Below, piece after piece: positions 1 to 64,000 of a stretch of DNA of 64,000 nt (positions are counted from its first letter, which is position 1; each line of letters opens with the position of its first letter). The notes below the pieces were generated by a model that was not told the DNA's origin, did no database searches, and saw only the letters and a program-made list of their open reading frames with translations. This DNA is from Nitrospinaceae bacterium (GTDB lineage: Bacteria > Nitrospinota > Nitrospinia > Nitrospinales > Nitrospinaceae), in contig OZ245011.1 in the NCBI GenBank assembly GCA_965223665.1, positions 2,464,001 through 2,528,000 of the forward strand. Direction: 5' to 3'. The translations under genes were made by a program, and so were the position numbers.

Positions 1-3000
1 TGAAAACTAATCCTATTTTTCGCGTCTTATTATTTTTTTCAATTTCACTCACCATATGGGTTGGCATTGCGGAATCTCAGCAAGCAAGCTACAGTTTATT
101 AAAACAACAAGGAGAAAGTTATTTTAAACAGGGATCCTTTTCTAAAGCTCATAAAGTTTATAAAAAAGCTTTAGAATTTGACCTCAATGAGACTGACAAA
201 CGTTGGACTGAGTTTAGATTAGCAGATACTTTGTGGCGATCAGAAGCTTCTAGTAAAAAATTCGATACCTCAATTTTAGATCAGGCTAGGGATCAACTTA
301 ATAAGATGGTTCGTGATGTTCGTCGAATGGAAGATAAAGACCGCATCTGGGCAGAAATTCAGGAATCTTTGGGTGACTATTGGTGGATGCGGTCACAGAC
401 TAGAAATTGGGGCTCAGCCTGGCAACATTATCAAAAAGCATTAGACTGGTGGGCAGGGGCAAAAGATTTAGAACTTGCCAGAAAAAGATATTTAAATATT
501 ATTTGGAACGTCACGGCGCCTCCCTGGAGACCTTCTTATTACTCATATGGTTACTATGGGAATTATGTGCCTGTTAAGATTTTAGAAAATGTTCTCAAAA
601 TTTCTCAGTCTCCAGAAGATCAAGCGCGAGCTAACTATTTTCTCGCCATGGGGTTGCGCAACCAGGGAAACCTGTATCAACAACAGCGTATTCCTGATCT
701 ATTTGAAAAAGCAATTCAATTGGGAAAATCGACCGAATGGTATGATGACTCTCTTTACCATTATGCAGAGTGGCTATCTGGTTCTGGAGAAGTCATTATC
801 CTTGCCAATGGCCAACAGCAAAGAAAACCCAATTATAATAAAGGCCTTGAATATTACCGACGTCTGACAAATGAATTTAATAAAGGGGAAACTCGATTTT
901 ATGATGATGCTCAACGTCAAATCGAGAATATTACCAAACCCACTTTATCCATAAACGTTGATAAAATTTTCTTACCTGGTTCTCAAATTAAATATCAATT
1001 AAATTGGAGAAACATTAAACAAGTGACATTGTCTCTTTATCCGATTGACCTCACTAAGGATGTCAAGTTGTCAAAGGATATAAATGTCAATCAATGGAAG
1101 AATCAAATCAACTTATTGCTTAAAGAAAAAAGAACAAGCTGGACTCATGACACAAAAGATAAAAGAGACTATATCCCCGGAAGAGAAACACTCTCTTTGG
1201 AAGAAAAATTACCAGTCGGTGCTTATATCCTTAAAGCAAGTGGTGAAAATGTAAATGCGCGAGAAGTTATCTTGGTGACTGACTCCGCAGTGGTTTTAAA
1301 AAATTCTAATAATCAAGCCTTAGTGTATTTTTGTGATTCTGCTAATGGGGCACCCATTGAAAATGCGAAAGTACAACTGCAACAACGTTTCTATACTGGC
1401 CATCGCTGGGTTTGGCGCGCTGCCACCGCTAAAACCAACAAAGAAGGGTTCGCCAAATTCTATTTAAAAAATACAAGACACAATTCGCAAATCTATGTCG
1501 CAGCCGCTTTTGAAAATCGGCAAGCTTTTGTAACAAGTTATAACCACCGGGGTTATTCAGACAAAGAATCTTGGAAAATGTACGTAACTACGGACCGACC
1601 GGCCTATCGACCCAATGAAAAAGCCAATTGGAAACTCACCGCAAGAACCTATGATGGGTCTAAATATTCCACTCCCTCAAACGCTTACGTTGAATATCAA
1701 ATATCCGATCCCCGCGGAGTTAAATTAAAAGAGGGTACCTTAAAGTTAAATGAATATGGAAGTGCGTGGGAGTCATTACAATTATCTGAATCGATTCCTC
1801 TTGGTACCTACACCATAGTTTTTTGGACCAAAAATAAAAAAAAACATATTGGCAGCGCAAATTTATTCCGCCTAGAAGAATATAAACTTCCAGAGTTCAA
1901 AGTTAGCGTGAAAGTTCCTGAAGAAAATGGGAAGAAAAAAACTTTTCAATTAGGAGACACTTTAGAGGCGGATATTCATGCGGAATATTATTTTGGTGGA
2001 CCAGTTGCAAATGCATCTGTTGAAATTATTGTATATCAAAAATCTTTTCAACCCTTTTGGCGACCTGCCGCAGAATACCCCTGGTATTACGAAGATTTAT
2101 ATTCTAATCCTCATCACTACTGGGGACACGGTCAACAAGTCAAACGCGAAGTGTTAAAAACTGATAGCCGGGGGAATGCTCACCTAACTATTCCAACACA
2201 GCTCGGAAATCAGGATCTTGAGTATCGTATTGAAGCACGAGTGACCGATTCTTCGCGAAGGGAAATTATTTCGTCAGAGTCCGTCCGGGTTTCACGCCAG
2301 GCATATTTTGTTTATATGAACCCCAAACATTATTTGTATAAGCCGCAAGACAAAGTAGACATAAAAATAAATTCCATGGACCCAAATAATCAACCCATAT
2401 CAGCCGATGGAACCGTCAAAGTGACCCGAGACTTTTGGTTTGAGATTTGGATCAATCCAGACGGCCAGGAAATTCAGGGTGAAGAATTAAAACGTTTAAA
2501 AGAAAAATCTGTTATTTTTCCTCCCCCTCAACCTCCAGAGGGTGGGAAATGGAAGCTTAAGTTTAAAGGATACCAGCACGACGAAATTTTGACACAATCC
2601 GTTAAAACAAATAAAGAAGGACAGGCAGAATTTAATTTCACTCCTGGTAACGAAGGATACTACCGTGTTGAATGGTTTTCTCAACCTAATAAGAAAAGCC
2701 TCCCCATAAAAGCAGAAACAACCATTTGGGCTGCTACTAATGCAACTACGGATTTGGGTTATCGCCATGGAGGCTTAGAAATCATCGCCGACAAAGATAC
2801 TTTTCAAGCAGGCCAGGAAGTTCCCGTAATGCTGGTGGCTCCCACAAATGATCGTTACGTGGTATTTGGTATTGAAGGCGACGATCTTTACGACTACCAA
2901 TTAGTTCATATGCCTGGAACAGTTAAACTGCTCCGTTTAAAAATCCAAGAAAAGCATGTCCCCAATATATTTTTAAATGCTGTAATGGTAACCGGACAAC

Positions 3001-5930
3001 AGATTTTTAGTGATACCGAACAAGTGATTGTTCCACCATTAAAAAACTTTCTCAATGTTTCGGTAGAAAGTAATCAGGACCAATACCAACCTCAGGAAAA
3101 AGGTACACTGACTATCACCACGCGAAATCATGAAAATAAACCTGTACAATCCGAAGTTTCTTTAGCTCTCGTGGATGAGGCCGTATTTTATATACAAAAA
3201 GATTTAGCACCTGATCCCCGTCAATTCTTTTTTGGAAACAAACGTAGACACCAAACGAAAACCGCAAGTTCTTTTCAAATGAAACGTTACTTACGGCAGG
3301 ACCCAAAACCCAGTCCACCCTCTAAAGATTATCCCGAATCCATTAAAGCAGATGGAGGAGCGTTTAATGAAAATAAAAGGATTGTCGGCAAAAAAGAGTC
3401 TTCTCTTCGAAGTCGATCTATGATGGCAAAATCGAATGCTCCCATGGAATCTTTTGCATCCATGGAATTAGATGATGCCGCAGCGTTGGAAGAAGCTCCA
3501 GGCAGACAATCAGGAGCCGGAAGTGACGAGGCGAATGTTCAAGTTAGAAGCGATTTTCGATCGACTATCATATGGGAACCTAATATCAAAACGGGTAAAG
3601 ATGGGAAAGCAACAGTAGAAGTAAAATTTCCCGATAGCCTTACCCAGTGGCGTGCTACTGCCCGGTCGGTGACAAAAAAGAATCAATTTGGAATTCAAAC
3701 TGCAAAAATGCAGACTCAAATGCCACTAATGATTCGTTTACAGGCTCCTCGGTTTTTTGTTGTGGGAGATGAAGTCACCCTCTCAGCCCTTATCAATAAT
3801 AATACCAATGAAAACTTAAAAATAAATCCTGTTATTGAGACGACAGGCTTAAAAGTAGATTCCAAATCAGATGAAATTTCCATTGCTCCTAACAGCGAAA
3901 AACGAGTGGACTGGTTGGCTACGATACTTCAACCCGGAAATGTAAAAATAAAGGTTACCGCAAGAAACAATAAATTCGCAGATTCAATGGAAAAAGAGTT
4001 TATCGCTCATGAACATGGTATCGAAAAACTGATTGCTAAATCTGGAAAGCTTAAGGGCCAATCTGTGAATATTTCACTTGACCTTCCTCAAGCTCGCAAA
4101 AAGAATTCGACAAAAATGACGGTACAAGTGGCTCCCAGCTTAGCAGTAACCATGCTAGACGCGTTACCTTATCTCATAGATTATCCCTACGGCTGCACGG
4201 AACAAACATTAAGCCGATTTCTTCCCACAGTAATTACATTAAAAACTTTAAGGGATTTAGGGCTGAAACCAGAAGATGTCGCCAATCGATTGTTTGGTGG
4301 AATTGATCCAAAATTAGCAAACAAATCACATCCCAATGGGAAGAAAAATTTAAATAAGATTACTGCAATGGTTGAGAAAGGACTGGACCGCCTTTATGAC
4401 TTTCAACATAGTGACGGAGGATGGGGATGGTGGAAAAAAGGAGATAGCGATCCCTTCATGACCGCCTATGTATTATGGGGGCTAACCTTGGCACAAAATG
4501 CTCAAGTAGAAATTGATCCAAGCGTATTAAGTGAAGCTTTTAAGTTTTTAGATAAAGAGTTGGTGGAAGCGGAAAATCAGTATGACCAACAAGCCTGGCT
4601 TCTCCATGCTTTAGCTTATTACCATAAAACTAAAAACTTTAAAAAGTTTTCCAAATTTCAATCCAAGGCATTTAATAATCTTTGGAAAAATCGAACCAAA
4701 CTAAATTCTTATTCCCGAGCCCTCTTTACATTGAGCGCGCATTACTTTGGAATGAAAACACATGCTAAAACCTTAGCCGAGAACCTGGAAAATGGTGTTA
4801 TCCTTGACAATTCTCCAGACACTTCAATTGTGCAAAGAGGATCAAAAACATCTGAAAGGTACACCATGGCCACGGCCCATTGGGGAGAAGACGGACTTTA
4901 TTATAAGTGGTCGGATGGAGGTGTGGAGGCCACTTCTATGGCTCTAAGGGCACTTTTAGCAGTATCTCCAGAAAACACTTTGATCGGTCCGGTCACCAAT
5001 TGGCTAATCAAAAATCGACGCGGCTCCCACTGGTCCAATACCAGGGATACCGCTATTTCTCTACTGGCACTAAATGATTATCTTCATATCAGTGGAGAGC
5101 TAAACGTCGATCAAGGATATAAATTAATCGTAAATGGAAACCTTCTCGAAGAAATTAAAATAAAAGATGTACTAAATGCCCCAAGTAATTACCTTGTGCC
5201 AAATAGATACATTGTCGATGGAGTGAATGAAATTCAATTAATTCGCACCTCTGGAAAAGGCCCTCTATACTTTTCAGTCCAGTCCCAATTCTTCAGCCTG
5301 GAAGAACCAATTACTCCCGCTGGAAATGAATTGTTTGTCCGAAGGCAATATCAAAAGCAAGTTGGCCGCCCCACTTTATTAAAGGGTTACGTTTACGATT
5401 CCGTACCATTAAACGATGGAGATACCATCAATAGTGGAGAAAGAATTGAAACGGTAATTACCATTGAATCGAAAAATAATTATGAATACCTAATTTTTGA
5501 AGATTTAAAACCGGCAGGATTTGAAGCAGTACAAATCAAAAGTGGCACTCCATTTTACACAAAGGAATTAAAGTCGGCAGCCGTGAAACTGAAATTAGAT
5601 AATACAAAAAGTATTAACAACATGAATCGGGGGAAAAATTCAATGCGAAGCAAATTGGCCAAGGAAGCATTTAGTCCTCCTAGAAGACACCCTTCGTTTG
5701 GGAACGATTATACTGGGCGTAGCCGGTGGGTTCATCAGGAACTGAGGGATCGAAAAGTGGTCTTCTTTATCGATAAATTACCGCAAGGATTTTGGGAAAT
5801 ACGGTACACGTTACGCGCTGAAGTTCCTGGTCAATTTCATGCATTGCCTGTAATGGCACATGCCATGTATATCCCGGAAATTCGCACCAACGGCTCCGAA
5901 ATCCGCGTGACTGTTATTGATAGGAATTAA
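1..5930 (+). CDS. Alpha-2-macroglobulin family protein; the ORF extends upstream of the listed 231 start to the window edge
   Basis: The frame is open from nt 3 (KTNPIFRVLLFFSISLTIWVGIAES, signal-peptide-like), and TG at 1-2 is probably the rest of the start codon. Motifs: MG2 TDRPAYRP, EEYKLPEF, VRSDFRSTIIW, PDSLTQW, thioester YPYGCTEQT, QHSDGGWGWW, C-terminal LRAEVPGQF..MYIPE. Confidence 0.95.
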   Translation, partial: KTNPIFRVLLFFSISLTIWVGIAESQQASYSLLKQQGESYFKQGSFSKAHKVYKKALEFDLNETDKRWTEFRLADTLWRSEASSKKFDTSILDQARDQLNKMVRDVRRMEDKDRIWAEIQESLGDYWWMRSQTRNWGSAWQHYQKALDWWAGAKDLELARKRYLNIIWNVTAPPWRPSYYSYGYYGNYVPVKILENVLKISQSPEDQARANYFLAMGLRNQGNLYQQQRIPDLFEKAIQLGKSTEWYDDSLYHYAEWLSGSGEVIILANGQQQRKPNYNKGLEYYRRLTNEFNKGETRFYDDAQRQIENITKPTLSINVDKIFLPGSQIKYQLNWRNIKQVTLSLYPIDLTKDVKLSKDINVNQWKNQINLLLKEKRTSWTHDTKDKRDYIPGRETLSLEEKLPVGAYILKASGENVNAREVILVTDSAVVLKNSNNQALVYFCDSANGAPIENAKVQLQQRFYTGHRWVWRAATAKTNKEGFAKFYLKNTRHNSQIYVAAAFENRQAFVTSYNHRGYSDKESWKMYVTTDRPAYRPNEKANWKLTARTYDGSKYSTPSNAYVEYQISDPRGVKLKEGTLKLNEYGSAWESLQLSESIPLGTYTIVFWTKNKKKHIGSANLFRLEEYKLPEFKVSVKVPEENGKKKTFQLGDTLEADIHAEYYFGGPVANASVEIIVYQKSFQPFWRPAAEYPWYYEDLYSNPHHYWGHGQQVKREVLKTDSRGNAHLTIPTQLGNQDLEYRIEARVTDSSRREIISSESVRVSRQAYFVYMNPKHYLYKPQDKVDIKINSMDPNNQPISADGTVKVTRDFWFEIWINPDGQEIQGEELKRLKEKSVIFPPPQPPEGGKWKLKFKGYQHDEILTQSVKTNKEGQAEFNFTPGNEGYYRVEWFSQPNKKSLPIKAETTIWAATNATTDLGYRHGGLEIIADKDTFQAGQEVPVMLVAPTNDRYVVFGIEGDDLYDYQLVHMPGTVKLLRLKIQEKHVPNIFLNAVMVTGQQIFSDTEQVIVPPLKNFLNVSVESNQDQYQPQEKGTLTITTRNHENKPVQSEVSLALVDEAVFYIQKDLAPDPRQFFFGNKRRHQTKTASSFQMKRYLRQDPKPSPPSKDYPESIKADGGAFNENKRIVGKKESSLRSRSMMAKSNAPMESFASMELDDAAALEEAPGRQSGAGSDEANVQVRSDFRSTIIWEPNIKTGKDGKATVEVKFPDSLTQWRATARSVTKKNQFGIQTAKMQTQMPLMIRLQAPRFFVVGDEVTLSALINNNTNENLKINPVIETTGLKVDSKSDEISIAPNSEKRVDWLATILQPGNVKIKVTARNNKFADSMEKEFIAHEHGIEKLIAKSGKLKGQSVNISLDLPQARKKNSTKMTVQVAPSLAVTMLDALPYLIDYPYGCTEQTLSRFLPTVITLKTLRDLGLKPEDVANRLFGGIDPKLANKSHPNGKKNLNKITAMVEKGLDRLYDFQHSDGGWGWWKKGDSDPFMTAYVLWGLTLAQNAQVEIDPSVLSEAFKFLDKELVEAENQYDQQAWLLHALAYYHKTKNFKKFSKFQSKAFNNLWKNRTKLNSYSRALFTLSAHYFGMKTHAKTLAENLENGVILDNSPDTSIVQRGSKTSERYTMATAHWGEDGLYYKWSDGGVEATSMALRALLAVSPENTLIGPVTNWLIKNRRGSHWSNTRDTAISLLALNDYLHISGELNVDQGYKLIVNGNLLEEIKIKDVLNAPSNYLVPNRYIVDGVNEIQLIRTSGKGPLYFSVQSQFFSLEEPITPAGNELFVRRQYQKQVGRPTLLKGYVYDSVPLNDGDTINSGERIETVITIESKNNYEYLIFEDLKPAGFEAVQIKSGTPFYTKELKSAAVKLKLDNTKSINNMNRGKNSMRSKLAKEAFSPPRRHPSFGNDYTGRSRWVHQELRDRKVVFFIDKLPQGFWEIRYTLRAEVPGQFHALPVMAHAMYIPEIRTNGSEIRVTVIDRN

Positions 5931-6109
5931 CAAAACCCCGAAAAGGCGAAAATTTTTATTTTTATCGGTCAAACCCAACCAAAGTTAATTGGTATCTTTT
6001 TGAAAAGTTTTTTAAGGAAGTAATAATTGAGAACTCTTAAAAAGGAATTCCTTTAAATAACCTGGGATTGGCAAAAATACTATGAGCAGGGTAAAAAATA
6101 AAACATTGT

Positions 6110-6310
6110 CTATGCCAACTCGGACAATTCGGAAAGAACTTCTTTTATAAAACCGCGGATGTCATCTTTGTTGATTGATTCTCTATTCTCGGAAATGATT
6201 GTTTTTATGGCGTGTTTTCGAATCAGTCTGGCTAAATTCGCGTCCAGTTCTGCTAAATATTGACACGCATCGTCCGACCAAAACCAATCCTTTTCAATAT
6301 GACCACCCAT
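6110..6310 (-). CDS. 66-aa small helical protein, histone-fold-like or PCP_red-like
   Basis: GGGAGG SD precedes ATG 6310, preferred over the listed TTG 6325. Core sequence WSDDACQYLAEL...AIK...RESINKDDI. Confidence 0.7.
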   Translation of the reverse strand: MGGHIEKDWFWSDDACQYLAELDANLARLIRKHAIKTIISENRESINKDDIRGFIKEVLSELSELA

Positions 6311-6492
6311 AAAAGTTCCTCCCAAAACAATTTATCGATTCAGCATTAACTATCAGTTTCAACTATTGGAAGCGCTTCCACTAAATGAATTAAACAACCA
6401 TTTAGGTTGCTAATAGGAATTTAAAACAGGGAATTTAGAAATTGAGAATTTCTAAAAAAGGTAGGCAATAGAAAAATATATTCTTAAAATCA

Positions 6493-6570
6493 TCAAATAA
6501 CTTTTAACAATCCAAAAACCATCATGACTAAAAAAAATACAGTTAGCCACTTGTCTAACGAATCAGACAT
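6493..6570 (-). CDS. 25-aa single-TM small membrane peptide MSDSLDKWLTVFFLVMMVFGLLKVI (not in ORF track)
   Basis: Translated by hand. GGGAGGG SD lies 6 nt before the ATG, there is a hydrophobic core of about 15 residues, and the stop is TGA TGA. Confidence 0.55.
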   Translation of the reverse strand: MSDSLDKWLTVFFLVMMVFGLLKVI

Positions 6571-6785
6571 GACTTACCCTCCCAGTTTTCTCTCCCATTC
6601 CCCAAAGAGGTTTTATTTCAACCTTTGGGATTTTGATTATATCTAAATTAAACGTAATTTGTCTAATTAATTCAACCTTTTGAATTAAAAGCGACCCATA
6701 AATAGTTATCCTCCCGGTTAAAGGTTAACCCATAATGGGTTGATGCGAGAAACCCACTCTTTTATGGTTAGTCACTTAGGAATTT

Positions 6786-6823
6786 TTAAAAATAAAAAAG
6801 GTGCTCTCAAAATGAGAGCACCT
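6786..6823 (-). terminator. Rho-independent terminator after the 6903-7658 gene
   Basis: Perfect 11-bp stem AGGTGCTCTCA/TGAGAGCACCT (6799-6823), followed on the minus strand by TTTTTATTTTT. Confidence 0.85.
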
Positions 6824-6902
6824 AAAAAGGAGGAAAACAAATTTCTAGCTTCTTGTTTAGTTAGACATTAATAAATTAAAAAAGTTTCAAGTTTTTACTT
6901 AA

Positions 6903-7658
6903 TTAAAATCCACCTGATATTTTCTTAATAAAAACCCGAATTTCTTTTTGTAAAATACCATCCATATTTTTTTCTTCCCGCGACAAAGTAGTCAAAATAG
7001 ATGTCCCGTACCCCATTTCAATACCTGTCGCCAGAGTTATAAGGATTCTTGTCCCATATCGGTCAACAAGCCCATGTTCCTCTGCCGCACTAAAAACCAT
7101 TTCAGGACCAACAATCATCGCCCAACATTTAATAACACTTACCTCAGTAGCTTCCTTAAGCTGCAAAGCTTCTACCCTTTCCATATAGGGTCCTGCATCA
7201 ATTTCACCCGACTCAAAGCGGTCTATCAATTGATTCAGAGTTTCTTCCTCGGTCTCCAGGCGTTCAAAAATATACCCAAATACCTTTCCTTCTAATTCCT
7301 TAAGTTTTTTTAAATTCCAGATACAATAGAATTCAGTATTTTGAATGGGAGTGGATTTGGTTTCCCATTTTATTTTCTCAATACAAGTGGGACAACGCTT
7401 GCCTGCCGAGTGGTCAAATTCGCTACCGCAAGGACATAATGATAAATAATTTTGGACCGCCAGGGCCAAAGCCTCTCCTTTAACATTTAAAACTTCTCGG
7501 AGAGTCACTCGAACTGGATCTCCATTTGCGATATGCACCCACCTAACACAGGAAGAACAATAAATATCGTATCCTCTTTCATCTTTGGGTTCGATAACAG
7601 GTTCATAAACTTCCTTGCATAGAACACAATCTATTTGTTTGGCAAAAGTATCTACCAT
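6903..7658 (-). CDS. Hypothetical protein with four Cys pairs (putative Zn ribbons) and a helical C-terminus
   Basis: CVLC, CSSC, CPC and CPTC motifs in a 251-aa ORF with an SD-like GGGGTGA. Confidence 0.8.
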   Translation of the reverse strand: MVDTFAKQIDCVLCKEVYEPVIEPKDERGYDIYCSSCVRWVHIANGDPVRVTLREVLNVKGEALALAVQNYLSLCPCGSEFDHSAGKRCPTCIEKIKWETKSTPIQNTEFYCIWNLKKLKELEGKVFGYIFERLETEEETLNQLIDRFESGEIDAGPYMERVEALQLKEATEVSVIKCWAMIVGPEMVFSAAEEHGLVDRYGTRILITLATGIEMGYGTSILTTLSREEKNMDGILQKEIRVFIKKISGGF

Positions 7659-7769
7659 GGGTCACCCCAAAAAATTATTTATTAAATTAATGAATTTCAA
7701 AATCCGTAAGTATTAGATGCGAAAGACCAACTCAAGTTTCAAAATAGGAGTTAAAAGGAAATCAAGGCA

Positions 7770-7807
7770 GGAAAAAAACAAACCCATGGCGGAGATCCGC
7801 CATGGGT
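7770..7807 (-). terminator. Rho-independent terminator of the oxidoreductase operon
   Basis: ACCCATGGCGGA/TCCGCCATGGGT inverted repeat (7782-7807), followed on the minus strand by TTGTTTTTTT. Confidence 0.9.
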
Positions 7808-7824
7808 ATTGAAATAAATTTAAA

Positions 7825-8106
7825 TTAACCGGCGTATGCTTGGCCCAATCCAGCAGCTTGAGCTTCTTTTTCACCAAGCTGGATTTTACCTGTACTTGAA
7901 TCGACAGGATGCATTGAAATTGCATTATGAGTGCTACAAACTACTTTACATAAGTCACAGCCTTTACAACGTTCTGTCACCACAACCGCTTTCATTTTTT
8001 CTGAATCCAGCATAATGGTATCGGCTTCGGGGCAATACATAATGCAGAGCCTACATCCTTTTTCTGCAATACATTTATCATCATTAACAAATGCTACGTT
8101 ATACAC
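7825..8106 (-). CDS. forE: 2-oxoacid:ferredoxin oxidoreductase epsilon subunit (ferredoxin-like, 4Fe-4S dicluster)
   Basis: CIAEKGCRLCIMYCP and CKGCDLCKVVC motifs; AAGGAG SD plus GTG start; last gene of the operon. Confidence 0.85.
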   Translation of the reverse strand: MYNVAFVNDDKCIAEKGCRLCIMYCPEADTIMLDSEKMKAVVVTERCKGCDLCKVVCSTHNAISMHPVDSSTGKIQLGEKEAQAAGLGQAYAG

Positions 8107-8158
8107 TTAAATCACTCCTTATTGTTGATTTACTCAATTACAAATAATTCCAAAGCCA

Positions 8159-8866
8159 TTACGCCGTTTCATAATATGCAGGGGAATAGCTAGAAGTTTG
8201 CGACCATTCATCTGCAAGTTCATAAGACTTTTTAATTGTTTCATTATTTTTCTGTAGTAACTGCTCCTTCTTGGCATATTTCTTTTTAATGGCTTCATCC
8301 AAAGAAGCGGTTCCTCCAGACGCCACATATTTTTTACCAAATCGTTCTTGCAACGCAGCTTCCATTGCAGGTAAATCTACTACTTTAGTAATTCCGGCAC
8401 AAGCACCAAGCATTGCCATATTAGTAGACAATTCTGTTCCACCAATTTCCAAAGCTAAGGTCGTTGCATCAGCATTGTAAACAGCAACATTTAAATCCTC
8501 AAGTCGCTTTTGGTCTTCGTCTGACAATAAGTTAACGTTTGTATTAATGATGACCAACCCATTTTCCTTAATACCGGAATAGAAAGGAGCCGTATAACTT
8601 TTTTGCATTGTTATAACTTGCGGGTGAAAAACCATAATAACATCCGGATACACCAATTCACCACGATCATAAATCTTTTCAGGTCCAATACGGGCATAAC
8701 TTTCCGCAGGAGCCATTCGTTTTTCCGCACCAAAAAAAGGATTAGAAATGGAAAACTTACCCATTTTATTTGCCGCCATGGCTAACAAATGAGCCGCCGT
8801 CACAGCACCTTGCCCTCCCAATCCGGAAATCCGGATGTTCATTCTCTTCATTACAGGTTCTGACAT
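8159..8866 (-). CDS. forG: 2-oxoacid:ferredoxin oxidoreductase gamma subunit
   Basis: GLGGQG, FFGAEKRMAP and NMAMLGA are POR/KOR gamma motifs. Confidence 0.9.
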   Translation of the reverse strand: MSEPVMKRMNIRISGLGGQGAVTAAHLLAMAANKMGKFSISNPFFGAEKRMAPAESYARIGPEKIYDRGELVYPDVIMVFHPQVITMQKSYTAPFYSGIKENGLVIINTNVNLLSDEDQKRLEDLNVAVYNADATTLALEIGGTELSTNMAMLGACAGITKVVDLPAMEAALQERFGKKYVASGGTASLDEAIKKKYAKKEQLLQKNNETIKKSYELADEWSQTSSYSPAYYETA

Positions 8867-8885
8867 TATTTTCTCCTCTCCTTAT

Positions 8886-9791
8886 CTAACCAGCGGTCAC
8901 AGCTGCTTGTTTTGCCGCTTTTTTTCGTTCCTTGGCCTCAGCATCCTTAGCCTTTAAGAACGCTTTCACTTCATCTGTCATGAATTCTTTCATAACAAAA
9001 CGACCACCAATAGATTCGGCATCTTTCATTTCATCCAATCCTTCCATGCTTTGTTTACCAATTTCCAATATACACGGAGTATACAATTGAACATATGTTG
9101 GCCCGAACTCACGAGCGACATAAACAGCATTTCGGATTGCTTTTTCTACTCGATTTGGCTTACTAACTGTCAAACAAGCCACATAATGACAACCTGATTC
9201 AAAAGCGATTTCAGGCAACCGAACTTTTTCAAACTTTTTACCTACAGGGGCCATTTTTGAAACAAAACCTTTTTGCATCAAACCACTTTCTTGCCCACCT
9301 GTATTCGCATAAAGCTCATTATCAAAACATATTGTGGTAAATTTTTCTTGTCGGAACCAAGACTGCATGGTCATATCAAGACCAATATCAACGGTTGCAC
9401 CATCACCCGCTAAAACAATAACGTCTTTATAAACATCAGGAAAGCGTACTTTCAAAGCCCGTTGCAAACCTGATGCAATCGCATTTTGGTTTCCAAATAG
9501 AGAGTGAATATTTTGAACAGCCACATGTGGAAATACTAAACTTGTACAACCTGTGGAACCCACAAATACACTATTTTCAGGCGACGGAATACTGGATAAA
9601 ATATACCTAAAAGCAATTGACTCCGGACAACCAGCACATAAAGAATGTTGCTCAATCAACTCTTTAGAGGAACCAATATCTTTCCAACTTCTATCTTCAT
9701 TACCGTAAGTAGCTGTAGAGACCATTTCCTGATACTCAGGAGGCATGATATCAGCCAAATCCTCACAGATTTTTATTTTTTCAACGCTCAT
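8886..9791 (-). CDS. forB: 2-oxoacid:ferredoxin oxidoreductase beta subunit (TPP-binding)
   Basis: LCAGC, TGC, the TPP motif GDG..DNELYANTGGQ and TPC. Confidence 0.9.
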   Translation of the reverse strand: MSVEKIKICEDLADIMPPEYQEMVSTATYGNEDRSWKDIGSSKELIEQHSLCAGCPESIAFRYILSSIPSPENSVFVGSTGCTSLVFPHVAVQNIHSLFGNQNAIASGLQRALKVRFPDVYKDVIVLAGDGATVDIGLDMTMQSWFRQEKFTTICFDNELYANTGGQESGLMQKGFVSKMAPVGKKFEKVRLPEIAFESGCHYVACLTVSKPNRVEKAIRNAVYVAREFGPTYVQLYTPCILEIGKQSMEGLDEMKDAESIGGRFVMKEFMTDEVKAFLKAKDAEAKERKKAAKQAAVTAG

Positions 9792-9857
9792 AAAAGCATC
9801 CTCTCAATATTCAAAATTAGATTAATATAAAATTTATTTTAAATCCTGGAACAATTC

Positions 9858-11111
9858 CTAACTTCCACGACCCGCTAGAGTAGTGGTTTTAATTCCAAGA
9901 CCCTTTTTAACTTCCTCAACTATAACCTCTGAAGGCAGGGTCATCCCGCCACAAACATGAGGTCCTGCAATTACCCGTTCATTATTAGGTATCACAGATT
10001 TGATTTCCCGGGCCAACCAACCTTTAACATTAAACTCAGGTACAAAAATAACTTTAGCATTTTTGGTGGCTTCCCGAACTTCTTCGGTTGGGAAAGGACG
10101 AATAGTTTTAATTTTTACCAATCCAACCTTGATATCATGCTCTTCTTCTAAAAGACGAATCGCTTCACGTGATTGAGAAACTGCCGTTCCAGAAGCAACC
10201 ATTAAAATTTCACGATCCAAGTCATGGGTTTCAATTAATGAACCACCCATAAGTGGAATGGTGTGTTTTCTAGATCGATCTACCGCTGCATGAATTTCCT
10301 GTTGCCAGGAAGCATGGGTTGCATAACTAATATAATTGGATTTCATTACAAATGGATCTCTCATCATCCTAACAGGAGGACATTCCATATCCATACAAGG
10401 AACCGGTGAACGGTATGGGTCATAAGCAGGAAGACACATTTCATCACTTTGAAGCATAACCGTATCTTTTGTATGCGTTACAAAAAAGCCATCGCAACAT
10501 AACGCTAAGGGCAAATGAACATCAGGCTGTTCTGCCACCATGAATCCGGCCAAAATCCAATCGAAAAGATCTTGCGCTGTTTCTGCATGCCAAACCAACA
10601 TTCCGGTTTCTAAAAGATAGTACATTTCAAGAGTATCCGGCTGAATACTAAGAGGAGAATTAATTCCTCGACAAGTTACGCAAACTTGAATTGGGAGTCG
10701 AGATCCTGCCCACATTGGAAAGTTTTCCATAGCACGTAAGGTACCTGGACCTGCAGTGGTTGTGAACACTCTTGCTCCACCAAAAGCAGCTCCTGCGCAT
10801 TGACCCATAACTGCGAATTCACTTTCTCCACGAAAATAATCTCCTAAATACCCTTCCGCATATAATTCCCCAATCAAGGCAGCCGCTTCACTTTGTGGCG
10901 TAATAGGATAAGCAACCGAAATGTCTAAATTTGCTCTTTTGATTGCATCACGAATTACTTCTGAGCCAGTCAGAAATGCCGGCTTTCTTTCGGCTTCAAA
11001 AATCATGTAATCGGGATCCGTAATGGTTTGTCCTTTACGGTTCTTCTCACCTAATTTTACATTCTCCGACAAAAGTATTTTTCTATCCGGAGAATCCACC
11101 TTTTTATTCAT
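9858..11111 (-). CDS. forA: 2-oxoacid:ferredoxin oxidoreductase alpha subunit
   Basis: AYPITPQSE, ESEF, TTTAGPG, DGFFVTH and IRPFP motifs. Confidence 0.9.
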   Translation of the reverse strand: MNKKVDSPDRKILLSENVKLGEKNRKGQTITDPDYMIFEAERKPAFLTGSEVIRDAIKRANLDISVAYPITPQSEAAALIGELYAEGYLGDYFRGESEFAVMGQCAGAAFGGARVFTTTAGPGTLRAMENFPMWAGSRLPIQVCVTCRGINSPLSIQPDTLEMYYLLETGMLVWHAETAQDLFDWILAGFMVAEQPDVHLPLALCCDGFFVTHTKDTVMLQSDEMCLPAYDPYRSPVPCMDMECPPVRMMRDPFVMKSNYISYATHASWQQEIHAAVDRSRKHTIPLMGGSLIETHDLDREILMVASGTAVSQSREAIRLLEEEHDIKVGLVKIKTIRPFPTEEVREATKNAKVIFVPEFNVKGWLAREIKSVIPNNERVIAGPHVCGGMTLPSEVIVEEVKKGLGIKTTTLAGRGS

Positions 11112-11220
11112 AAAAGTAACTCCTCTATATTGAGCGCTTCAAAAACAACAAGCGGCTAATTATGAAAACCTTATAAGTATTTTGTATAAATTAAACTCGA
11201 TTTATTCGAGTATCCTAAGT

Positions 11221-11853
11221 TTATTGGAGTCTACCTTTCCTATCCAATTTTAACTGCGTAAATGGTTCTGCCTGACTTTCCACACCTTCTTTTTTCAATT
11301 TTTCAACTGCTTCCTGAAGCTTCGCAATTTTATCCAGAGATATGTCCCTAAAAGATAAACAAGCATCTTCATGACCCGCTTGGGCACACATAGCCATAGT
11401 ATAGCAGTCCGTACCACCACGGATAATTTTTAATGCCAAATTAGCTTGGTGACAATGCACCCCAATAAAAATACATACATCTATTTTATTATGCCAAATT
11501 GTGAGATTGGGGTGGTTGGGATTAATCTCAACTTCCGGGTCAATTTTTGGATATTTAGGTCGATAATCCGCCATTGCAATCAACCGGGCGGGTAAGGCTA
11601 ACGCCAATTGTCTTATAGCCTTGGCTTTTTTTACTGCCTTTTCATTCCAAGCCCATAACACTAAAGGACCGGGGAAAATCGTTGGAACTTTGGCTCCTAA
11701 TAACTTCCTGGCAGCATGTATATATGCTTCCTCCTCATCAACAATCCTTCCCTCAATATGGGCCTGTCCTGGGCTAGGTAAAACAATTCCTTGGCTAGCT
11801 GCCGCAGGAGGCAAAAATGCCTCTGGCCCAGGGAGTACTTGATACTGTTCCAT
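11221..11853 (-). CDS. forD: Delta subunit of a five-subunit-type 2-oxoacid:ferredoxin oxidoreductase
   Basis: GPEAFLPPAA, PTIFPGPLVLW and RPKYPKIDPEVEINPNHPNLTIWHNKID are typical of Aquificae/Nitrospira-type ForD/PorD. D-A-B-G-E order matches for operons. OGOR versus POR is inferred from gene order only. Confidence 0.8.
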   Translation of the reverse strand: MEQYQVLPGPEAFLPPAAASQGIVLPSPGQAHIEGRIVDEEEAYIHAARKLLGAKVPTIFPGPLVLWAWNEKAVKKAKAIRQLALALPARLIAMADYRPKYPKIDPEVEINPNHPNLTIWHNKIDVCIFIGVHCHQANLALKIIRGGTDCYTMAMCAQAGHEDACLSFRDISLDKIAKLQEAVEKLKKEGVESQAEPFTQLKLDRKGRLQ

Positions 11854-11907
11854 TCCTCTAATCCTTTTTATTTTTATGGTTTAACTGCTTACAATTGGTT
11901 TGCGCTA

Positions 11908-11937
11908 ACTATAAACCACTGTGCATCAGGTTGTCAA
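11908..11937 (-). promoter_or_regulatory. sigma-70-type promoter of the for operon
   Basis: TTGACA-18 nt-TATAGT on the minus strand, about 55 nt before forD. Confidence 0.65.
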
Positions 11938-12424
11938 ACCTTTTCCCAACCTGGTAATTTTCCAATTTTATTCTTTTTTTCCTAGTATCCAACTTAAAAA
12001 TTCATAATCCTAGTTATTTAAATCGGGTTCTATTTGCTTCTATATTATAAGACAATTCATAGAAATAAATTGGCGCATAAAAAGATCAGTAAACCCTTTT
12101 TAATTAATGGGTTATATGATTTCTAGTATATTTTTTTCCTTTTTTGGGGAACTTATCCACTTTAAGTTGGTGTCTGGGAAAACCCAATTTTAACATTTTC
12201 TTTAACTTCTGGAGAATGGAGCAAATCCTATCCTTTTATTCTGGATTGATTTAGAAAAAACAATTCAAATATTCCAGGCTCTAATTGATTTATAGAAACC
12301 CTTGACAATAATCCAATACAATCTTTTTTAAGGAGTATTAACAGGAACTTACAGTTATGGTATATTGATAAAAATTAGCTCATATTTTTCAATAAATTAT
12401 AAATACTGAGTCTTGATTGATTAC

Positions 12425-12865
12425 ATGAAAAAAGTCAAAATATTTACCGATGGTGCTTGTAGAGGCAATCCTGGACCAGGGGGTTATGGCTGTATCATCA
12501 TCTCCAATGACACGGTCGAAGAACTAAAAGGTGGTTTAAAAAATACAACCAACAATATTATGGAAATGACCGCAGCAATTGTGGCTCTAAAACAACTCAA
12601 AGAACCCAGTGAGGTAGAACTGACCACCGATTCACAATATTTAGTTAAGGGTATGACTGAATGGATGAAGGGTTGGATAAAAAAAAATTGGGTGAATTCG
12701 CAAAAACAACCTGTAAAAAATAAAAGCTTGTGGTTAGAGTTGTTGGATTTAAGCAAAAAGAATAAAATCACTTGGAAGTGGGTACGCGGCCATTCAGGTC
12801 ACCCTGAAAATGAAAGGGCTGATGCTTTAGCAAATGAGGCTATCGATGATTTATATAAAGGATAG
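12425..12865 (+). CDS. rnhA: Ribonuclease HI
   Basis: [26 protein letters not shown] and [21 protein letters not shown] 12425 preferred as start. Confidence 0.97.
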
Positions 12866-12936
12866 GAAAATTGGTTTTTCTTCCTAAACTTCTCACCTAT
12901 TTACTAACTCAAAGTAAAAATTGAATCAAACATCCT

Positions 12937-14373
12937 ATGACTATTTATAGCAAATCCTTAATTACCTGTTTTATACTTTTTTGTTTTTTCACCTCACTAA
13001 ATTCATGTAGTTCAAAAAACCGGAACTCCTTTCATACTATGACTACAAATCAAAATGAAGAGGATTCTATTACTTATAAAGCCCAAAAAAATTCCGATAG
13101 TGCTCAACTTACTGAAAAAGACTTTTTTTCAGAGGTTGTAAAAAATTCTGAAACACATTTAAGTACCAGCCTCCCTACCCCACCAACCGATCAAAAAAAA
13201 CAAACCAAAGAATTGATCACTAAAAATCCAATTTTGAATCCATTGCATAAAACCGAATTGAAAACACCTCCTTCTAAGCCATTTCAAGCCAAACCACAAG
13301 AAACAGAAATATTGGTAGATGACATGAGTTTAAAGTCCCTAATCACTGCAATTGATAATCAGTTAGCTGTTTTAGCCTATTCTGATTTAAGCAAGGAGGT
13401 TCACTTAGGTCATCTAATTGTTACCCAAGAGGAGTTAAAGGAAACTCTAATTGAATTTCGTCACCTAATACAGGAAAACCTACCTGAAAATGAGTTGCAT
13501 CAAAAAATAAAAGACCAGTTTTATATCCTTCCTGTGGGAAAAGGCCAGAATAACAAACAGGTTTTATTTACTGGATATTACACACCCATTATTCCTGCGA
13601 GTCGGAACCGTACTGATAAATATACGTTTCCAATTTATCGTAAACCTCAAAACTACCCAGTAACACGACTAGTTTATAACGCCCCAAATTCCACCAATCG
13701 CGATAATGCTTATCACCTGGTTTCTACTGAGGAAAAAGTCTTTTACACTCGGCGGCAAATTGACGGAGATGCGGTTTTACAAAACCAGAATCTTGAATTG
13801 GCCTGGCTGAAGGATGATTTGGATCGATACTTTTTGCACATTCAAGGGTCCGGCTATCTCGCCTACCCTGACGGATCCACACAGGGAGTTCAATACAGTG
13901 GATCTAATGAATTTCCGTACCATAGTATTGCTAAAGAAATGATAAATGATGGAGTAATTACTATCGGCCAAGGGTCCATGCAAGGGGTGAAACGATATTT
14001 CCATCAACATCCTGAAGATATCCAAAAGTATTTATTTCAAAATGACCGATACATTTTTTTCCATTCCATCGACGGCATGCCTCGGGGATCCGGTGAAGGC
14101 AAGTTGGTTGGCGGACGTTCTATTGCCACGGACAAACGTATTTATCCTGCAGGAGGATTAGCCTATATTCAAACGCGAAAACCAATTTTAAATCCTGAGG
14201 GAAAGATTGTCGGTTGGAAGGAATTTTCTCGATTCGTCGTGGATCAGGATACCGGCAGCGCAATTAAAGGTTCCGGAAGAGTGGATTTATATTTTGGTGT
14301 GGGTGATAGAGCTGGAGCTGCAGCCGGCCATTACTACCAATCCGGAAAATTGTTTTATCTCTTGAAAAAGTAA
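12937..14373 (+). CDS. mltA: MltA-family lytic transglycosylase lipoprotein
   Basis: Lipobox-like LNSC, FTGYYTP, FLHIQGSG and the 3D domain DQDTGSAIKG.GRVDLYFG. Confidence 0.9.
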   Translation: MTIYSKSLITCFILFCFFTSLNSCSSKNRNSFHTMTTNQNEEDSITYKAQKNSDSAQLTEKDFFSEVVKNSETHLSTSLPTPPTDQKKQTKELITKNPILNPLHKTELKTPPSKPFQAKPQETEILVDDMSLKSLITAIDNQLAVLAYSDLSKEVHLGHLIVTQEELKETLIEFRHLIQENLPENELHQKIKDQFYILPVGKGQNNKQVLFTGYYTPIIPASRNRTDKYTFPIYRKPQNYPVTRLVYNAPNSTNRDNAYHLVSTEEKVFYTRRQIDGDAVLQNQNLELAWLKDDLDRYFLHIQGSGYLAYPDGSTQGVQYSGSNEFPYHSIAKEMINDGVITIGQGSMQGVKRYFHQHPEDIQKYLFQNDRYIFFHSIDGMPRGSGEGKLVGGRSIATDKRIYPAGGLAYIQTRKPILNPEGKIVGWKEFSRFVVDQDTGSAIKGSGRVDLYFGVGDRAGAAAGHYYQSGKLFYLLKK

Positions 14374-14420
14374 TTTCATCTCACAAATAAAACTTTTCCA
14401 GTCCTGGATTTTTTCTATTA

Positions 14421-15158
14421 ATGTTAAAAAAACCCATTCCCTTAAAAAAAGATGTTGCCCTATGGGCTAAAAATTGGAGTCGCTTTAGCCATATCCTTAA
14501 AGGAAGTATCCGTTCCCGAATTTTTGGAATTAAAGGAAAAAGGGAACCCGGGGCAATGGCCTCTTACTTTCAATCCGTTTATTCTAAACCAGAAAATTTG
14601 AGAGTCATGGATGGCAACGAAACTGAATTTTTAGAACAAATTTTCTCAGTAGTGACTCCGACTGAATTATCTTCTTTGCCTCTTGTTGATATTGGTTGCG
14701 GTCGGGGTCAATTGTATGGCTATCTCCTCAAAAAAGGAGTGCCTCCTCCCTCTTATATAGGATTCGATGCAGGTCACCCCTCCCAAGCATTACCACCTAA
14801 TGGTCAAATCATTAACCGAGAAATTGGGATCCAGAGCATACTAAACGAACTGCCAAAAGAAACGTTTAAAGTATGCGCTATAAACAGTCTTTGCTATATG
14901 AAAGATTTAAAAATATTACAAAGCATTCTTGGAAATAAATTTTGCACCGAAATAATTATATTGGAGCCGACCCCAGGAATATTTTGGGATGTTTATTGGA
15001 AAGGAATCCGACCCAAATACCGAAGGCCTCACCGTCTGGAACAAGAATTTAATGCTTGGGGTTTCAATGCAATTTCACTCTGCCAATTTTATTACAAGAA
15101 AACTCCTTTAGGATGGATCTGGAATCTTTGCTACGCAATGAAATTTTCTGCTGTATAA
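14421..15158 (+). CDS. Class I SAM-dependent methyltransferase (divergent)
   Basis: Motif I LVDIGCGRG followed by YIGFD. Confidence 0.65.
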   Translation: MLKKPIPLKKDVALWAKNWSRFSHILKGSIRSRIFGIKGKREPGAMASYFQSVYSKPENLRVMDGNETEFLEQIFSVVTPTELSSLPLVDIGCGRGQLYGYLLKKGVPPPSYIGFDAGHPSQALPPNGQIINREIGIQSILNELPKETFKVCAINSLCYMKDLKILQSILGNKFCTEIIILEPTPGIFWDVYWKGIRPKYRRPHRLEQEFNAWGFNAISLCQFYYKKTPLGWIWNLCYAMKFSAV

Positions 15159-15207
15159 AAAATTTTAAGGTATTTTTAAAACAGCAATTATTTAAACTTG
15201 CTTTTTA

Positions 15208-15753
15208 TTAACGTCTACGGCGAAAACCTCTCTTAAAGCGGTGGGAGTGACGATAACGGTTGCCAAATCGAAAAGGACGATAAAAGGGCCGGCGCCAGCC
15301 ATAACGTGAACCAAAGTTAAAATACAAGCCCGACCCATATCCATACCAGGGAGAAAAACCTCCCCAATAATAATTGGGATAATAGTATCTTGGCCAATAA
15401 GAATACCCGATACCATAACTTGCGCTTGGATACACAGTAGAATTAAATGCAAAACTATTATTTTTACAACGTGCGAACCCATCTTCCCAGCCTTGCTTGT
15501 AATAGGCATCAACCTGAACTCGCTGGGTGTCTTTTTTGAAGGTGTAAGCCTGGTTTCCAGCAGTGACATTGCCACTATCACAACCGTCTTGGAATCCCAC
15601 ACGGTATTCAACTGGCTGGTTTGCTCCCACCATATTATTGACCTGACTTAACGATGTGGAGGCATTAGAAGCGGGAGTGTAATATGGTCCCGGAGTATAG
15701 TAAGAAGCACACCCCGAAAGGAAAATTCCGGAAATTAATAGAACCCATCGCAT
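15208..15753 (-). CDS. Lipoprotein with a Tyr/Gly/Trp-rich region and an Arg-rich tail
   Basis: GGAGG SD before ATG 15753 (MRWVLL), LSGC lipobox and paired Y..G..DG motifs. Confidence 0.8.
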   Translation of the reverse strand: MRWVLLISGIFLSGCASYYTPGPYYTPASNASTSLSQVNNMVGANQPVEYRVGFQDGCDSGNVTAGNQAYTFKKDTQRVQVDAYYKQGWEDGFARCKNNSFAFNSTVYPSASYGIGYSYWPRYYYPNYYWGGFSPWYGYGSGLYFNFGSRYGWRRPFYRPFRFGNRYRHSHRFKRGFRRRR

Positions 15754-16186
15754 GGCATGGCCCTCCAACTTTTATAAGACAAAAACAACTCCTTAATTTA
15801 ATCTTTAGCTTACTCCCGATATATAACCTTTGAAAAGAAAAAAAAGAATTTATTAAGAAATTTTAATATAAAATCCAACTCTCCCTCATAACACATAATA
15901 AATCAATACCTTAATATCAGGCTCTCATTTACCTACCAAGAACAAATAAATTCAATTGTTTTCCTAATCCCATCTTATCACTTGTAATTTTTTTCGGTGG
16001 ACATTAACTCACAAAAATTCATCAAATAAATATTTAGTCAAAATTTTATTGATCTATAGTTAGAACAAAAATGTTTTTAATTGAAATAATAGAAATTAGC
16101 ACTAAATAGAATCAATCTTATTGACAAATAGTTTCCCCTACATAATAATCTTCAAATTCTATTCATACCCCAAAAAGGAGGGAACC

Positions 16187-16699
16187 ATGAAGGGGAAGCA
16201 AACAGTCATATCCTTAGTTATTACTTTTGTATTTGTTGCAATGCAAGGATGCGCGACTATTGTTGGAGATCGGGATCAGCTAATTGGTCTAAAGTCGAAT
16301 CCAGATGGAGCACAAATTACAATCACAGATGAAAATGGTATTGAAGTTTTTAAAGGAACCACACCCACTTCAGTGACACTTAAAAAGAAAGACGGATATT
16401 TTGATGGAAACGACTTTATTGTGAAAATTCAGAAAGCTGGATATCAAGATCAAGAAGTTGAATTAAAAACCAATGCAAGTGGTTGGTATATTTTTGGAAA
16501 TCTTATTTTTGGAGGGTTATTGGGTTATCTAGTAATTGACCCTTTATCAGGAGCCATGTGGACAATAGATCCTGAAAATATAGATGCCCAATTGATGACA
16601 GTAGAGAAAGCAGAAGACGGTTCCGAAAAAATCCTAAATGTAACTTTACTGGAAAACGTTCCTCAGTCCGTAAGACCCAATTTGGTTAAAATAAATTAG
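16187..16699 (+). CDS. Lipoprotein with a PEGA-like domain and a glycine-zipper segment
   Basis: AAGGAGG SD before ATG 16187; MQGC lipobox; SNPDGA..GTTP; GNLIFGGLLGYLVIDPLSGAMW. Confidence 0.85.
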   Translation: MKGKQTVISLVITFVFVAMQGCATIVGDRDQLIGLKSNPDGAQITITDENGIEVFKGTTPTSVTLKKKDGYFDGNDFIVKIQKAGYQDQEVELKTNASGWYIFGNLIFGGLLGYLVIDPLSGAMWTIDPENIDAQLMTVEKAEDGSEKILNVTLLENVPQSVRPNLVKIN

Positions 16700-16721
16700 T
16701 TTTACAAACATAAAATCTTGG

Positions 16722-16753
16722 CAAAGATTAAAGGGCAAACCCTTTTATCTTTG
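16722..16753. terminator. Hairpin between convergent genes, probable terminator
   Basis: CAAAGATTAAAGGG/CCCTTTTATCTTTG, 13 of 14 pairs. Confidence 0.6.
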
Positions 16754-16789
16754 ACTTGATTTTTATTTATTCAGGAATGGTAATTTAAT

Positions 16790-17335
16790 CTATTCACTCT
16801 CTGAAAAGAGAAACACGAGGCGACGGTCAACAAAATCGAATCGTTCTGTTCGGACCCATTGCTGTTCTTTATCGGGGTCACCAGAGACCGCAGAAAAATC
16901 CAGATTTTTCGGATCCCTTTTGATCATACTTGCGTAGGTAATAGTTTCGGGCTTTTCTTCTATATCTAAATTATCCACTGCATTCATAAATTGAGTTCCC
17001 GTTGTCACTATATCATCTACGATCAGCCAATGAGTTTCCGGAGGGAAAGAAGGGATTTCCATTTGTTCTAAAGCAATTCGACTATGCGGCATTACATAAA
17101 ATGGGAGATCCATCATTTGAGCTAATCGATAACCAATTCGGATCCCTTCGGTTTCAATTCCTACCACAACATTAAAGGATCCGTGTTCCTTCTGCCAGGA
17201 TTCCAACTTGCGATGCAGTAATACGCAATAAGCTTCATTCATCGTGTCGGACAGCAAGGAATAGTCGTAATTGTAATTTGACTTTATTCCAGGCCCAAAA
17301 ACAAAACTACCTTCTTTTTTTATTCTTGAAAACAC
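16790..17335 (-). CDS. Type I phosphoribosyltransferase-family protein
   Basis: VVGIETEG and the PRPP-binding motif LIVDDIVTTG. Confidence 0.8.
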   Translation of the reverse strand: MFSRIKKEGSFVFGPGIKSNYNYDYSLLSDTMNEAYCVLLHRKLESWQKEHGSFNVVVGIETEGIRIGYRLAQMMDLPFYVMPHSRIALEQMEIPSFPPETHWLIVDDIVTTGTQFMNAVDNLDIEEKPETITYASMIKRDPKNLDFSAVSGDPDKEQQWVRTERFDFVDRRLVFLFSESE

Positions 17336-17466
17336 AAAAAGCCTCTTAGAAAAAGGTTAAGAATCATTTTTCAAAAAAAACTTCTAAGGATAATAATTAA
17401 CGCTACTTTATATGATCCTTTGAGGAAACAAAATATTCAAAAATAATAACCGTAGAACCCTCGCTT

Positions 17467-18138
17467 CTAGCTTCGCTCCGCAAAACCATATTTACCAATT
17501 AAGGGAACAAAATTACAAGCACACAATATTTTTTTTTGTAGCCGTGAACCCTGTCTGGTAAATAATATTAACTCCTGGTTTTCTTCATCGCCAATAGGAG
17601 CCACAATACGTCCACGGTCTTTCACTTGTTCGATTAAAGTCTTGGGTATATCAGGGGCCGCAGCAGTTATCAATATCGCATCATAAGGACCCTGATCTCT
17701 CCAGCCATAAGTCCCGTCGAAAATTTTATAGTTTATATTAGCATAGCCCATTTGATCTAAAGTTGTTTTAGCCATTTTTCCTAAGGATTTAACTCGTTCA
17801 ACTGTAAAAATCTGGTCCGCGAGTTCAGCTAAAATAGCAGTTTGATATCCTGATCCCGTTCCAATTTCGAGCACACGTTCTTTACCCGATAAATTTAGCG
17901 CCTCAGTCATAGCCGCTACTATATAGGGCTGCGAGATAGTTTGGTTTTCCCCAATTGGAAGAGGATGATCTCCATATGCTTTATGTTGAAATGATGAAGA
18001 AACAAACAAATGCCGTGGAACTCGACTCATTACTTCAATTACGTTATAGTTTTTTATTCCACGGTCAAGGATTTGTTCCTCGACCATTTTTTGGCGCTGA
18101 CCTGCGAATTGGTTGGCTGAATTGGCTGGAAGTCTCAT
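17467..18138 (-). CDS. pcm: Protein-L-isoaspartate O-methyltransferase
   Basis: VPRHLF, QTISQPY, VLEIGTGSGYQ, PYDAILITAA and FVPL. Confidence 0.97.
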   Translation of the reverse strand: MRLPANSANQFAGQRQKMVEEQILDRGIKNYNVIEVMSRVPRHLFVSSSFQHKAYGDHPLPIGENQTISQPYIVAAMTEALNLSGKERVLEIGTGSGYQTAILAELADQIFTVERVKSLGKMAKTTLDQMGYANINYKIFDGTYGWRDQGPYDAILITAAAPDIPKTLIEQVKDRGRIVAPIGDEENQELILFTRQGSRLQKKILCACNFVPLIGKYGFAERS

Positions 18139-18245
18139 TAATGAAAAATATTACGATAAAAATGACAAGCCCTTATTGGCTTTATTTGGAAACATTAAAA
18201 TTTTATTTGGGACAATTTAATAGGAAAGTTACAAACCTAATTCTA

Positions 18246-18575
18246 TTAATGAATAGGGTTAGACCGGGGAAAACTAGATCCTTCCCAAACTGGTTGGAAA
18301 GGTAATTTGACCCCCTCCAAGCCGGGTTGTAAAATGTTCATTTTTTTGGGATCTTGATAGAAAATTAGGTCCCATTGATCCAGGTTTCCATCATATTTTA
18401 GTAAGTAGATGTTACTGTCGTCTGCTTTAACTTTAAAGTAATCAGAAGTTTCTCCATACCAAACATCCAGAACTTCAACCACTTTAAACGACCGTTTATA
18501 GCCGTATTCCATAAGGGTAAAGGCAGTAGGTCGTTCATTGATTTTATATCCTGAATAACATTCGACTTTAACCAT
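18246..18575 (-). CDS. Conserved small hypothetical protein (VECYSGYK.NERP family)
   Basis: VKVECYSGYKINERP...VLDVWYG....FKVKADD...YLL..D...DQW pattern. Confidence 0.75.
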   Translation of the reverse strand: MVKVECYSGYKINERPTAFTLMEYGYKRSFKVVEVLDVWYGETSDYFKVKADDSNIYLLKYDGNLDQWDLIFYQDPKKMNILQPGLEGVKLPFQPVWEGSSFPRSNPIH

Positions 18576-18713
18576 GAGTGTATGTTATTCCGATAGATAT
18601 TAAAAGTAAACTATTTTTTAAAAGACCCTTAATTACTAAGAAAATACACAATAATTGCCCTTGTTGGTATAGAAAAATCAACCTAATATAATAGTTTTTT
18701 AAAAACTTTATCT

Positions 18714-19571
18714 ATGATGCCAAATAAGTTAAAAATTCGACAGTATTTAAATACTCTGGTAGGAGAACGGAACCCTTATTCTTCAGCTAAGCAATTACAT
18801 CAAATAGCGGATTATATAGAAAAACATTTTATAAGCTGCGGATTAAAAACAATTCGCGAAGAAGTTCCTTTTGATGGACAAATATTTCACAATGTTTATG
18901 GTTATCTTCAAGGAATAGATTCTACCAAGGGTACTTTTATTATTGGCGCTCATTTTGACTCTGTTGAAGGAACTCCCGGCGCTGATGACAATGCGAGTGC
19001 TGTAGCTGCCCTTATGGAAATTGCACGTTGCATAGGAAATAAAAATTCAAATATGACAATTCTATTTGCCGGTTTCAATTTGGAAGAATATGGGTTTGTG
19101 GGAAGCCGACTAATGGCAGAACGGTTACACAAAGACAAGGAATCTATTTTAGGAATGATTTCACTAGAAATGTTAGGGTATCGAGTTCACGAATCTGGTT
19201 CTCAAAAATTTCCTCCTTATGTAGATCCTTCTCAATATCCTGATAAGGGAGATTTTATTGCGGTGGTCGGCAACGAACCCTCCCAAAACCTCACTTACAA
19301 AATTGTTGAGGCCATGCGTTCCCAAGTTCCCAATTTACCTGTAGAATATTTAGTTCTACCAGGAACGGGAGAAAAATTTATTGACGTTCGCTTGAGTGAT
19401 CACTCCCCGTTTTGGGAAAATGGGTTTAATGCAGTGATGATCACAGACACCGCTTTTTTTAGAAATCCCCATTATCATCAATCTTCAGACACATTAGATA
19501 CACTAGACTTAGATTTCATTCGAGATATTTCGGAAGGAATTGTAGCTTTCTTATTGAACCCAAAATTCTAA
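18714..19571 (+). CDS. M28-family metallopeptidase
   Basis: GAHFDS, PGADDNASA, EE, SLEMLG, SDHSPF and NPHYH..SDT. Confidence 0.92.
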   Translation: MMPNKLKIRQYLNTLVGERNPYSSAKQLHQIADYIEKHFISCGLKTIREEVPFDGQIFHNVYGYLQGIDSTKGTFIIGAHFDSVEGTPGADDNASAVAALMEIARCIGNKNSNMTILFAGFNLEEYGFVGSRLMAERLHKDKESILGMISLEMLGYRVHESGSQKFPPYVDPSQYPDKGDFIAVVGNEPSQNLTYKIVEAMRSQVPNLPVEYLVLPGTGEKFIDVRLSDHSPFWENGFNAVMITDTAFFRNPHYHQSSDTLDTLDLDFIRDISEGIVAFLLNPKF

Positions 19572-19577
19572 TTATTA

Positions 19578-22500
19578 ATGAATCCACCTGAAGATAAAAA
19601 CCTCGAAACCCCAGAGTCACCTTCTGAAGATCCGCCTCCAAAAAAACTAACTCCAAAGAAAAAACCCAGACCTAAAAGATCCATTATAGGATGGGTCCTT
19701 CGCTGGGGATTCTACAGTCTTCTCTTAGTGATTTTGCTTCTTATTGGAATAGCTTGGGGACTTAAATACTTCCCTTGGAATCAATACCGAGCCACTATTG
19801 AAAGTACGCTAACTGAAAAGCTAAATGTTCCCGTTAAAGTAGGTGGAATTCTAATTGATTTGCCAGAAGGAATTCACTTACAAAATGTTAGTTTTGGGGA
19901 CCGTCCCATTCTCTTTTCAGTTAATGAACTAATATTAGACTACGATTTAAAGGAATTATTTAAGGGTAAGTTAATCATTGACCATATCAAGATTGATTCC
20001 CCTCAAGTCAATTTAGTCTCCGAAAATGGCAATTGGAATTTTCAACCCATACTCGATGCCTTGGAAACCTCAAATGAACCAGATGAAACGGAACCTGCTT
20101 CGGGCCCCATTTCAAATGAACCATCGTTAATTCCCTTTAGATTAGACCTACAAAAATTAGAAATAAATAATATCCGCGCATCCACAAAAATTGATGACAA
20201 GTTAGAAGCAATTATTTCAGGTATCAGTTTATTAGCAGAAGGGCAATTTAACCCTGAAAATATTAATGCCAAAATTAATTTCCTTTGGCAACCCTCAACA
20301 AATACTCAACAATCTTATAATCTTTTTTATAGAACCACTGACCCAAAAGAAGTTTACCTCCGAACGCTCATTACCACCGATTTAAATTTAACCGCCCACG
20401 GAATTCAAGAAGGAAGCCTTTCGGGAGTATTTTCCTTGAATAATAATTTTTTTAAATTAGGGCAAGTTTTTCCTTCTCCACAAATTGCAGGAAAACTGGA
20501 AACATCCTTAAATCTTAAGAACGAAACGTTTCAACTCGCTGATTTAATATTAAATATTGGGAAAGAAAATTCCATTAAAGCTTCTGGATCGGCGGAAAAT
20601 ATATTAGAGGACCCAAAGTTCACGATAAATTTAATCCGCACTCGATTTAATCTTGAAGAACTAGTGACCCTCGCTAAAGATTTTCTCCCCCCTCTTAAAG
20701 CCCAAGGAACTTTAGAGATAAATGATTTAGAAGCCAACGGACGATTGAAAAATAATCAAATCGAAAGATTAAGGCTTCCCCAAGGAGAAATTATTATCAA
20801 TAAAGTATTCGCCGAATATCCAGAATTGAATGCCAACATAAAAAATCTATCTTCGAAAATAAAACTCAACAACCTAATTTTAAAGGAGCTACAACCCAAA
20901 GAAGTGGATGCCATAGTTGATATCTTTCTAGATGAAGGCCAATTAGGTTCTGAATATCGAGTCCACGGATTGAATCAAAATCTCATTCTACACGCCGAAG
21001 GAGCGAAATTATCTGAAGGAAATATTAAATTCCACACACAATTACAACAATCCTATGTAGATTTTCCGGAAATTGGAATTATTCAAACTCCCCTAAAACT
21101 TGACGGAGAAATAAGTGGAAATTTGCAATCTGGAGACCTCCCCAAAATAAATATTGATTTAGCACTGGATGAATCCTTGAAATACACAGTGAATGCTTCC
21201 TTAAAAAATTTCGGCAAAAATGGATTTACTATAAACAATTTCCTCAAATTAAATTTCAATCAAATTGCACATATGGTCCCTGAAAAAGTTTTTAAATCAG
21301 TCGGCATTCAAATGCTTTCGGGGACCTCATCCATTCAAACAGTAGCAAAAGGAATTTTCAATGAAAACTTTTTCCCCTCCAAAGCAAACACCCAAAACAT
21401 AATAAAGCTCGAAAATATTGAGACGAAATTACTTAACCCAAATTTAAAAGCAAAGGGTTTGAATTTTTATTTGTCACTCCCTGCAATTATTAAGCATAAA
21501 AAAGGAATAAAAATTCCTGAATTAGATATTAAGGGAAATTGGAAACAAATGGAAGCACTGGATAATTGGATTTTAGGCTCAATGCAATTGGCCACCCATT
21601 TAAAAACAGACCAATTTATTTCTTATGAGGGTAAGTTCTCACCTATCAATATCCAACACCAACTCATGGCACAAATTGATAATATTAGCAGCATTGAACC
21701 CCAAGCGAATATCTCGGATTTCAATATTGATTTATCTACCGAATCAAAAGTAATTTCCCAAAAGGAATTTAGAGATATTAATTTAAAAGGAAAAATTTCT
21801 GCAAGTAAGACTCAAACTCTCAAAAAAGTTAAAACAGGCTCTCTTGAAACTAATTTTGATGTCAAGGCTACTGATCAAAATTTTACAAAAAGCCATGCAA
21901 AAACTTTTATTTCTATTCTTTCTCCAGAACTAAAACAAAAAGATTTTAATTTTAAACTTGACCGAATTAACTTACAAACTCAATCTCAACAGAATCTAAA
22001 AACGGGTGAAGTGCGGGCAAGTTTAATAAATTTGGACATGCTGGATCTATTACATTTAGAAGCCAAGGGACATATTAAAAAATGGGGGGACTGGTTTGCC
22101 ATAAACAGCACCCTTTCCAATACCAATATTAAAAACCTATATTCTCTTATACCTTCTCAATTTAAAGAGGGCCTCGAGGGACTGAATGTTACAGGTACCT
22201 TAGGGATAACATTAATTGGGGAAGGGAGGCGGCCCAATGAAGCAGAAATCAAAAGTTTAAATTTTCCTCTAATGCTGGAAACGAAAGCTAACCTTAATGA
22301 CTTAAGGATCGAATGGCCAGAACAAGGATTAAAAGTGGATAGTTTTAATGCTTCAACTCATTTAAGAAGTAAAAATAATCAAACCCAATTAAAGGGAAAT
22401 ATAGATTTTGGAAAAGTTTTTAAAGATGGGCTCCCGGATAATCGTCCATTGGAGCCTAACTTTAAATTCGATTATTTATTAGATAAATGGGATCGTTTGG

Positions 22501-23651
22501 AAATTCGAGAGACGCAATTGAACATGGACAGCAAGGAATTAGACTTAAAACTTAATGGGCAAATTGAGGGTTTAGGTAATTTTGTAAGAGGAAAACTTGC
22601 TCCAAGTTTTCCAGAAATAATTAAAGCAGTTGATTTTGCCTTACAGGGAACAACCTCAGTAAATGCCGAAACTCTGTCTCCATGGCTTTCTGGTTTTAAG
22701 GGCAAAGGGCAGTTGAATTCAAAATTCAACACCAATCTCATTGCAGGAAAAAATATTCAATTAAATGGCCAAATAGATTTTAACCATTTAACCGCAAGCT
22801 ATAAAAAGAGCACGAGTATCGAGGAACTTCACGGCAAGTTTTTTCTAAGCAAAAATCTTTTTTTAGATAAATCTTTATTGAGAATCCCTTCTAAATCATT
22901 TTCTGTTTCACAAAAAGGATTTTTTCGGCAATTACGCGATTTTTCAAATTTTAAAAATATTGTCAAAATCAAATCAATAAAAATAGGAAACCACAAAATT
23001 TCAGATATTAAATTAGATCTATTTTATAAAGACAATCGTTTTTTTATTGAAAATTTCTTAATGAAAGCTTTAGGAGCTTCCATAGGAGGCAACCTTTTTT
23101 TAACTCAAACAAAAGAAGGTCCGGAATTAAGTTTTTCCAGCGAATTTGCCGGAATCGATTTCAACTCTCTTTCGAAAAAATCCGAATTCAAAAAATCAAA
23201 AGATTCTAAAATGGATGGCAATCTGCATCTCGATTTTAAAATTGGCCAAGCAGATTCTAAAAATCGTGTAAACTTGGACCAATTATCCTCCAAAATAAAT
23301 ATCACAAGAATTGGCAGAGAGGTCCTTGACCGGGTACTTATATTTATTGACCCAGAAGAAAGCAAACCTGCAATTGTCGACACCAGGTCTAAGCTAAAAT
23401 TGGCTTCTCCTAAAAAAGTCAGTATAGAGTTAGAAAATGGAAATATAAGTGTTGCTGTCTGGTTGTATAATAAATTGCTAGGGGGAATTATTAAAGCTCC
23501 AGAGTTAAAACGGGTCCCAATTACACGTTTGAAACCCTTTAGAGACTTTGCAGAAAATCTCCAGGCATTAAAAAAATTTCAATCAGCATTACAATACTTG
23601 AGTGCCAAAGGAATATCATTTGACGAACAGGGAAATATTGCAGTGTATTAA
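19578..23651 (+). CDS. AsmA-like (bridge-type lipid transfer superfamily) protein
   Basis: One N-terminal TM helix, an AsmA-like N-terminus (I.I.SPQVNL...NGNWNF) and about 1300 aa of beta-strand-patterned sequence. Confidence 0.75.
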   Translation: MNPPEDKNLETPESPSEDPPPKKLTPKKKPRPKRSIIGWVLRWGFYSLLLVILLLIGIAWGLKYFPWNQYRATIESTLTEKLNVPVKVGGILIDLPEGIHLQNVSFGDRPILFSVNELILDYDLKELFKGKLIIDHIKIDSPQVNLVSENGNWNFQPILDALETSNEPDETEPASGPISNEPSLIPFRLDLQKLEINNIRASTKIDDKLEAIISGISLLAEGQFNPENINAKINFLWQPSTNTQQSYNLFYRTTDPKEVYLRTLITTDLNLTAHGIQEGSLSGVFSLNNNFFKLGQVFPSPQIAGKLETSLNLKNETFQLADLILNIGKENSIKASGSAENILEDPKFTINLIRTRFNLEELVTLAKDFLPPLKAQGTLEINDLEANGRLKNNQIERLRLPQGEIIINKVFAEYPELNANIKNLSSKIKLNNLILKELQPKEVDAIVDIFLDEGQLGSEYRVHGLNQNLILHAEGAKLSEGNIKFHTQLQQSYVDFPEIGIIQTPLKLDGEISGNLQSGDLPKINIDLALDESLKYTVNASLKNFGKNGFTINNFLKLNFNQIAHMVPEKVFKSVGIQMLSGTSSIQTVAKGIFNENFFPSKANTQNIIKLENIETKLLNPNLKAKGLNFYLSLPAIIKHKKGIKIPELDIKGNWKQMEALDNWILGSMQLATHLKTDQFISYEGKFSPINIQHQLMAQIDNISSIEPQANISDFNIDLSTESKVISQKEFRDINLKGKISASKTQTLKKVKTGSLETNFDVKATDQNFTKSHAKTFISILSPELKQKDFNFKLDRINLQTQSQQNLKTGEVRASLINLDMLDLLHLEAKGHIKKWGDWFAINSTLSNTNIKNLYSLIPSQFKEGLEGLNVTGTLGITLIGEGRRPNEAEIKSLNFPLMLETKANLNDLRIEWPEQGLKVDSFNASTHLRSKNNQTQLKGNIDFGKVFKDGLPDNRPLEPNFKFDYLLDKWDRLEIRETQLNMDSKELDLKLNGQIEGLGNFVRGKLAPSFPEIIKAVDFALQGTTSVNAETLSPWLSGFKGKGQLNSKFNTNLIAGKNIQLNGQIDFNHLTASYKKSTSIEELHGKFFLSKNLFLDKSLLRIPSKSFSVSQKGFFRQLRDFSNFKNIVKIKSIKIGNHKISDIKLDLFYKDNRFFIENFLMKALGASIGGNLFLTQTKEGPELSFSSEFAGIDFNSLSKKSEFKKSKDSKMDGNLHLDFKIGQADSKNRVNLDQLSSKINITRIGREVLDRVLIFIDPEESKPAIVDTRSKLKLASPKKVSIELENGNISVAVWLYNKLLGGIIKAPELKRVPITRLKPFRDFAENLQALKKFQSALQYLSAKGISFDEQGNIAVY

Positions 23652-23683
23652 AATGGGTCACCTATGAAGGAGAAATGCTTTTT

Positions 23684-24106
23684 CTACTCCTTTTTTTTCT
23701 TTTCTTCTGCTTTTCTTTTTTCAGATCTTTCTTTTAAATTCTTTTTATCATTATCTATCGAATTTTGCATATGATCAGAGGACTTTTGAAACCGGCTTTT
23801 CATTTTGTTTAAAAACTTGCGTCCTTCTGATTGCTTTTCCCCCGACTTCTTTTTTGAAGCCTCAGCTTTAACTTCGGCATCTTTTCTTTTTTGCTCTGAC
23901 CTCGCTTGAGCTTCCTTTTTCTTTTCTTCGGCTTTTTCTTGACCTTCATTTCCTTTACCTTGAAGTTTTTTTTTCAGCTTTTGAAACAAGGTAGGTTGCT
24001 CCTCTGAACCCTTTTCTACTTCATCAGCATATAAAGGAAAATTTACTGCCAATCCTAATATAAGAAAACCCAACAAAATGCGAAACAAGATTTTAGAACG
24101 CACCAC
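23684..24106 (-). CDS. Secreted Lys/Glu-rich helical hypothetical protein
   Basis: GGAGG SD before GTG 24106/24103; signal peptide ending PLYA; charged helical body. Confidence 0.7.
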   Translation of the reverse strand: MVRSKILFRILLGFLILGLAVNFPLYADEVEKGSEEQPTLFQKLKKKLQGKGNEGQEKAEEKKKEAQARSEQKRKDAEVKAEASKKKSGEKQSEGRKFLNKMKSRFQKSSDHMQNSIDNDKKNLKERSEKRKAEEKKKKE

Positions 24107-24267
24107 ATCACCCTCCAATCTTTTTAACTTTATTTTTATTTTTTCCAAGATTACTTCAATAAAAAGGACTTATCAACCTATTTCATCGAACTAAAAGTTA
24201 GGCAGTCAACCTTTTAAATTTTGGGAATTTGAAGAATCAAAGTTTTCCAAAGACAAAATGAAAAGCT

Positions 24268-25545
24268 TTAAGGTTTCGGCTGTTGAGCAACTTGATTTTC
24301 TTTTTTGTCTTCTAAGGGAGAAATTAGATTTTGGATAGTTTTTTCAATAAAATTCTTTTCTACTGTTTTGTCTTTTAAATTTTCATTTTCAGGTTTTGTA
24401 GTCGCCACATTTAATTTTTCCTTTTTTAAGTCTTTTTCTTTTTTAGCTTCGTCGCTATCCCCAGATGGAGTTAAAGCCTGAATCGTTTTCTCAATGAGGC
24501 CCGGCTCTTCTTTTCCTTCTTTTTTGGCTTTATCTTTGTCTTTTATTTTCTCTTTATTCTCTACAATTTTTTTCTTTTCAGGGTCTATATTTTTTTCTTT
24601 TTTAGTTTCCTTACTATCTCCCGAAGGAGTCAAAGCCTGAATCGTCTTCTCAATGAGGCCTGGCTCGTCTTTTTCTTCTTTTTTGGCCTTATCTTTGCCT
24701 TTGACCTCTTCCTTTTTCTCCACCACCTTATTTTTTTCCTTGGGTAGTAGTTTATTATCGCTTTTAGACTTTAAAGTTTTCTCCTTTTCCTTATCTTCTT
24801 CAAGAGGAGAAACTAAAGTTTGAATTGTTTTTTCTATTAGGGATTTTTCTTCCATTTTCGGAGGAACTTCTTCTTTACCCTCCTCCGTTGATACTTCTGC
24901 CTTTTTGGACTTATCATCTTCCAAAGGCGAAATTAAAGTTTGAATCGTTTTTTCAATTAGAGATTTTTCTTCTTTAGGAAGCGGAGTTTCATTATTTTCT
25001 TTTGGTTCTTTATTTTCAGCGGTTTCCTTGATTTCAGGATCTTCCAGGTTCGACTGGGGTTTATTTTTCGATTTATCCCCTTCTTTATTCACTAATTTGT
25101 TAAAAGCTTTTTCTAATAGACCTTTTTTTTCTGTTTTATTTGCATTATCCGTCGATGGTTCTTTTTCTAATGTAGCTTCCTCAACATTATCATTTTTAGA
25201 GGATTCTACTTCTTTTTTTTCCTCTTTATCCTCTGGAGTAACCGCTAACTTTTCAAAAACTTTTTTTAATACATTACCTTCCTTTTTCTTTGTCTCATTA
25301 TTTTCTTCAGAGGATACTTTATTTTCAGATTCTTCTTCCACTAATCCCTTTGAGAGAGAATCCGATGGTTTATCACCAAAAACTTTTTCGACAATTTCTT
25401 CTTTAATAACTTCCATAACAGATTTAGATTTTACCTCTGCTTTGGATAGGCCAGGAATTCCCAAGTTGAAGACAAACCCCAGGATTATTACCAATGAAGA
25501 TTGGATTAAAGTTTTACTTATTTTTTTCAAATGCGAATTCAACAT
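24268..25545 (-). CDS. Secreted low-complexity protein with repeated amphipathic motifs (LIEKTIQxL)
   Basis: Signal peptide ending SKA; about 8 related motifs separated by K/E-rich linkers. Confidence 0.8.
   Translation of the reverse strand: MLNSHLKKISKTLIQSSLVIILGFVFNLGIPGLSKAEVKSKSVMEVIKEEIVEKVFGDKPSDSLSKGLVEEESENKVSSEENNETKKKEGNVLKKVFEKLAVTPEDKEEKKEVESSKNDNVEEATLEKEPSTDNANKTEKKGLLEKAFNKLVNKEGDKSKNKPQSNLEDPEIKETAENKEPKENNETPLPKEEKSLIEKTIQTLISPLEDDKSKKAEVSTEEGKEEVPPKMEEKSLIEKTIQTLVSPLEEDKEKEKTLKSKSDNKLLPKEKNKVVEKKEEVKGKDKAKKEEKDEPGLIEKTIQALTPSGDSKETKKEKNIDPEKKKIVENKEKIKDKDKAKKEGKEEPGLIEKTIQALTPSGDSDEAKKEKDLKKEKLNVATTKPENENLKDKTVEKNFIEKTIQNLISPLEDKKENQVAQQPKP
24455..24666. repeat. Intragenic direct repeat with a 159-nt (53-aa) period
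   Basis: Near-identical copies start at 24455 and 24614 and encode PGLIEKTIQALTPSGDS. Confidence 0.85.
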
Positions 25546-25755
25546 GTCAACATTTTTATGAATTACATTAATTGTTTATATAAAAGTATAACTCATTCAT
25601 TCTGCATTGCCACAAAAAAAACATTTTTTTCTCAGAAAGACTCATCTCTTCTAATCCCTTAAAAAACCACTAGTTAAACTGAGAGCTAAAACTTCTTGAA
25701 ATCCTTTTTCAATTTGTTCACAATGACTCAAACCCTATTTTTGGCGAGGAATCTC

Positions 25756-26622
25756 ATGTTAGCGTTTGCAAAAGACATTACTAAAAACAATCATATTCAT
25801 CCTGAAGAAGCAGAAAATGAAAAGCTGAAAAAATATATGCAATACCAGCGGCAAATTAACCATGAAAAGCTAATTTATCATTCACTCGACCAAGCGAAAT
25901 CCAACCTATATAAAGTGATAAATGACGCCAGGGGAGAAGCAGATCCAGTAAGAACTTACATACAAAAATTTTTCCCTGTATCCAGTGAGTATGCGGACGG
26001 TGATACATTAATACTCATGCTTAGAAAACTAATCAATGCTCATAACACCACTAACAACTGGTATCGCATAAATCATTTTTATTATGGTTTGGTATATGAC
26101 TGTTTAGCTCAATATGTAAAAATTTATAACCGACTTATAAAAGAGTCTCCAGAAAAAGCCGAAGAACTGGGTATTACAAAGGATATTGAAATCGATTTTG
26201 ATGATTGGGTCCGTTTATATTTTCATGATTTGGATTTTTTAATTGGAAAGCCCATGAACTATACGCATTTCACTTTTCGTAAAAGAAACCAAGCCATAGA
26301 GCAGTTTTTAAGTAACCAGGCAAAGGAAGAGAAATCAAAGGAAGAAGCCATAGAAATAGCAGGCAAAGAGTTTAATATTGAACCAGAGGCCCAAAAAATT
26401 ATTCTTGGAAAAAGTGTTAGTCAAAATGATTTAGAATTATTCTTTACTTCAGCCGAGAATCCCATCTACCAATTTCTTTATGACCTAAACTCTGAAGAAG
26501 GGTTTATGGATGGAGAATCCCTCATCGATCATTCCTATTTTTTAGCTCATCAATTAAAAGGGCTGGATGAAACTGAAGCTGAATCCGTGGTAAATGAAAT
26601 TGAGAAACTTTCAAAGCACTAA
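25756..26622 (+). CDS. Hypothetical helical protein
   Basis: Long ORF; GAGGA SD before ATG 25756; no motif recognised. Confidence 0.75.
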   Translation: MLAFAKDITKNNHIHPEEAENEKLKKYMQYQRQINHEKLIYHSLDQAKSNLYKVINDARGEADPVRTYIQKFFPVSSEYADGDTLILMLRKLINAHNTTNNWYRINHFYYGLVYDCLAQYVKIYNRLIKESPEKAEELGITKDIEIDFDDWVRLYFHDLDFLIGKPMNYTHFTFRKRNQAIEQFLSNQAKEEKSKEEAIEIAGKEFNIEPEAQKIILGKSVSQNDLELFFTSAENPIYQFLYDLNSEEGFMDGESLIDHSYFLAHQLKGLDETEAESVVNEIEKLSKH

Positions 26623-26713
26623 AAACATGATACACTTAAAGTGATTGATTTTTAGGTGGTCACAGATTAACTATTCTACCTTCACAACTCTCTATTAAGG
26701 AGTAAACATTTAA

Positions 26714-27787
26714 ATGGCTTGGGATGATATACATGCACCTGGTGGCCCATCCGAAAGACCCAGAGGATCTGGAGGAGGTCAACAAGGAGGCCCGCCGGGA
26801 GGTGGCGGCGAAGGAGGCCCTCAATTTCAAATGCCTCAAATTAAAGTACCAAAAATAAAACCTTCTACTATACTAACCGCATTTATTGTTTTATTGCTGA
26901 TTTGGATTGTTCCCAGCGTAGCATATTTTGTAGAACAGGATGAAGAAGGAGTTGTTACACGATTCGGTAAATATGTTCGCACAGAGCAACCCGGTCTTCA
27001 CTTTAAATTACCTTCTCCTATCGAGCATGCCTATACCCCTAAGGTTAAGAAAATTCGGCGTGCCACGGTAGGTTTCAGGGATCGAGGACAAGGGCAAGAG
27101 CAGGATGTCCCAAACGAATCTATGATGCTTACTGGTGATGAAAACATTGTAGATATCGATTTGGTTGTTCAATATCACATTATTGATGCCAAAAATTATC
27201 TATTCAATGTAAAAAACCAGGCACAAGCGGTGCATGATGTTGCGGAGACTGCAATCCGGGGAATTATAGGCAACAAAAAAATTGATGAAGCATTGACTAC
27301 CGGAAAAGCTGAAATTCAAATAATGTTGAAAGACCAAATGCAAGCTATTTTAGATAAATATGAATCCGGAATTGGAGTTGTTACCACTCAGTTAAAAGAA
27401 GTAAATCCGCCTTCGCCTGTGGCAGGTTCATTTAAAGATGTTGTTAATGCCAAAGAAGACAAAGAAAAAATGATAAATGATGCGCAAGGGTATCGAAATG
27501 CAGTAATTCCGGAAGCGCGTGGAAAATCGGCACAAATAATTGCAAATGCCCAGGCATATAGGGAAGAAGTAATTAAGAGGTCGCAAGGGGATGTCTCTCG
27601 GTTTATGGCTCAATATAAAGAGTATGTAAAAGCCCCTGAGGTAACTCGTAAACGGATATATTTAGAAACCATGGAAGAGGTTTTTCCTAATGTAAATAAA
27701 TTTATTATGGGTAAAAAAGGAAGCGGGGTTCTGCCTATATTACCTTTAAACAAAAATCTCGAAAACGCCTTAGGACAATCAAAATAA
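26714..27787 (+). CDS. hflK: FtsH protease modulator HflK
   Basis: MAW start, Gly-rich region, TM helix, SPFH motif MLTGDENIV and APEVTRKRIYLETME. Confidence 0.96.
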   Translation: MAWDDIHAPGGPSERPRGSGGGQQGGPPGGGGEGGPQFQMPQIKVPKIKPSTILTAFIVLLLIWIVPSVAYFVEQDEEGVVTRFGKYVRTEQPGLHFKLPSPIEHAYTPKVKKIRRATVGFRDRGQGQEQDVPNESMMLTGDENIVDIDLVVQYHIIDAKNYLFNVKNQAQAVHDVAETAIRGIIGNKKIDEALTTGKAEIQIMLKDQMQAILDKYESGIGVVTTQLKEVNPPSPVAGSFKDVVNAKEDKEKMINDAQGYRNAVIPEARGKSAQIIANAQAYREEVIKRSQGDVSRFMAQYKEYVKAPEVTRKRIYLETMEEVFPNVNKFIMGKKGSGVLPILPLNKNLENALGQSK

Positions 27788-27818
27788 ATTCTTAAATATT
27801 TTTTCATATGGTTAATTC

Positions 27819-28667
27819 ATGAAACAATCCACAATTTTTATATTGGTTATTTTTATCGTCATTGTCTACAGTTCTATGTTTACAGTAAACATGACTCAAA
27901 ATGCCATTGTATTACAGCTTCAAGAATATAAAAAAACCATTACAGAACCGGGTCTATACTTTAAATTTCCTTTAATCCAGGAAGTAAAGTATTTCACAAA
28001 AAGACTACTGGTATTAGATGCTGCCCCAGCTGATGTCATTACCAAAGATAAAAAAACGATGCTCATTGACAATTACTCCATGTGGCGAATTAAGGACCCA
28101 CTTTTATTTCTTAGAACCGTTAGAACGGAACGGGGGGGAGAATCACGTTTGGATGACATAATAAAGTCGGAATTGAGGGTAGAATTGGGTACGCATGAAC
28201 TAATTGAAGTTGTGACCAGTACTCGGGAAATTATTATGGAAAAAGTAGCTCAAGAATCGAATAAAAAGGCCGAGGAATATGGCATTGAGGTTATTGATGT
28301 AAGAATTAAACGTGCTGACCTTCCAGATGACAATGCTAATAAAGTTTTTAACCGAATGCGCTCCGAGCGTGAACGAATAGCAAAAAAATATCGTTCTGAA
28401 GGAAAAGAGGAAGCGACGAAAATTCGAGCAACCACAGATAAAGATAAAGTAATTTTAATTGCGGAGGCTTATAAAAAGGAACAGATCATTCGTGGTGATG
28501 GGGACGGACAAGCAACAAAAATTTATGCCGACGCTTTTAATAAAGATCCAAATTTTTATGCATTTATGAGATCCATGCAAGCATATAAAAATTCATTAAA
28601 AACAGATACAACTGTTTTACTTAACGAAGATTCAGATTTCTTAGAATTTTTAAATAAATCACAGTAG
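27819..28667 (+). CDS. hflC: FtsH protease modulator HflC
   Basis: ITKDKK, DVRIKRADLP, RMRSERER and DPNFYAFMRSMQAY. Confidence 0.96.
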   Translation: MKQSTIFILVIFIVIVYSSMFTVNMTQNAIVLQLQEYKKTITEPGLYFKFPLIQEVKYFTKRLLVLDAAPADVITKDKKTMLIDNYSMWRIKDPLLFLRTVRTERGGESRLDDIIKSELRVELGTHELIEVVTSTREIIMEKVAQESNKKAEEYGIEVIDVRIKRADLPDDNANKVFNRMRSERERIAKKYRSEGKEEATKIRATTDKDKVILIAEAYKKEQIIRGDGDGQATKIYADAFNKDPNFYAFMRSMQAYKNSLKTDTTVLLNEDSDFLEFLNKSQ

Positions 28668-28705
28668 CAAGTAGCACCTAAAATTCTTTTCTTATTTGAT
28701 TCCTC

Positions 28706-30073
28706 ATGAATATTTTGATCGTGGGCGCAGGAATTGTAGGGTTTAATTTAGCCCAGGAACTTTCCCATGAAGGCCATAACATCTCTATAGTAGATGACGA
28801 TTCCCACCGAATAAAACTCATTTCAGATAAACTCGACGTATTAGCTATACATGGTAATGGCTGCTTCCCAAGTGTTCTGATAAAAGCAAAAATTAGAGAT
28901 GCTGAAATGGTGATTTCTGTCACCGATAAGGATGAAATCAATCTTATGGTTTGCTTTTTAGCCCATAAGTTTAATATTCCACAAAAGTTCGCACGCCTTA
29001 GAAGCTTAGAGCTTACTGGTGAAACAAAAGTATTTCATCCGCAAGAATTGTTTGTGGACCATGCCATTAACCCAGGAGAAATAATCATTGATAACATCCA
29101 GAAAATTATCAAAACCCCTGGTGCGGTCAATGTGGCTAATTTTGCTGAAGGAGAGATTTTACTTCGTGGCTTTGACGTAACAGAAACCGCTCCCCTTGCA
29201 AACAAAATCATTCATGAAATACGCGATTTATGTGAATTCAATTCTTTTTTAGTGGTATCCATAGTCCGCGATGGAAATCTAATTATCCCAAAATATGAGG
29301 ATAAAATATGTGCGGGAGATAAAATTTATATTTTGGTTCATCGTGATTTTCTCCCTCTTGTTTTACCCATGTTTAATAAAACTGCTGACGAAATTCAAAA
29401 AGTAATTATGTTTGGGGCGAACTCAATATCGATTCACTTAGCCAAAGCACTGGAAAATTCCATTCGAGATGTTTCAATTATAGAACCTAATTTGGAAAAT
29501 GCTAATTGGGCGGCGGATGAACTTGAAAGCACGGTAATCCTACATGGGACTGGAACCGATCCCGATTTACACAACGATATAAACATGCAGGATGCAGATT
29601 TATTTCTTTCCCTCTCGGACGATGATGAATTGAATATTCTTTCCGCTCTTCTTGGGAAAAAACATGGTGCGAAAAGAGTTGTAGTGATTACTCAAGATCC
29701 TGACTACCTCCCCATTTTGGATTCCATTGGAATGGACATCACAATTAATCCACGCTTAATTACAATTTCTGCAATTCTCAGCCACCTGCGAAAAGGCCAA
29801 GTAGTGAATGTTCATAAACTTATTGAAGAAGAAGCTGAAGTTTTAGAAATCGTAACCACCTCCGAATCTGCCGCGGTAGGAAAAGCAATTAACCAACTCA
29901 AAATGCCGCAGGAAGCGATAATTGGTTCTATATTAAGAAATGGGGAAATGATTGTCCCGAGCGGAAAAACCATAATTGAGGCGGGAGACACTGTCATTCT
30001 AGTCACTCTCCCTAATTCCATAGAAAAGATCGAAAAAATTTTCGGTCGTAAAACTTCCTTTTTTCTAGGATGA
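28706..30073 (+). CDS. trkA: Trk K+ uptake NAD-binding subunit
   Basis: IVGAGIVG and tandem RCK N/C domains. Confidence 0.95.
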   Translation: MNILIVGAGIVGFNLAQELSHEGHNISIVDDDSHRIKLISDKLDVLAIHGNGCFPSVLIKAKIRDAEMVISVTDKDEINLMVCFLAHKFNIPQKFARLRSLELTGETKVFHPQELFVDHAINPGEIIIDNIQKIIKTPGAVNVANFAEGEILLRGFDVTETAPLANKIIHEIRDLCEFNSFLVVSIVRDGNLIIPKYEDKICAGDKIYILVHRDFLPLVLPMFNKTADEIQKVIMFGANSISIHLAKALENSIRDVSIIEPNLENANWAADELESTVILHGTGTDPDLHNDINMQDADLFLSLSDDDELNILSALLGKKHGAKRVVVITQDPDYLPILDSIGMDITINPRLITISAILSHLRKGQVVNVHKLIEEEAEVLEIVTTSESAAVGKAINQLKMPQEAIIGSILRNGEMIVPSGKTIIEAGDTVILVTLPNSIEKIEKIFGRKTSFFLG

Positions 30074-31545
30074 ATATAAAAGCGATCTTCAATGTCGTTG
30101 GTCTTCTTCTTATTTTACTTTCCGGGATTTTCATCCTTCCCATTGCAGTGGCATTTTATTATAAAGACCCAGCTTTAGAGGGATTTCACAGCCCCTTAGC
30201 CGCTTTTATATTCACATCTTTGTCATCGGGAATAACGGGATTTATACTTTGGAGAGCCTTGCCCTCAGGATTGGAAAAACTTCGAGATCGTGAAGGATTC
30301 GCCATTGTAGGTTTAGCTTGGATATTTATTTCCTTATTTGGTGCCCTTCCTTTTTATCTAACTGGCTCTACTCTAGAGTTTGTAGATGCTTACTTTGAAA
30401 GTATGAGTGGTTTTACCACCACGGGTGCTTCTATTTTGACCAATATTGATTCCCTTTCTAAGGGAATTTTATTTTGGCGCAATCTAATGCAATGGATGGG
30501 GGGAATGGGAATTATAATGTTGTCTTTAGCCATTTTCCCTGCATTAGGAATTGGAAGTTTTCATCTCTTTAAAGCCGAAATTCCCGGAGGCTCGACCGTT
30601 GAACGCATGCAGCCACGTTTGGCTGAAACCGCGAAAGTTCTATGGAAAACTTATGTAGCCTTGACACTTTTAGAAATAATTTTATTAAAAGCCGGAGGCA
30701 TGGATTGGTTTGATGCCATTTGTCATACATTTTCAACTGTTGCTACAGGTGGATTTTCCACTCACCAAGCAAGTATAGGCCATTTCAACAATCTTTATTT
30801 TGAATGCATAATAATTCTATTTATGTTTTTGGGTGGAATAAACTTTGCTTTACATTATCAATTCTTCGTTAACCGAAATATGGGTGCTGTGTTTGCCAAC
30901 CCTGAATTTCGATTTTACGTCCTAATGGTACTTATTTGTACAAGTATTGCCACCTACGGACTTTGGGATGGCCAAGACCAGGCAAGCCTTATACAATCTT
31001 TGAGAAGAGCTGCTTTTAATGTGGTCAGCATTAACACTACAACCGGATATGCAACAGATGACTTTAATCTTTGGCCGGATTATTTAAGAATGATGATGGT
31101 TGGATTAATGATGGTTGGGGGATGTTCGGGTTCAACCAGTGGCTCTTTTAAGGTAATTCGAATCATTGTAATTTTGAAAGTCATTTATAGAGAATTACAA
31201 AAATTAGTTCATCCCCGCGCTATCATTCGAATTAAGGTTGGTAAACGGGCGCTCGACCCGGATCATGTTACCAATGTAATGGCGCTATCAGGTTTGTTTT
31301 TGGGGCTTTCGGCTTTAGGTTTTTTACTTTTATCTTTAATGGGTGTCGATATGACATCTTCAATTACAGCGTCCATTGCTTCTATTTTCAATATCGGTCC
31401 GGGTTTGGGTCAAGTTGGGCCCGCAGGACACTATGCTGATTTACCCGATATGGGAAAATGGATCCTCATACTTTGGATGTTAATGGGACGGTTAGAAATT
31501 TATGGAATAATGCTATTGTTTCTTCCCATTACATGGAAAAAATAA
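30070..31545 (+). CDS. trkH: Trk K+ channel subunit
   Basis: FESMSGFTTTGAS, ATGGFS, TTTGY, GSTSG, NIGPG and GRLE. Confidence 0.96.
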   Translation: MNIKAIFNVVGLLLILLSGIFILPIAVAFYYKDPALEGFHSPLAAFIFTSLSSGITGFILWRALPSGLEKLRDREGFAIVGLAWIFISLFGALPFYLTGSTLEFVDAYFESMSGFTTTGASILTNIDSLSKGILFWRNLMQWMGGMGIIMLSLAIFPALGIGSFHLFKAEIPGGSTVERMQPRLAETAKVLWKTYVALTLLEIILLKAGGMDWFDAICHTFSTVATGGFSTHQASIGHFNNLYFECIIILFMFLGGINFALHYQFFVNRNMGAVFANPEFRFYVLMVLICTSIATYGLWDGQDQASLIQSLRRAAFNVVSINTTTGYATDDFNLWPDYLRMMMVGLMMVGGCSGSTSGSFKVIRIIVILKVIYRELQKLVHPRAIIRIKVGKRALDPDHVTNVMALSGLFLGLSALGFLLLSLMGVDMTSSITASIASIFNIGPGLGQVGPAGHYADLPDMGKWILILWMLMGRLEIYGIMLLFLPITWKK

Positions 31546-31680
31546 ATGGCAAAATTGAGTTAATGTTTTTTTTTGTAATATAAAATTATTCTTTCCAAAA
31601 TAATTGAGGTGGCCTTTCCATATTTCTGACCACCCCATCCTTATTTCAATTTTGTAAAGCTAAACTAAGAAAGATCCTCT

Positions 31681-32742
31681 CTAACGCCCGGCCCTCAATT
31701 CTTCTAACCAAGGCAGAGCAATTTCCAAGGCCTTCAAAGTTTCTGCAGTCAAACCTCCTTGAGAAAGACCATTATCTTTCTGAAATTTTAAGATTGCTTT
31801 TTGAGATCCAGCTCCCATGTCTCCATCTACAGAACCCTTATAAAATCCCCTTTCCTTAAGAGAGGCTTGAATTTGCTTAATTAAATCTACAGTAATATTT
31901 GTTTCACATAAAACCGGTCTCCAAGCCATTCTCTCCTCAGAGACTCTAACCACCTTAGTAACAGTCTGACTTTCTTCGGGAATAGGAATGTGATTCACTT
32001 TGGCAGGTTCCACCAATTTAGCCACTTTTTGTATTTTGTATTCGGCTGGAATTTCAATTTTCCTGGTAGTTGGAGGATTTGTCATTACTTGTCTTTTAAC
32101 AATCTTATACTCAGCTGGTATTTCAATTGTACGAGTTGTCACAGGTACTTTTAATATTCTTTTAGATACTGTCTTATAAGTGGCTGGAATTTCTTTTAAA
32201 CAAAGAATTTCTCCAGTAGTATGGTCAATCTTTTCAATTAACCCGTGCCCTTTTTCCCAAATAACATGTGCAGGTTTATCTATTACTTGTTCAGTGACGG
32301 TTTCATATTGCGCAGGCACGACTTCCAAACGCTCAGAAGCTTCTTTGACCAAAACATTTTCTTCGATCCATTCGTAAGTGGCAGGAACTATTTCCAACCT
32401 TTCAGAAGCTTCTTTTACCAAGACCTTTTCCTCAACAGTTTCGTAAACCGCAGGAATAATTTCTAACCGTTCAGATGCTTCTGATTTTAAAAGAGTAATA
32501 GTCTCGGTTTTATATTTAGCTGGAACCAGGACTCGTGTGTAGCATCCACCTGGCCTGGGGTTGGGTGGAAATAATTCAGACCCAGCATCAGCCCCTTGAG
32601 GTATATATTCCGTTTTGATAACTTTCCCACTAATTTCACTTTCAATGGGTTCAGCACCTACAAAGGAAAATCCTAGTAGGATTAACCCTACCATTAACAA
32701 TCCCATTATTGATCTTTTCTCAAGATATTTTGTCGGATTCAT
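31681..32742 (-). CDS. Secreted protein with 23-aa PAxY repeats and a C-terminal peptidoglycan-binding domain
   Basis: Signal peptide; eight PAxY-type repeats; PG_binding_1-like IQASLKERGFYKGSVDGDMG....AILKFQKDNGL. Confidence 0.88.
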   Translation of the reverse strand: MNPTKYLEKRSIMGLLMVGLILLGFSFVGAEPIESEISGKVIKTEYIPQGADAGSELFPPNPRPGGCYTRVLVPAKYKTETITLLKSEASERLEIIPAVYETVEEKVLVKEASERLEIVPATYEWIEENVLVKEASERLEVVPAQYETVTEQVIDKPAHVIWEKGHGLIEKIDHTTGEILCLKEIPATYKTVSKRILKVPVTTRTIEIPAEYKIVKRQVMTNPPTTRKIEIPAEYKIQKVAKLVEPAKVNHIPIPEESQTVTKVVRVSEERMAWRPVLCETNITVDLIKQIQASLKERGFYKGSVDGDMGAGSQKAILKFQKDNGLSQGGLTAETLKALEIALPWLEELRAGR

Positions 32743-33453
32743 TGAAATTCCTCCCTATAATTGATTGTTGGTCAATTCACCATCTAATGCTTTGTCTAAA
32801 AACCAAGACAATAATTCCATAGATATAACCTTTTTAGAGTACCTGATTTTATTACAAGCTCTTTCTGTTACGCAAGGAAATTCAATGTTCCTATATGGTC
32901 CCAACAGAAATTCGGAGTTAAAAGGTTTTAAATAACAATTGTTTAGTCTCTAAAAAAAATAACCTTTTATTGGTATCTTTTGGGACGTTTATTCTAAAAA
33001 TTAAATAATTTTATGCGCTTTTTAGGTTATTTGTTGTAACGGGGTGAGGTACGATTCAATAGAAAATAAGGGATAATTTGAATTTAAAAAATCAGGAATA
33101 CTACTTTTTCTTGATTGATTTTAATAAGGAATATAAAACTATTTTTCCTTACATTTAACAAAAGTTTGAAAATATTTTTCCGGAATATTTTACTATTTAC
33201 GTTTCAATGTTTGATTATTCTTAAATTGAGCCATTTTATTTAGGAGGTCCTCTGAACAGAAAAATTTTCATAACCCTTGATTTGATTTGATTTTGGTAGG
33301 GTAATCCTTTAGTATTCTCCTTTTTCTTATCTTATAAATTGAAGCATTGGGGAAATTATTTTCCTGAATCTCAATTTCTGCAAACAACCATTGATAACAT
33401 TTTTATTAATTTTATTTTGCATTAAAGACTTTCTTTAAAAAGGAAATTGGCTA

Positions 33454-35259
33454 ATGGAAACAAACTCCAATCCTTTAAAAATAACCGAAGTTGTCCTGAG
33501 GGATGCACACCAGTCCTTACTAGCGACTCGCATGAAAACTGAGGACATGCTTCCGATTGCTGAGAAATTGGACTCAGTAGGATTTTTCTCGCTAGAAATG
33601 TGGGGCGGAGCTACTTTTGATACCTGCATTCGATTCTTAAACGAAGACCCATGGGATAGAGTTCGTACTCTTAAAAAAAAGATGCCGAAAACTCCCTTTC
33701 AGATGTTGTTACGGGGACAAAACTGTGTGGGTTACCGGCATTATGCAGACGATATTGTTGAAAAGTTTGTAAAACAATCCGCAGATGTTGGTATTGATAT
33801 ATTTAGAATATTTGATGCTCTGAATGATTTAAGAAATATTGAAGTTGCTGTTAAAACTGCGAAAAAAGCAGGGGGAACCGTTGAAGGGTGTATTAGTTAT
33901 ACTGTAAGCCCCGTTCATAATAATGAACTTTATTTAAAAATGGCAAAGCAAATTGAAGAAATGGGTTCGGATATTCTTTGTATTAAGGACATGGCCGGGC
34001 TATTAACACCACAGGTTGCTGGTCCATTGATTAGAGAAATCAAAAAAACCATTAAAATTCCTGTACACCTACATTCACATGCAACCACTGGACTAGTCGG
34101 AATGAATATGCAATGTGCTATTGATGCAGGGGTAGATATGATAGACACTGCTATTTCAAGTCTATCGATGGGCACTTCCCATTATGCAACAGAATGCATA
34201 GTTGCGGCCCTGAAAGGAACTCCAAGAGATACCGGATTGGATCTTAGCCTTTTAGAAGAAATTGCTGATTATTTTAAAGAGGTTCGAAAAAATTACGCAG
34301 CCTTTGAAAGTAACTTTATTGGAGTCGATACGAAGATTCTAGAGTCTCAAATACCCGGGGGAATGATTTCGAATATGGAAAACCAATTGCGGGAACAAAA
34401 TGCTCTAGACAAAATGGATGAAGTTTTAAAAGAGGTGCCCCGAGTAAGAAAGGATTTGGGATATCCTCCATTGGTGACCCCTACCAGTCAAATTGTAGGA
34501 TCACAAGCAACACTAAATGTATTGACCGGAGAACGTTATAAAATCATTACCAAAGAAACACGTGAATGTGTCTTAGGAAAATATGGAAAACTTCCTGCAG
34601 AAATGGACGAAAGCCTTGTTCAAAAAGTAGCAAAAGATAAAAAAATAATTGATTGCCGTCCGGCTGATTTGTTAGTTCCAGAATGGGATACTATCAAGGA
34701 AGAAGCTGGGGATAAGGCCAAGTCAGATGAAGATTTACTTACTTACGCAATGTTTCCTAAAGTTGCGTTAAAGTTTTTCGAAACTCGCGGAAAGCCACAA
34801 CCAGAAACGGTTCCTCCATCGGGCAATGGTCAAAAAGCCGCACCAGCACCAACGAGTGCGCCTCCGCCCGCGGCACAAGTTGCCTCTCCACCTCAAGGTC
34901 CTGCGGTTTATAATGTAACTGTCAATGGACGACCATATACAGTTGAAGTTGGAGGAAGTCCAGGAGTTCCTGTAACGCCAACAGCCACTCCACCACCCGC
35001 TGCACCCGCAGCCCCAGTTGCCGCCCCAGCTCCAGCAGGTGGTGCAGCCAAAGCAATCACCGCTCCCTTACCAGGGTCTGTTTTTGCTATTAAAGTTAAT
35101 GTTGGAGACACAGTTAATGAGGGAGACACGGTAATTATTTTGGAATCGATGAAAATGGAAACCGAGGTTCATTCCAATGTATCGGGAACTGTCGATTCTA
35201 TTTTGGTTCAAGAGGGTGCAAATATTCAGACCGGTGATCAATTGATCTTAATTGCGTAA
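33454..35259 (+). CDS. oadA: Na+-translocating oxaloacetate decarboxylase alpha subunit (carboxyltransferase plus biotin carrier)
   Basis: [44 protein letters not shown], Pro/Ala linkers and the biotinylation motif ESMKM. Confidence 0.9.
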
Positions 35260-36461
35260 TGGAATTCAATCTACAAGAAGCTATATCTAAAATACTGAGC
35301 TCCACTGGTTTTCTAGGGTTAACTCCCGGACATTGCGTTATGCTGGCAGTGGCTTGTGCTCTCATTTATCTGGCTATATGGAAAAAGTTTGAGCCCTTAC
35401 TTTTGTTGCCAATTGGTTTTGGCTGCATGTTAGCTAATTTACCGTTTAGCATGATGGCCAGTACAGATGCCGGAGGTTTGTTTAATACTTTTTATTATGG
35501 AGTTAAACATGAAATTCTCCCCCCACTAATTTTCATGGGGGTAGGTGCACTTACAGATTTTGGCCCCTTATTAGCCAATCCAACGACTTTATTATTAGGA
35601 GCTGCAGCTCAAATTGGAGTATACACCACCTTAGTGGGGGCTGTATATTTAGGATTTGATTTAAAAGAAGCCAGCGCTATAGGGATAATTGGGGGTGCAG
35701 ATGGACCCACTTCAATTTTTTTAGCGGCTAAATTGGCTCCTCATTTATTAGGGCCCATTGCCGTTGCGGCATACTCATACATGTCTTTGGTTCCTCTAAT
35801 TCAGCCTCCTATAATGCGTTTTTTCACTTCCGAAAAAGAACGCAAGATTAAAATGGAGCAATTAAAACCTATTTCCCAAACTGTTAAAATCATATTTCCA
35901 GTAGCTGTTACAATTATTTGTGTATTAATGTTACCTGGAGTAGCTCCTTTGTTGGGAATGTTTATGCTGGGAAATATTTTTCGTGAAAGTGGTGTCACAG
36001 GTCGATTAAATGAAACCGCACAAACTCATTTAATTAATATTGTTACCATTATGCTAGCCACTGCCGTTGGATCCTCTATGACTGCTGAAACATTCTTAAC
36101 TCTAGATACAATAAAGATTATTGTTTTAGGACTACTGGCATTTATTATGGCAACTGCGGGTGGGGTTCTCTTTGGAAAAATCATGTGTGTGATTAGCGGA
36201 GGAAAAGTTAATCCATTAATTGGATCTGCGGGGGTTTCTGCGGTTCCCATGGCAGCACGGGTTTCTCAAAAAGTTGGCCAAGAGGAGGATAAATCAAATT
36301 TTCTTTTAATGCATGCTATGGGTCCCAACGTGGCAGGGGTTATTGGTAGTGCGGTGGCAGCAGGTGTTTTTCTCTCTTTATTTGGTGGTCCTTCGGATGC
36401 GGGTACTTCGCACGCTACATTAGAAACGTTACAAGTTGTAAAATCTACTTTAGGAAAATAA
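35259..36461 (+). CDS. oadB: Na+-translocating decarboxylase beta subunit
   Basis: [38 protein letters not shown] and [13 protein letters not shown]. Confidence 0.95.
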
Positions 36462-36464
36462 TTA

Positions 36465-36737
36465 ATGGTTTGGAACTCTATTCAGGTATCTTTTTTAGCC
36501 ATGGGTGTTATTTTTTTGGTTTTGTCCTCACTCATTGGCGTCATCAAATTATTAGATAAATTAATACCCTATAAAGCGCCTCCACCTGCTCCTCCTAAAC
36601 CTTCACCTACCCGGGCCAAGCCACAAACTTCCCCTTCGGAAGATGAAGAACATATTGCCGCCATTCAAGCCGTTTTAGCCTTTCATTTAGGTAAACAACC
36701 GCAACAAATTCATGTTTCTAATATTCAGGACCGATAA
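36465..36737 (+). CDS. oadG: Decarboxylase gamma subunit (OadG family)
   Basis: MGVIFLVL TM helix, Pro-rich linker and EEHIAAIQAVL. Confidence 0.85.
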   Translation: MVWNSIQVSFLAMGVIFLVLSSLIGVIKLLDKLIPYKAPPPAPPKPSPTRAKPQTSPSEDEEHIAAIQAVLAFHLGKQPQQIHVSNIQDR

Positions 36738-36749
36738 TTTATAAACTTT

Positions 36750-39700
36750 TTACTTACTTCCTATAGAAGAGGGAACAGATAGGATATTTTGTGGAGTTTG
36801 TAAAAGACTTTTTAAGGTTCCAACCACTTTTTTCCCAAGAGTGGTTAAAGGTACAGAACTGACCTTAGGGTCCACAAAAGGACCTTTCACGGAATAATAA
36901 TTTTTTATTACACTTCCCTCATCTCCCCCGGTAACTATTTTTCCCACTACAGGAATCTTTTTAAAAAAATCATCCAAACCCTTTAAAGGAGCCACACCAA
37001 TTACTGTATTCATTGTATTTTTATTTAGGTCAAAGTTCCCAATTAAGGAAAACTTTTGGTTAGGATTTTCGTAGTAAAAATTCTCCGTATGAGCAATACC
37101 CCCAACCACATCAAAGTCTCCTGAAATCTTAATAAAATCCGAACTGGGAGATTTCAAGCGTTCCATGTTTTCATGTTCATCCAAAGGAAAACCAAACAAC
37201 TGACAAGCTCCATTCATCAACCTACCTACATGAATCTTACCTTTATCAATTATGAAATGGATATGCCCACCTAAATTTCTTTTGAAATCGCTCCAATTCC
37301 AACTTGTACTTTGAAAATCTAACTTTAAATATTTCATTTCTCCTGTCAGACTTTGATAAAACAAATCCTTAAAAATCCGGAAAAAACCTTTACTCTTTAT
37401 CTGGTTTCCTGTAATAGATCCCTGCCATTTGGGTTCCTCAAGGTTTCTTAAATTCAAAACGGCATTCATCATAAGTTGACTTTCTTTTGGCAACCCAACA
37501 ACCAATTTTTTTGTTTCAAGCATTCTATTTTTATAATAAAATTTTCCTCTAACATTTTTTAAGTCCAAAAAGGGATCCGAATAATCAGCCAAATTTACTT
37601 GAATTTTTGCAGAACCATTATCGAGAATACCCAAATTCAAAATTTTTCTTAAAACTGATTCCCTTGACTCTGAATTATCAAATGAAATAAAATCATCCAA
37701 CCGTAATATTTTTCCACCAATCTTGAGATCAGCTTGTGGAAATTTACTCATAAATATTTCTGATTCGATATCAATGTTTGTCCTACCAGAAATAAGGTTA
37801 CCGTTTTTAAACTCGAAATTTGAATTCAAAAATTTCAAGTTACCGCTCAATTGGACAGGCCGAATCAAATAAGGAGTTTTTATTTTCCAATTTTTTAATA
37901 CCAGGTCACCTTTATATTGATATTCCTCAGGTTTATCAAAAGCTCCCTCGCTATGTAATTCAAAATCAGCCAGACCCTGTTGAGTTCCATTTAGCAGATC
38001 AAAATAGGAAGAAAAAGAACGAAGGTTAATATTTCTAGAACCCAAATTTAATTTAAACTCCGGTTTTTCGAATCCAATGATATTGCCGCTCCCCAAGATT
38101 TTATTTCCATCTAATTCAATTTCCAATTTGTTAAAAATAATTTCTCCCTTGGGATCTAATTTTGCAAAGGCCTCAATATGGTTAGATACTTTTTCAGGCT
38201 TTGAAAACTTTTCAGGAAAGCTATAGGACGTATTAGTTAAATCAATATGACTCTCAATATTCATTTCACTTTTAAGGAAATTAACCCCTACCGAAACATT
38301 AGCAGGTCCAGCATAGTCTACTTTTCTCAATATAGGAATGTCCTTAAAATCTTTGCTCATAAAATCTGATGATTGAAATAAAATCTTCATATTAGATTTT
38401 TTTCCTTTATACCCACTAATTTCTCCCTCCAAATGGATAGGTGAATCTCCATAAAAAGCCTTTTGAGTTTTGATTGAAACTTTTTGGTCATTCCATTCCA
38501 ATAATGCATTCAACTGATTTATGGGTCGAAATCCATTAATATAATTGAAGGATGCATTTTTTAATTGGATATGCGACTTTTTCAAGCGTCTATCTTTTAA
38601 GGGATGAAGTCCCTCCTCATAATAAAAGTCTGCCTCCCCGTTTAAAAATTTGATTTTTTTTATAATTTTTACCAGTTGTGGATTAGTATCTTCAGGAAGT
38701 AGGTGTTGGGCATTCCAATTTTTCCATTCAAAGGTCCCTTGGTATTTTTGATTAGGTACTCTTTTTTTAATGTATATTTCTCCATTAAATTTTTTAACTA
38801 GCAATCCAGAGTATTCTCCAGAAAACTTCTTTAAAAAAATCTCCCACGGTCTTTTAATAACATCCTGATTAGATAGTTTGAGCTTCATTGGGTCAGTTTC
38901 AAATTCAACTTCTCCTTGAACATTGGTGAATGGATGAGTAAAACTTTTTTCTTCTATATAAGTATCACTTATGTTAATTTTTCCTTGAATGCCTATATCC
39001 TCAGGCCTTAAAGGACCCGTTACATTTATTGCCCCTTGAAATTTTCCCAAAAGTTTTTCGACTCCATAACCAAATTCCTTGGAATCTTTAAAAGGGAACA
39101 AATAAAAAACTACTTCCTCTAAGTTAGTAAGACTCCCCGCACCACTAATTATTAAATCTAAATTGGGATCGTATCCAACATCAGTTATTTTTCCTTCTAT
39201 TTTTAAACCTTTTAGTTTCCTAAAGTCCGCTGTTTGTATTTCCAAAAATGAAGTTTCCTTTTCAAATTGATATTTTCCAACTAAATGCCTGAGCTCAGGA
39301 AATTCGGGACCTAAATCCACACGATTAAAATTTAAATTTACCCTCAATTTTCGTCGATTTTCAGGATGGATTACTTCAAGAAATTGCTCAAATGATCCTT
39401 CATATTTAAGTGATTCAATAATTAATTTTCCTTTGGAAAAACACTTAAGAAACTTTTTAAAAACCGCTTCGGGTAAAATTTGGAAGGGTAAATAATGAAG
39501 CGAATTTTCTATAAAAAATTCATTTGAGGAAAGGGATCCATTTATTTTGGGATTACTAGAAAACACATCACTTATTTCGCCTGTTGCATCTACTTGAAAA
39601 GAACCCCCAAGATAAGTCAATTCATTAAAAAAAATGCTTTCATCTTCGAATTTCATTTCAAATTGAACTTTTTCTCCCACCGGAGTGTTTGCTTGTGAAA

Positions 39701-40589
39701 TATACTCACCACTATTATCAACTTCATCCCAAATCTCAATTACTCCTCTAGACAAATTGCTTTTTAGCAAAACTCCCTTAATTTCACATTCAATATTTAT
39801 TAATCGTGTTCTAGGAATTTGAGAGAGAAGTTGTGATCCATAAGGCTCTAATGTTTTCAAACCCAATTTTTCTATTTTAACGCTTGCTGAATAATTGGCT
39901 TGTTTAGAACCGAGGAGTGAAGAAAGTTTAATTTTCCCATCAAATGAAATGGAGGATTTTATTTTCTCCCCATCATAGGGTGGAATTTCACCATTTAATT
40001 GAAAAGCTATATTTGAACTTAAAAAAGGCTTCTTCAAATTTAAAGAAATATTATCAATGGGTATGAGGACACCTTGGGGTTTGTTTACAAAACGATCTTC
40101 AAATAAAATCCGGCTATCTTTCAACTTTAATTCATAACTCAAACTGGTTTGCCAAAGAGAAAATGATGATGCCTTCTTAAATTTTGGGATGGAATAAGAT
40201 CCTCCAAATGAAATATTACCCAATTCATTTCTAATCACCTTTAAAAAAACCCCCTCCCCCTCCAGTCTTTTAATCCGAATATTTCTTTTTAATAAATGTA
40301 TCAACCGTATTGCGATTTGAATTTTCTCTGCCGACCCATCAATTTGACCATTCTCTTTATTTCTAAACTTCACCTGATTCAGTCGAATTTTAAAGATTTC
40401 TGATATTTCAAAATCAGCCTCCGTTAAAGAAACCTCTTTTTGTGTAATTCGACTAAGTTCTTCTACTACCAGTTGTCTAATAAGTTCTTTATCACTAAGC
40501 TGATAATATAAAACCAACGCTCCCACCAATAAAACTAAGCATATTACTAGGGTTAAACTAAAGAAGATTTTTTTAATAACTCGTCGCAT
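36750..40589 (-). CDS. AsmA/YhdP-like lipid-bridge protein
   Basis: N-terminal TM helix; AsmA_2-like C-terminus F.KISGDFDV.GG..HTENF...PL..LD...KIPVVG......YYSVKGPFVDPKV. Confidence 0.85.
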   Translation of the reverse strand: MRRVIKKIFFSLTLVICLVLLVGALVLYYQLSDKELIRQLVVEELSRITQKEVSLTEADFEISEIFKIRLNQVKFRNKENGQIDGSAEKIQIAIRLIHLLKRNIRIKRLEGEGVFLKVIRNELGNISFGGSYSIPKFKKASSFSLWQTSLSYELKLKDSRILFEDRFVNKPQGVLIPIDNISLNLKKPFLSSNIAFQLNGEIPPYDGEKIKSSISFDGKIKLSSLLGSKQANYSASVKIEKLGLKTLEPYGSQLLSQIPRTRLINIECEIKGVLLKSNLSRGVIEIWDEVDNSGEYISQANTPVGEKVQFEMKFEDESIFFNELTYLGGSFQVDATGEISDVFSSNPKINGSLSSNEFFIENSLHYLPFQILPEAVFKKFLKCFSKGKLIIESLKYEGSFEQFLEVIHPENRRKLRVNLNFNRVDLGPEFPELRHLVGKYQFEKETSFLEIQTADFRKLKGLKIEGKITDVGYDPNLDLIISGAGSLTNLEEVVFYLFPFKDSKEFGYGVEKLLGKFQGAINVTGPLRPEDIGIQGKINISDTYIEEKSFTHPFTNVQGEVEFETDPMKLKLSNQDVIKRPWEIFLKKFSGEYSGLLVKKFNGEIYIKKRVPNQKYQGTFEWKNWNAQHLLPEDTNPQLVKIIKKIKFLNGEADFYYEEGLHPLKDRRLKKSHIQLKNASFNYINGFRPINQLNALLEWNDQKVSIKTQKAFYGDSPIHLEGEISGYKGKKSNMKILFQSSDFMSKDFKDIPILRKVDYAGPANVSVGVNFLKSEMNIESHIDLTNTSYSFPEKFSKPEKVSNHIEAFAKLDPKGEIIFNKLEIELDGNKILGSGNIIGFEKPEFKLNLGSRNINLRSFSSYFDLLNGTQQGLADFELHSEGAFDKPEEYQYKGDLVLKNWKIKTPYLIRPVQLSGNLKFLNSNFEFKNGNLISGRTNIDIESEIFMSKFPQADLKIGGKILRLDDFISFDNSESRESVLRKILNLGILDNGSAKIQVNLADYSDPFLDLKNVRGKFYYKNRMLETKKLVVGLPKESQLMMNAVLNLRNLEEPKWQGSITGNQIKSKGFFRIFKDLFYQSLTGEMKYLKLDFQSTSWNWSDFKRNLGGHIHFIIDKGKIHVGRLMNGACQLFGFPLDEHENMERLKSPSSDFIKISGDFDVVGGIAHTENFYYENPNQKFSLIGNFDLNKNTMNTVIGVAPLKGLDDFFKKIPVVGKIVTGGDEGSVIKNYYSVKGPFVDPKVSSVPLTTLGKKVVGTLKSLLQTPQNILSVPSSIGSK

Positions 40590-40758
40590 TTAAATTGGGA
40601 AAAGTATGGAGTGTATTAAAAATGTAGGGTAATTGCCTGATTGGAGTATATCAAATCAAAACTACTTAATTTAAAGAAAACCTTTGGCATCCTTTAATAG
40701 TAACTATATTATTAACAAGGGGAAAATAAAAACATTATAAAGGATTTAAATTGTAACC

Positions 40759-41544
40759 ATGAGTCAAAAAACTCAGGATATTCTTTACGGAATTCACCCT
40801 ATTGAAAGCGCTTTAAAAAATCCAGGCCGACAATGCCACAAGATCGTTCTTGAAGAAGGCAAGCCAAATGAACGCTTAAGTTCCTTAATTTCTTACGCAA
40901 AAAAAATGGGAGTTCGCATAGAATTCCTTCCCAAAAACCCATTTCGAAAAAAATATGGCGCTCATGTACATCAAGGTATTATCGGAATTTTTTCTCCTAT
41001 TAAATTACTCGAACTGGAAGAATTTCTAGATTCCGTTTTTCAAATCACCCCAAATCCTATTATAGCGCTATTAGATGAAATTCAAGATCCTCAAAACATG
41101 GGAGCCATTATTCGTTCCGCCTACTTTTTAGGTATCCAAGGAATCATTATTCCAAAAAGAAGGACTGTACCTTTGAATAAAACAGTTGCTAAATGCGCTT
41201 CCGGTGCATTGGAGTATTTGCCGGTGGCTGAGGTCACCAATTTGGCAAGAACAATTGAAAAATTAAAGAAATCTCAATTCTGGATAATTGGGATTGATGC
41301 AAAAGGGGAGCGTCCCTGCTTTGATATGGATTTCAAGGAACCCACAGCATTAATAATTGGTGGGGAAAATAAAGGAATTCGACCCTTAATCAAAAAGTCT
41401 TGCGATGTTTCCATTTCGATACCAATGGCGAATTTATCTGGTTCACTAAACGCCTCAGTGGCAGGTTCAATTATTTTTTATGAAATATTAAGACAACGGA
41501 AGAGTTTGTCAGGATCTCCACAGATTAAAAAACCGGAGGGTTAA
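40759..41544 (+). CDS. rlmB: 23S rRNA Gm2251 methyltransferase (SPOUT)
   Basis: YGIHPI, HQG, LDEIQDPQNMGAIIRSA, GGENKG and SLNASVA. Confidence 0.92.
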   Translation: MSQKTQDILYGIHPIESALKNPGRQCHKIVLEEGKPNERLSSLISYAKKMGVRIEFLPKNPFRKKYGAHVHQGIIGIFSPIKLLELEEFLDSVFQITPNPIIALLDEIQDPQNMGAIIRSAYFLGIQGIIIPKRRTVPLNKTVAKCASGALEYLPVAEVTNLARTIEKLKKSQFWIIGIDAKGERPCFDMDFKEPTALIIGGENKGIRPLIKKSCDVSISIPMANLSGSLNASVAGSIIFYEILRQRKSLSGSPQIKKPEG

Positions 41545-41546
41545 AA

Positions 41547-41741
41547 TTAACCTGCTCCCCGACGCATTGCAGACTTTCTTTTCTTTTTAGCTTCCTTCTG
41601 TTTTCTTTTCTTTTTAACGGAAGGTTTTTCGTAAAATCGACGACGTTTTAACTCTTTTAATAATCCCTCTTTTGTCATTTGCCTTTTCAAGGCTTTCAAA
41701 GCTTTATCCACTTGATTTTGGTGTACTGTTACTTCTAACAA
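41547..41741 (-). CDS. rpsU: 30S ribosomal protein S21
   Basis: DKALKALKR..KEG...ELKRRRFYEKPSVKKKRK; AAGGAGG SD favours TTG 41741. Confidence 0.95.
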   Translation of the reverse strand: MLEVTVHQNQVDKALKALKRQMTKEGLLKELKRRRFYEKPSVKKKRKQKEAKKKRKSAMRRGAG

Positions 41742-41903
41742 AAAATCCAACCTCCTTAAATATTAATGGATTGCGGGTTCGCCCCAATTGTTTTGATTGA
41801 GATAAAGATGTTATTATTAAGGAAGTTAGAGGGGATGTCAAGAGGGATATAAAAATCGCCGTGCCCTTTTAGTTATTACATTCATTTACCAAGCAAACTA
41901 AAA

Positions 41904-43148
41904 ATGCCTTTAAAATTAATAAGTTACCACATCACACTCCTTAAAACCTTTAAAATTGTTTTCTTGATCCTTATTGCTCTAAACTTCGGTCATTCCCTGG
42001 GCCGGGCGGAGACTGAATTCTCAATTCCCAATAATGGTTCCCCTTACCGATCCATTGGAGATTTAGAAATCGGTCAAATTCTCCATATTCCCACTGGTGT
42101 GATAGTGAATTTTGATCAAATGATGGATACCGTTTCCAGTTCAAGAGTAATCTATATTGGAGAAACTCACGACAATATTGAAGCCCACCGTATTCAACTA
42201 AAGGTTCTAAACGCAATTAATCAAAGATATCCTGGAAAAATTGCGCTTGGCATGGAAATGTTTCGCCAATCAGCACAACCTCAATTAGATGAATGGTCTA
42301 CAGGGAAATTAAAGGATAAAAATTTTCGTCGATTATTTCGCGAAAACTGGGGATCCGGGTTTCAATTATATGCACCTATATTTGATTTTGCACGCCAAAA
42401 TCACATTCCACTATTGGGGTTGAAATCCTCTAAAGAAACCGAGCAACGTTTTCGCGAAGAGGGACTGAACCTGCCAAATCTGCCTACTCTAGATACAAAT
42501 GATATTTACCATAAAGCTTATTCCATGTCTTTATTTGGTGGGAATAGCACACACAAGGAAGTGGTTTCCAAACCTTACCAAATGCTGGTTCTTTGGGAAG
42601 AAGCTATGGGAAAACGCGTTGCTCAGTTTTTAAGTAATGAAAAATACAAAGATTGGAAGCTGGTCGTTTTGGCGGGTGGTTTTCATGTTCAGTATGGTTA
42701 TGGCATTCCCAAACGAGCCTTTCGTCGCTTTCCTCATGCCTATTCTATTATTCTTCCCACTGTAACTGAAATACCCGAAAACTTGAAAGATCGGGAAATG
42801 AAATTTGAAAAAGTTTCCACACCCTTATACATTGCCGATTTTGGATGGAAAGTTGAATATAGGGTCCCTCCACCAAAAAAAATAAGGCTAGGAATTCATT
42901 TAAAAGAAAAAGACGATGGCTTATTAATCCTTAGCGTCCAACCTGAATCTTCGGCAGAAAATATGGGATTGAAAAAAAATGATCTCATCTTGAAATTGGA
43001 AAATCATTTAATTATTGATGTAGAAGACCTATCCAATAAATTACAGCAACACAAATTTGGAGATATTATAGAACTTGAAATAAAAAGGGACGGTGAAACC
43101 AAACAAATTCAAGGGACCCTTAAGGAAATAAAAAATCAAAAAAAATAA
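41904..43148 (+). CDS. ChaN/EreA-like family protein fused to a C-terminal PDZ domain
   Basis: IYIGETHDN..H, LGMEMF, WEEAM and VLAGGFH; PDZ RLGI..V.PESSAENMGLKKNDLI..RDG. Confidence 0.85.
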   Translation: MPLKLISYHITLLKTFKIVFLILIALNFGHSLGRAETEFSIPNNGSPYRSIGDLEIGQILHIPTGVIVNFDQMMDTVSSSRVIYIGETHDNIEAHRIQLKVLNAINQRYPGKIALGMEMFRQSAQPQLDEWSTGKLKDKNFRRLFRENWGSGFQLYAPIFDFARQNHIPLLGLKSSKETEQRFREEGLNLPNLPTLDTNDIYHKAYSMSLFGGNSTHKEVVSKPYQMLVLWEEAMGKRVAQFLSNEKYKDWKLVVLAGGFHVQYGYGIPKRAFRRFPHAYSIILPTVTEIPENLKDREMKFEKVSTPLYIADFGWKVEYRVPPPKKIRLGIHLKEKDDGLLILSVQPESSAENMGLKKNDLILKLENHLIIDVEDLSNKLQQHKFGDIIELEIKRDGETKQIQGTLKEIKNQKK

Positions 43149-43189
43149 AAAAAACTTGATCAATTTTTTCGATTTTTATAGTATGCGGC

Positions 43190-43585
43190 ATGCTCCGTAA
43201 AATATTTATTATCTTAATCGCAACTCTTGCATTTCTTTTTTGCGCTTCTGTATCCAGTGCGGGTCATAAGCATTACAAATCTCCTGGATTTGCTTCCAAA
43301 CATAAAATGGCTGACCATAGTTGCCCTTTGAATCATTCGCACGCTGGATTGCCCTGCCCACATTCAACCAAACACCAAGGAAAACAGGGTTGTCTTATTG
43401 GAGTGGATTGCGGGGGATCACCCTTAACTGCAATTCCATTCCCTAACATTTCTAAAAATCAATTTATTTCAAGTCACTCTATTTCTCTTACTAAGAAAGA
43501 AAATTATTCAATCCTAAATTTTAAAACTCCACTTTTTGAATTTATTTTTTTAGATTCATTAGATCCCCCTCCCAAATTTATCTAA
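43190..43585 (+). CDS. Secreted His/Cys-rich small protein with C-terminal DPPP (DUF2946/CutF-like)
   Basis: Signal peptide ending SSA; 8 His and 4 Cys in about 50 aa; ends LDPPPKFI. Confidence 0.7.
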   Translation: MLRKIFIILIATLAFLFCASVSSAGHKHYKSPGFASKHKMADHSCPLNHSHAGLPCPHSTKHQGKQGCLIGVDCGGSPLTAIPFPNISKNQFISSHSISLTKKENYSILNFKTPLFEFIFLDSLDPPPKFI

Positions 43586-43962
43586 ATCATTTCTAAAAGA
43601 AACGTGATTTTATTATCAAGGGTCATGCTTTGCCTAAATTCCTTTGATGCAAATCATTTTTCCAAAGACACTAAAAATCGATCTATACATTATTTGATGT
43701 ATTCGAAGACAAAGGTGCCACAATCCGTGTGGCTTTGATCCAATTCCATTTTGGATGGATAAAAGCTAATGGTAACAAACTCCTTAAACTCTGGTTGGGA
43801 ATGAACCTCCACCGACCAATAATTTTGGTTGGAAACAATCTTTTACCCTGCCTCAACAAGGATTTAGCTTGCAAAGCCACGCGGGGTGCATCTTGTGCTT
43901 GTGGATTTTTAATATATTCAATGTAAAAAAGTAATCCAATTAAATTTCAAGGAGAGCAAAAA

Positions 43963-44772
43963 ATGAGATCAAATTTATTTTCAAAAAGTAGAATTGATAC
44001 CCTTTTATACGGGGTTTTATTAACCACCTTTTTAGCAACAACGTTATTCTCTGTTAATGGATTTGCCAATCCACATACGACCATACTTAAAAAGAACAAC
44101 CCTGTGGATTTTTCTGTTAGAGATGAATTGGAAGGAAGTTCAAGCATTATCAATCACATTCGAATTCCCCACGGTTGTAATGGATCTGCCATAACAGCGA
44201 TGGGTGTGGTATTTCCGAATGGAGATGTGGATGCAGTAAGAATGGATACCGGAGATGAAATCGACCCTTCCGATCACATTAATGGGAATGCCATTAGTGG
44301 GGCCAAACCGGTTCAAAATCATAATATTTTCAGAAGAATTCGATACCGTGAAGCTGCTGACCCAAATTCACCTGGCAATAACAACGTTCGCGCTTTTCAA
44401 TTTAGAACAGGTTGGTTGGATCCTGGACTGATCGGTTTGATAGCATTTAATGCAAACTTTCCTTCTTTTAAGGAAGAATCATGTGCTAAAAAACTTCGAG
44501 TAAATATTGCCATTGCAAACTATTGCACAAAGTCACAGGTAGGAGATGACAGAGCAGATATTTGGATTGGCCATTTCACGCCAAAGTTTGACGATCCAGT
44601 ATTAGTGGTTCAAAGCCCACCGGGTTTTTGGCCTCATTTAAATGTTATTCGGGATCTGGAGAATAATCCACTTCCAGATGGGTGCGGCGAAGGATATGAA
44701 ATTGCTGTTTCCCCTTCTTCAAGCGACATAGATGAATATTTACCCATTCCTCAATACTGGCCTGCAAATTAA
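43963..44772 (+). CDS. YcnI/DUF1775-like secreted copper-binding protein
   Basis: AAGGAG SD; signal peptide; HTTI...EG...RIPHGC.G..IT...V.FP matches the DUF1775 N-terminal pattern. Confidence 0.65.
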   Translation: MRSNLFSKSRIDTLLYGVLLTTFLATTLFSVNGFANPHTTILKKNNPVDFSVRDELEGSSSIINHIRIPHGCNGSAITAMGVVFPNGDVDAVRMDTGDEIDPSDHINGNAISGAKPVQNHNIFRRIRYREAADPNSPGNNNVRAFQFRTGWLDPGLIGLIAFNANFPSFKEESCAKKLRVNIAIANYCTKSQVGDDRADIWIGHFTPKFDDPVLVVQSPPGFWPHLNVIRDLENNPLPDGCGEGYEIAVSPSSSDIDEYLPIPQYWPAN

Positions 44773-44796
44773 TTGGTCCGTGGAAGAACATTTTAT

Positions 44797-44839
44797 GGGA
44801 TTCGCTATAAAATTTTGTAGCGGATCCTTAAATTGTTTT
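44797..44839 (+). terminator. Terminator-like hairpin after the YcnI-like gene
   Basis: GGGATTCGCTATA/TGTAGCGGATCCT 13-bp stem whose G-U pairs work on the + strand, followed by a T-rich tail. Confidence 0.65.
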
Positions 44840-44843
44840 AAAT

Positions 44844-45599
44844 TTAATCCATAGATTGGACTAATTGTTCAAGTTGCGAGTCACCTGTAAGCTGGAGAAA
44901 AATATCTTCTAATTGACCCTGATCCATTTGGGCTTTTTCTCTAAGGTCATTTAGAGAACCGAGTGCAATTAGTTCTCCTTTTTGAATAATCCCAATACGG
45001 TCGCACATACTTTGAGCAATACTCAACGAGTGAGTGGACATAAAAAGACTTGCACCTTTTTTACATAAATCTTGAAATAACTGTTTCACTTGTCGGGCTC
45101 CCTTAGGGTCAAGTCCAACCATAGGCTCGTCCACAATTAATACTTTTGGATCATGGAGTAGTGCACCAGAAATTATTAATTTTTGTTTCATTCCATGGGA
45201 ATAACTTTCCACCAATTCATCAGCTGCATCCATTAAATCGAAAAACTCTAAATATTGTTGGGCTCTATTTTCAACATGGAATTTATCCATTTCATAGAGA
45301 TCACCAATAAATGAAAGATACTCTCGACCAGTAAGTTTTTCATAAATAAATGGTCGATCTGGAATATAACCTAACTTCTTCTTTGCAGCTTCAGGGTCCA
45401 ATGCTAAATCATGTCCAGCTACTAAAACTGAACCGTTTGTGGGTTTCAAAAGACCCACCAGCATCTTTATAGTTGTAGTTTTCCCTGCACCATTGGGCCC
45501 AAGAAACCCAAAAAATTCCCCCTTTGGAATATCCAGATTCAGACACTTTACCGCTTCATTATTTTTATATGTTTTTGTGAGGTTTTTTAATTGAATCAC
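44844..45599 (-). CDS. ABC transporter ATP-binding protein (ABC-2/exporter type)
   Basis: GPNGAGKTT, YSHGMKQ, VDEPMVGLDP and STH. Confidence 0.95.
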   Translation of the reverse strand: MIQLKNLTKTYKNNEAVKCLNLDIPKGEFFGFLGPNGAGKTTTIKMLVGLLKPTNGSVLVAGHDLALDPEAAKKKLGYIPDRPFIYEKLTGREYLSFIGDLYEMDKFHVENRAQQYLEFFDLMDAADELVESYSHGMKQKLIISGALLHDPKVLIVDEPMVGLDPKGARQVKQLFQDLCKKGASLFMSTHSLSIAQSMCDRIGIIQKGELIALGSLNDLREKAQMDQGQLEDIFLQLTGDSQLEQLVQSMD

Positions 45600-45705
45600 G
45601 TGCGGATAATTAAGATAAGTGTAATCACTTTTTGTTGATTAGCATCGCCATAAATTTTAGTGGAAAAAAGAAATTAAGTTTCTAAAGGTACTTTTTTGGT
45701 CTCAA

Positions 45706-45978
45706 TTAGATTATTTCAAATGACGATAATCCCTTGGGAGCTATCCACTCTATATCTATTTCCTTAACGGATGCAAGCACAGGACCTTTACGACACCATT
45801 CAATAAATTTTTCAATTTTTTCTTTGGTTCCTTCGGCGTGTATTTCTACGGAACCGTCCTGACAATTCCTCACCCAACCAGTCAGACCCAGTTCTTTTGC
45901 AGATTTTTCTGTACCAGCGCGGAAATATACTCCCTGGACTCTACCACGAACACTAAGATGAACTGCAGACTCCATCAC
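45706..45978 (-). CDS. acyP: Acylphosphatase
   Basis: GRVQGVYFR and GWVRN..DGSVE. Confidence 0.95.
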   Translation of the reverse strand: MMESAVHLSVRGRVQGVYFRAGTEKSAKELGLTGWVRNCQDGSVEIHAEGTKEKIEKFIEWCRKGPVLASVKEIDIEWIAPKGLSSFEII

Positions 45979-45984
45979 GAACCA

Positions 45985-46221
45985 TTATTCTCCACGATTC
46001 GCTTTATCGTAAAGATTTTGAACTTCTCGATAAATAGAAAATTTAGATCCCTCACCAATTTTCTCTCCATATTTCCCTAAATCTCTCATTATTCGCTGAA
46101 ACTCAGACAATCCCCCAGTGAAATTATCTATGAGAGGACGAAAAGAAGCTTGCTCTTCATTATCCAACCGATCACAAATTTGCCTTAGTCGATTTTTTAA
46201 ATCTTCGTAGTTCTTTTCCAT
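45985..46221 (-). CDS. Small helical hypothetical protein
   Basis: 78-aa ORF directly upstream of acyP, with a promoter abutting the ATG. Confidence 0.7.
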   Translation of the reverse strand: MEKNYEDLKNRLRQICDRLDNEEQASFRPLIDNFTGGLSEFQRIMRDLGKYGEKIGEGSKFSIYREVQNLYDKANRGE

Positions 46222-46306
46222 AGCCGTATGTTACTCGCAAGAATTTAGCTTTGCAACGAAATTTCCTAACCCGCTCTGACGAAATAAACTTTCCAAAAAC
46301 TTAAAA

Positions 46307-46341
46307 TTGACCTATCGATATATTTTGTGGTATATATCGAT
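46307..46341 (+). promoter_or_regulatory. ModE-type operator overlapping the modABC promoter
   Basis: ATCGATATATT-N6-TATATATCGAT (46314-46341) versus the consensus ATCGnTATATA-N6-TATATAnCGAT; TTGACC at 46307. Confidence 0.85.
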
Positions 46342-46363
46342 ATTAATTTCTCTATAAATTCAT

Positions 46364-47137
46364 ATGAGACACCCAATTCTAATATTCATTTTTTTCCTTA
46401 ATTACTTTTTCACTTTGCCTATTGTAGAAGCGGAGCCAGTAACTGCTGCAGTTTCATCTAATTTTTTAAATACCTTTAAGCATATCGCCGGTGAATTTGA
46501 AAAATCTACCGGAAATAAAGTTCATATTGTATCTGGATCCACAGGTAAGCTTTTCACCCAAATCGTCCATGGAGCACCCTATGATATTTTTTTAGCCGCC
46601 GACCAAAAGCGCCCAGCACTATTAAAAAAAAGAGGATTAGTTCTCAAAGAAGCTTGGACATATGCCTTCGGTAAATTAGTCCTTTGGACCACAAACTCGA
46701 AATATGATCTTAAAGAGGGAGAAAAATTTTTAAGAAAAAGTTCTTTCAAGTACATTGCACTAGCAAATCCTAAAACTGCACCCTATGGTAAGGCGACCCT
46801 TGACACATTGAATAATTTAAAGCTTTACCAAAAACTAAAATCCAAAATGGTATTTGGAGAAAATGTGGGGCAGACTTTTCAATTTATTGCTACGCAAAAT
46901 GCTGAGTTAGGGTTTATTTCTTTATCTCAAGTACTGGATCCAAATTTAAAAATAAAAGGAACCTATTGGAAAGTTCCAGTAAATTATTACGATCCCATTG
47001 CTCAAGATATAGTTCTACTTAAACAAAAAAGTATTAATTCTTCCGCTGTAGATTTACTCGATTTTTTAAAATCAAAATCTACACAAAGGATAATTGAAAA
47101 ATACGGTTATGGAATAACAAATAAGGAAATAAAATGA
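46364..47137 (+). CDS. modA: Molybdate ABC transporter substrate-binding protein
   Basis: GSTGKL..QI.HGAPYDIFLAAD, ANPKTAPYG and GENVGQ. Confidence 0.95.
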   Translation: MRHPILIFIFFLNYFFTLPIVEAEPVTAAVSSNFLNTFKHIAGEFEKSTGNKVHIVSGSTGKLFTQIVHGAPYDIFLAADQKRPALLKKRGLVLKEAWTYAFGKLVLWTTNSKYDLKEGEKFLRKSSFKYIALANPKTAPYGKATLDTLNNLKLYQKLKSKMVFGENVGQTFQFIATQNAELGFISLSQVLDPNLKIKGTYWKVPVNYYDPIAQDIVLLKQKSINSSAVDLLDFLKSKSTQRIIEKYGYGITNKEIK

Positions 47138-47814
47138 ACCACTGGGAAATAGACTGGGGACCTATTTGGATAACCTTGCAACTCGCATTAGTAACTGTCT
47201 TTATTCTTTTATTGATTGGAACTCCACTCGCATGGTGGTTAAGTCAAACAAAATCACGATTACGACCTTGGATAGAAGCCGTTACTACCTTACCTCTGAT
47301 TTTACCTCCAACTGTTCTTGGATTTTATTTATTAATTTTAATAGGTAAAAATGGAATCGTAGGAGGTCCAATTGAGATGCTTACCGGATCTACTTTGGCA
47401 TTTTCCTTTACAGGACTAGTAATTGCTTCAACCATTTATTCCCTTCCATTTGTGGTCCAACCTCTACAAACGGCTTTTGAATCTGTTGGAGTGTCCCCTT
47501 TAGAAGCCGCATGGACTTTACGCGCATCTAAATGGGATTCTTTTTTAACAGTCGCTTCTCCATTGGCTTTTCGCGGTTACTTAACAGCAGTTGTCTTAGG
47601 GTTTGCCCACACGCTAGGAGAGTTTGGAGTGGTGTTGATGGTGGGTGGTAATATTCCAGGGAAAACTAAAGTAATCTCTATCGCAATTTATGATTATGTT
47701 GAAACTTTGGAATACGCTCAAGCACATATTCTATCGGCTGGCTTATTAGCCTTTTCTTTTTTAGTTTTATTATTGGTCTATTCTGTTAACCGTCGTTTTC
47801 CAGTCCATTTGTAA
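47134..47814 (+). CDS. modB: Molybdate ABC transporter permease
   Basis: LPLILPPTVLGFYLL and FAHTLGEFGVVLMVGGNIPG. Confidence 0.96.
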   Translation: MNHWEIDWGPIWITLQLALVTVFILLLIGTPLAWWLSQTKSRLRPWIEAVTTLPLILPPTVLGFYLLILIGKNGIVGGPIEMLTGSTLAFSFTGLVIASTIYSLPFVVQPLQTAFESVGVSPLEAAWTLRASKWDSFLTVASPLAFRGYLTAVVLGFAHTLGEFGVVLMVGGNIPGKTKVISIAIYDYVETLEYAQAHILSAGLLAFSFLVLLLVYSVNRRFPVHL

Positions 47815-48914
47815 TGAGTATCATTAAGGCAAAATTCCAAATTAATTTTCCTCCATTTCAATTAGAAACAAACCTTGAAGTCCCCACTAAAGGCGTAACA
47901 GTCATTTTTGGCCCTTCGGGATGTGGAAAAACGACTTTCCTAAAATGCATTGCTGGATTGATACGATCACCCAATGGATATTTTCAATTAGGAGAAGAAA
48001 TTTGGCAAGATGAAACCAAAAATATATTCCGCCCGGTACACAAACGAGGGATTGGGATGGTATTCCAAGAAGCCCGCTTATTTTCCCATATGTCGGTCGA
48101 ATCTAATTTAAAATATGGCCAAAAACGAATTCCATTATCTGAAAGAAGAGTGACTTGGGAACAAATAATAAAAATTATGGATCTAAGCCCCTTATTAAAG
48201 CGGTCTCCCAAAAAATTATCAGGGGGAGAACAACAACGGGTTGCCATCGGTCGCGCTTTATTAACCAGTCCAAAAATTTTATTAATGGACGAACCTCTAG
48301 CAAACCTGGATACCACTCGCAAGTTAGAAATCATTCCCTTCCTGACTAAATTAAAGGAAGAATTAGAAATTCCCATTTTCTATGTTAGCCATTCATTAAC
48401 CGAAGTATTGCAAATAATGGATACACTCGTCTTAATGGGAAACGGGGAAATTATTACAAGTGGCGCAGCCAATAAGGTTATGGCACAAACAAATCTTCCT
48501 CAAGCCACTTCATTAAATTTTCGGGGTTCTATCCTAGAAACCAAAGTTGTTGACCATGATATAGAATTTAATTTGACACGGGTTCAATTTAGAAATCATT
48601 TTCTGTATATTCCCCGCCAGCCTTTTAGCTCTGGACAAACTTTACGTTTGCATGTTTTGGCAAAAGATATAAGTATTCATTTAAACCCGCCTCAAGGACC
48701 AACCAGCGTACTCAATATATTATCGGGAACAGTATTAGAAATTGGAATGATAAATTCAAAAGAATCGTCAGTAGAAATTCAATTAGACGTAGGAGAGCCT
48801 ATATTAGCTACCATAACTCGAAAATCTCTCCATGACCTGGACTTAAAACCTGGCCAGCAAGTTTATCTTTACTTTAAAGCGGTAAAAATGATTCACGAAA
48901 TTGAAGAGAACTAA
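47814..48914 (+). CDS. modC: Molybdate ABC transporter ATPase with a TOBE domain
   Basis: GPSGCGKTT, VFQEARLF, LSGGEQQRVAIGRALL and TSVLN..ATITRKS. Confidence 0.96.
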   Translation: MSIIKAKFQINFPPFQLETNLEVPTKGVTVIFGPSGCGKTTFLKCIAGLIRSPNGYFQLGEEIWQDETKNIFRPVHKRGIGMVFQEARLFSHMSVESNLKYGQKRIPLSERRVTWEQIIKIMDLSPLLKRSPKKLSGGEQQRVAIGRALLTSPKILLMDEPLANLDTTRKLEIIPFLTKLKEELEIPIFYVSHSLTEVLQIMDTLVLMGNGEIITSGAANKVMAQTNLPQATSLNFRGSILETKVVDHDIEFNLTRVQFRNHFLYIPRQPFSSGQTLRLHVLAKDISIHLNPPQGPTSVLNILSGTVLEIGMINSKESSVEIQLDVGEPILATITRKSLHDLDLKPGQQVYLYFKAVKMIHEIEEN

Positions 48915-48940
48915 TAACCCAAAACCAGTTTTAGAAGCAT

Positions 48941-51900
48941 TTAATGAGCCATTTCATTTTCAATGTCAGGGTTAATTTTGATGGCCATTTGATAATGCTT
49001 GCGGGCAGCGTCTTCATTTCCAACCAACTCATTTATCATACACAAATTGTAATGAGCTTTAGCTAGCTTTGGATTAAGACGAACTGCCTGGTTAAAAGGA
49101 CCTAGGGCTTCATGATAATGCTGTAATCTATAATAAACATCTCCCAATTGGAATTGCACTTCTGGATCTCTTGGCAATAGCTTTGCCGCTTTAGTTAAAT
49201 GGATCAATGCTTCCTCAGATTGATTATTCCTTATATACATCATCGCCAGTTTAAATAGAGATCTTGCATCTTTAGGATTTCTACGAATGGCAGCATCTAA
49301 CCGAGCACGTTCCTTTTCATCCTCAATTGACATTTGAGGAACTTTTCCTTTTAACTTATTATCTCCATTTGAAGCACTCGCATTTGATTGTTTAGGAGGT
49401 TCTTTTTCATCATTAGAATCTTGAACTGCTTTTTTCGGCTTAGCTTCAATCACAGTTGGAGGAGCAGACATATCTTGGAAGGTCTTTAATTTTGATTCTA
49501 ATTCGGTTCGCAAGTTTTGTTCTGATTGGATTCGTTCTTTTAATGCTTTTATTTCTTCTGTAAGATTGGAAACGTCATTTTCCAAACTAATTTTTTCTTC
49601 CTTGGCTTTACTCTCAGTGGCTTTGAGCAGTTCAAATTCTTTTTTCAATCCTTCCACTTCACCACTTCCTTCAACTTTTTCTTTAAGAACTCCGTCTAAC
49701 TTTTCTTGTGTTTCTTTTAATTGTAATTTTAATTTATTATTCTCTTCTGTGATTTTAGACTCTGTTTTCATTAGAGAGTTTATTTGTTTCTGTAATGCTT
49801 CAGCTGCACTAGAGCCTTGACTCTTCTCCTTAACTACATTTTCCAAATTAGTTCGCGCTTCTTTAAATTTTGCCTCTAAATCCGATTTTTCTTTTTTAAT
49901 ATTCTCCTCCGACTGACGGAGGGAACTTATTTGTTTCTGTAAGGCTTCAATCGTTCCCGATCCTTTGGATGCTTCCTGAACCGCAGATTCAAGTTTTTTC
50001 CTATGATCGTTAAATTCAGTTTCCAATTTAGTTTTTTCAACTCTCAATTTTTCTTCAGAATTACGAATTGAATCAACTTGTTTCTTCAAAGCCTCAATAG
50101 CACCAAGGTTTTTAGAATTATCTCTAACAACTGAGTCTAATTGGGATTTAGTCTCATTTAATTGACTTTCCAGTTTTTTATTCAAAGAGGAATTTTTTTC
50201 CAATTCCCGCTTATAGGAATTTTCCTGATTAACATGTTCCTTAATCTTTGATTCAAGCTGAACTTTTTCGGTTTTTAAAGTGTCTTCTGTTTTACGCACC
50301 TCTTCAATTTGCCTTTGAAGTGCTTCTGCCGCACCGGAACCTTTGGCAGATTCCTTTAACGCCTCATCCAATTTTGCTTGAGTTTCCTTTAATTCATTCT
50401 CAATTTTCTTCTGTTCTAATTTAACGCTTTCAGTCTCTTTTTGGGAAGAAGCAATTAGATCCTCATAGTCATTAACCTTACTCACTAAATCTACTTTTTC
50501 TTCTTTAAGTAATGCTTCAGATTTATTCTTTTTCTCAATTTCGCTTTGTAAAGCTTCGGCAGCACCCTTACTTTTTGCAGATTCTTTAAGTGTCTCTTCT
50601 AACTTGGATCTTGTACTCTTAAGCTCATTTTCCAATCCTTCCTTTTTGGCTTTAATTTCTAATTCTGATTTTCGAATAGTATCTGCTTCTTTTTGTAAAC
50701 TTTCCGTTTTCGTCAAAAGGGTTTGATTTTCTTTATGAGCTTTTTCTAATTTTGATTCTGTTTCTTTTAACTTCCCAGTCAAGCCATCCTTTTCAGATTT
50801 TAGATTTTCTTCTTCTTCCCGGGCTTTTGAAATTTGTTTTTGTAATTTTTCAGCAACATCGGATCCTTGCGCAGATTCCTCTAAAGCTTCATCCAATTGA
50901 GATTGGACATCTTTCAGGCGATTGTCTAAAGCAAGTTTTTCTGTCTTTAAAGATTCTTCACCCTTCCTTAATTCATCAATTTGTCTTTGTAATTCTTCCG
51001 TGAGACCTGAAGTTTTGGCGGAATCTTTACTGGTTTCGTCCAATTGTGATTGAATACTTTTAAGACTTTTTTCTAAATGTTCCTTCTCTCCTTTTAACTC
51101 TTTTTCAGATTCCTGGAGCTCTTCAATTTGTTTTTGCAAAGAATCGGTTAGGTCGGATCCATCAGTTGAGGATTTAATGGCCTCATCCAGTTTTATTTTT
51201 AAATCCTCTAACTGAATATTAAGTTCAGCATTTTCATTCTTTAAAGCCTCTTCGGATTTTCTGACAGAATCAATTTCATTTTGAATATTTTTAACATCTG
51301 AGGAAGATGTTTTTTGGGCTGTTTCTAAGGCAGATTTAACTTCTTCTAAATCTTTTTCCAGTTTTAATCTTTTGTCTATTTCTGCTTTTAACTCTTCGTC
51401 CGAAACACCATCTTTTTCAGAAGATGTTTTTTTAACTTCCACTAATTCAGAATTTACTTCTTTCAATTCTTGTTCTAGTTTTAATCTTTTTTCTACCTCT
51501 TTATTAAACTTTTCCTCTGAAATCCCAGCGTTATCTTTAGAGGAAGAGGATTCATTAGCCCGCTTAAGTTGAGATTCAATTTCTTTTCGAGCATCTATCT
51601 CTTCCAACAACTTTTTATTAACCTGATATAATTCTTCAGTTCGCTCGGATAAACTTTTTTCCACACTCGCCCGTTTTTCCTGCTCCATTTGGAGTTCTAT
51701 ACTCGACCCATCCAATCCACCAGACGAATCGGCGTTTTCTTGAACGGAAGATAATTTGGCTTTTACTTCTTTTAATGCATTTTCTGCATTAATTCGTCTT
51801 TGTATTTCCTTTTTGAGTGCATCGTCAGATCCAGAAGCACCACCCTGGGTAGCAGAAGCTAGTTGTTGCTTAGCTTCCTTTAGCTCTTGAGTACGTTCTT

Positions 51901-51976
51901 TTAATTGAGAGCTAAGGCTTTGTAGTACTTCTTGAAGTGTTTGCGCAACACCTTTATTGGGGGTAGTAGACATCAA
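48941..51976 (-). CDS. Long coiled-coil repeat protein with C-terminal TPRs
   Basis: About 830 aa of heptad pattern with 49-aa repeats; TPR motifs such as NPKLAKAHYNL; no TM helix or signal peptide. Confidence 0.88.
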   Translation of the reverse strand: MMSTTPNKGVAQTLQEVLQSLSSQLKERTQELKEAKQQLASATQGGASGSDDALKKEIQRRINAENALKEVKAKLSSVQENADSSGGLDGSSIELQMEQEKRASVEKSLSERTEELYQVNKKLLEEIDARKEIESQLKRANESSSSKDNAGISEEKFNKEVEKRLKLEQELKEVNSELVEVKKTSSEKDGVSDEELKAEIDKRLKLEKDLEEVKSALETAQKTSSSDVKNIQNEIDSVRKSEEALKNENAELNIQLEDLKIKLDEAIKSSTDGSDLTDSLQKQIEELQESEKELKGEKEHLEKSLKSIQSQLDETSKDSAKTSGLTEELQRQIDELRKGEESLKTEKLALDNRLKDVQSQLDEALEESAQGSDVAEKLQKQISKAREEEENLKSEKDGLTGKLKETESKLEKAHKENQTLLTKTESLQKEADTIRKSELEIKAKKEGLENELKSTRSKLEETLKESAKSKGAAEALQSEIEKKNKSEALLKEEKVDLVSKVNDYEDLIASSQKETESVKLEQKKIENELKETQAKLDEALKESAKGSGAAEALQRQIEEVRKTEDTLKTEKVQLESKIKEHVNQENSYKRELEKNSSLNKKLESQLNETKSQLDSVVRDNSKNLGAIEALKKQVDSIRNSEEKLRVEKTKLETEFNDHRKKLESAVQEASKGSGTIEALQKQISSLRQSEENIKKEKSDLEAKFKEARTNLENVVKEKSQGSSAAEALQKQINSLMKTESKITEENNKLKLQLKETQEKLDGVLKEKVEGSGEVEGLKKEFELLKATESKAKEEKISLENDVSNLTEEIKALKERIQSEQNLRTELESKLKTFQDMSAPPTVIEAKPKKAVQDSNDEKEPPKQSNASASNGDNKLKGKVPQMSIEDEKERARLDAAIRRNPKDARSLFKLAMMYIRNNQSEEALIHLTKAAKLLPRDPEVQFQLGDVYYRLQHYHEALGPFNQAVRLNPKLAKAHYNLCMINELVGNEDAARKHYQMAIKINPDIENEMAH

Positions 51977-52602
51977 ATATTCCTTAACTTAGAAGAATCC
52001 CCGAACGATAATATCTAAGCGCCTCATATTGCAAATATGGGCAAAAATAAACAAAATAAAAAATATTCCCAAAATGGCCTAAAAAAATATAAAACTGATT
52101 ACATATTTTTTTATTGCCTTCCTCACATTTTTAAACCCGTAAAAATTAAAAGACAAAAGTAATCCCATAAAATCTTATAAACAATTATCTAAAAGGGTAG
52201 ACAAAACTCCCCTCACGACAATTTTTTGGCAGCAACAATTGCCTTTGGATTAAATTTTTCAATTAATTAGAGGCACAAACCCCAGGTTCTCTTGTATATT
52301 TAGTTTAAGGCAAAACCCAATAAATTTGGATAATCAATTTAAAAAAACTTATAAATTTCTTCGGTCCTTTAAAATTAAAATGATTTTTTTCTTTGGATTC
52401 TTTATTCTAAATTAACAAAGCATTTTTCAACAACAATGGGGTGGCATAAGCCCAGTTTCTTTATGAAACAAAATTTCTAATTAATAAAAACTTATAAAGA
52501 ATCTTTGAATTTTCTTAAGTTAAATGAATAACGAGTTGAAAGTTTTAAAATGGTAGGCTTTTCTATGACAATTTAAAAAAAAGGAAAAGTGGAAAGAAAG
52601 AT

Positions 52603-53082
52603 TTATTTAGATTTGTATTCGGGGTTTAAACGATCTGCTTCCTTTTTATAAGAGTCAGCTTCATCGTTATTTCCTAAAAGTTTGTAGACTAGACTTAAAA
52701 CTCGATGGGCATCTGCAAAATCAGGTTTAGTTTTAACAGCATTTTTTAGGGGTTCAAGTGCATCAGAATACTGACCAACAACCATATAACCTAAGGCCAA
52801 ATTATAATGAGCTTCAGCCCATTCGGGATCTAAAAAAGTCGCCTCTTGAAATGCATCTAACATTTCTTCGAATCTTTTTAAGGAGTCGAATGCCCTTCCC
52901 AAGCCTAAGTGAGCTTTTGCACTTTTAGAATTTAAGCGAACTGCTTTTTGAAAAACTTCCAAAGCGTCTTGTCCCTTTAATTCATAAAGATAGGCATCCC
53001 CTAAATTTAAATAATTTTCAAGATTCTCAGGGTTTTTTTCTAAATTTTCCAGGAGTTTTTGAATATTTTCTGATGATTCCAA
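52603..53082 (-). CDS. TPR repeat protein
   Basis: About four TPRs (AHLGLG, AEAHYNLA, PDFADAH). Confidence 0.9.
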   Translation of the reverse strand: MESSENIQKLLENLEKNPENLENYLNLGDAYLYELKGQDALEVFQKAVRLNSKSAKAHLGLGRAFDSLKRFEEMLDAFQEATFLDPEWAEAHYNLALGYMVVGQYSDALEPLKNAVKTKPDFADAHRVLSLVYKLLGNNDEADSYKKEADRLNPEYKSK

Positions 53083-53101
53083 AATGTTTTTCCTACGAGT
53101 A

Positions 53102-53965
53102 TTATTCGATTTTAAATTGTTGAGTCGTTGAAAAACGGTTCATTCGAATTCCTCCCATTCGTAAACCAATTAAAACATCTAAGGAAGGAACAAAAAAGGA
53201 CCACCCCGTAACGGGTTTAATGGCTTCCAACCATTGACAGTTTTCAGATGAAACACTTTCAAAATTCCTGAGCAGGAAATCTTCCCATTCCTCTAAGTCA
53301 CGATTAAATACTAATATCCATTGACTTTCATCTTTAAAAGAATTTTGCGGCCAAGAATGGATCAAATAATTTTTATCTTGAGATTTTATTATTTGATTAA
53401 AGCCCTCCCCAGCCGTAATTGGATTGGACTTTTTTCCTGAAAACTTTTGAACCCATAAAAAACTCCCTCCTGTAAAGTCAGGTTGGTCAGGACCAATTAA
53501 TATCGATGGCGGAGCGGAAATATCTTCTTTTTTTTCTTCAGATTTTTGGCACTTTCTTTTTTGTATTTCAACCTCATCAACAACTTCTGTCAATCTATGT
53601 AAATTCTTTTTTATTTGATCCCCCAACTTTTCAATTAACTTATAATTATCAGATGAAACATAAATTAATAAATCTCCCTCCCCCCCGGGGAAAGTTACAT
53701 TTTTAATTTCTAATTCTTCAAATTCTTTTAAGCCATTTGGCTTTCCAGTGTGCCAAACCAATATCCAAAACATTTGTCCAAAACCCACGGTACATTCTAT
53801 TTGATTTCCAGGATTCATCTTTAATAATTCGCTGGCAAGTCCTGGCACCATTACTGAGAATTGCGAAACACTCATTGCATTCATTGGAAGATCAATAACA
53901 TTAAAAACCCATAAATGTGAGTAAACTGAAGAATTCGGTTTGATTCCGGACTGTGGACGGGACAT
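53102..53965 (-). CDS. Degenerate DyP-type peroxidase homologue (pseudoenzyme)
   Basis: MSRPQSGI, VGFG..W, GDLLIYV.S, GGSFLWVQKF and KPVTG..FFVPSLD align with YfeX-like DyPs; the catalytic motifs are missing. Confidence 0.8.
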   Translation of the reverse strand: MSRPQSGIKPNSSVYSHLWVFNVIDLPMNAMSVSQFSVMVPGLASELLKMNPGNQIECTVGFGQMFWILVWHTGKPNGLKEFEELEIKNVTFPGGEGDLLIYVSSDNYKLIEKLGDQIKKNLHRLTEVVDEVEIQKRKCQKSEEKKEDISAPPSILIGPDQPDFTGGSFLWVQKFSGKKSNPITAGEGFNQIIKSQDKNYLIHSWPQNSFKDESQWILVFNRDLEEWEDFLLRNFESVSSENCQWLEAIKPVTGWSFFVPSLDVLIGLRMGGIRMNRFSTTQQFKIE

Positions 53966-54195
53966 TTTTTTCACCAATCATAATAATTTGGTGAATTAAT
54001 CTACAGGAATTTAAAAATGAAACAAGGGGAATTATTCAAAGGAGAAGTGAGATTAAAGGAATCTCAACTTCCTTGAATAAGAGAAAGATAACACCTCCAA
54101 AAGGAGGGGAATAGGCCTCTTAGGAAAGAAATTACAATTAATTTGCAATTTAAAATGCAAACAAATAATTTATTGAACCAGAATCTTTTCTTTTT

Positions 54196-54408
54196 TTAAT
54201 GAGACTGGTTCAAATCATTATAGTCTGGGTAAACTAAATCCAAGGTTTGTTTAACCCAGTTGGGAACCTGAGGTTTGCTGGAAGTAACTAATCCAATTGC
54301 CTCTTCACTTTTCCAAAAGTTTTCCCAATGCATTTTGTTTAATTTTTTTTCTGAAACAACTTTTTTTACCGTACCATCAGGGCGTTTGACTCGAACTTCG
54401 TAAAACAT
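54196..54408 (-). CDS. 70-aa hypothetical protein (MFYEVRV..DG.VKKV..HW..F)
   Basis: Strong GGGAGG SD and its own sigma-54-type promoter. Confidence 0.8.
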   Translation of the reverse strand: MFYEVRVKRPDGTVKKVVSEKKLNKMHWENFWKSEEAIGLVTSSKPQVPNWVKQTLDLVYPDYNDLNQSH

Positions 54409-54557
54409 TTTAAAACCTCCCTTTAAATAGCCTTTTAATGTTTTTAATTTGACTCGGGAAAACCCCTATTAATAAAAATTTGGGGGGACAGGGAGGGTTT
54501 CCCCGAGTCTAACTTAACTAATTAATTTTTTTGATGTTACGTTTATATTAGTAACTA

Positions 54558-54574
54558 AGCAATCGACATGCCAA
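54558..54574 (-). promoter_or_regulatory. sigma-54 (-24/-12) promoter
   Basis: TTGGCATGTCGATTGCT with exact GG-N10-GC spacing, about 150 nt upstream of 54408. Confidence 0.8.
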
Positions 54575-54846
54575 AAATTTGGAAAATCTTACAAATAGTT
54601 TAAAGTGTGATATTTCAATAACTTTCAACCCAAACTATAGATTTTCTTTTATAGTAAATGTACTAAAATCTGGTCAATCATCAAAAATTCTCGTACGGCC
54701 TGCCGTACAAATTTCCATAACATATTGTTTTCCAAGGGTTATCATTTTTTTTACGGAAAATTGACAAAAAAGTTTAGTGACAATATTGGTAAAGACAGTG
54801 ACCAAAAAGGTAAGTCCAGAATTTTCTTGGAATTTTTAGGGGGGGA

Positions 54847-55545
54847 TTAATTTAAATCAAAAAATAGTATTTCACTTTCATGAGTTGCTTTTAAAGTAAG
54901 CTGGTTTTCATTACTTAAACCAGCCCCATCTCCTTCATCCAACTCTTGACCATTTATATAAACCTTCCCTCTAATAATTTGCACCCAGGAATGTCTATTA
55001 AAGTCCAAGGGTTGATTCAACTCTTGATTGGGTTCTACGATTGAAGAATAAATATTTACATCCTGATGAATTTTAAGGGTTTTTTCTCTCCCATCGGGAG
55101 AAACCATCAATTGCAATTTTCCCTTACGATCCTTTTCATTAAGAGAAATTTGCTCGTAGCCAGGATCAATATTTAATTTTTGCGGGAGAATCCAAATTTG
55201 AAGTAGTCGAAGAGGTTCGACAATGGAGGAATTGTATTCGCTGTGCTCAATACCATAACCCGCGCTCATTCTTTGAATCTCTCCTGCGCGGATCAAATTT
55301 TGGTGCCCTAGGTTATCTTTATGAAGAACTCCACCTTCATAGACATAAGTAATGATTTCCATGTCCTTGTGAGGATGGGTACCAAACCCCCGACCAGGCT
55401 CAATAAAATCATCATTTATAACTCGGATGTCCCGGAACCCCATGAACCGGGAATCATAATATTCACCAAAAGAAAAAGTATGCTTGCTCTTTAACCAACC
55501 CCAATCAACTGCACCGCGTTCTTCAGATCGACGAATTTGAATCAT
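54847..55545 (-). CDS. Pirin-family protein (YhhW-like)
   Basis: WLKSKHTFSF, GFGTHPHKDMEI, H.D and QRMSAG.GIEHSEYN. Confidence 0.95.
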   Translation of the reverse strand: MIQIRRSEERGAVDWGWLKSKHTFSFGEYYDSRFMGFRDIRVINDDFIEPGRGFGTHPHKDMEIITYVYEGGVLHKDNLGHQNLIRAGEIQRMSAGYGIEHSEYNSSIVEPLRLLQIWILPQKLNIDPGYEQISLNEKDRKGKLQLMVSPDGREKTLKIHQDVNIYSSIVEPNQELNQPLDFNRHSWVQIIRGKVYINGQELDEGDGAGLSNENQLTLKATHESEILFFDLN

Positions 55546-55589
55546 AATTCGATTTTATTAAGAAAAACGAGGCAAAACCATCAAAAAGT

Positions 55590-56306
55590 TTAGAACTGAT
55601 AGTAAATAGAAATATAAAGCCTATGAATATCGTTAATATCGGCTGCTGCAAGTCTGTTATCTTCGGGCTGCTCATTCATATGCTGTCGACCGGTATTCCA
55701 TCCCGTTAAATCTGGCATCCAATCGTAACCAACTCTTGCAAAAAAATGGTCATAGAATTGACATTCCGCACCAAGGCCATAAAGCCCACTCAAACCTACG
55801 TCTTTAGGTTCACCCCCACCTAAGGGAAGAAATGCCCCTTTATCAGCTTCCTTAATTTCACTATAAACCACCCCAAACCTCACGTAAGGAATAAAATGTT
55901 GGGATACAGGGTAGCGTAATCCTATAATCCCTGCAAAACTGCTAATTTTAAATTCGTCAGCTTCTCCCCCAGTTCCTCCTGGTCCTGGACCAAATACAGT
56001 AAACTTTTCCGTGGTACTTATTGTAGGAATATACATAAATTCAAGAAATGCATACTGTCCAATTTTAGCTCCTACAAATAAATCTCCGGAAAACTTTTTG
56101 GTGTCAATAATATCATCGCAGCCTTTTGCCCCGAATGTGCCACCTCGGGTCGCATCCTCACATCCCTTCAAATGAGCTAGCGCTATGGAACCACCTGCGT
56201 AAAATTTTAATTTGTCACTAAATGAGGAGCCTGGGTCAGCATAAAGAGTGCCTGTCATCATGAGCACTAACGCTAAACAGGCAATAAAAATTGAGCGTAA
56301 TCGCAT
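55590..56306 (-). CDS. Outer-membrane beta-barrel protein (OmpA-TM-like)
   Basis: Signal peptide ending LYA, alternating strands (PYVRFG, YGLGAE) and a C-terminal YYQF. Confidence 0.8.
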   Translation of the reverse strand: MRLRSIFIACLALVLMMTGTLYADPGSSFSDKLKFYAGGSIALAHLKGCEDATRGGTFGAKGCDDIIDTKKFSGDLFVGAKIGQYAFLEFMYIPTISTTEKFTVFGPGPGGTGGEADEFKISSFAGIIGLRYPVSQHFIPYVRFGVVYSEIKEADKGAFLPLGGGEPKDVGLSGLYGLGAECQFYDHFFARVGYDWMPDLTGWNTGRQHMNEQPEDNRLAAADINDIHRLYISIYYQF

Positions 56307-56766
56307 ACTTTTTCTCCATACTAAATTGATGAAAATAATAACTTATGGGGTTTTGAGCTAATAAAAACTTCCTTATTGCAAGGAAATTTCCCTAATTAAA
56401 GGGTAGGGATTCCCTTTTATAAAAAAACTTTATGCAAGTTAACACTACATTAGAAGAAAAACAATTTCAACGCTTTATTTTTCAATAAATTAACAACCAT
56501 TCTAATCTACATAAACTAAAAAGTCTTTAAAATTTTTGGAACGCCATAATAGAAAAGCTAATTTGTATGCGAATTCTAAAACCAAGAGCTCGGTCAGAAC
56601 AATATTTTACTCCAAAATTAATAGTAATCCCTGCTAACACCCCTCAAAAAAGGCAGGAAATCTTTGACTGTATCATAAACGGAATATTCCAAAAATCAAA
56701 TAAAATTCTGACCCTTTAAGAGACAATCATTAAAATAAAAGAAAAAATATTTTTGAGATAATTGTA

Positions 56767-56952
56767 ATGAACCAAAATGAACAATTTTTCCTATGTCCCT
56801 GTTGTGGTTCAAATATGTCTATTCTTTTAGACTTATCCATTTCCGACCAAACTTACATTGAAGATTGTGAAGTGTGTTGTCGTCCCCTTCAAATAAACTT
56901 TAAAACTAATGGCACAGAAATTATGGATTTTTTTGCACAGCCATCAAATTAA
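56767..56952 (+). CDS. CPXCG-motif cysteine-rich protein
   Basis: CPCCG...D.S...QTYIEDCEVCCRP. Confidence 0.9.
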   Translation: MNQNEQFFLCPCCGSNMSILLDLSISDQTYIEDCEVCCRPLQINFKTNGTEIMDFFAQPSN

Positions 56953-56959
56953 CTCAAGA

Positions 56960-58054
56960 TCAAAGTTTATCTTCCCTTTTTAGCTTATTAAAATGAACCA
57001 TTAATTCTTTTGTAAAGCGAATTGCATCTACTTTTCTAAGGTGGGACCATTCGGGACAATCAAACTTTCTCAATTCTGGATAATCTTCAAAATGAAATCC
57101 GGGAGATTGAGTAGATTCAATTAACTGGTCCCAATATTTTTCCCTTGGTGTTGTTTTCTTTTCCAATTCTCTCAATCCTCCTGAAGAAGGCAAACGAACA
57201 AATATCACCTTACCTCCTTTACCACGAATTTTTTCAACATTAACCTTTGTTGTTTGTAATACCTCTTGAATCACTTTTTCTCTTTCTTCTTTTATTTCCA
57301 AATCCGTTAATTGGGCTTGAGGCGATGGAGCGAATAAAGGCATCCAAATATTCTGAATACGTTTTTGAATGGCAGAATTTTTTTCAGCAAAATCAGTCAT
57401 ACCTCCCTGTCGCTCTTCATCCACTTCATGAAAATAGGGGGGCAGTTCCGGGGGAACTTTGGCATTAGGCCGATTAGGGAACCGTAGCTTATTTAAGAGC
57501 TGTTTAAGGCTCAAATCTTCCTTCTGGATAAAAGCAAAGTTTCTCTCTAAAAAAACTCCAATATTGTGCCCCACTTTTTGTGCTGGAGTCCATTCTCTAT
57601 AACGTTTGAGATGGCGATTTGCATTATTCGAAGAGGCTAATGGCGTAAAGAAAAATTTAGGCACAACACCTACTATTACCGTACCTGAATATTTGGGATC
57701 ATCTGCCAAATCCTTCAAATAGGGTCCAGGATTGGTTCCAACGGTAGAAAGCTGCAAAGGTCTCTCGTTAAAGGTTTTTTCATAAACATCTAAATTAAAA
57801 TCAAATAACATTCTGGAAGAACCTATCAATACCGTTCGTTGAGGATCTTCTTCTAAAATGGATCGCCGACTAGCCCACAAATCCTCAGTATCATTTAATG
57901 TTGGAGCATATCCCATATTCCTACAATACATTTCCCAACCTAAGGTCAAGAATAAAGTTAGGAAAAAAGCCACTCCAGCTAATAAAGCCCAGGAATGATT
58001 AGGAATTATTCTCTCCAATCGATAAGTTTTAAAACTGGAAGTAGATAAAGGCAT
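56960..58054 (-). CDS. SGNH/DltD-AlgJ-like periplasmic partner of the MBOAT
   Basis: N-terminal TM helix, LIGSSRM and C-terminal DCPEWSHL; the start overlaps the MBOAT end. Confidence 0.7.
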   Translation of the reverse strand: MPLSTSSFKTYRLERIIPNHSWALLAGVAFFLTLFLTLGWEMYCRNMGYAPTLNDTEDLWASRRSILEEDPQRTVLIGSSRMLFDFNLDVYEKTFNERPLQLSTVGTNPGPYLKDLADDPKYSGTVIVGVVPKFFFTPLASSNNANRHLKRYREWTPAQKVGHNIGVFLERNFAFIQKEDLSLKQLLNKLRFPNRPNAKVPPELPPYFHEVDEERQGGMTDFAEKNSAIQKRIQNIWMPLFAPSPQAQLTDLEIKEEREKVIQEVLQTTKVNVEKIRGKGGKVIFVRLPSSGGLRELEKKTTPREKYWDQLIESTQSPGFHFEDYPELRKFDCPEWSHLRKVDAIRFTKELMVHFNKLKREDKL

Positions 58055-59453
58055 TTCCTGCTCCCTGCATTAAAATTAAACTAAAAAACATACTGACCCA
58101 AATTGAAACTACTACCCAAGCCGGAAAACTTTCCATGGCATGTTCCAAGCGATTTTCTCTTAAATAAATATGTGAACTTAATAACCCCAGAACTATAGTT
58201 ACCACCTGAATGATCTGAAGTGTAGATAGTAATTGAACATTGCCTGAGCCTAATCCAAAAAGTGACTGCATTAAAGACCAGGCCGACGAAAAGTCGTGGG
58301 CTCTAAAAAAGACCCAACCTAAACTTACCAATATGAAAGTGACCAAACCTAAACCAAATCGACTAACCCGTTTTTTAGTCCACAATAAGTCGGCAAAGTT
58401 CTGTTTCAATAAATGTTCAATAACCAAATAAAAACCATGGAGTAGGCCCCAGGCAACAAATGTCCAGGCAGCCCCATGCCAAAGCCCTCCTAAAAACATT
58501 GTGATCATTAAATTGATTAATGTCCGGCCATTTCCCTTTTGATTTCCTCCAAGAGGAATATATAAATAATCTCTCAGCCAAGTGGAAAGTGTCATATGCC
58601 AACGCCTCCAAAAATCTGAGAAACCAATGGCGGCATACGGAGATCTAAAGTTATCCGGCAAAACAAATCCTAAACATAGAGCCACTCCAATAGCACAAGT
58701 TGAATATCCTGCGAAATCACAAAAAATTTGTGCAGAAAATGCCAGCAATCCAAGCCAGGCATCCCAAAAATAGATGGTGCCGTCTTTAAATCCAAATATG
58801 GCGTCTGCCGAGGAAGCTAACATTCCATCCGCCAAAACCACCTTTTGAAACAAACCCAGCGTAATGAAATACAAACCCCAGCCAAATTGATTTTTTGTTG
58901 CACGTTTCGCTTCGGTACATTGTGGCAGAAAATCAGTTGCCCTAACAATCGGTCCTGCAACCAACTGAGGAAAGAAGGTGACATACAATGCATAATCTAA
59001 AAATGATTTGCCTGGTTGTGCGCGACGCAGGTAAATATCTAATGTGTAGGAAAGAGTTTGAAAGGTATAAAACGAAATTCCAATGGGTAAAATAATATCC
59101 GGGACTGCAGGGTTAAAATTGAGTCCTATCCATTGGACCAACCCAATAAAATTTTTCAACAAAAACTCACCGTATTTGAAAAATCCCAATAATCCTAAAT
59201 TACCCAGCAAGCTCAAACCTAATAAAAATTGGCGCTCGCCAGTTTTTTCCCTTTTTGATAATTCCTTAGCCACCCACCAATCAAGAAGGGTTGAAAACCA
59301 AAGAATAATAACAAATGGAGGATTCCAGGCTGCGTAAAATATATAACTGGAAATCAGAAGAATGGATTTTTGAATTCTCCAGGATGAAACCGTGTAGTGA
59401 AATAGAAGAACGATAAGAAAAAAAACTATAAAAGTGAGGGAATTAAATAACAA
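58029..59453 (-). CDS. MBOAT O-acyltransferase (AlgI/PatA family)
   Basis: MLFNS start (TTG 59453), LPIGISFYTFQ, FFPQLVAGPI, DFAGYS, FWRRWH, GLWHGA and C-terminal FIYFQF. Confidence 0.95.
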   Translation of the reverse strand: MLFNSLTFIVFFLIVLLFHYTVSSWRIQKSILLISSYIFYAAWNPPFVIILWFSTLLDWWVAKELSKREKTGERQFLLGLSLLGNLGLLGFFKYGEFLLKNFIGLVQWIGLNFNPAVPDIILPIGISFYTFQTLSYTLDIYLRRAQPGKSFLDYALYVTFFPQLVAGPIVRATDFLPQCTEAKRATKNQFGWGLYFITLGLFQKVVLADGMLASSADAIFGFKDGTIYFWDAWLGLLAFSAQIFCDFAGYSTCAIGVALCLGFVLPDNFRSPYAAIGFSDFWRRWHMTLSTWLRDYLYIPLGGNQKGNGRTLINLMITMFLGGLWHGAAWTFVAWGLLHGFYLVIEHLLKQNFADLLWTKKRVSRFGLGLVTFILVSLGWVFFRAHDFSSAWSLMQSLFGLGSGNVQLLSTLQIIQVVTIVLGLLSSHIYLRENRLEHAMESFPAWVVVSIWVSMFFSLILMQGAGNAFIYFQF

Positions 59454-59656
59454 TGGAGAGCTCCAGTCACATCTTTTGAACAAAGCTTCACTTAGAACAA
59501 TAATTGCTTTATATATCCTAGTGGATGGGATATGTCTAAAAAACTTAGGAATTGGCCCTGAAAAATGATTTCCTTTAAGTTTTTCAGGTTGAAGGCAACT
59601 ATTTGGAGGAAAAAATGGCCTTTAAAAACATTTTGGGAATTTTATTAAAAAAAGAG

Positions 59657-59691
59657 TTGACATAGTAAATAAAAAATATAATATTTATTAT
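59657..59691 (+). promoter_or_regulatory. tetR promoter -35 with overlapping palindromic operator O1
   Basis: TTGACA at 59657; ATAGTAAATA-N10-TATTTATTAT at 59662-59691. Confidence 0.7.
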
Positions 59692-59721
59692 TAAGTTTTT
59701 ATTGACCTAGAGAGCTATAAA

Positions 59722-60321
59722 ATGAAAATACTCGAAAAAACTCAAGATGAGATAAAAAATCAAATACTGGATGCGGCATATTCGCGCTTTGCCCAATATG
59801 GTATGGGAAAAACTACCATGGCTGAAATTGCAAAAGATTGCGATATGTCTGCTGGAAATCTTTATCGATATTATGAGAATAAGACTGAAATAGCAGCTGG
59901 TTGTTGTCAGCGTTGTTTGGGTGAGCAAAAAGTCTTATTCAGGGAAATCATTCAAAGGCCTAATTTGAGTCCCAGTCAGAGGTTGGAAACCTTTATAGTG
60001 GAGATGCTTCAGCATTTACACGCTCAATTTTCGCAAAAGCCGAGATTATTTGAGCTTGTGATGCATGTTTCTCAAGAACGTATGGATTTAGTTGAGCAAC
60101 ACCATAAGGTATTACAATCTTATTTAGCTGAAATTTTGGCTGAAGGAAATAAGTCTGGAGAATTTGATGTGCCAGACGTATTAACCAGCGCTGAAATGAT
60201 TTTAGCGGCAACTTCAAGGTTTAACGCTCCTCACTTTATGAGTTCATTTTCACTGGAACAATTAGAGCGAGAAGCAAAAGGCGTTGTGCAATTGTTAATA
60301 AGTGGACTGGCCAAACACTAG
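59722..60321 (+). CDS. TetR/AcrR-family regulator
   Basis: ILDAA...F...G...TTMAEIA....MSAGNLYRYY.NK helix-turn-helix. Confidence 0.96.
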   Translation: MKILEKTQDEIKNQILDAAYSRFAQYGMGKTTMAEIAKDCDMSAGNLYRYYENKTEIAAGCCQRCLGEQKVLFREIIQRPNLSPSQRLETFIVEMLQHLHAQFSQKPRLFELVMHVSQERMDLVEQHHKVLQSYLAEILAEGNKSGEFDVPDVLTSAEMILAATSRFNAPHFMSSFSLEQLEREAKGVVQLLISGLAKH

Positions 60322-60342
60322 GTTATCCCTTTTTTTATTTTT

Positions 60343-60372
60343 ATAGTGAATATTTTATATTTTATTTATTAT
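60343..60372 (+). promoter_or_regulatory. Second palindromic operator O2 before the MMPL gene
   Basis: ATAGTGAATA-N10-TATTTATTAT; the arms match O1 at 19 of 20 positions. Confidence 0.7.
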
Positions 60373-60394
60373 TAATTCTTTACCCGGAGGCAAA

Positions 60395-62734
60395 ATGCAA
60401 TTCAATAAAAATTTTGGAGAATGGGTGATTCGCTTTAGATGGTGGATCCTTATTCTTACTCTTGTCTTTGTGGGGGTGAGCGCAAGCGGCGCGCGATTTT
60501 TAGATTTTTCCTCCGACTATCGTGTCTTTTTTAGTGAAGAAAACCCTCAATTACAGGCATTTGATGCCCTGCAAAACACATACACCAAAAACGATAATGT
60601 GATGATTGCTCTCGCTCCCAAAGACGGGAAGGTTTTTACAAACGAAACTCTTTCCGCTGTCGAAGAACTTACAAAAGAGTCTTGGCAAATACCTTATTCA
60701 ATAAGAGTTGAATCCATCACGAACTTTCAACATTCATGGTCAAAAGAGGATGACTTAATTGTTGAGGATTTAATTAAAAAAGCTCCTAAACTTTCAGAAG
60801 CTGACATACAAAGAATAAAGAAAATTTCGCTGGCAGAACCTCTCTTAGTTAATCGACTTATTTCTCCTCAAGCCCACGTTACAGGGATTAATGTAACCAT
60901 CAATTTACCAGGCAAATCAATAACAGAAGTTCCTGAGGTCGCTGCTTTTGTTCGAAAAATGGCAGACGATTTCCGAGAACAGCATCCTGATATTGCTGTT
61001 TATTTAACGGGTGTTGCCATGATCAACAACCAGTTTGTTGAAGCCGGGCAACAGGATATGCAATCCCTGGTACCGCTTATGTTCTTAATCATTGCCGTTT
61101 TAATGTGGGTGGCCCTTCGATCTTTTGCAGGTACTTTTTCGACCCTTCTCATAATAGGATTTGCAACAGTTACGGCAATGGGGTTTGGAGGTTGGATAGG
61201 TATTTTACTTACCCCTGTATCGGGCAATGCCCCTGTTTACATATTAACCATGGCTGTAGCAGATAGTATTCATATATTAATTACCTTATTCCATGAAATG
61301 CGCCATGGTAAAACACGAAACGAAGCCATTGTTGAATCATTACGCGTTAATTTAAAACCTGTTTTTATTACAAGTTTGACCACAGCTATTGGTTTTCTAA
61401 GTTTGAACTTTAGTGACTCACCTCCCTATTGGGATTTGGGAAATATGGTTGCGGTAGGGGTGATGGCCGCCTTTTTCTATTCGGTTCTTTTTCTACCAGC
61501 ATTGATGTCTGTTCTGCCGCTGGCTAAAAAAACCAGCCAACCAAAGAAGAATGGGCATATGGATCGTTTTGCTGACTTTGTAATCAACCACAGACAAAAA
61601 CTGTTTTGGAGTTTGCTTGGCATCATAGTAATACTGGCAGTACAAATTCCAAAAATTGAAATCAATGATTTATTCGAGGAATATTTTGATACTCGATACA
61701 CTTTTCGCACCGATACAGATTTTGTCACTGAGAATTTAAGTGGCTTTGAATCTATCGAATACTCCCTCAGCGCGGGAGAGCCTGAAGGCATCAGTAAACC
61801 TGAATATTTGGCTAAGCTTGAAGAATTCAAGGAATGGTACAAGCAACAACCTGGTGTTATGTACGTTGGCTCTTTGACAGACATCATGAAACGGCTGAAT
61901 AAAAATATGCATGGGGATGATCCATCATATTACAAACTTCCGGAAGACCGTGAACTGTCTGCTCAGTATTTACTATTGTTTGAAATGAGCCTTCCTTATG
62001 GGTTGGATTTAAATAATCAAATCAACGTCAGTAAATCAGCCACCCGCTTTACGGTCATTTTTAAGGAAATAGATACCAAAACCACTCTCGCTTTAGAAGA
62101 AAAAGCGCAGGTTTGGCTCAAGGAAAATGGACTTCCTGAAATGCAAACTCATGGCGCCAGTCCTTTAATCATGTTTTCAAATATTGCCATGAGAAATATG
62201 ATCAGCATGATCAATGGCACCAGTTTAGCCTTGGTATTAATTTCAGCCATATTGATTGTAGCTCTCAGGAGTTTCAAATTTGGGGTTATTAGTTTAGTTC
62301 CAAATTTAGTCCCGGCGTTCATGGCATTCGGTTTATGGGCATTAATTTTTAAAGAAATTGGTATGGCGGTATCTGTAGTAATCGCTTTGTCTCTTGGAGT
62401 AATTGTAGACGACACCGTACATTTCTTGAGCAAGTATTTGCTTGCCCGTCGGGAATATGGAAAATCTCCGGAAGAAGCCGTCAGATATTCTTTTCATACA
62501 GTTGGGATGGCCTTATGGGTCACTTCCATTGTCCTGGTGATTGGGTTTCTCGTTCTCGGTACTTCCGGGTTTACCATTAACTCTCATATGGGATATTTAA
62601 CGGCCATTACGATTGGATTTGCATTATTTGCAGACTTTTTATTCCTGGCACCTTTACTTATGAAAATTGACAAGAAGTCTATTAAGAGTTTGGATGTCTC
62701 TCCAAATATCAAACCCAAACAATTGGCAATTTAA
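60395..62734 (+). CDS. MMPL/RND-family transporter
   Basis: Two repeats of a periplasmic domain plus TM block; AVADSIH, TSLTTAIGF and GVIVDDTVHF. Confidence 0.93.
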   Translation: MQFNKNFGEWVIRFRWWILILTLVFVGVSASGARFLDFSSDYRVFFSEENPQLQAFDALQNTYTKNDNVMIALAPKDGKVFTNETLSAVEELTKESWQIPYSIRVESITNFQHSWSKEDDLIVEDLIKKAPKLSEADIQRIKKISLAEPLLVNRLISPQAHVTGINVTINLPGKSITEVPEVAAFVRKMADDFREQHPDIAVYLTGVAMINNQFVEAGQQDMQSLVPLMFLIIAVLMWVALRSFAGTFSTLLIIGFATVTAMGFGGWIGILLTPVSGNAPVYILTMAVADSIHILITLFHEMRHGKTRNEAIVESLRVNLKPVFITSLTTAIGFLSLNFSDSPPYWDLGNMVAVGVMAAFFYSVLFLPALMSVLPLAKKTSQPKKNGHMDRFADFVINHRQKLFWSLLGIIVILAVQIPKIEINDLFEEYFDTRYTFRTDTDFVTENLSGFESIEYSLSAGEPEGISKPEYLAKLEEFKEWYKQQPGVMYVGSLTDIMKRLNKNMHGDDPSYYKLPEDRELSAQYLLLFEMSLPYGLDLNNQINVSKSATRFTVIFKEIDTKTTLALEEKAQVWLKENGLPEMQTHGASPLIMFSNIAMRNMISMINGTSLALVLISAILIVALRSFKFGVISLVPNLVPAFMAFGLWALIFKEIGMAVSVVIALSLGVIVDDTVHFLSKYLLARREYGKSPEEAVRYSFHTVGMALWVTSIVLVIGFLVLGTSGFTINSHMGYLTAITIGFALFADFLFLAPLLMKIDKKSIKSLDVSPNIKPKQLAI

Positions 62735-62773
62735 AGTTATAGAATGAAATTGATTTTTTATAGGGAGAAAACC

Positions 62774-63568
62774 ATGAAATTCATATATACGTTCATACTA
62801 AGTTTAATTTTGATTGGTGTTTCAGTACCAACAGTTGCCGCAGCAAAAACACCACAGGAAAAAGGTCTGGAAATCGCAAAAGAAAACGATAAGCGGGATA
62901 ATGGATTCCAGGATTATAAAGCAGATGCCATCATGATTTTAAAAAATAAACAGGGAGACGAAAGCACAAGATATTTGCGATTTAAAGTTTTAGAAGTTCA
63001 AGGGGACGGAGATAAAAATATAACCATTTTTGATCGTCCCCGAGACATCAAAAATACTGCTTTCTTAAACTTTACTCATCCTCTTGGCAATGATGATCAG
63101 TGGCTATACCTGCCTGCATTAAAAAGGGTGAAACGCATCAGTTCTGCTAATAAATCCGGACCCTTCGTTGGCAGCGAGTTTGCTTATGAGGATCTCACGA
63201 GCCAGGAAGTTGAAAAATATTCCTACAAATGGATTCGCGATGAAGAATTTGAAGGAGAAAAATCTTTTGTTGTGGAGTATTATCCTGCATATGAAAATTC
63301 CGGTTATACTCGCCAGGTAGTTTGGATAGATCAAAAAAATTATAAAACCTTAAAGGTGGATTTTTATGATCGGAAAAACTCATTGCTCAAAACATTGACT
63401 TACAAAGGTTATAAACAATATCTGGATCAATACTGGTACCCCGATGAAATGTTTATGGTAAATCACCAGACAGGAAAGAGCACTCAACTGGTTTGGAAAA
63501 ATTATAAATTTCGCAATGGTCTGAGTAGCAAGCATTTCAATAAAAACAGCTTAAAACGAGCTCGATAA
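62774..63568 (+). CDS. Outer-membrane lipoprotein-sorting (LolA-like) protein
   Basis: GGGAG SD before ATG 62774; F..PRDIK.T.FL and DDQWLYLPALKRVKRIS...KSGPFVGSEFAYED. Confidence 0.9.
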   Translation: MKFIYTFILSLILIGVSVPTVAAAKTPQEKGLEIAKENDKRDNGFQDYKADAIMILKNKQGDESTRYLRFKVLEVQGDGDKNITIFDRPRDIKNTAFLNFTHPLGNDDQWLYLPALKRVKRISSANKSGPFVGSEFAYEDLTSQEVEKYSYKWIRDEEFEGEKSFVVEYYPAYENSGYTRQVVWIDQKNYKTLKVDFYDRKNSLLKTLTYKGYKQYLDQYWYPDEMFMVNHQTGKSTQLVWKNYKFRNGLSSKHFNKNSLKRAR

Positions 63569-63580
63569 TAAATTAATAAA

Positions 63581-64000
63581 GTGAATCCAAATCAAAAATT
63601 CGAAATAAGTTTCCTGCGATTGCAGTTAGTTTGCGTTTTAATGATCCTGTTTGGATTTTCTCCTTATTCAGTGGCACATGAGCTTACAGGTTCTGTAGGA
63701 GGAGAAGCCAGATATTTCCCTCAGAATCCTATACACAGCGGTCAACGAGACCAATCGGTTTCGGTAGTTTTTAAACCGGAGTATTACCATGAACTCGAAG
63801 ACGGGAGCAGCTTCACCTTCGCACCTTTTTTTCGTTTAGACAGTGGAGACTCAGAACGCACACACTTTGACATAAGAGAATTAACTTTTCTTTGGCTTCA
63901 TGACAAGTTCGAATTGAGACTGGGTGTCCGTAAAGTCTTTTGGGGAACCACCGAAGTTTTACATTTAGTGGACATTATCAATCAAACAGATCTGGTGGAA
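63581..64000 (+). CDS. Outer-membrane beta-barrel partner of the MMPL/LolA-like cluster (3'-truncated, not in ORF track)
   Basis: Hand translation is open to the window end: signal peptide, then EARYF..., RTHFDIREL and G.RKVFWGTTE..HLVDIINQTDLVE. Confidence 0.85.
   Translation, partial: MNPNQKFEISFLRLQLVCVLMILFGFSPYSVAHELTGSVGGEARYFPQNPIHSGQRDQSVSVVFKPEYYHELEDGSSFTFAPFFRLDSGDSERTHFDIRELTFLWLHDKFELRLGVRKVFWGTTEVLHLVDIINQTDLVE

Follow-up and report, generated by a model that had tools for sequence, protein, structure and literature searches.

Leader peptides that sense copper are recent in bacterial gene control (CruR, 2022; CutF, 2023 and 2025); most of those known to date come from Pseudomonadota, and surveys have added Bacteroidota and Actinomycetota. 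In the available part of the report on CutF (PMC9973294), a protein is called "CutF-like" when it has fewer than 150 residues, a Pro-Pro (PP) pair in its 15 C-terminal residues, a signal peptide, and a downstream gene in the same orientation at less than 1000 nt; CutF itself ends in GPPPRL (10.1101/2025.02.05.636593, available part). The DUF2946 proteins keep a fixed spacing of 45 residues between their Cys and Pro motifs, according to the accessible text of PMC9426467. Arrest by CruR has been demonstrated in vitro, and the accessible text of the same study places upstream ORFs with a RAPP or RGPP motif in front of genes for YcnI-family proteins, TonB receptors, PCuAC and PepSY proteins (Fujiwara et al., EMBO J 2025, PMC12992588).

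An earlier note on a stretch of 64,000 nucleotides of Nitrospinaceae DNA, which we refer to as the window, had proposed that a variant of these leaders, encoded by a 131-codon ORF (ORF1), controls a gene for a YcnI-like copper protein (ORF2). We give a probability of roughly 55% to the reading that ORF1 is a CutF/CruR-type metal-sensing leader peptide with ORF2 under its control in cis. The architecture and the gene order of the proposal stood up and a Pro-Pro pair proved invariant; a DUF2946 match, a stem-loop over the Shine-Dalgarno (SD) sequence and a conserved hairpin were not found.

ORF1 and its relatives share invariant Cys, His and Pro residues

ORF1 (43190-43585, plus strand, 131 aa) encodes a small Cys/His-rich protein that is predicted to be exported and is a candidate sensing leader peptide. 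Its translation contains GHKH, KH, DHSC, NHSH, CPH, KH and CLIGVDC and ends in LDPPPKFI, exactly as had been claimed. It is composed of a signal-like segment (residues 1-24), a His/Cys cluster (25-79), a variable linker (80-121) and a conserved tail (122-131). The proposed Sec signal agrees with a reading by eye (MLRK, a hydrophobic run, SSA|G) and with the AF2 model built from an input of 25 sequences, in which a predicted helix at residues 2-21 is the sole confident part and the remainder is without secondary structure.

A profile search yielded 25 proteins at E ≤ 1e-3. One of these, P0066 (1463 aa, Ig/cadherin repeats), lacks the Cys residues and has a score inflated by repeats; it was left out of alignment A3, which contains ORF1 and 24 relatives (n = 25; 96-153 aa). 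A word-indexed protein search with ORF1 found a single relative (P0002), and a search of the word-indexed protein database with the A3 profile found five proteins, none of them new. A hydrophobic, signal-like segment at the N terminus is common to the family. As a possible second copy in the window we considered a 61-aa frame (29502-29687, minus strand) with HPPPN at its end, which lies antisense within a TrkA-like gene and was rejected; an HMM search in all frames of the window and of the two related loci described below found no further family member.

Residues C45, C56, P57, H58, C74 and G75 occur without exception in the 25 sequences; G76 occurs in 23. The codons of these ligand candidates (43322-43417, plus strand) specify C45 in the context H-x-C-P-L, C56-P57-H58, and D73-C74-G75-G76. 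Neither the CXXC motif of CruR nor the CxxxC motif of CutF is conserved in the family, which has instead a single invariant Cys in each of HxCPL, PCPH and DCGG. The HMM for DUF2946 (PF11162), the domain to which the earlier note had related ORF1, matches none of the 25 members, even at E ≤ 10, and ORF1 has zero matches in Pfam and NCBIfam.

The candidate arrest site is the tail motif D125-P126-P127-P128-K129 (43562-43576, plus strand), followed by codons K-F-I between P128 and the stop codon at 43583-43585. The conservation foreseen for this tail holds for P127-P128, since Pro-Pro is present in 25/25 members, but not for DPPP as such: PPP occurs in just 11 of the 25, and the closest relative has DHPP. 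The residue before the pair is P (11 sequences), H (10) or R (4), the one after it is K (13), R (8), Q (3) or D (1), and three residues separate the pair from the stop in 21/25; the conserved tail thus reads [P/H/R]-P-P-[K/R/Q]-x-x-stop. RAPP or RGPP, the motif shown to arrest robustly, is found in 0/25 members and RPP in 4/25, a point against the leader reading. Given the family tail [P/H/R]PP, the R[AG]PP-based search described in the available part of PMC12992588 would miss most members.

The number of residues between C74 and the Pro-Pro pair is 51 in one sequence, 52 in six, 53 in 17 and 55 in one (s.d. of the length 0.71), although in sequence the linker is conserved less than the other segments of the family (2.92 bits, against 2.19 and 1.67). 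A linker that is fixed in length and variable in sequence, together with a fixed distance from the pair to the stop, suggests that selection has acted on the nascent chain and the ribosome, not on a fold.

Gene order in three loci

A genome scan with a four-sequence alignment (A5) identified two loci, L001 and L002. The genetic context therefore covers 3 of the 25 family members (window, L001 and L002), two of which are close relatives of each other. The predicted gene order is retained in L001, the one close relative, where ORF1 is followed by a spacer of 362 nt and a YcnI-like gene. In L002, an ORF1 homologue (38% identity) precedes a spacer of 267 nt and genes for a TonB-dependent receptor, ExbB, two ExbD proteins and TonB. 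The comparison of ORF1 with its L001 copy gives a dN/dS of 0.18; judged from this value and from 24 distant relatives of similar length with the same motifs, ORF1 is a real gene.

A promoter-like element, TTGATC-N15-TATAGT (43156-43182, plus strand), could be read from the sequence and ends 7 nt 5' of the ORF1 ATG; it is not among the sites listed by a consensus promoter scan. The stretch from AAAAAAAACTTGATCA to TATAGTATGCGGCATGCTCCG upstream of ORF1 is almost identical in L001, and the counterpart of the element in L002 is TTGATA-N15-TTATAT, 9 nt before the ATG. We infer that the element may be the ORF1 promoter. No SD sequence is present 5' of ORF1, and the mRNA may therefore be leaderless. 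At the other end, a terminator scan detected a hairpin followed by a T-run after ORF2 (44797-44828, plus strand), which presumably closes an ORF1-ORF2 unit; the scan found no intrinsic terminator-like site on the plus strand inside the ORF1-ORF2 spacer.

This arrangement could also be that of a plain small periplasmic metal-binding protein, a chaperone or buffer that partners the YcnI-like protein or the TonB receptor, an explanation that we regard as rather unlikely. The genes would then form an operon because their products cooperate, and the Pro-Pro tail would be a structural element or a recognition tag at which no pause occurs. Metal-uptake operons often carry small periplasmic binding proteins, and the genes adjoining ORF1 look like metal-uptake genes; purifying selection on ORF1 (dN/dS 0.18), its invariant Cys/His ligand candidates and its signal-like N terminus would likewise suit such a protein. 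Against it stand the fixed length of a linker (s.d. 0.71) that is the least conserved segment in sequence, and the constant distance from the Pro-Pro pair to the stop in 21 of the 25 members. Moreover, the AF2 model predicts no fold past the signal helix, spacers of 267-377 nt are unusual for operon partners, and for proteins of like architecture a role as cis regulators has been shown.

ORF2 is predicted to be a YcnI-like protein

ORF2 (43963-44772, plus strand, 269 aa) appears to encode a divergent, enlarged YcnI/DUF1775-like protein that is predicted to be secreted or anchored; it contains ...NPHTT... and IPHGC. With the DUF1775 HMM (PF07987), the domain of the pattern noted previously, the window protein stays below the cut-off of 25 bits (13.5 bits, E = 0.095); 17 of the 31 aligned ORF2 homologues match this HMM at E ≤ 1, the best at 4.1e-05. 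In addition, one ORF2 homologue carries a precomputed PF07987 annotation.

The AF2 model of ORF2 has a mean pLDDT of 78.5, and Foldseek ranks YcnI (7me6) first for it, with E 1.6e-3, probability 1.00 and a TM of 0.67 over the target. The top PDB folds are the YcnI entries 7me6, 7mek and 8um6 (E 1.6e-3 to 7e-3, TM 0.67-0.69 over the target) and also 3esm, and none of the matches reaches E ≤ 0.001. On this model, ORF2 is predicted to have a YcnI-like fold. A PDB sequence search with the ORF2 profile did not find YcnI; a match to ribosomal protein L13 (E > 0.3) was dismissed as due to chance. Compared with YcnI of Bacillus subtilis (DUF1775; 7me6, 7mek), ORF2 has roughly double the length (269 aa, against ~129 aligned), and the sequence identity is 11-12%.

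Residue H38 of ORF2 is invariant and follows the signal/anchor helix. A His directly after the predicted cleavage site (A|HTT) is present only in the Brocadiaceae-type homologues. In the Nitrospinota members this His is preceded by N/D-P, in the window protein by N-P, which makes a YcnI-style N-terminal His brace uncertain if cleavage takes place after Ala.

The spacer between ORF1 and ORF2

The spacer occupies 43586-43962 and is exactly 377 nt long, as had been claimed, and its description as hairpin-rich is correct for the coding strand: the plus-strand fold beats 100 of 100 shuffles (z = -3.86), compared with z = -0.68 for the minus strand. The L001 spacer gives z = -3.16. A G-poor, rut-like stretch in which C exceeds G (43424-43631, plus strand) covers the 3' third of ORF1 and runs over the stop codon ~45 nt into the spacer. 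The C/G ratio in its 78-nt windows is 2.0-5.3, and the 150-nt window from 43431, with 32 C and 6 G, is the most extreme on both strands of the 64 kb. Bubbles of C over G are located at the matching place in L001 (6235-6494) and L002 (6329-6458). By its composition the stretch is rut-like, which suggests that Rho-dependent attenuation, with Rho acting here, may take place.

The hairpin that had been proposed to start at the stop codon (43584-43610, plus strand) is present as a sequence, with AAAUCA (43584-43589) complementary to UGAUUU (43605-43610) and an inner UUUCU/AGAAA pair. It is not conserved, however, as L001 is without the TGATTT arm, and the local fold of minimum energy joins GUGAUUU to a second AAAUCAU (43651-43657), not to the arm at the stop codon.

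Further downstream, the alignment of the window with L001 contains a conserved anti-SD-like island, AAAUUCCUUU (43636-43645, plus strand), between poorly conserved flanks. The SD sequence of ORF2, AAGGAG (43949-43954, plus strand), is located 8 nt 5' of the ATG and is conserved in L001; RNAalifold, on two sequences only, pairs UCCUU of the island (43640-43644) with AAGGA of this SD (43949-43953). A local hairpin likewise has the island as its 3' arm (z = -1.79 for the window, -2.65 for L001), a weak signal from two sequences. The 5' arm of this hairpin begins ~10-30 nt past the stop, and the partner sequences differ between the window and L001.

The conserved island, its possible pairing with the SD, its place in a hairpin in both loci and an ORF1 tail like the PPPRL of CutF are what would be expected of a strict CutF-type output, in which a paused ribosome melts the RNA and so opens or closes the ORF2 ribosome-binding site without Rho, acting through the island and its hairpin just 3' of the stop. 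We nevertheless consider this output unlikely. The island lies ~55 nt past the stop, out of reach of a ribosome paused at the Pro-Pro pair, and its pairing with the SD amounts to 5 bp spanning ~300 nt and is not in the centroid fold. A local stem-loop over the ORF2 SD was not found either in the window (z = +0.83) or in L001 (z = +0.25), the L002 SD giving z = -1.06, so that none of these folds beats shuffled sequences, and the evidence for the island comes from two sequences. With a 377-nt spacer and no local SD stem-loop, the CutF-type output would not be directly transferable to this locus.

Blocks of the spacer are conserved between the window and L001 despite a dS of about 0.6-1.1. The 3' 250 nt are far better conserved than the first ~110 nt, which are roughly neutral. 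According to the alignment and RNAalifold, these 3' sequences include a conserved structured domain with a long closing helix and internal hairpins (43709-43896, plus strand), one of which is CCGACCAA/UUGGUUGG at 43812-43832. RNAalifold gives this domain 56 pairs, of which 2 show compensatory changes, although covariation between only two sequences is almost uninformative. Small ORFs in the spacer were rejected as genes, since indels put the window and L001 into different frames although the nucleotide sequence itself is conserved; the domain is therefore non-coding. A search of Rfam with window positions 42000-46500 returned nothing relevant, the two matches at E ≤ 1 (a eukaryotic miRNA and a lncRNA) being far under the thresholds, and L001 and L002 gave zero Rfam matches. 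No similarity was found between the domain and the L002 spacer, which indicates that the domain travels with ORF2 and not with ORF1. A promoter-like site in the spacer (43795-43823) was discarded, as its -10 element is lost in L001, and the consensus scan found 4 promoter-like sites where 7.6 are expected, that is, no enrichment.

The conservation of the non-coding 3' 250 nt, the strand-specific folding in both the window and L001, the RNAalifold domain and its association with ORF2 would fit self-regulation of ORF2 by a spacer promoter and/or a structured 5' leader RNA (43709-43896), either a riboswitch-like element that is as yet unclassified or a leader that binds a protein, to which ORF1 would be unrelated or only loosely coupled. 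This explanation is improbable, because Rfam has no matching family, covariation is drawn from two sequences only, the single promoter-like site in the spacer loses its -10 in L001 and such sites are fewer than expected, and because it leaves the PP tail and the ruler of ORF1 unexplained and is itself compatible with a leader peptide.

Discussion

If ORF1 is a leader peptide of the CutF/CruR type, it would be translated and exported co-translationally via Sec, and the ribosome would pause at the Pro-Pro pair with P127 in the P site and P128 in the A site, as the CruR toeprint would suggest by analogy. At the pause, the last ligand Cys would be ~52-53 residues away from the peptidyl-transferase centre, which would place the Cys3/His cluster just outside the tunnel and the translocon. 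Binding of a metal, most likely copper, to this cluster might alter the pull on the nascent chain and thereby the length of the pause. The paused ribosome would be centred in the G-poor C>G stretch, and its presence or release could set the completion of the 377-nt leader and the expression of ORF2. The most likely route for this output would be access of Rho to the rut-like region, as in CruR; alternatively, the anti-SD-like island might re-pair with the ORF2 ribosome-binding site. Because the controlled genes look uptake-type (YcnI-like; TonB receptor with ExbBD-TonB), expression would be expected to be ON when the metal is scarce and OFF when it is plentiful.

A more far-reaching reading, which we hold to be doubtful, is that the family forms a separate, Pfam-unrecognised lineage of exported metal-sensing arrest peptides centred on Nitrospinota. 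Such a lineage would have its own ligand set of Cys3 plus His (HxCPL, PCPH, DCGG) and its own pause motif, [P/H/R]PP[K/R]xx-stop. Its ruler of 52-53 residues would be enough for the ribosome tunnel and the Sec channel, and in the window the rut-like tract, the anti-SD island and the conserved ~190-nt RNA domain of the 377-nt leader might jointly form a new read-out module that sets the transcription and translation of ORF2. If this were true, one sensor would front different uptake operons (YcnI-like, TonB receptor), and marine nitrite oxidisers would possess a portable periplasmic metal sensor.

Under the reading that we prefer, of ORF1 as a CutF/CruR-type leader, the family would show the same logic in Nitrospinaceae, invisible to the DUF2946 HMM and to RAPP/RGPP searches, and catalogues obtained with such tools probably under-count the class. 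The combination of a 52-53-residue ruler with a freely varying linker would offer a natural experiment on how a metal signal outside the ribosome reaches the peptidyl-transferase centre. As to ecology, the system would indicate that copper acquisition is controlled post-transcriptionally in organisms with an important part in marine nitrite oxidation.

Comparison with known systems

CzcI of Cupriavidus metallidurans pMOL30, from the CzcI/DUF2946 branch, resembles ORF1 in its signal-like N terminus and His-rich stretch, in a D-C-G motif (DTDCGVCH, compared with VDCGG), in a [D/E]-R-P motif near the C terminus and in its location upstream of metal transport genes. It is without Pro-Pro, and homology to the ORF1 family is not demonstrable by hhalign: alignment A3 against CzcI gives a probability of 38.5% over 34 columns around D-C-G, and against an alignment of five CzcI-like proteins 11% (local) or 1% (global). 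CzcI/DUF2946 clusters make up 9 of the 30 nearest named neighbours in the ESM Atlas, with scores up to 0.95, which serves as a lead only; CzcI itself matches the Pfam DUF2946 model at only E = 0.026.

The upstream ORFs in the accessible text of PMC12992588 are, like those of the ORF1 family, small, with a localisation signal and a near-C-terminal Pro-Pro, and both classes of downstream gene are shared. In that text, however, most upstream ORFs that precede YcnI-family genes carry transmembrane segments, whereas ORF1 has a signal-like N terminus only.

ORF1 has all four of the features by which a protein is called CutF-like (131 aa, PP at 127-128, a signal peptide by eye, and ORF2 377 nt downstream). 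As far as the available parts of the sources go (PMC9973294; 10.1101/2025.02.05.636593), CutF of Rhodobacter capsulatus, encoded in cutFOG, likewise has a small size (118 aa), a cleavable Sec signal and an exported Cys motif, and it lies immediately 5' of a copper-related gene on the same strand, as ORF1 does. The earlier note had taken the DPPP tail for a departure from the known class; since CutF ends in GPPPRL, it is none, and both GPPPRL and DPPPKFI place a Pro repeat and a basic residue near the stop, the form PPP[K/R]x[L/I] being similar to the CutF tail. The two differ in the ligand motif (CxxxC in CutF; C-x10-CPH-x15..20-DCGG in the ORF1 family), in the gap, which in cutF-cutO is short with a stem-loop over the SD and here measures 377 nt without a local SD stem-loop, and in the downstream gene, a multicopper oxidase for detoxification in the one and a YcnI-like protein or TonB receptor of uptake type in the other.

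CruR (Bp2923, DUF2946) of Bordetella pertussis, as described in the available part of PMC9426467, is a protein of ~145 aa that is predicted to be exported, as ORF1 is. The spacing from Cys to Pro is fixed in both, with 45 residues from CXXC to RAPP in CruR and 51-55 from DCGG to [P/H/R]PP in the ORF1 family. In both, a C>G bubble covers the 3' part of the upstream ORF and continues into a long intergenic region (162 nt for CruR, 267-377 nt for the ORF1 family), and the gene downstream of CruR encodes a TonB-dependent transporter, as in L002. CruR comes from high-GC Betaproteobacteria and the ORF1 family from low-GC Nitrospinaceae; dependence on Rho has been shown for CruR and, to judge by composition, may apply to the ORF1 locus. 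The ORF1-ORF2 system is not a new principle; it probably represents a known class, with sequences that lie outside current search tools.

A family of small Cys- and His-rich proteins with a conserved C-terminal PP

ORF1 (43190-43585, + strand), the candidate metal-sensing leader, encodes a 131-aa protein without a match in Pfam or NCBIfam. Its translation contains all of the His/Cys motifs that an earlier note had quoted, as well as the LDPPPKFI ending. A word-indexed search returned a single relative, P0002 (73% identity; tail LDHPPRSI), and a HMMER search with a two-sequence profile of ORF1 and P0002 retrieved 25 proteins at E ≤ 1e-3. One of these, P0066 (1463 aa), was dropped as an Ig-repeat protein in which the Cys are missing and the score comes from seven repeats. 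ORF1 and the 24 remaining relatives (96-153 aa) were then aligned end to end. C45, C56-P57-H58, C74-G75 and P127-P128 are present in all 25 sequences, and H26, H29 and G76 are kept in 22-23 of them. Judged by eye, 24 of the 25 rows have a hydrophobic, signal-like N-terminal segment; P0068 (96 aa) begins after it. Between ORF1 and its counterpart in L001, the closest related locus, dN/dS is 0.18 (dS 0.86). Judging from sequence conservation, ORF1 is a real gene and a member of a protein family.

The consensus tail of the family is [P/H/R]-P-P-[K/R/Q]-x-x-stop. The proline tail proposed earlier is therefore conserved in part: PP is found in 25/25 sequences, but it is preceded by P in just 11, with H in 10 and R in 4, and because this residue varies, PP rather than PPP is the conserved feature. 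PP is followed by K (13 sequences), R (8), Q (3) or D (1), and three residues separate it from the stop in 21 of the 25 sequences (2, 4, 6 or 7 in the rest). The gap between the Cys of DCGG and PP is 53 residues in 17 sequences, 52 in six, and 51 and 55 in one each. No other part of the protein is as poorly conserved as this linker (2.92 bits per column, against 2.19 for the His/Cys region and 1.67 for the tail), and despite this the linker length has an s.d. of only 0.71. AF2 run on the alignment predicted one confident helix, at residues 2-21, and left the rest of the chain without secondary structure (mean pLDDT 62, pTM 0.26). A linker that keeps its length but not its sequence, leading to a motif that lies a set number of residues before the stop, is expected under selection on a nascent chain in the ribosome, and not on a folded domain.

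Genetic organization of the ORF1-ORF2 locus and of related loci

ORF1 is preceded by a ChaN haem-binding/PDZ gene and followed by a 377-nt spacer (43586-43962, +) and by ORF2 (43963-44772, +; 269 aa), which has a strong AAGGAG ribosome-binding site before its start. A sequence scan detected a terminator-like hairpin 3' of ORF2 (44797-44828) and no + strand terminator-like site within the spacer. The 3' neighbour of the pair is an ABC ATPase gene on the opposite strand. Other genes in the window have housekeeping functions, and include those for a 2-oxoacid:ferredoxin oxidoreductase, a YhdP/AsmA-like protein and a molybdate-type ABC transporter. The operon of this transporter (46364-48914, +), 1.6 kb downstream, encodes an SBP_bac_11 binding protein, a permease and an ATPase with a TOBE domain. 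The region 48941-51976 (-) encodes a 1011-aa protein with long, repetitive, charged coiled-coil-like segments and a C-terminal TPR region, and L001 carries the homologous C terminus.

A genome scan for related loci yielded L001, in the genome of P0002, and a second locus, L002, both from Nitrospinaceae MAGs; gene context thus covers three of the 25 family members. L001 is collinear with the window: YhdP-like, SpoU, ChaN-PDZ, ORF1, a 362-nt spacer, an ORF2 orthologue (87% identity) and the ABC ATPase. The ORF1 relative of L002 is 38% identical (tail LDHPPKSL) and lies in a neighbourhood unlike that of the window, consisting of a divergent upstream gene, ORF1, a 267-nt spacer, and genes for a TonB-dependent receptor, a 430-aa protein, ExbB, two ExbD and TonB. 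The 430-aa ORF, located between the receptor and ExbB genes (L002 8826-10118), has an N terminus resembling that of a lipoprotein and finds no match in NCBIfam. Hence, the order ORF1-spacer-YcnI-like gene is kept in L001, but in L002 ORF1 precedes a TonB-receptor operon instead. One leader type is thus found ahead of uptake-type genes of two kinds.

ORF2 resembles YcnI/DUF1775 proteins

At E ≤ 1e-3, a word-indexed search with ORF2 returned 59 proteins, counting ORF2 itself, with named sources including Candidatus Nitronauta litoralis, a Planctomycetes bacterium and Brocadiaceae; 31 of the 59 were aligned. The DUF1775 assignment made earlier applies better to the family than to the window protein, which reaches only E = 0.095 with the DUF1775 HMM, whereas 17 of the 31 aligned members match at E ≤ 1 (best 4.1e-05). 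The AF2 model of ORF2 (mean pLDDT 78.5) has YcnI (7me6) as its best PDB match (E 1.6e-3, probability 1.00, TM 0.67 over the target), with further matches to 7mek, 8um6 and 3esm; no PDB match was obtained at E ≤ 0.001, and YcnI is closely followed by the Ig-like folds of cohesin and pilin. The DUF1775 matches in the family and the best fold match argue that ORF2 is a divergent, enlarged relative of YcnI/DUF1775 proteins, roughly double their size.

H38, H70, C174, C188 and C241 are invariant in the aligned family, and C72 is nearly so. H38 comes right after the predicted cleavage site of the signal (A|HTT) in Brocadiaceae-type homologues, an arrangement like that of the YcnI histidine brace, and is preceded by N-P or D-P in the Nitrospinota members, the window protein among them.

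Base composition and predicted RNA structure of the spacer

A G-poor stretch with C>G extends from about 43424 to 43631 and spans the ORF1 stop codon. With 32 C against 6 G, the 150 nt from 43431 are more extreme than any other such segment in the 64 kb, whichever strand is taken. L001 and L002 have C>G bubbles at the same relative position (C/G 2.1-3.0). Only one further 200-nt stretch in the window, 15779-15983 (+), is as extreme in its C/G ratio as the end of ORF1; it falls between ORFs without a Pfam match.

The earlier description of the spacer as hairpin-rich was borne out: its + strand beats all 100 shuffles in folding (z = -3.86), and its - strand does not (z = -0.68). The z values for the L001 and L002 spacers are -3.16 and -2.19, respectively. 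Rfam gave no match for the spacer, and no similarity was found between the spacers of the window and L002. Compared with L001, the spacer is near neutral over its first ~110 nt, apart from a conserved island, AAAUUCCUUU (43636-43645), which in both loci forms the 3' arm of a hairpin starting 10-30 nt past the stop. The region 43709-43896 is strongly conserved relative to L001 and is non-coding, because indels shift the reading frame between the two loci. This ~190-nt domain in the ORF2 5' leader, whose structure is strand-specific, is absent from the L002 spacer and may be an independent RNA element. For the window and L001, RNAalifold predicted a closed consensus domain of 56 pairs, 2 of them compensatory, and a 5-bp pairing of the island with the ORF2 ribosome-binding site (SD); being modelled from two sequences, both are no more than leads. 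No local stem-loop was predicted over this SD (z = +0.83 in the window and +0.25 in L001).

The AAATCA/TGATTT hairpin that had been placed at the ORF1 stop codon is present in the window, but it is not the local minimum-energy structure and is missing in L001. Copies of AAATCAT are located at 43584-43590 and 43651-43657, and each is able to pair with GTGATTT (43604-43610), giving mutually exclusive, attenuator-like hairpins; this arrangement is absent from L001.

Putative promoter region of ORF1

ORF1 has no Shine-Dalgarno sequence in the window (43156-43190), L001 (5967-6001) or L002 (5965-6001). All three loci have a promoter-like element, TTGAT(C/A)-N15-TATAGT/TTATAT, ending 7-9 nt 5' of the ORF1 ATG. 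These two sequence features suggest that the ORF1 mRNA may be leaderless or nearly so. A near-perfect palindrome, AAAAACTTGATCAATTTTTT (43150-43169), overlaps the -35-like element. This palindrome is kept in L001 and may serve as an operator or mark where the upstream ChaN-PDZ transcript ends.

Proposed mechanism

We estimate the probability that ORF1 is a regulatory leader peptide controlling ORF2 at roughly 0.55. In such a system, the nascent ORF1 chain would be exported. With a ribosome at P127/P128, the measured spacing would put the Cys3/His cluster at least 52-53 residues from the peptidyl-transferase centre, and the cluster would therefore have cleared the tunnel and the Sec channel. 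By analogy, metal binding might change the pull on the chain and hence the pause. The paused ribosome would sit at the centre of a rut-like tract, where it would govern Rho access or RNA re-pairing and hence ORF2. Because the downstream genes are uptake-type, repression by metal would be expected, as with CruR.

Comparison with DUF2946, CutF and CruR

None of the 25 ORF1-family members matches the DUF2946 HMM. For profile comparison, CzcI of pMOL30 was joined by four proteins from plasmid records that are CzcI-like or carry a DUF2946 annotation; they have in common a signal-like N terminus, a His-rich stretch, a D-C-G motif and [D/E]-R-P near the C terminus. Using hhalign, the ORF1-family alignment gave 38.5% probability against the single CzcI sequence, and 11% (local) and 1% (global) against an alignment of all five. 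ESM Atlas neighbours include DUF2946/CzcI clusters (2/30 in an open search and 9/30 among named clusters, with scores up to 0.95) and the Bacteroidota families DUF6769 and DUF6660; these neighbours are no more than leads. We therefore liken the presumed action of ORF1 to that of a CutF/CruR leader and do not file it in DUF2946.

According to PMC9426467, CruR (145 aa) is predicted to be exported and is followed by a 162-nt intergenic region and a C>G bubble, with Rho-dependent termination before a TonB-dependent transporter; arrest was later demonstrated in vitro, the P and A sites being occupied by the two Pro codons (PMC12992588). CutF is described in PMC9973294 and bioRxiv 10.1101/2025.02.05.636593 as having a Sec signal, a CxxxC motif, the tail GPPPRL, EF-P involvement and a stem-loop over the cutO SD. 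All four features by which PMC9973294 defines CutF-like proteins are present in ORF1 (signal peptide by eye); the paper reports 29 sequence clusters for this class, which differ in their Cys/His motifs and come mostly from Pseudomonadota and Bacteroidota. A full-text search of articles found no paper naming the Nitrospinota family of ORF1. PMC12992588 also reports RAPP/RGPP upstream ORFs before TonB receptors and YcnI-family, PCuAC and PepSY genes. Therefore, both this kind of system and its pairing with YcnI-like and TonB-receptor genes are already in print.
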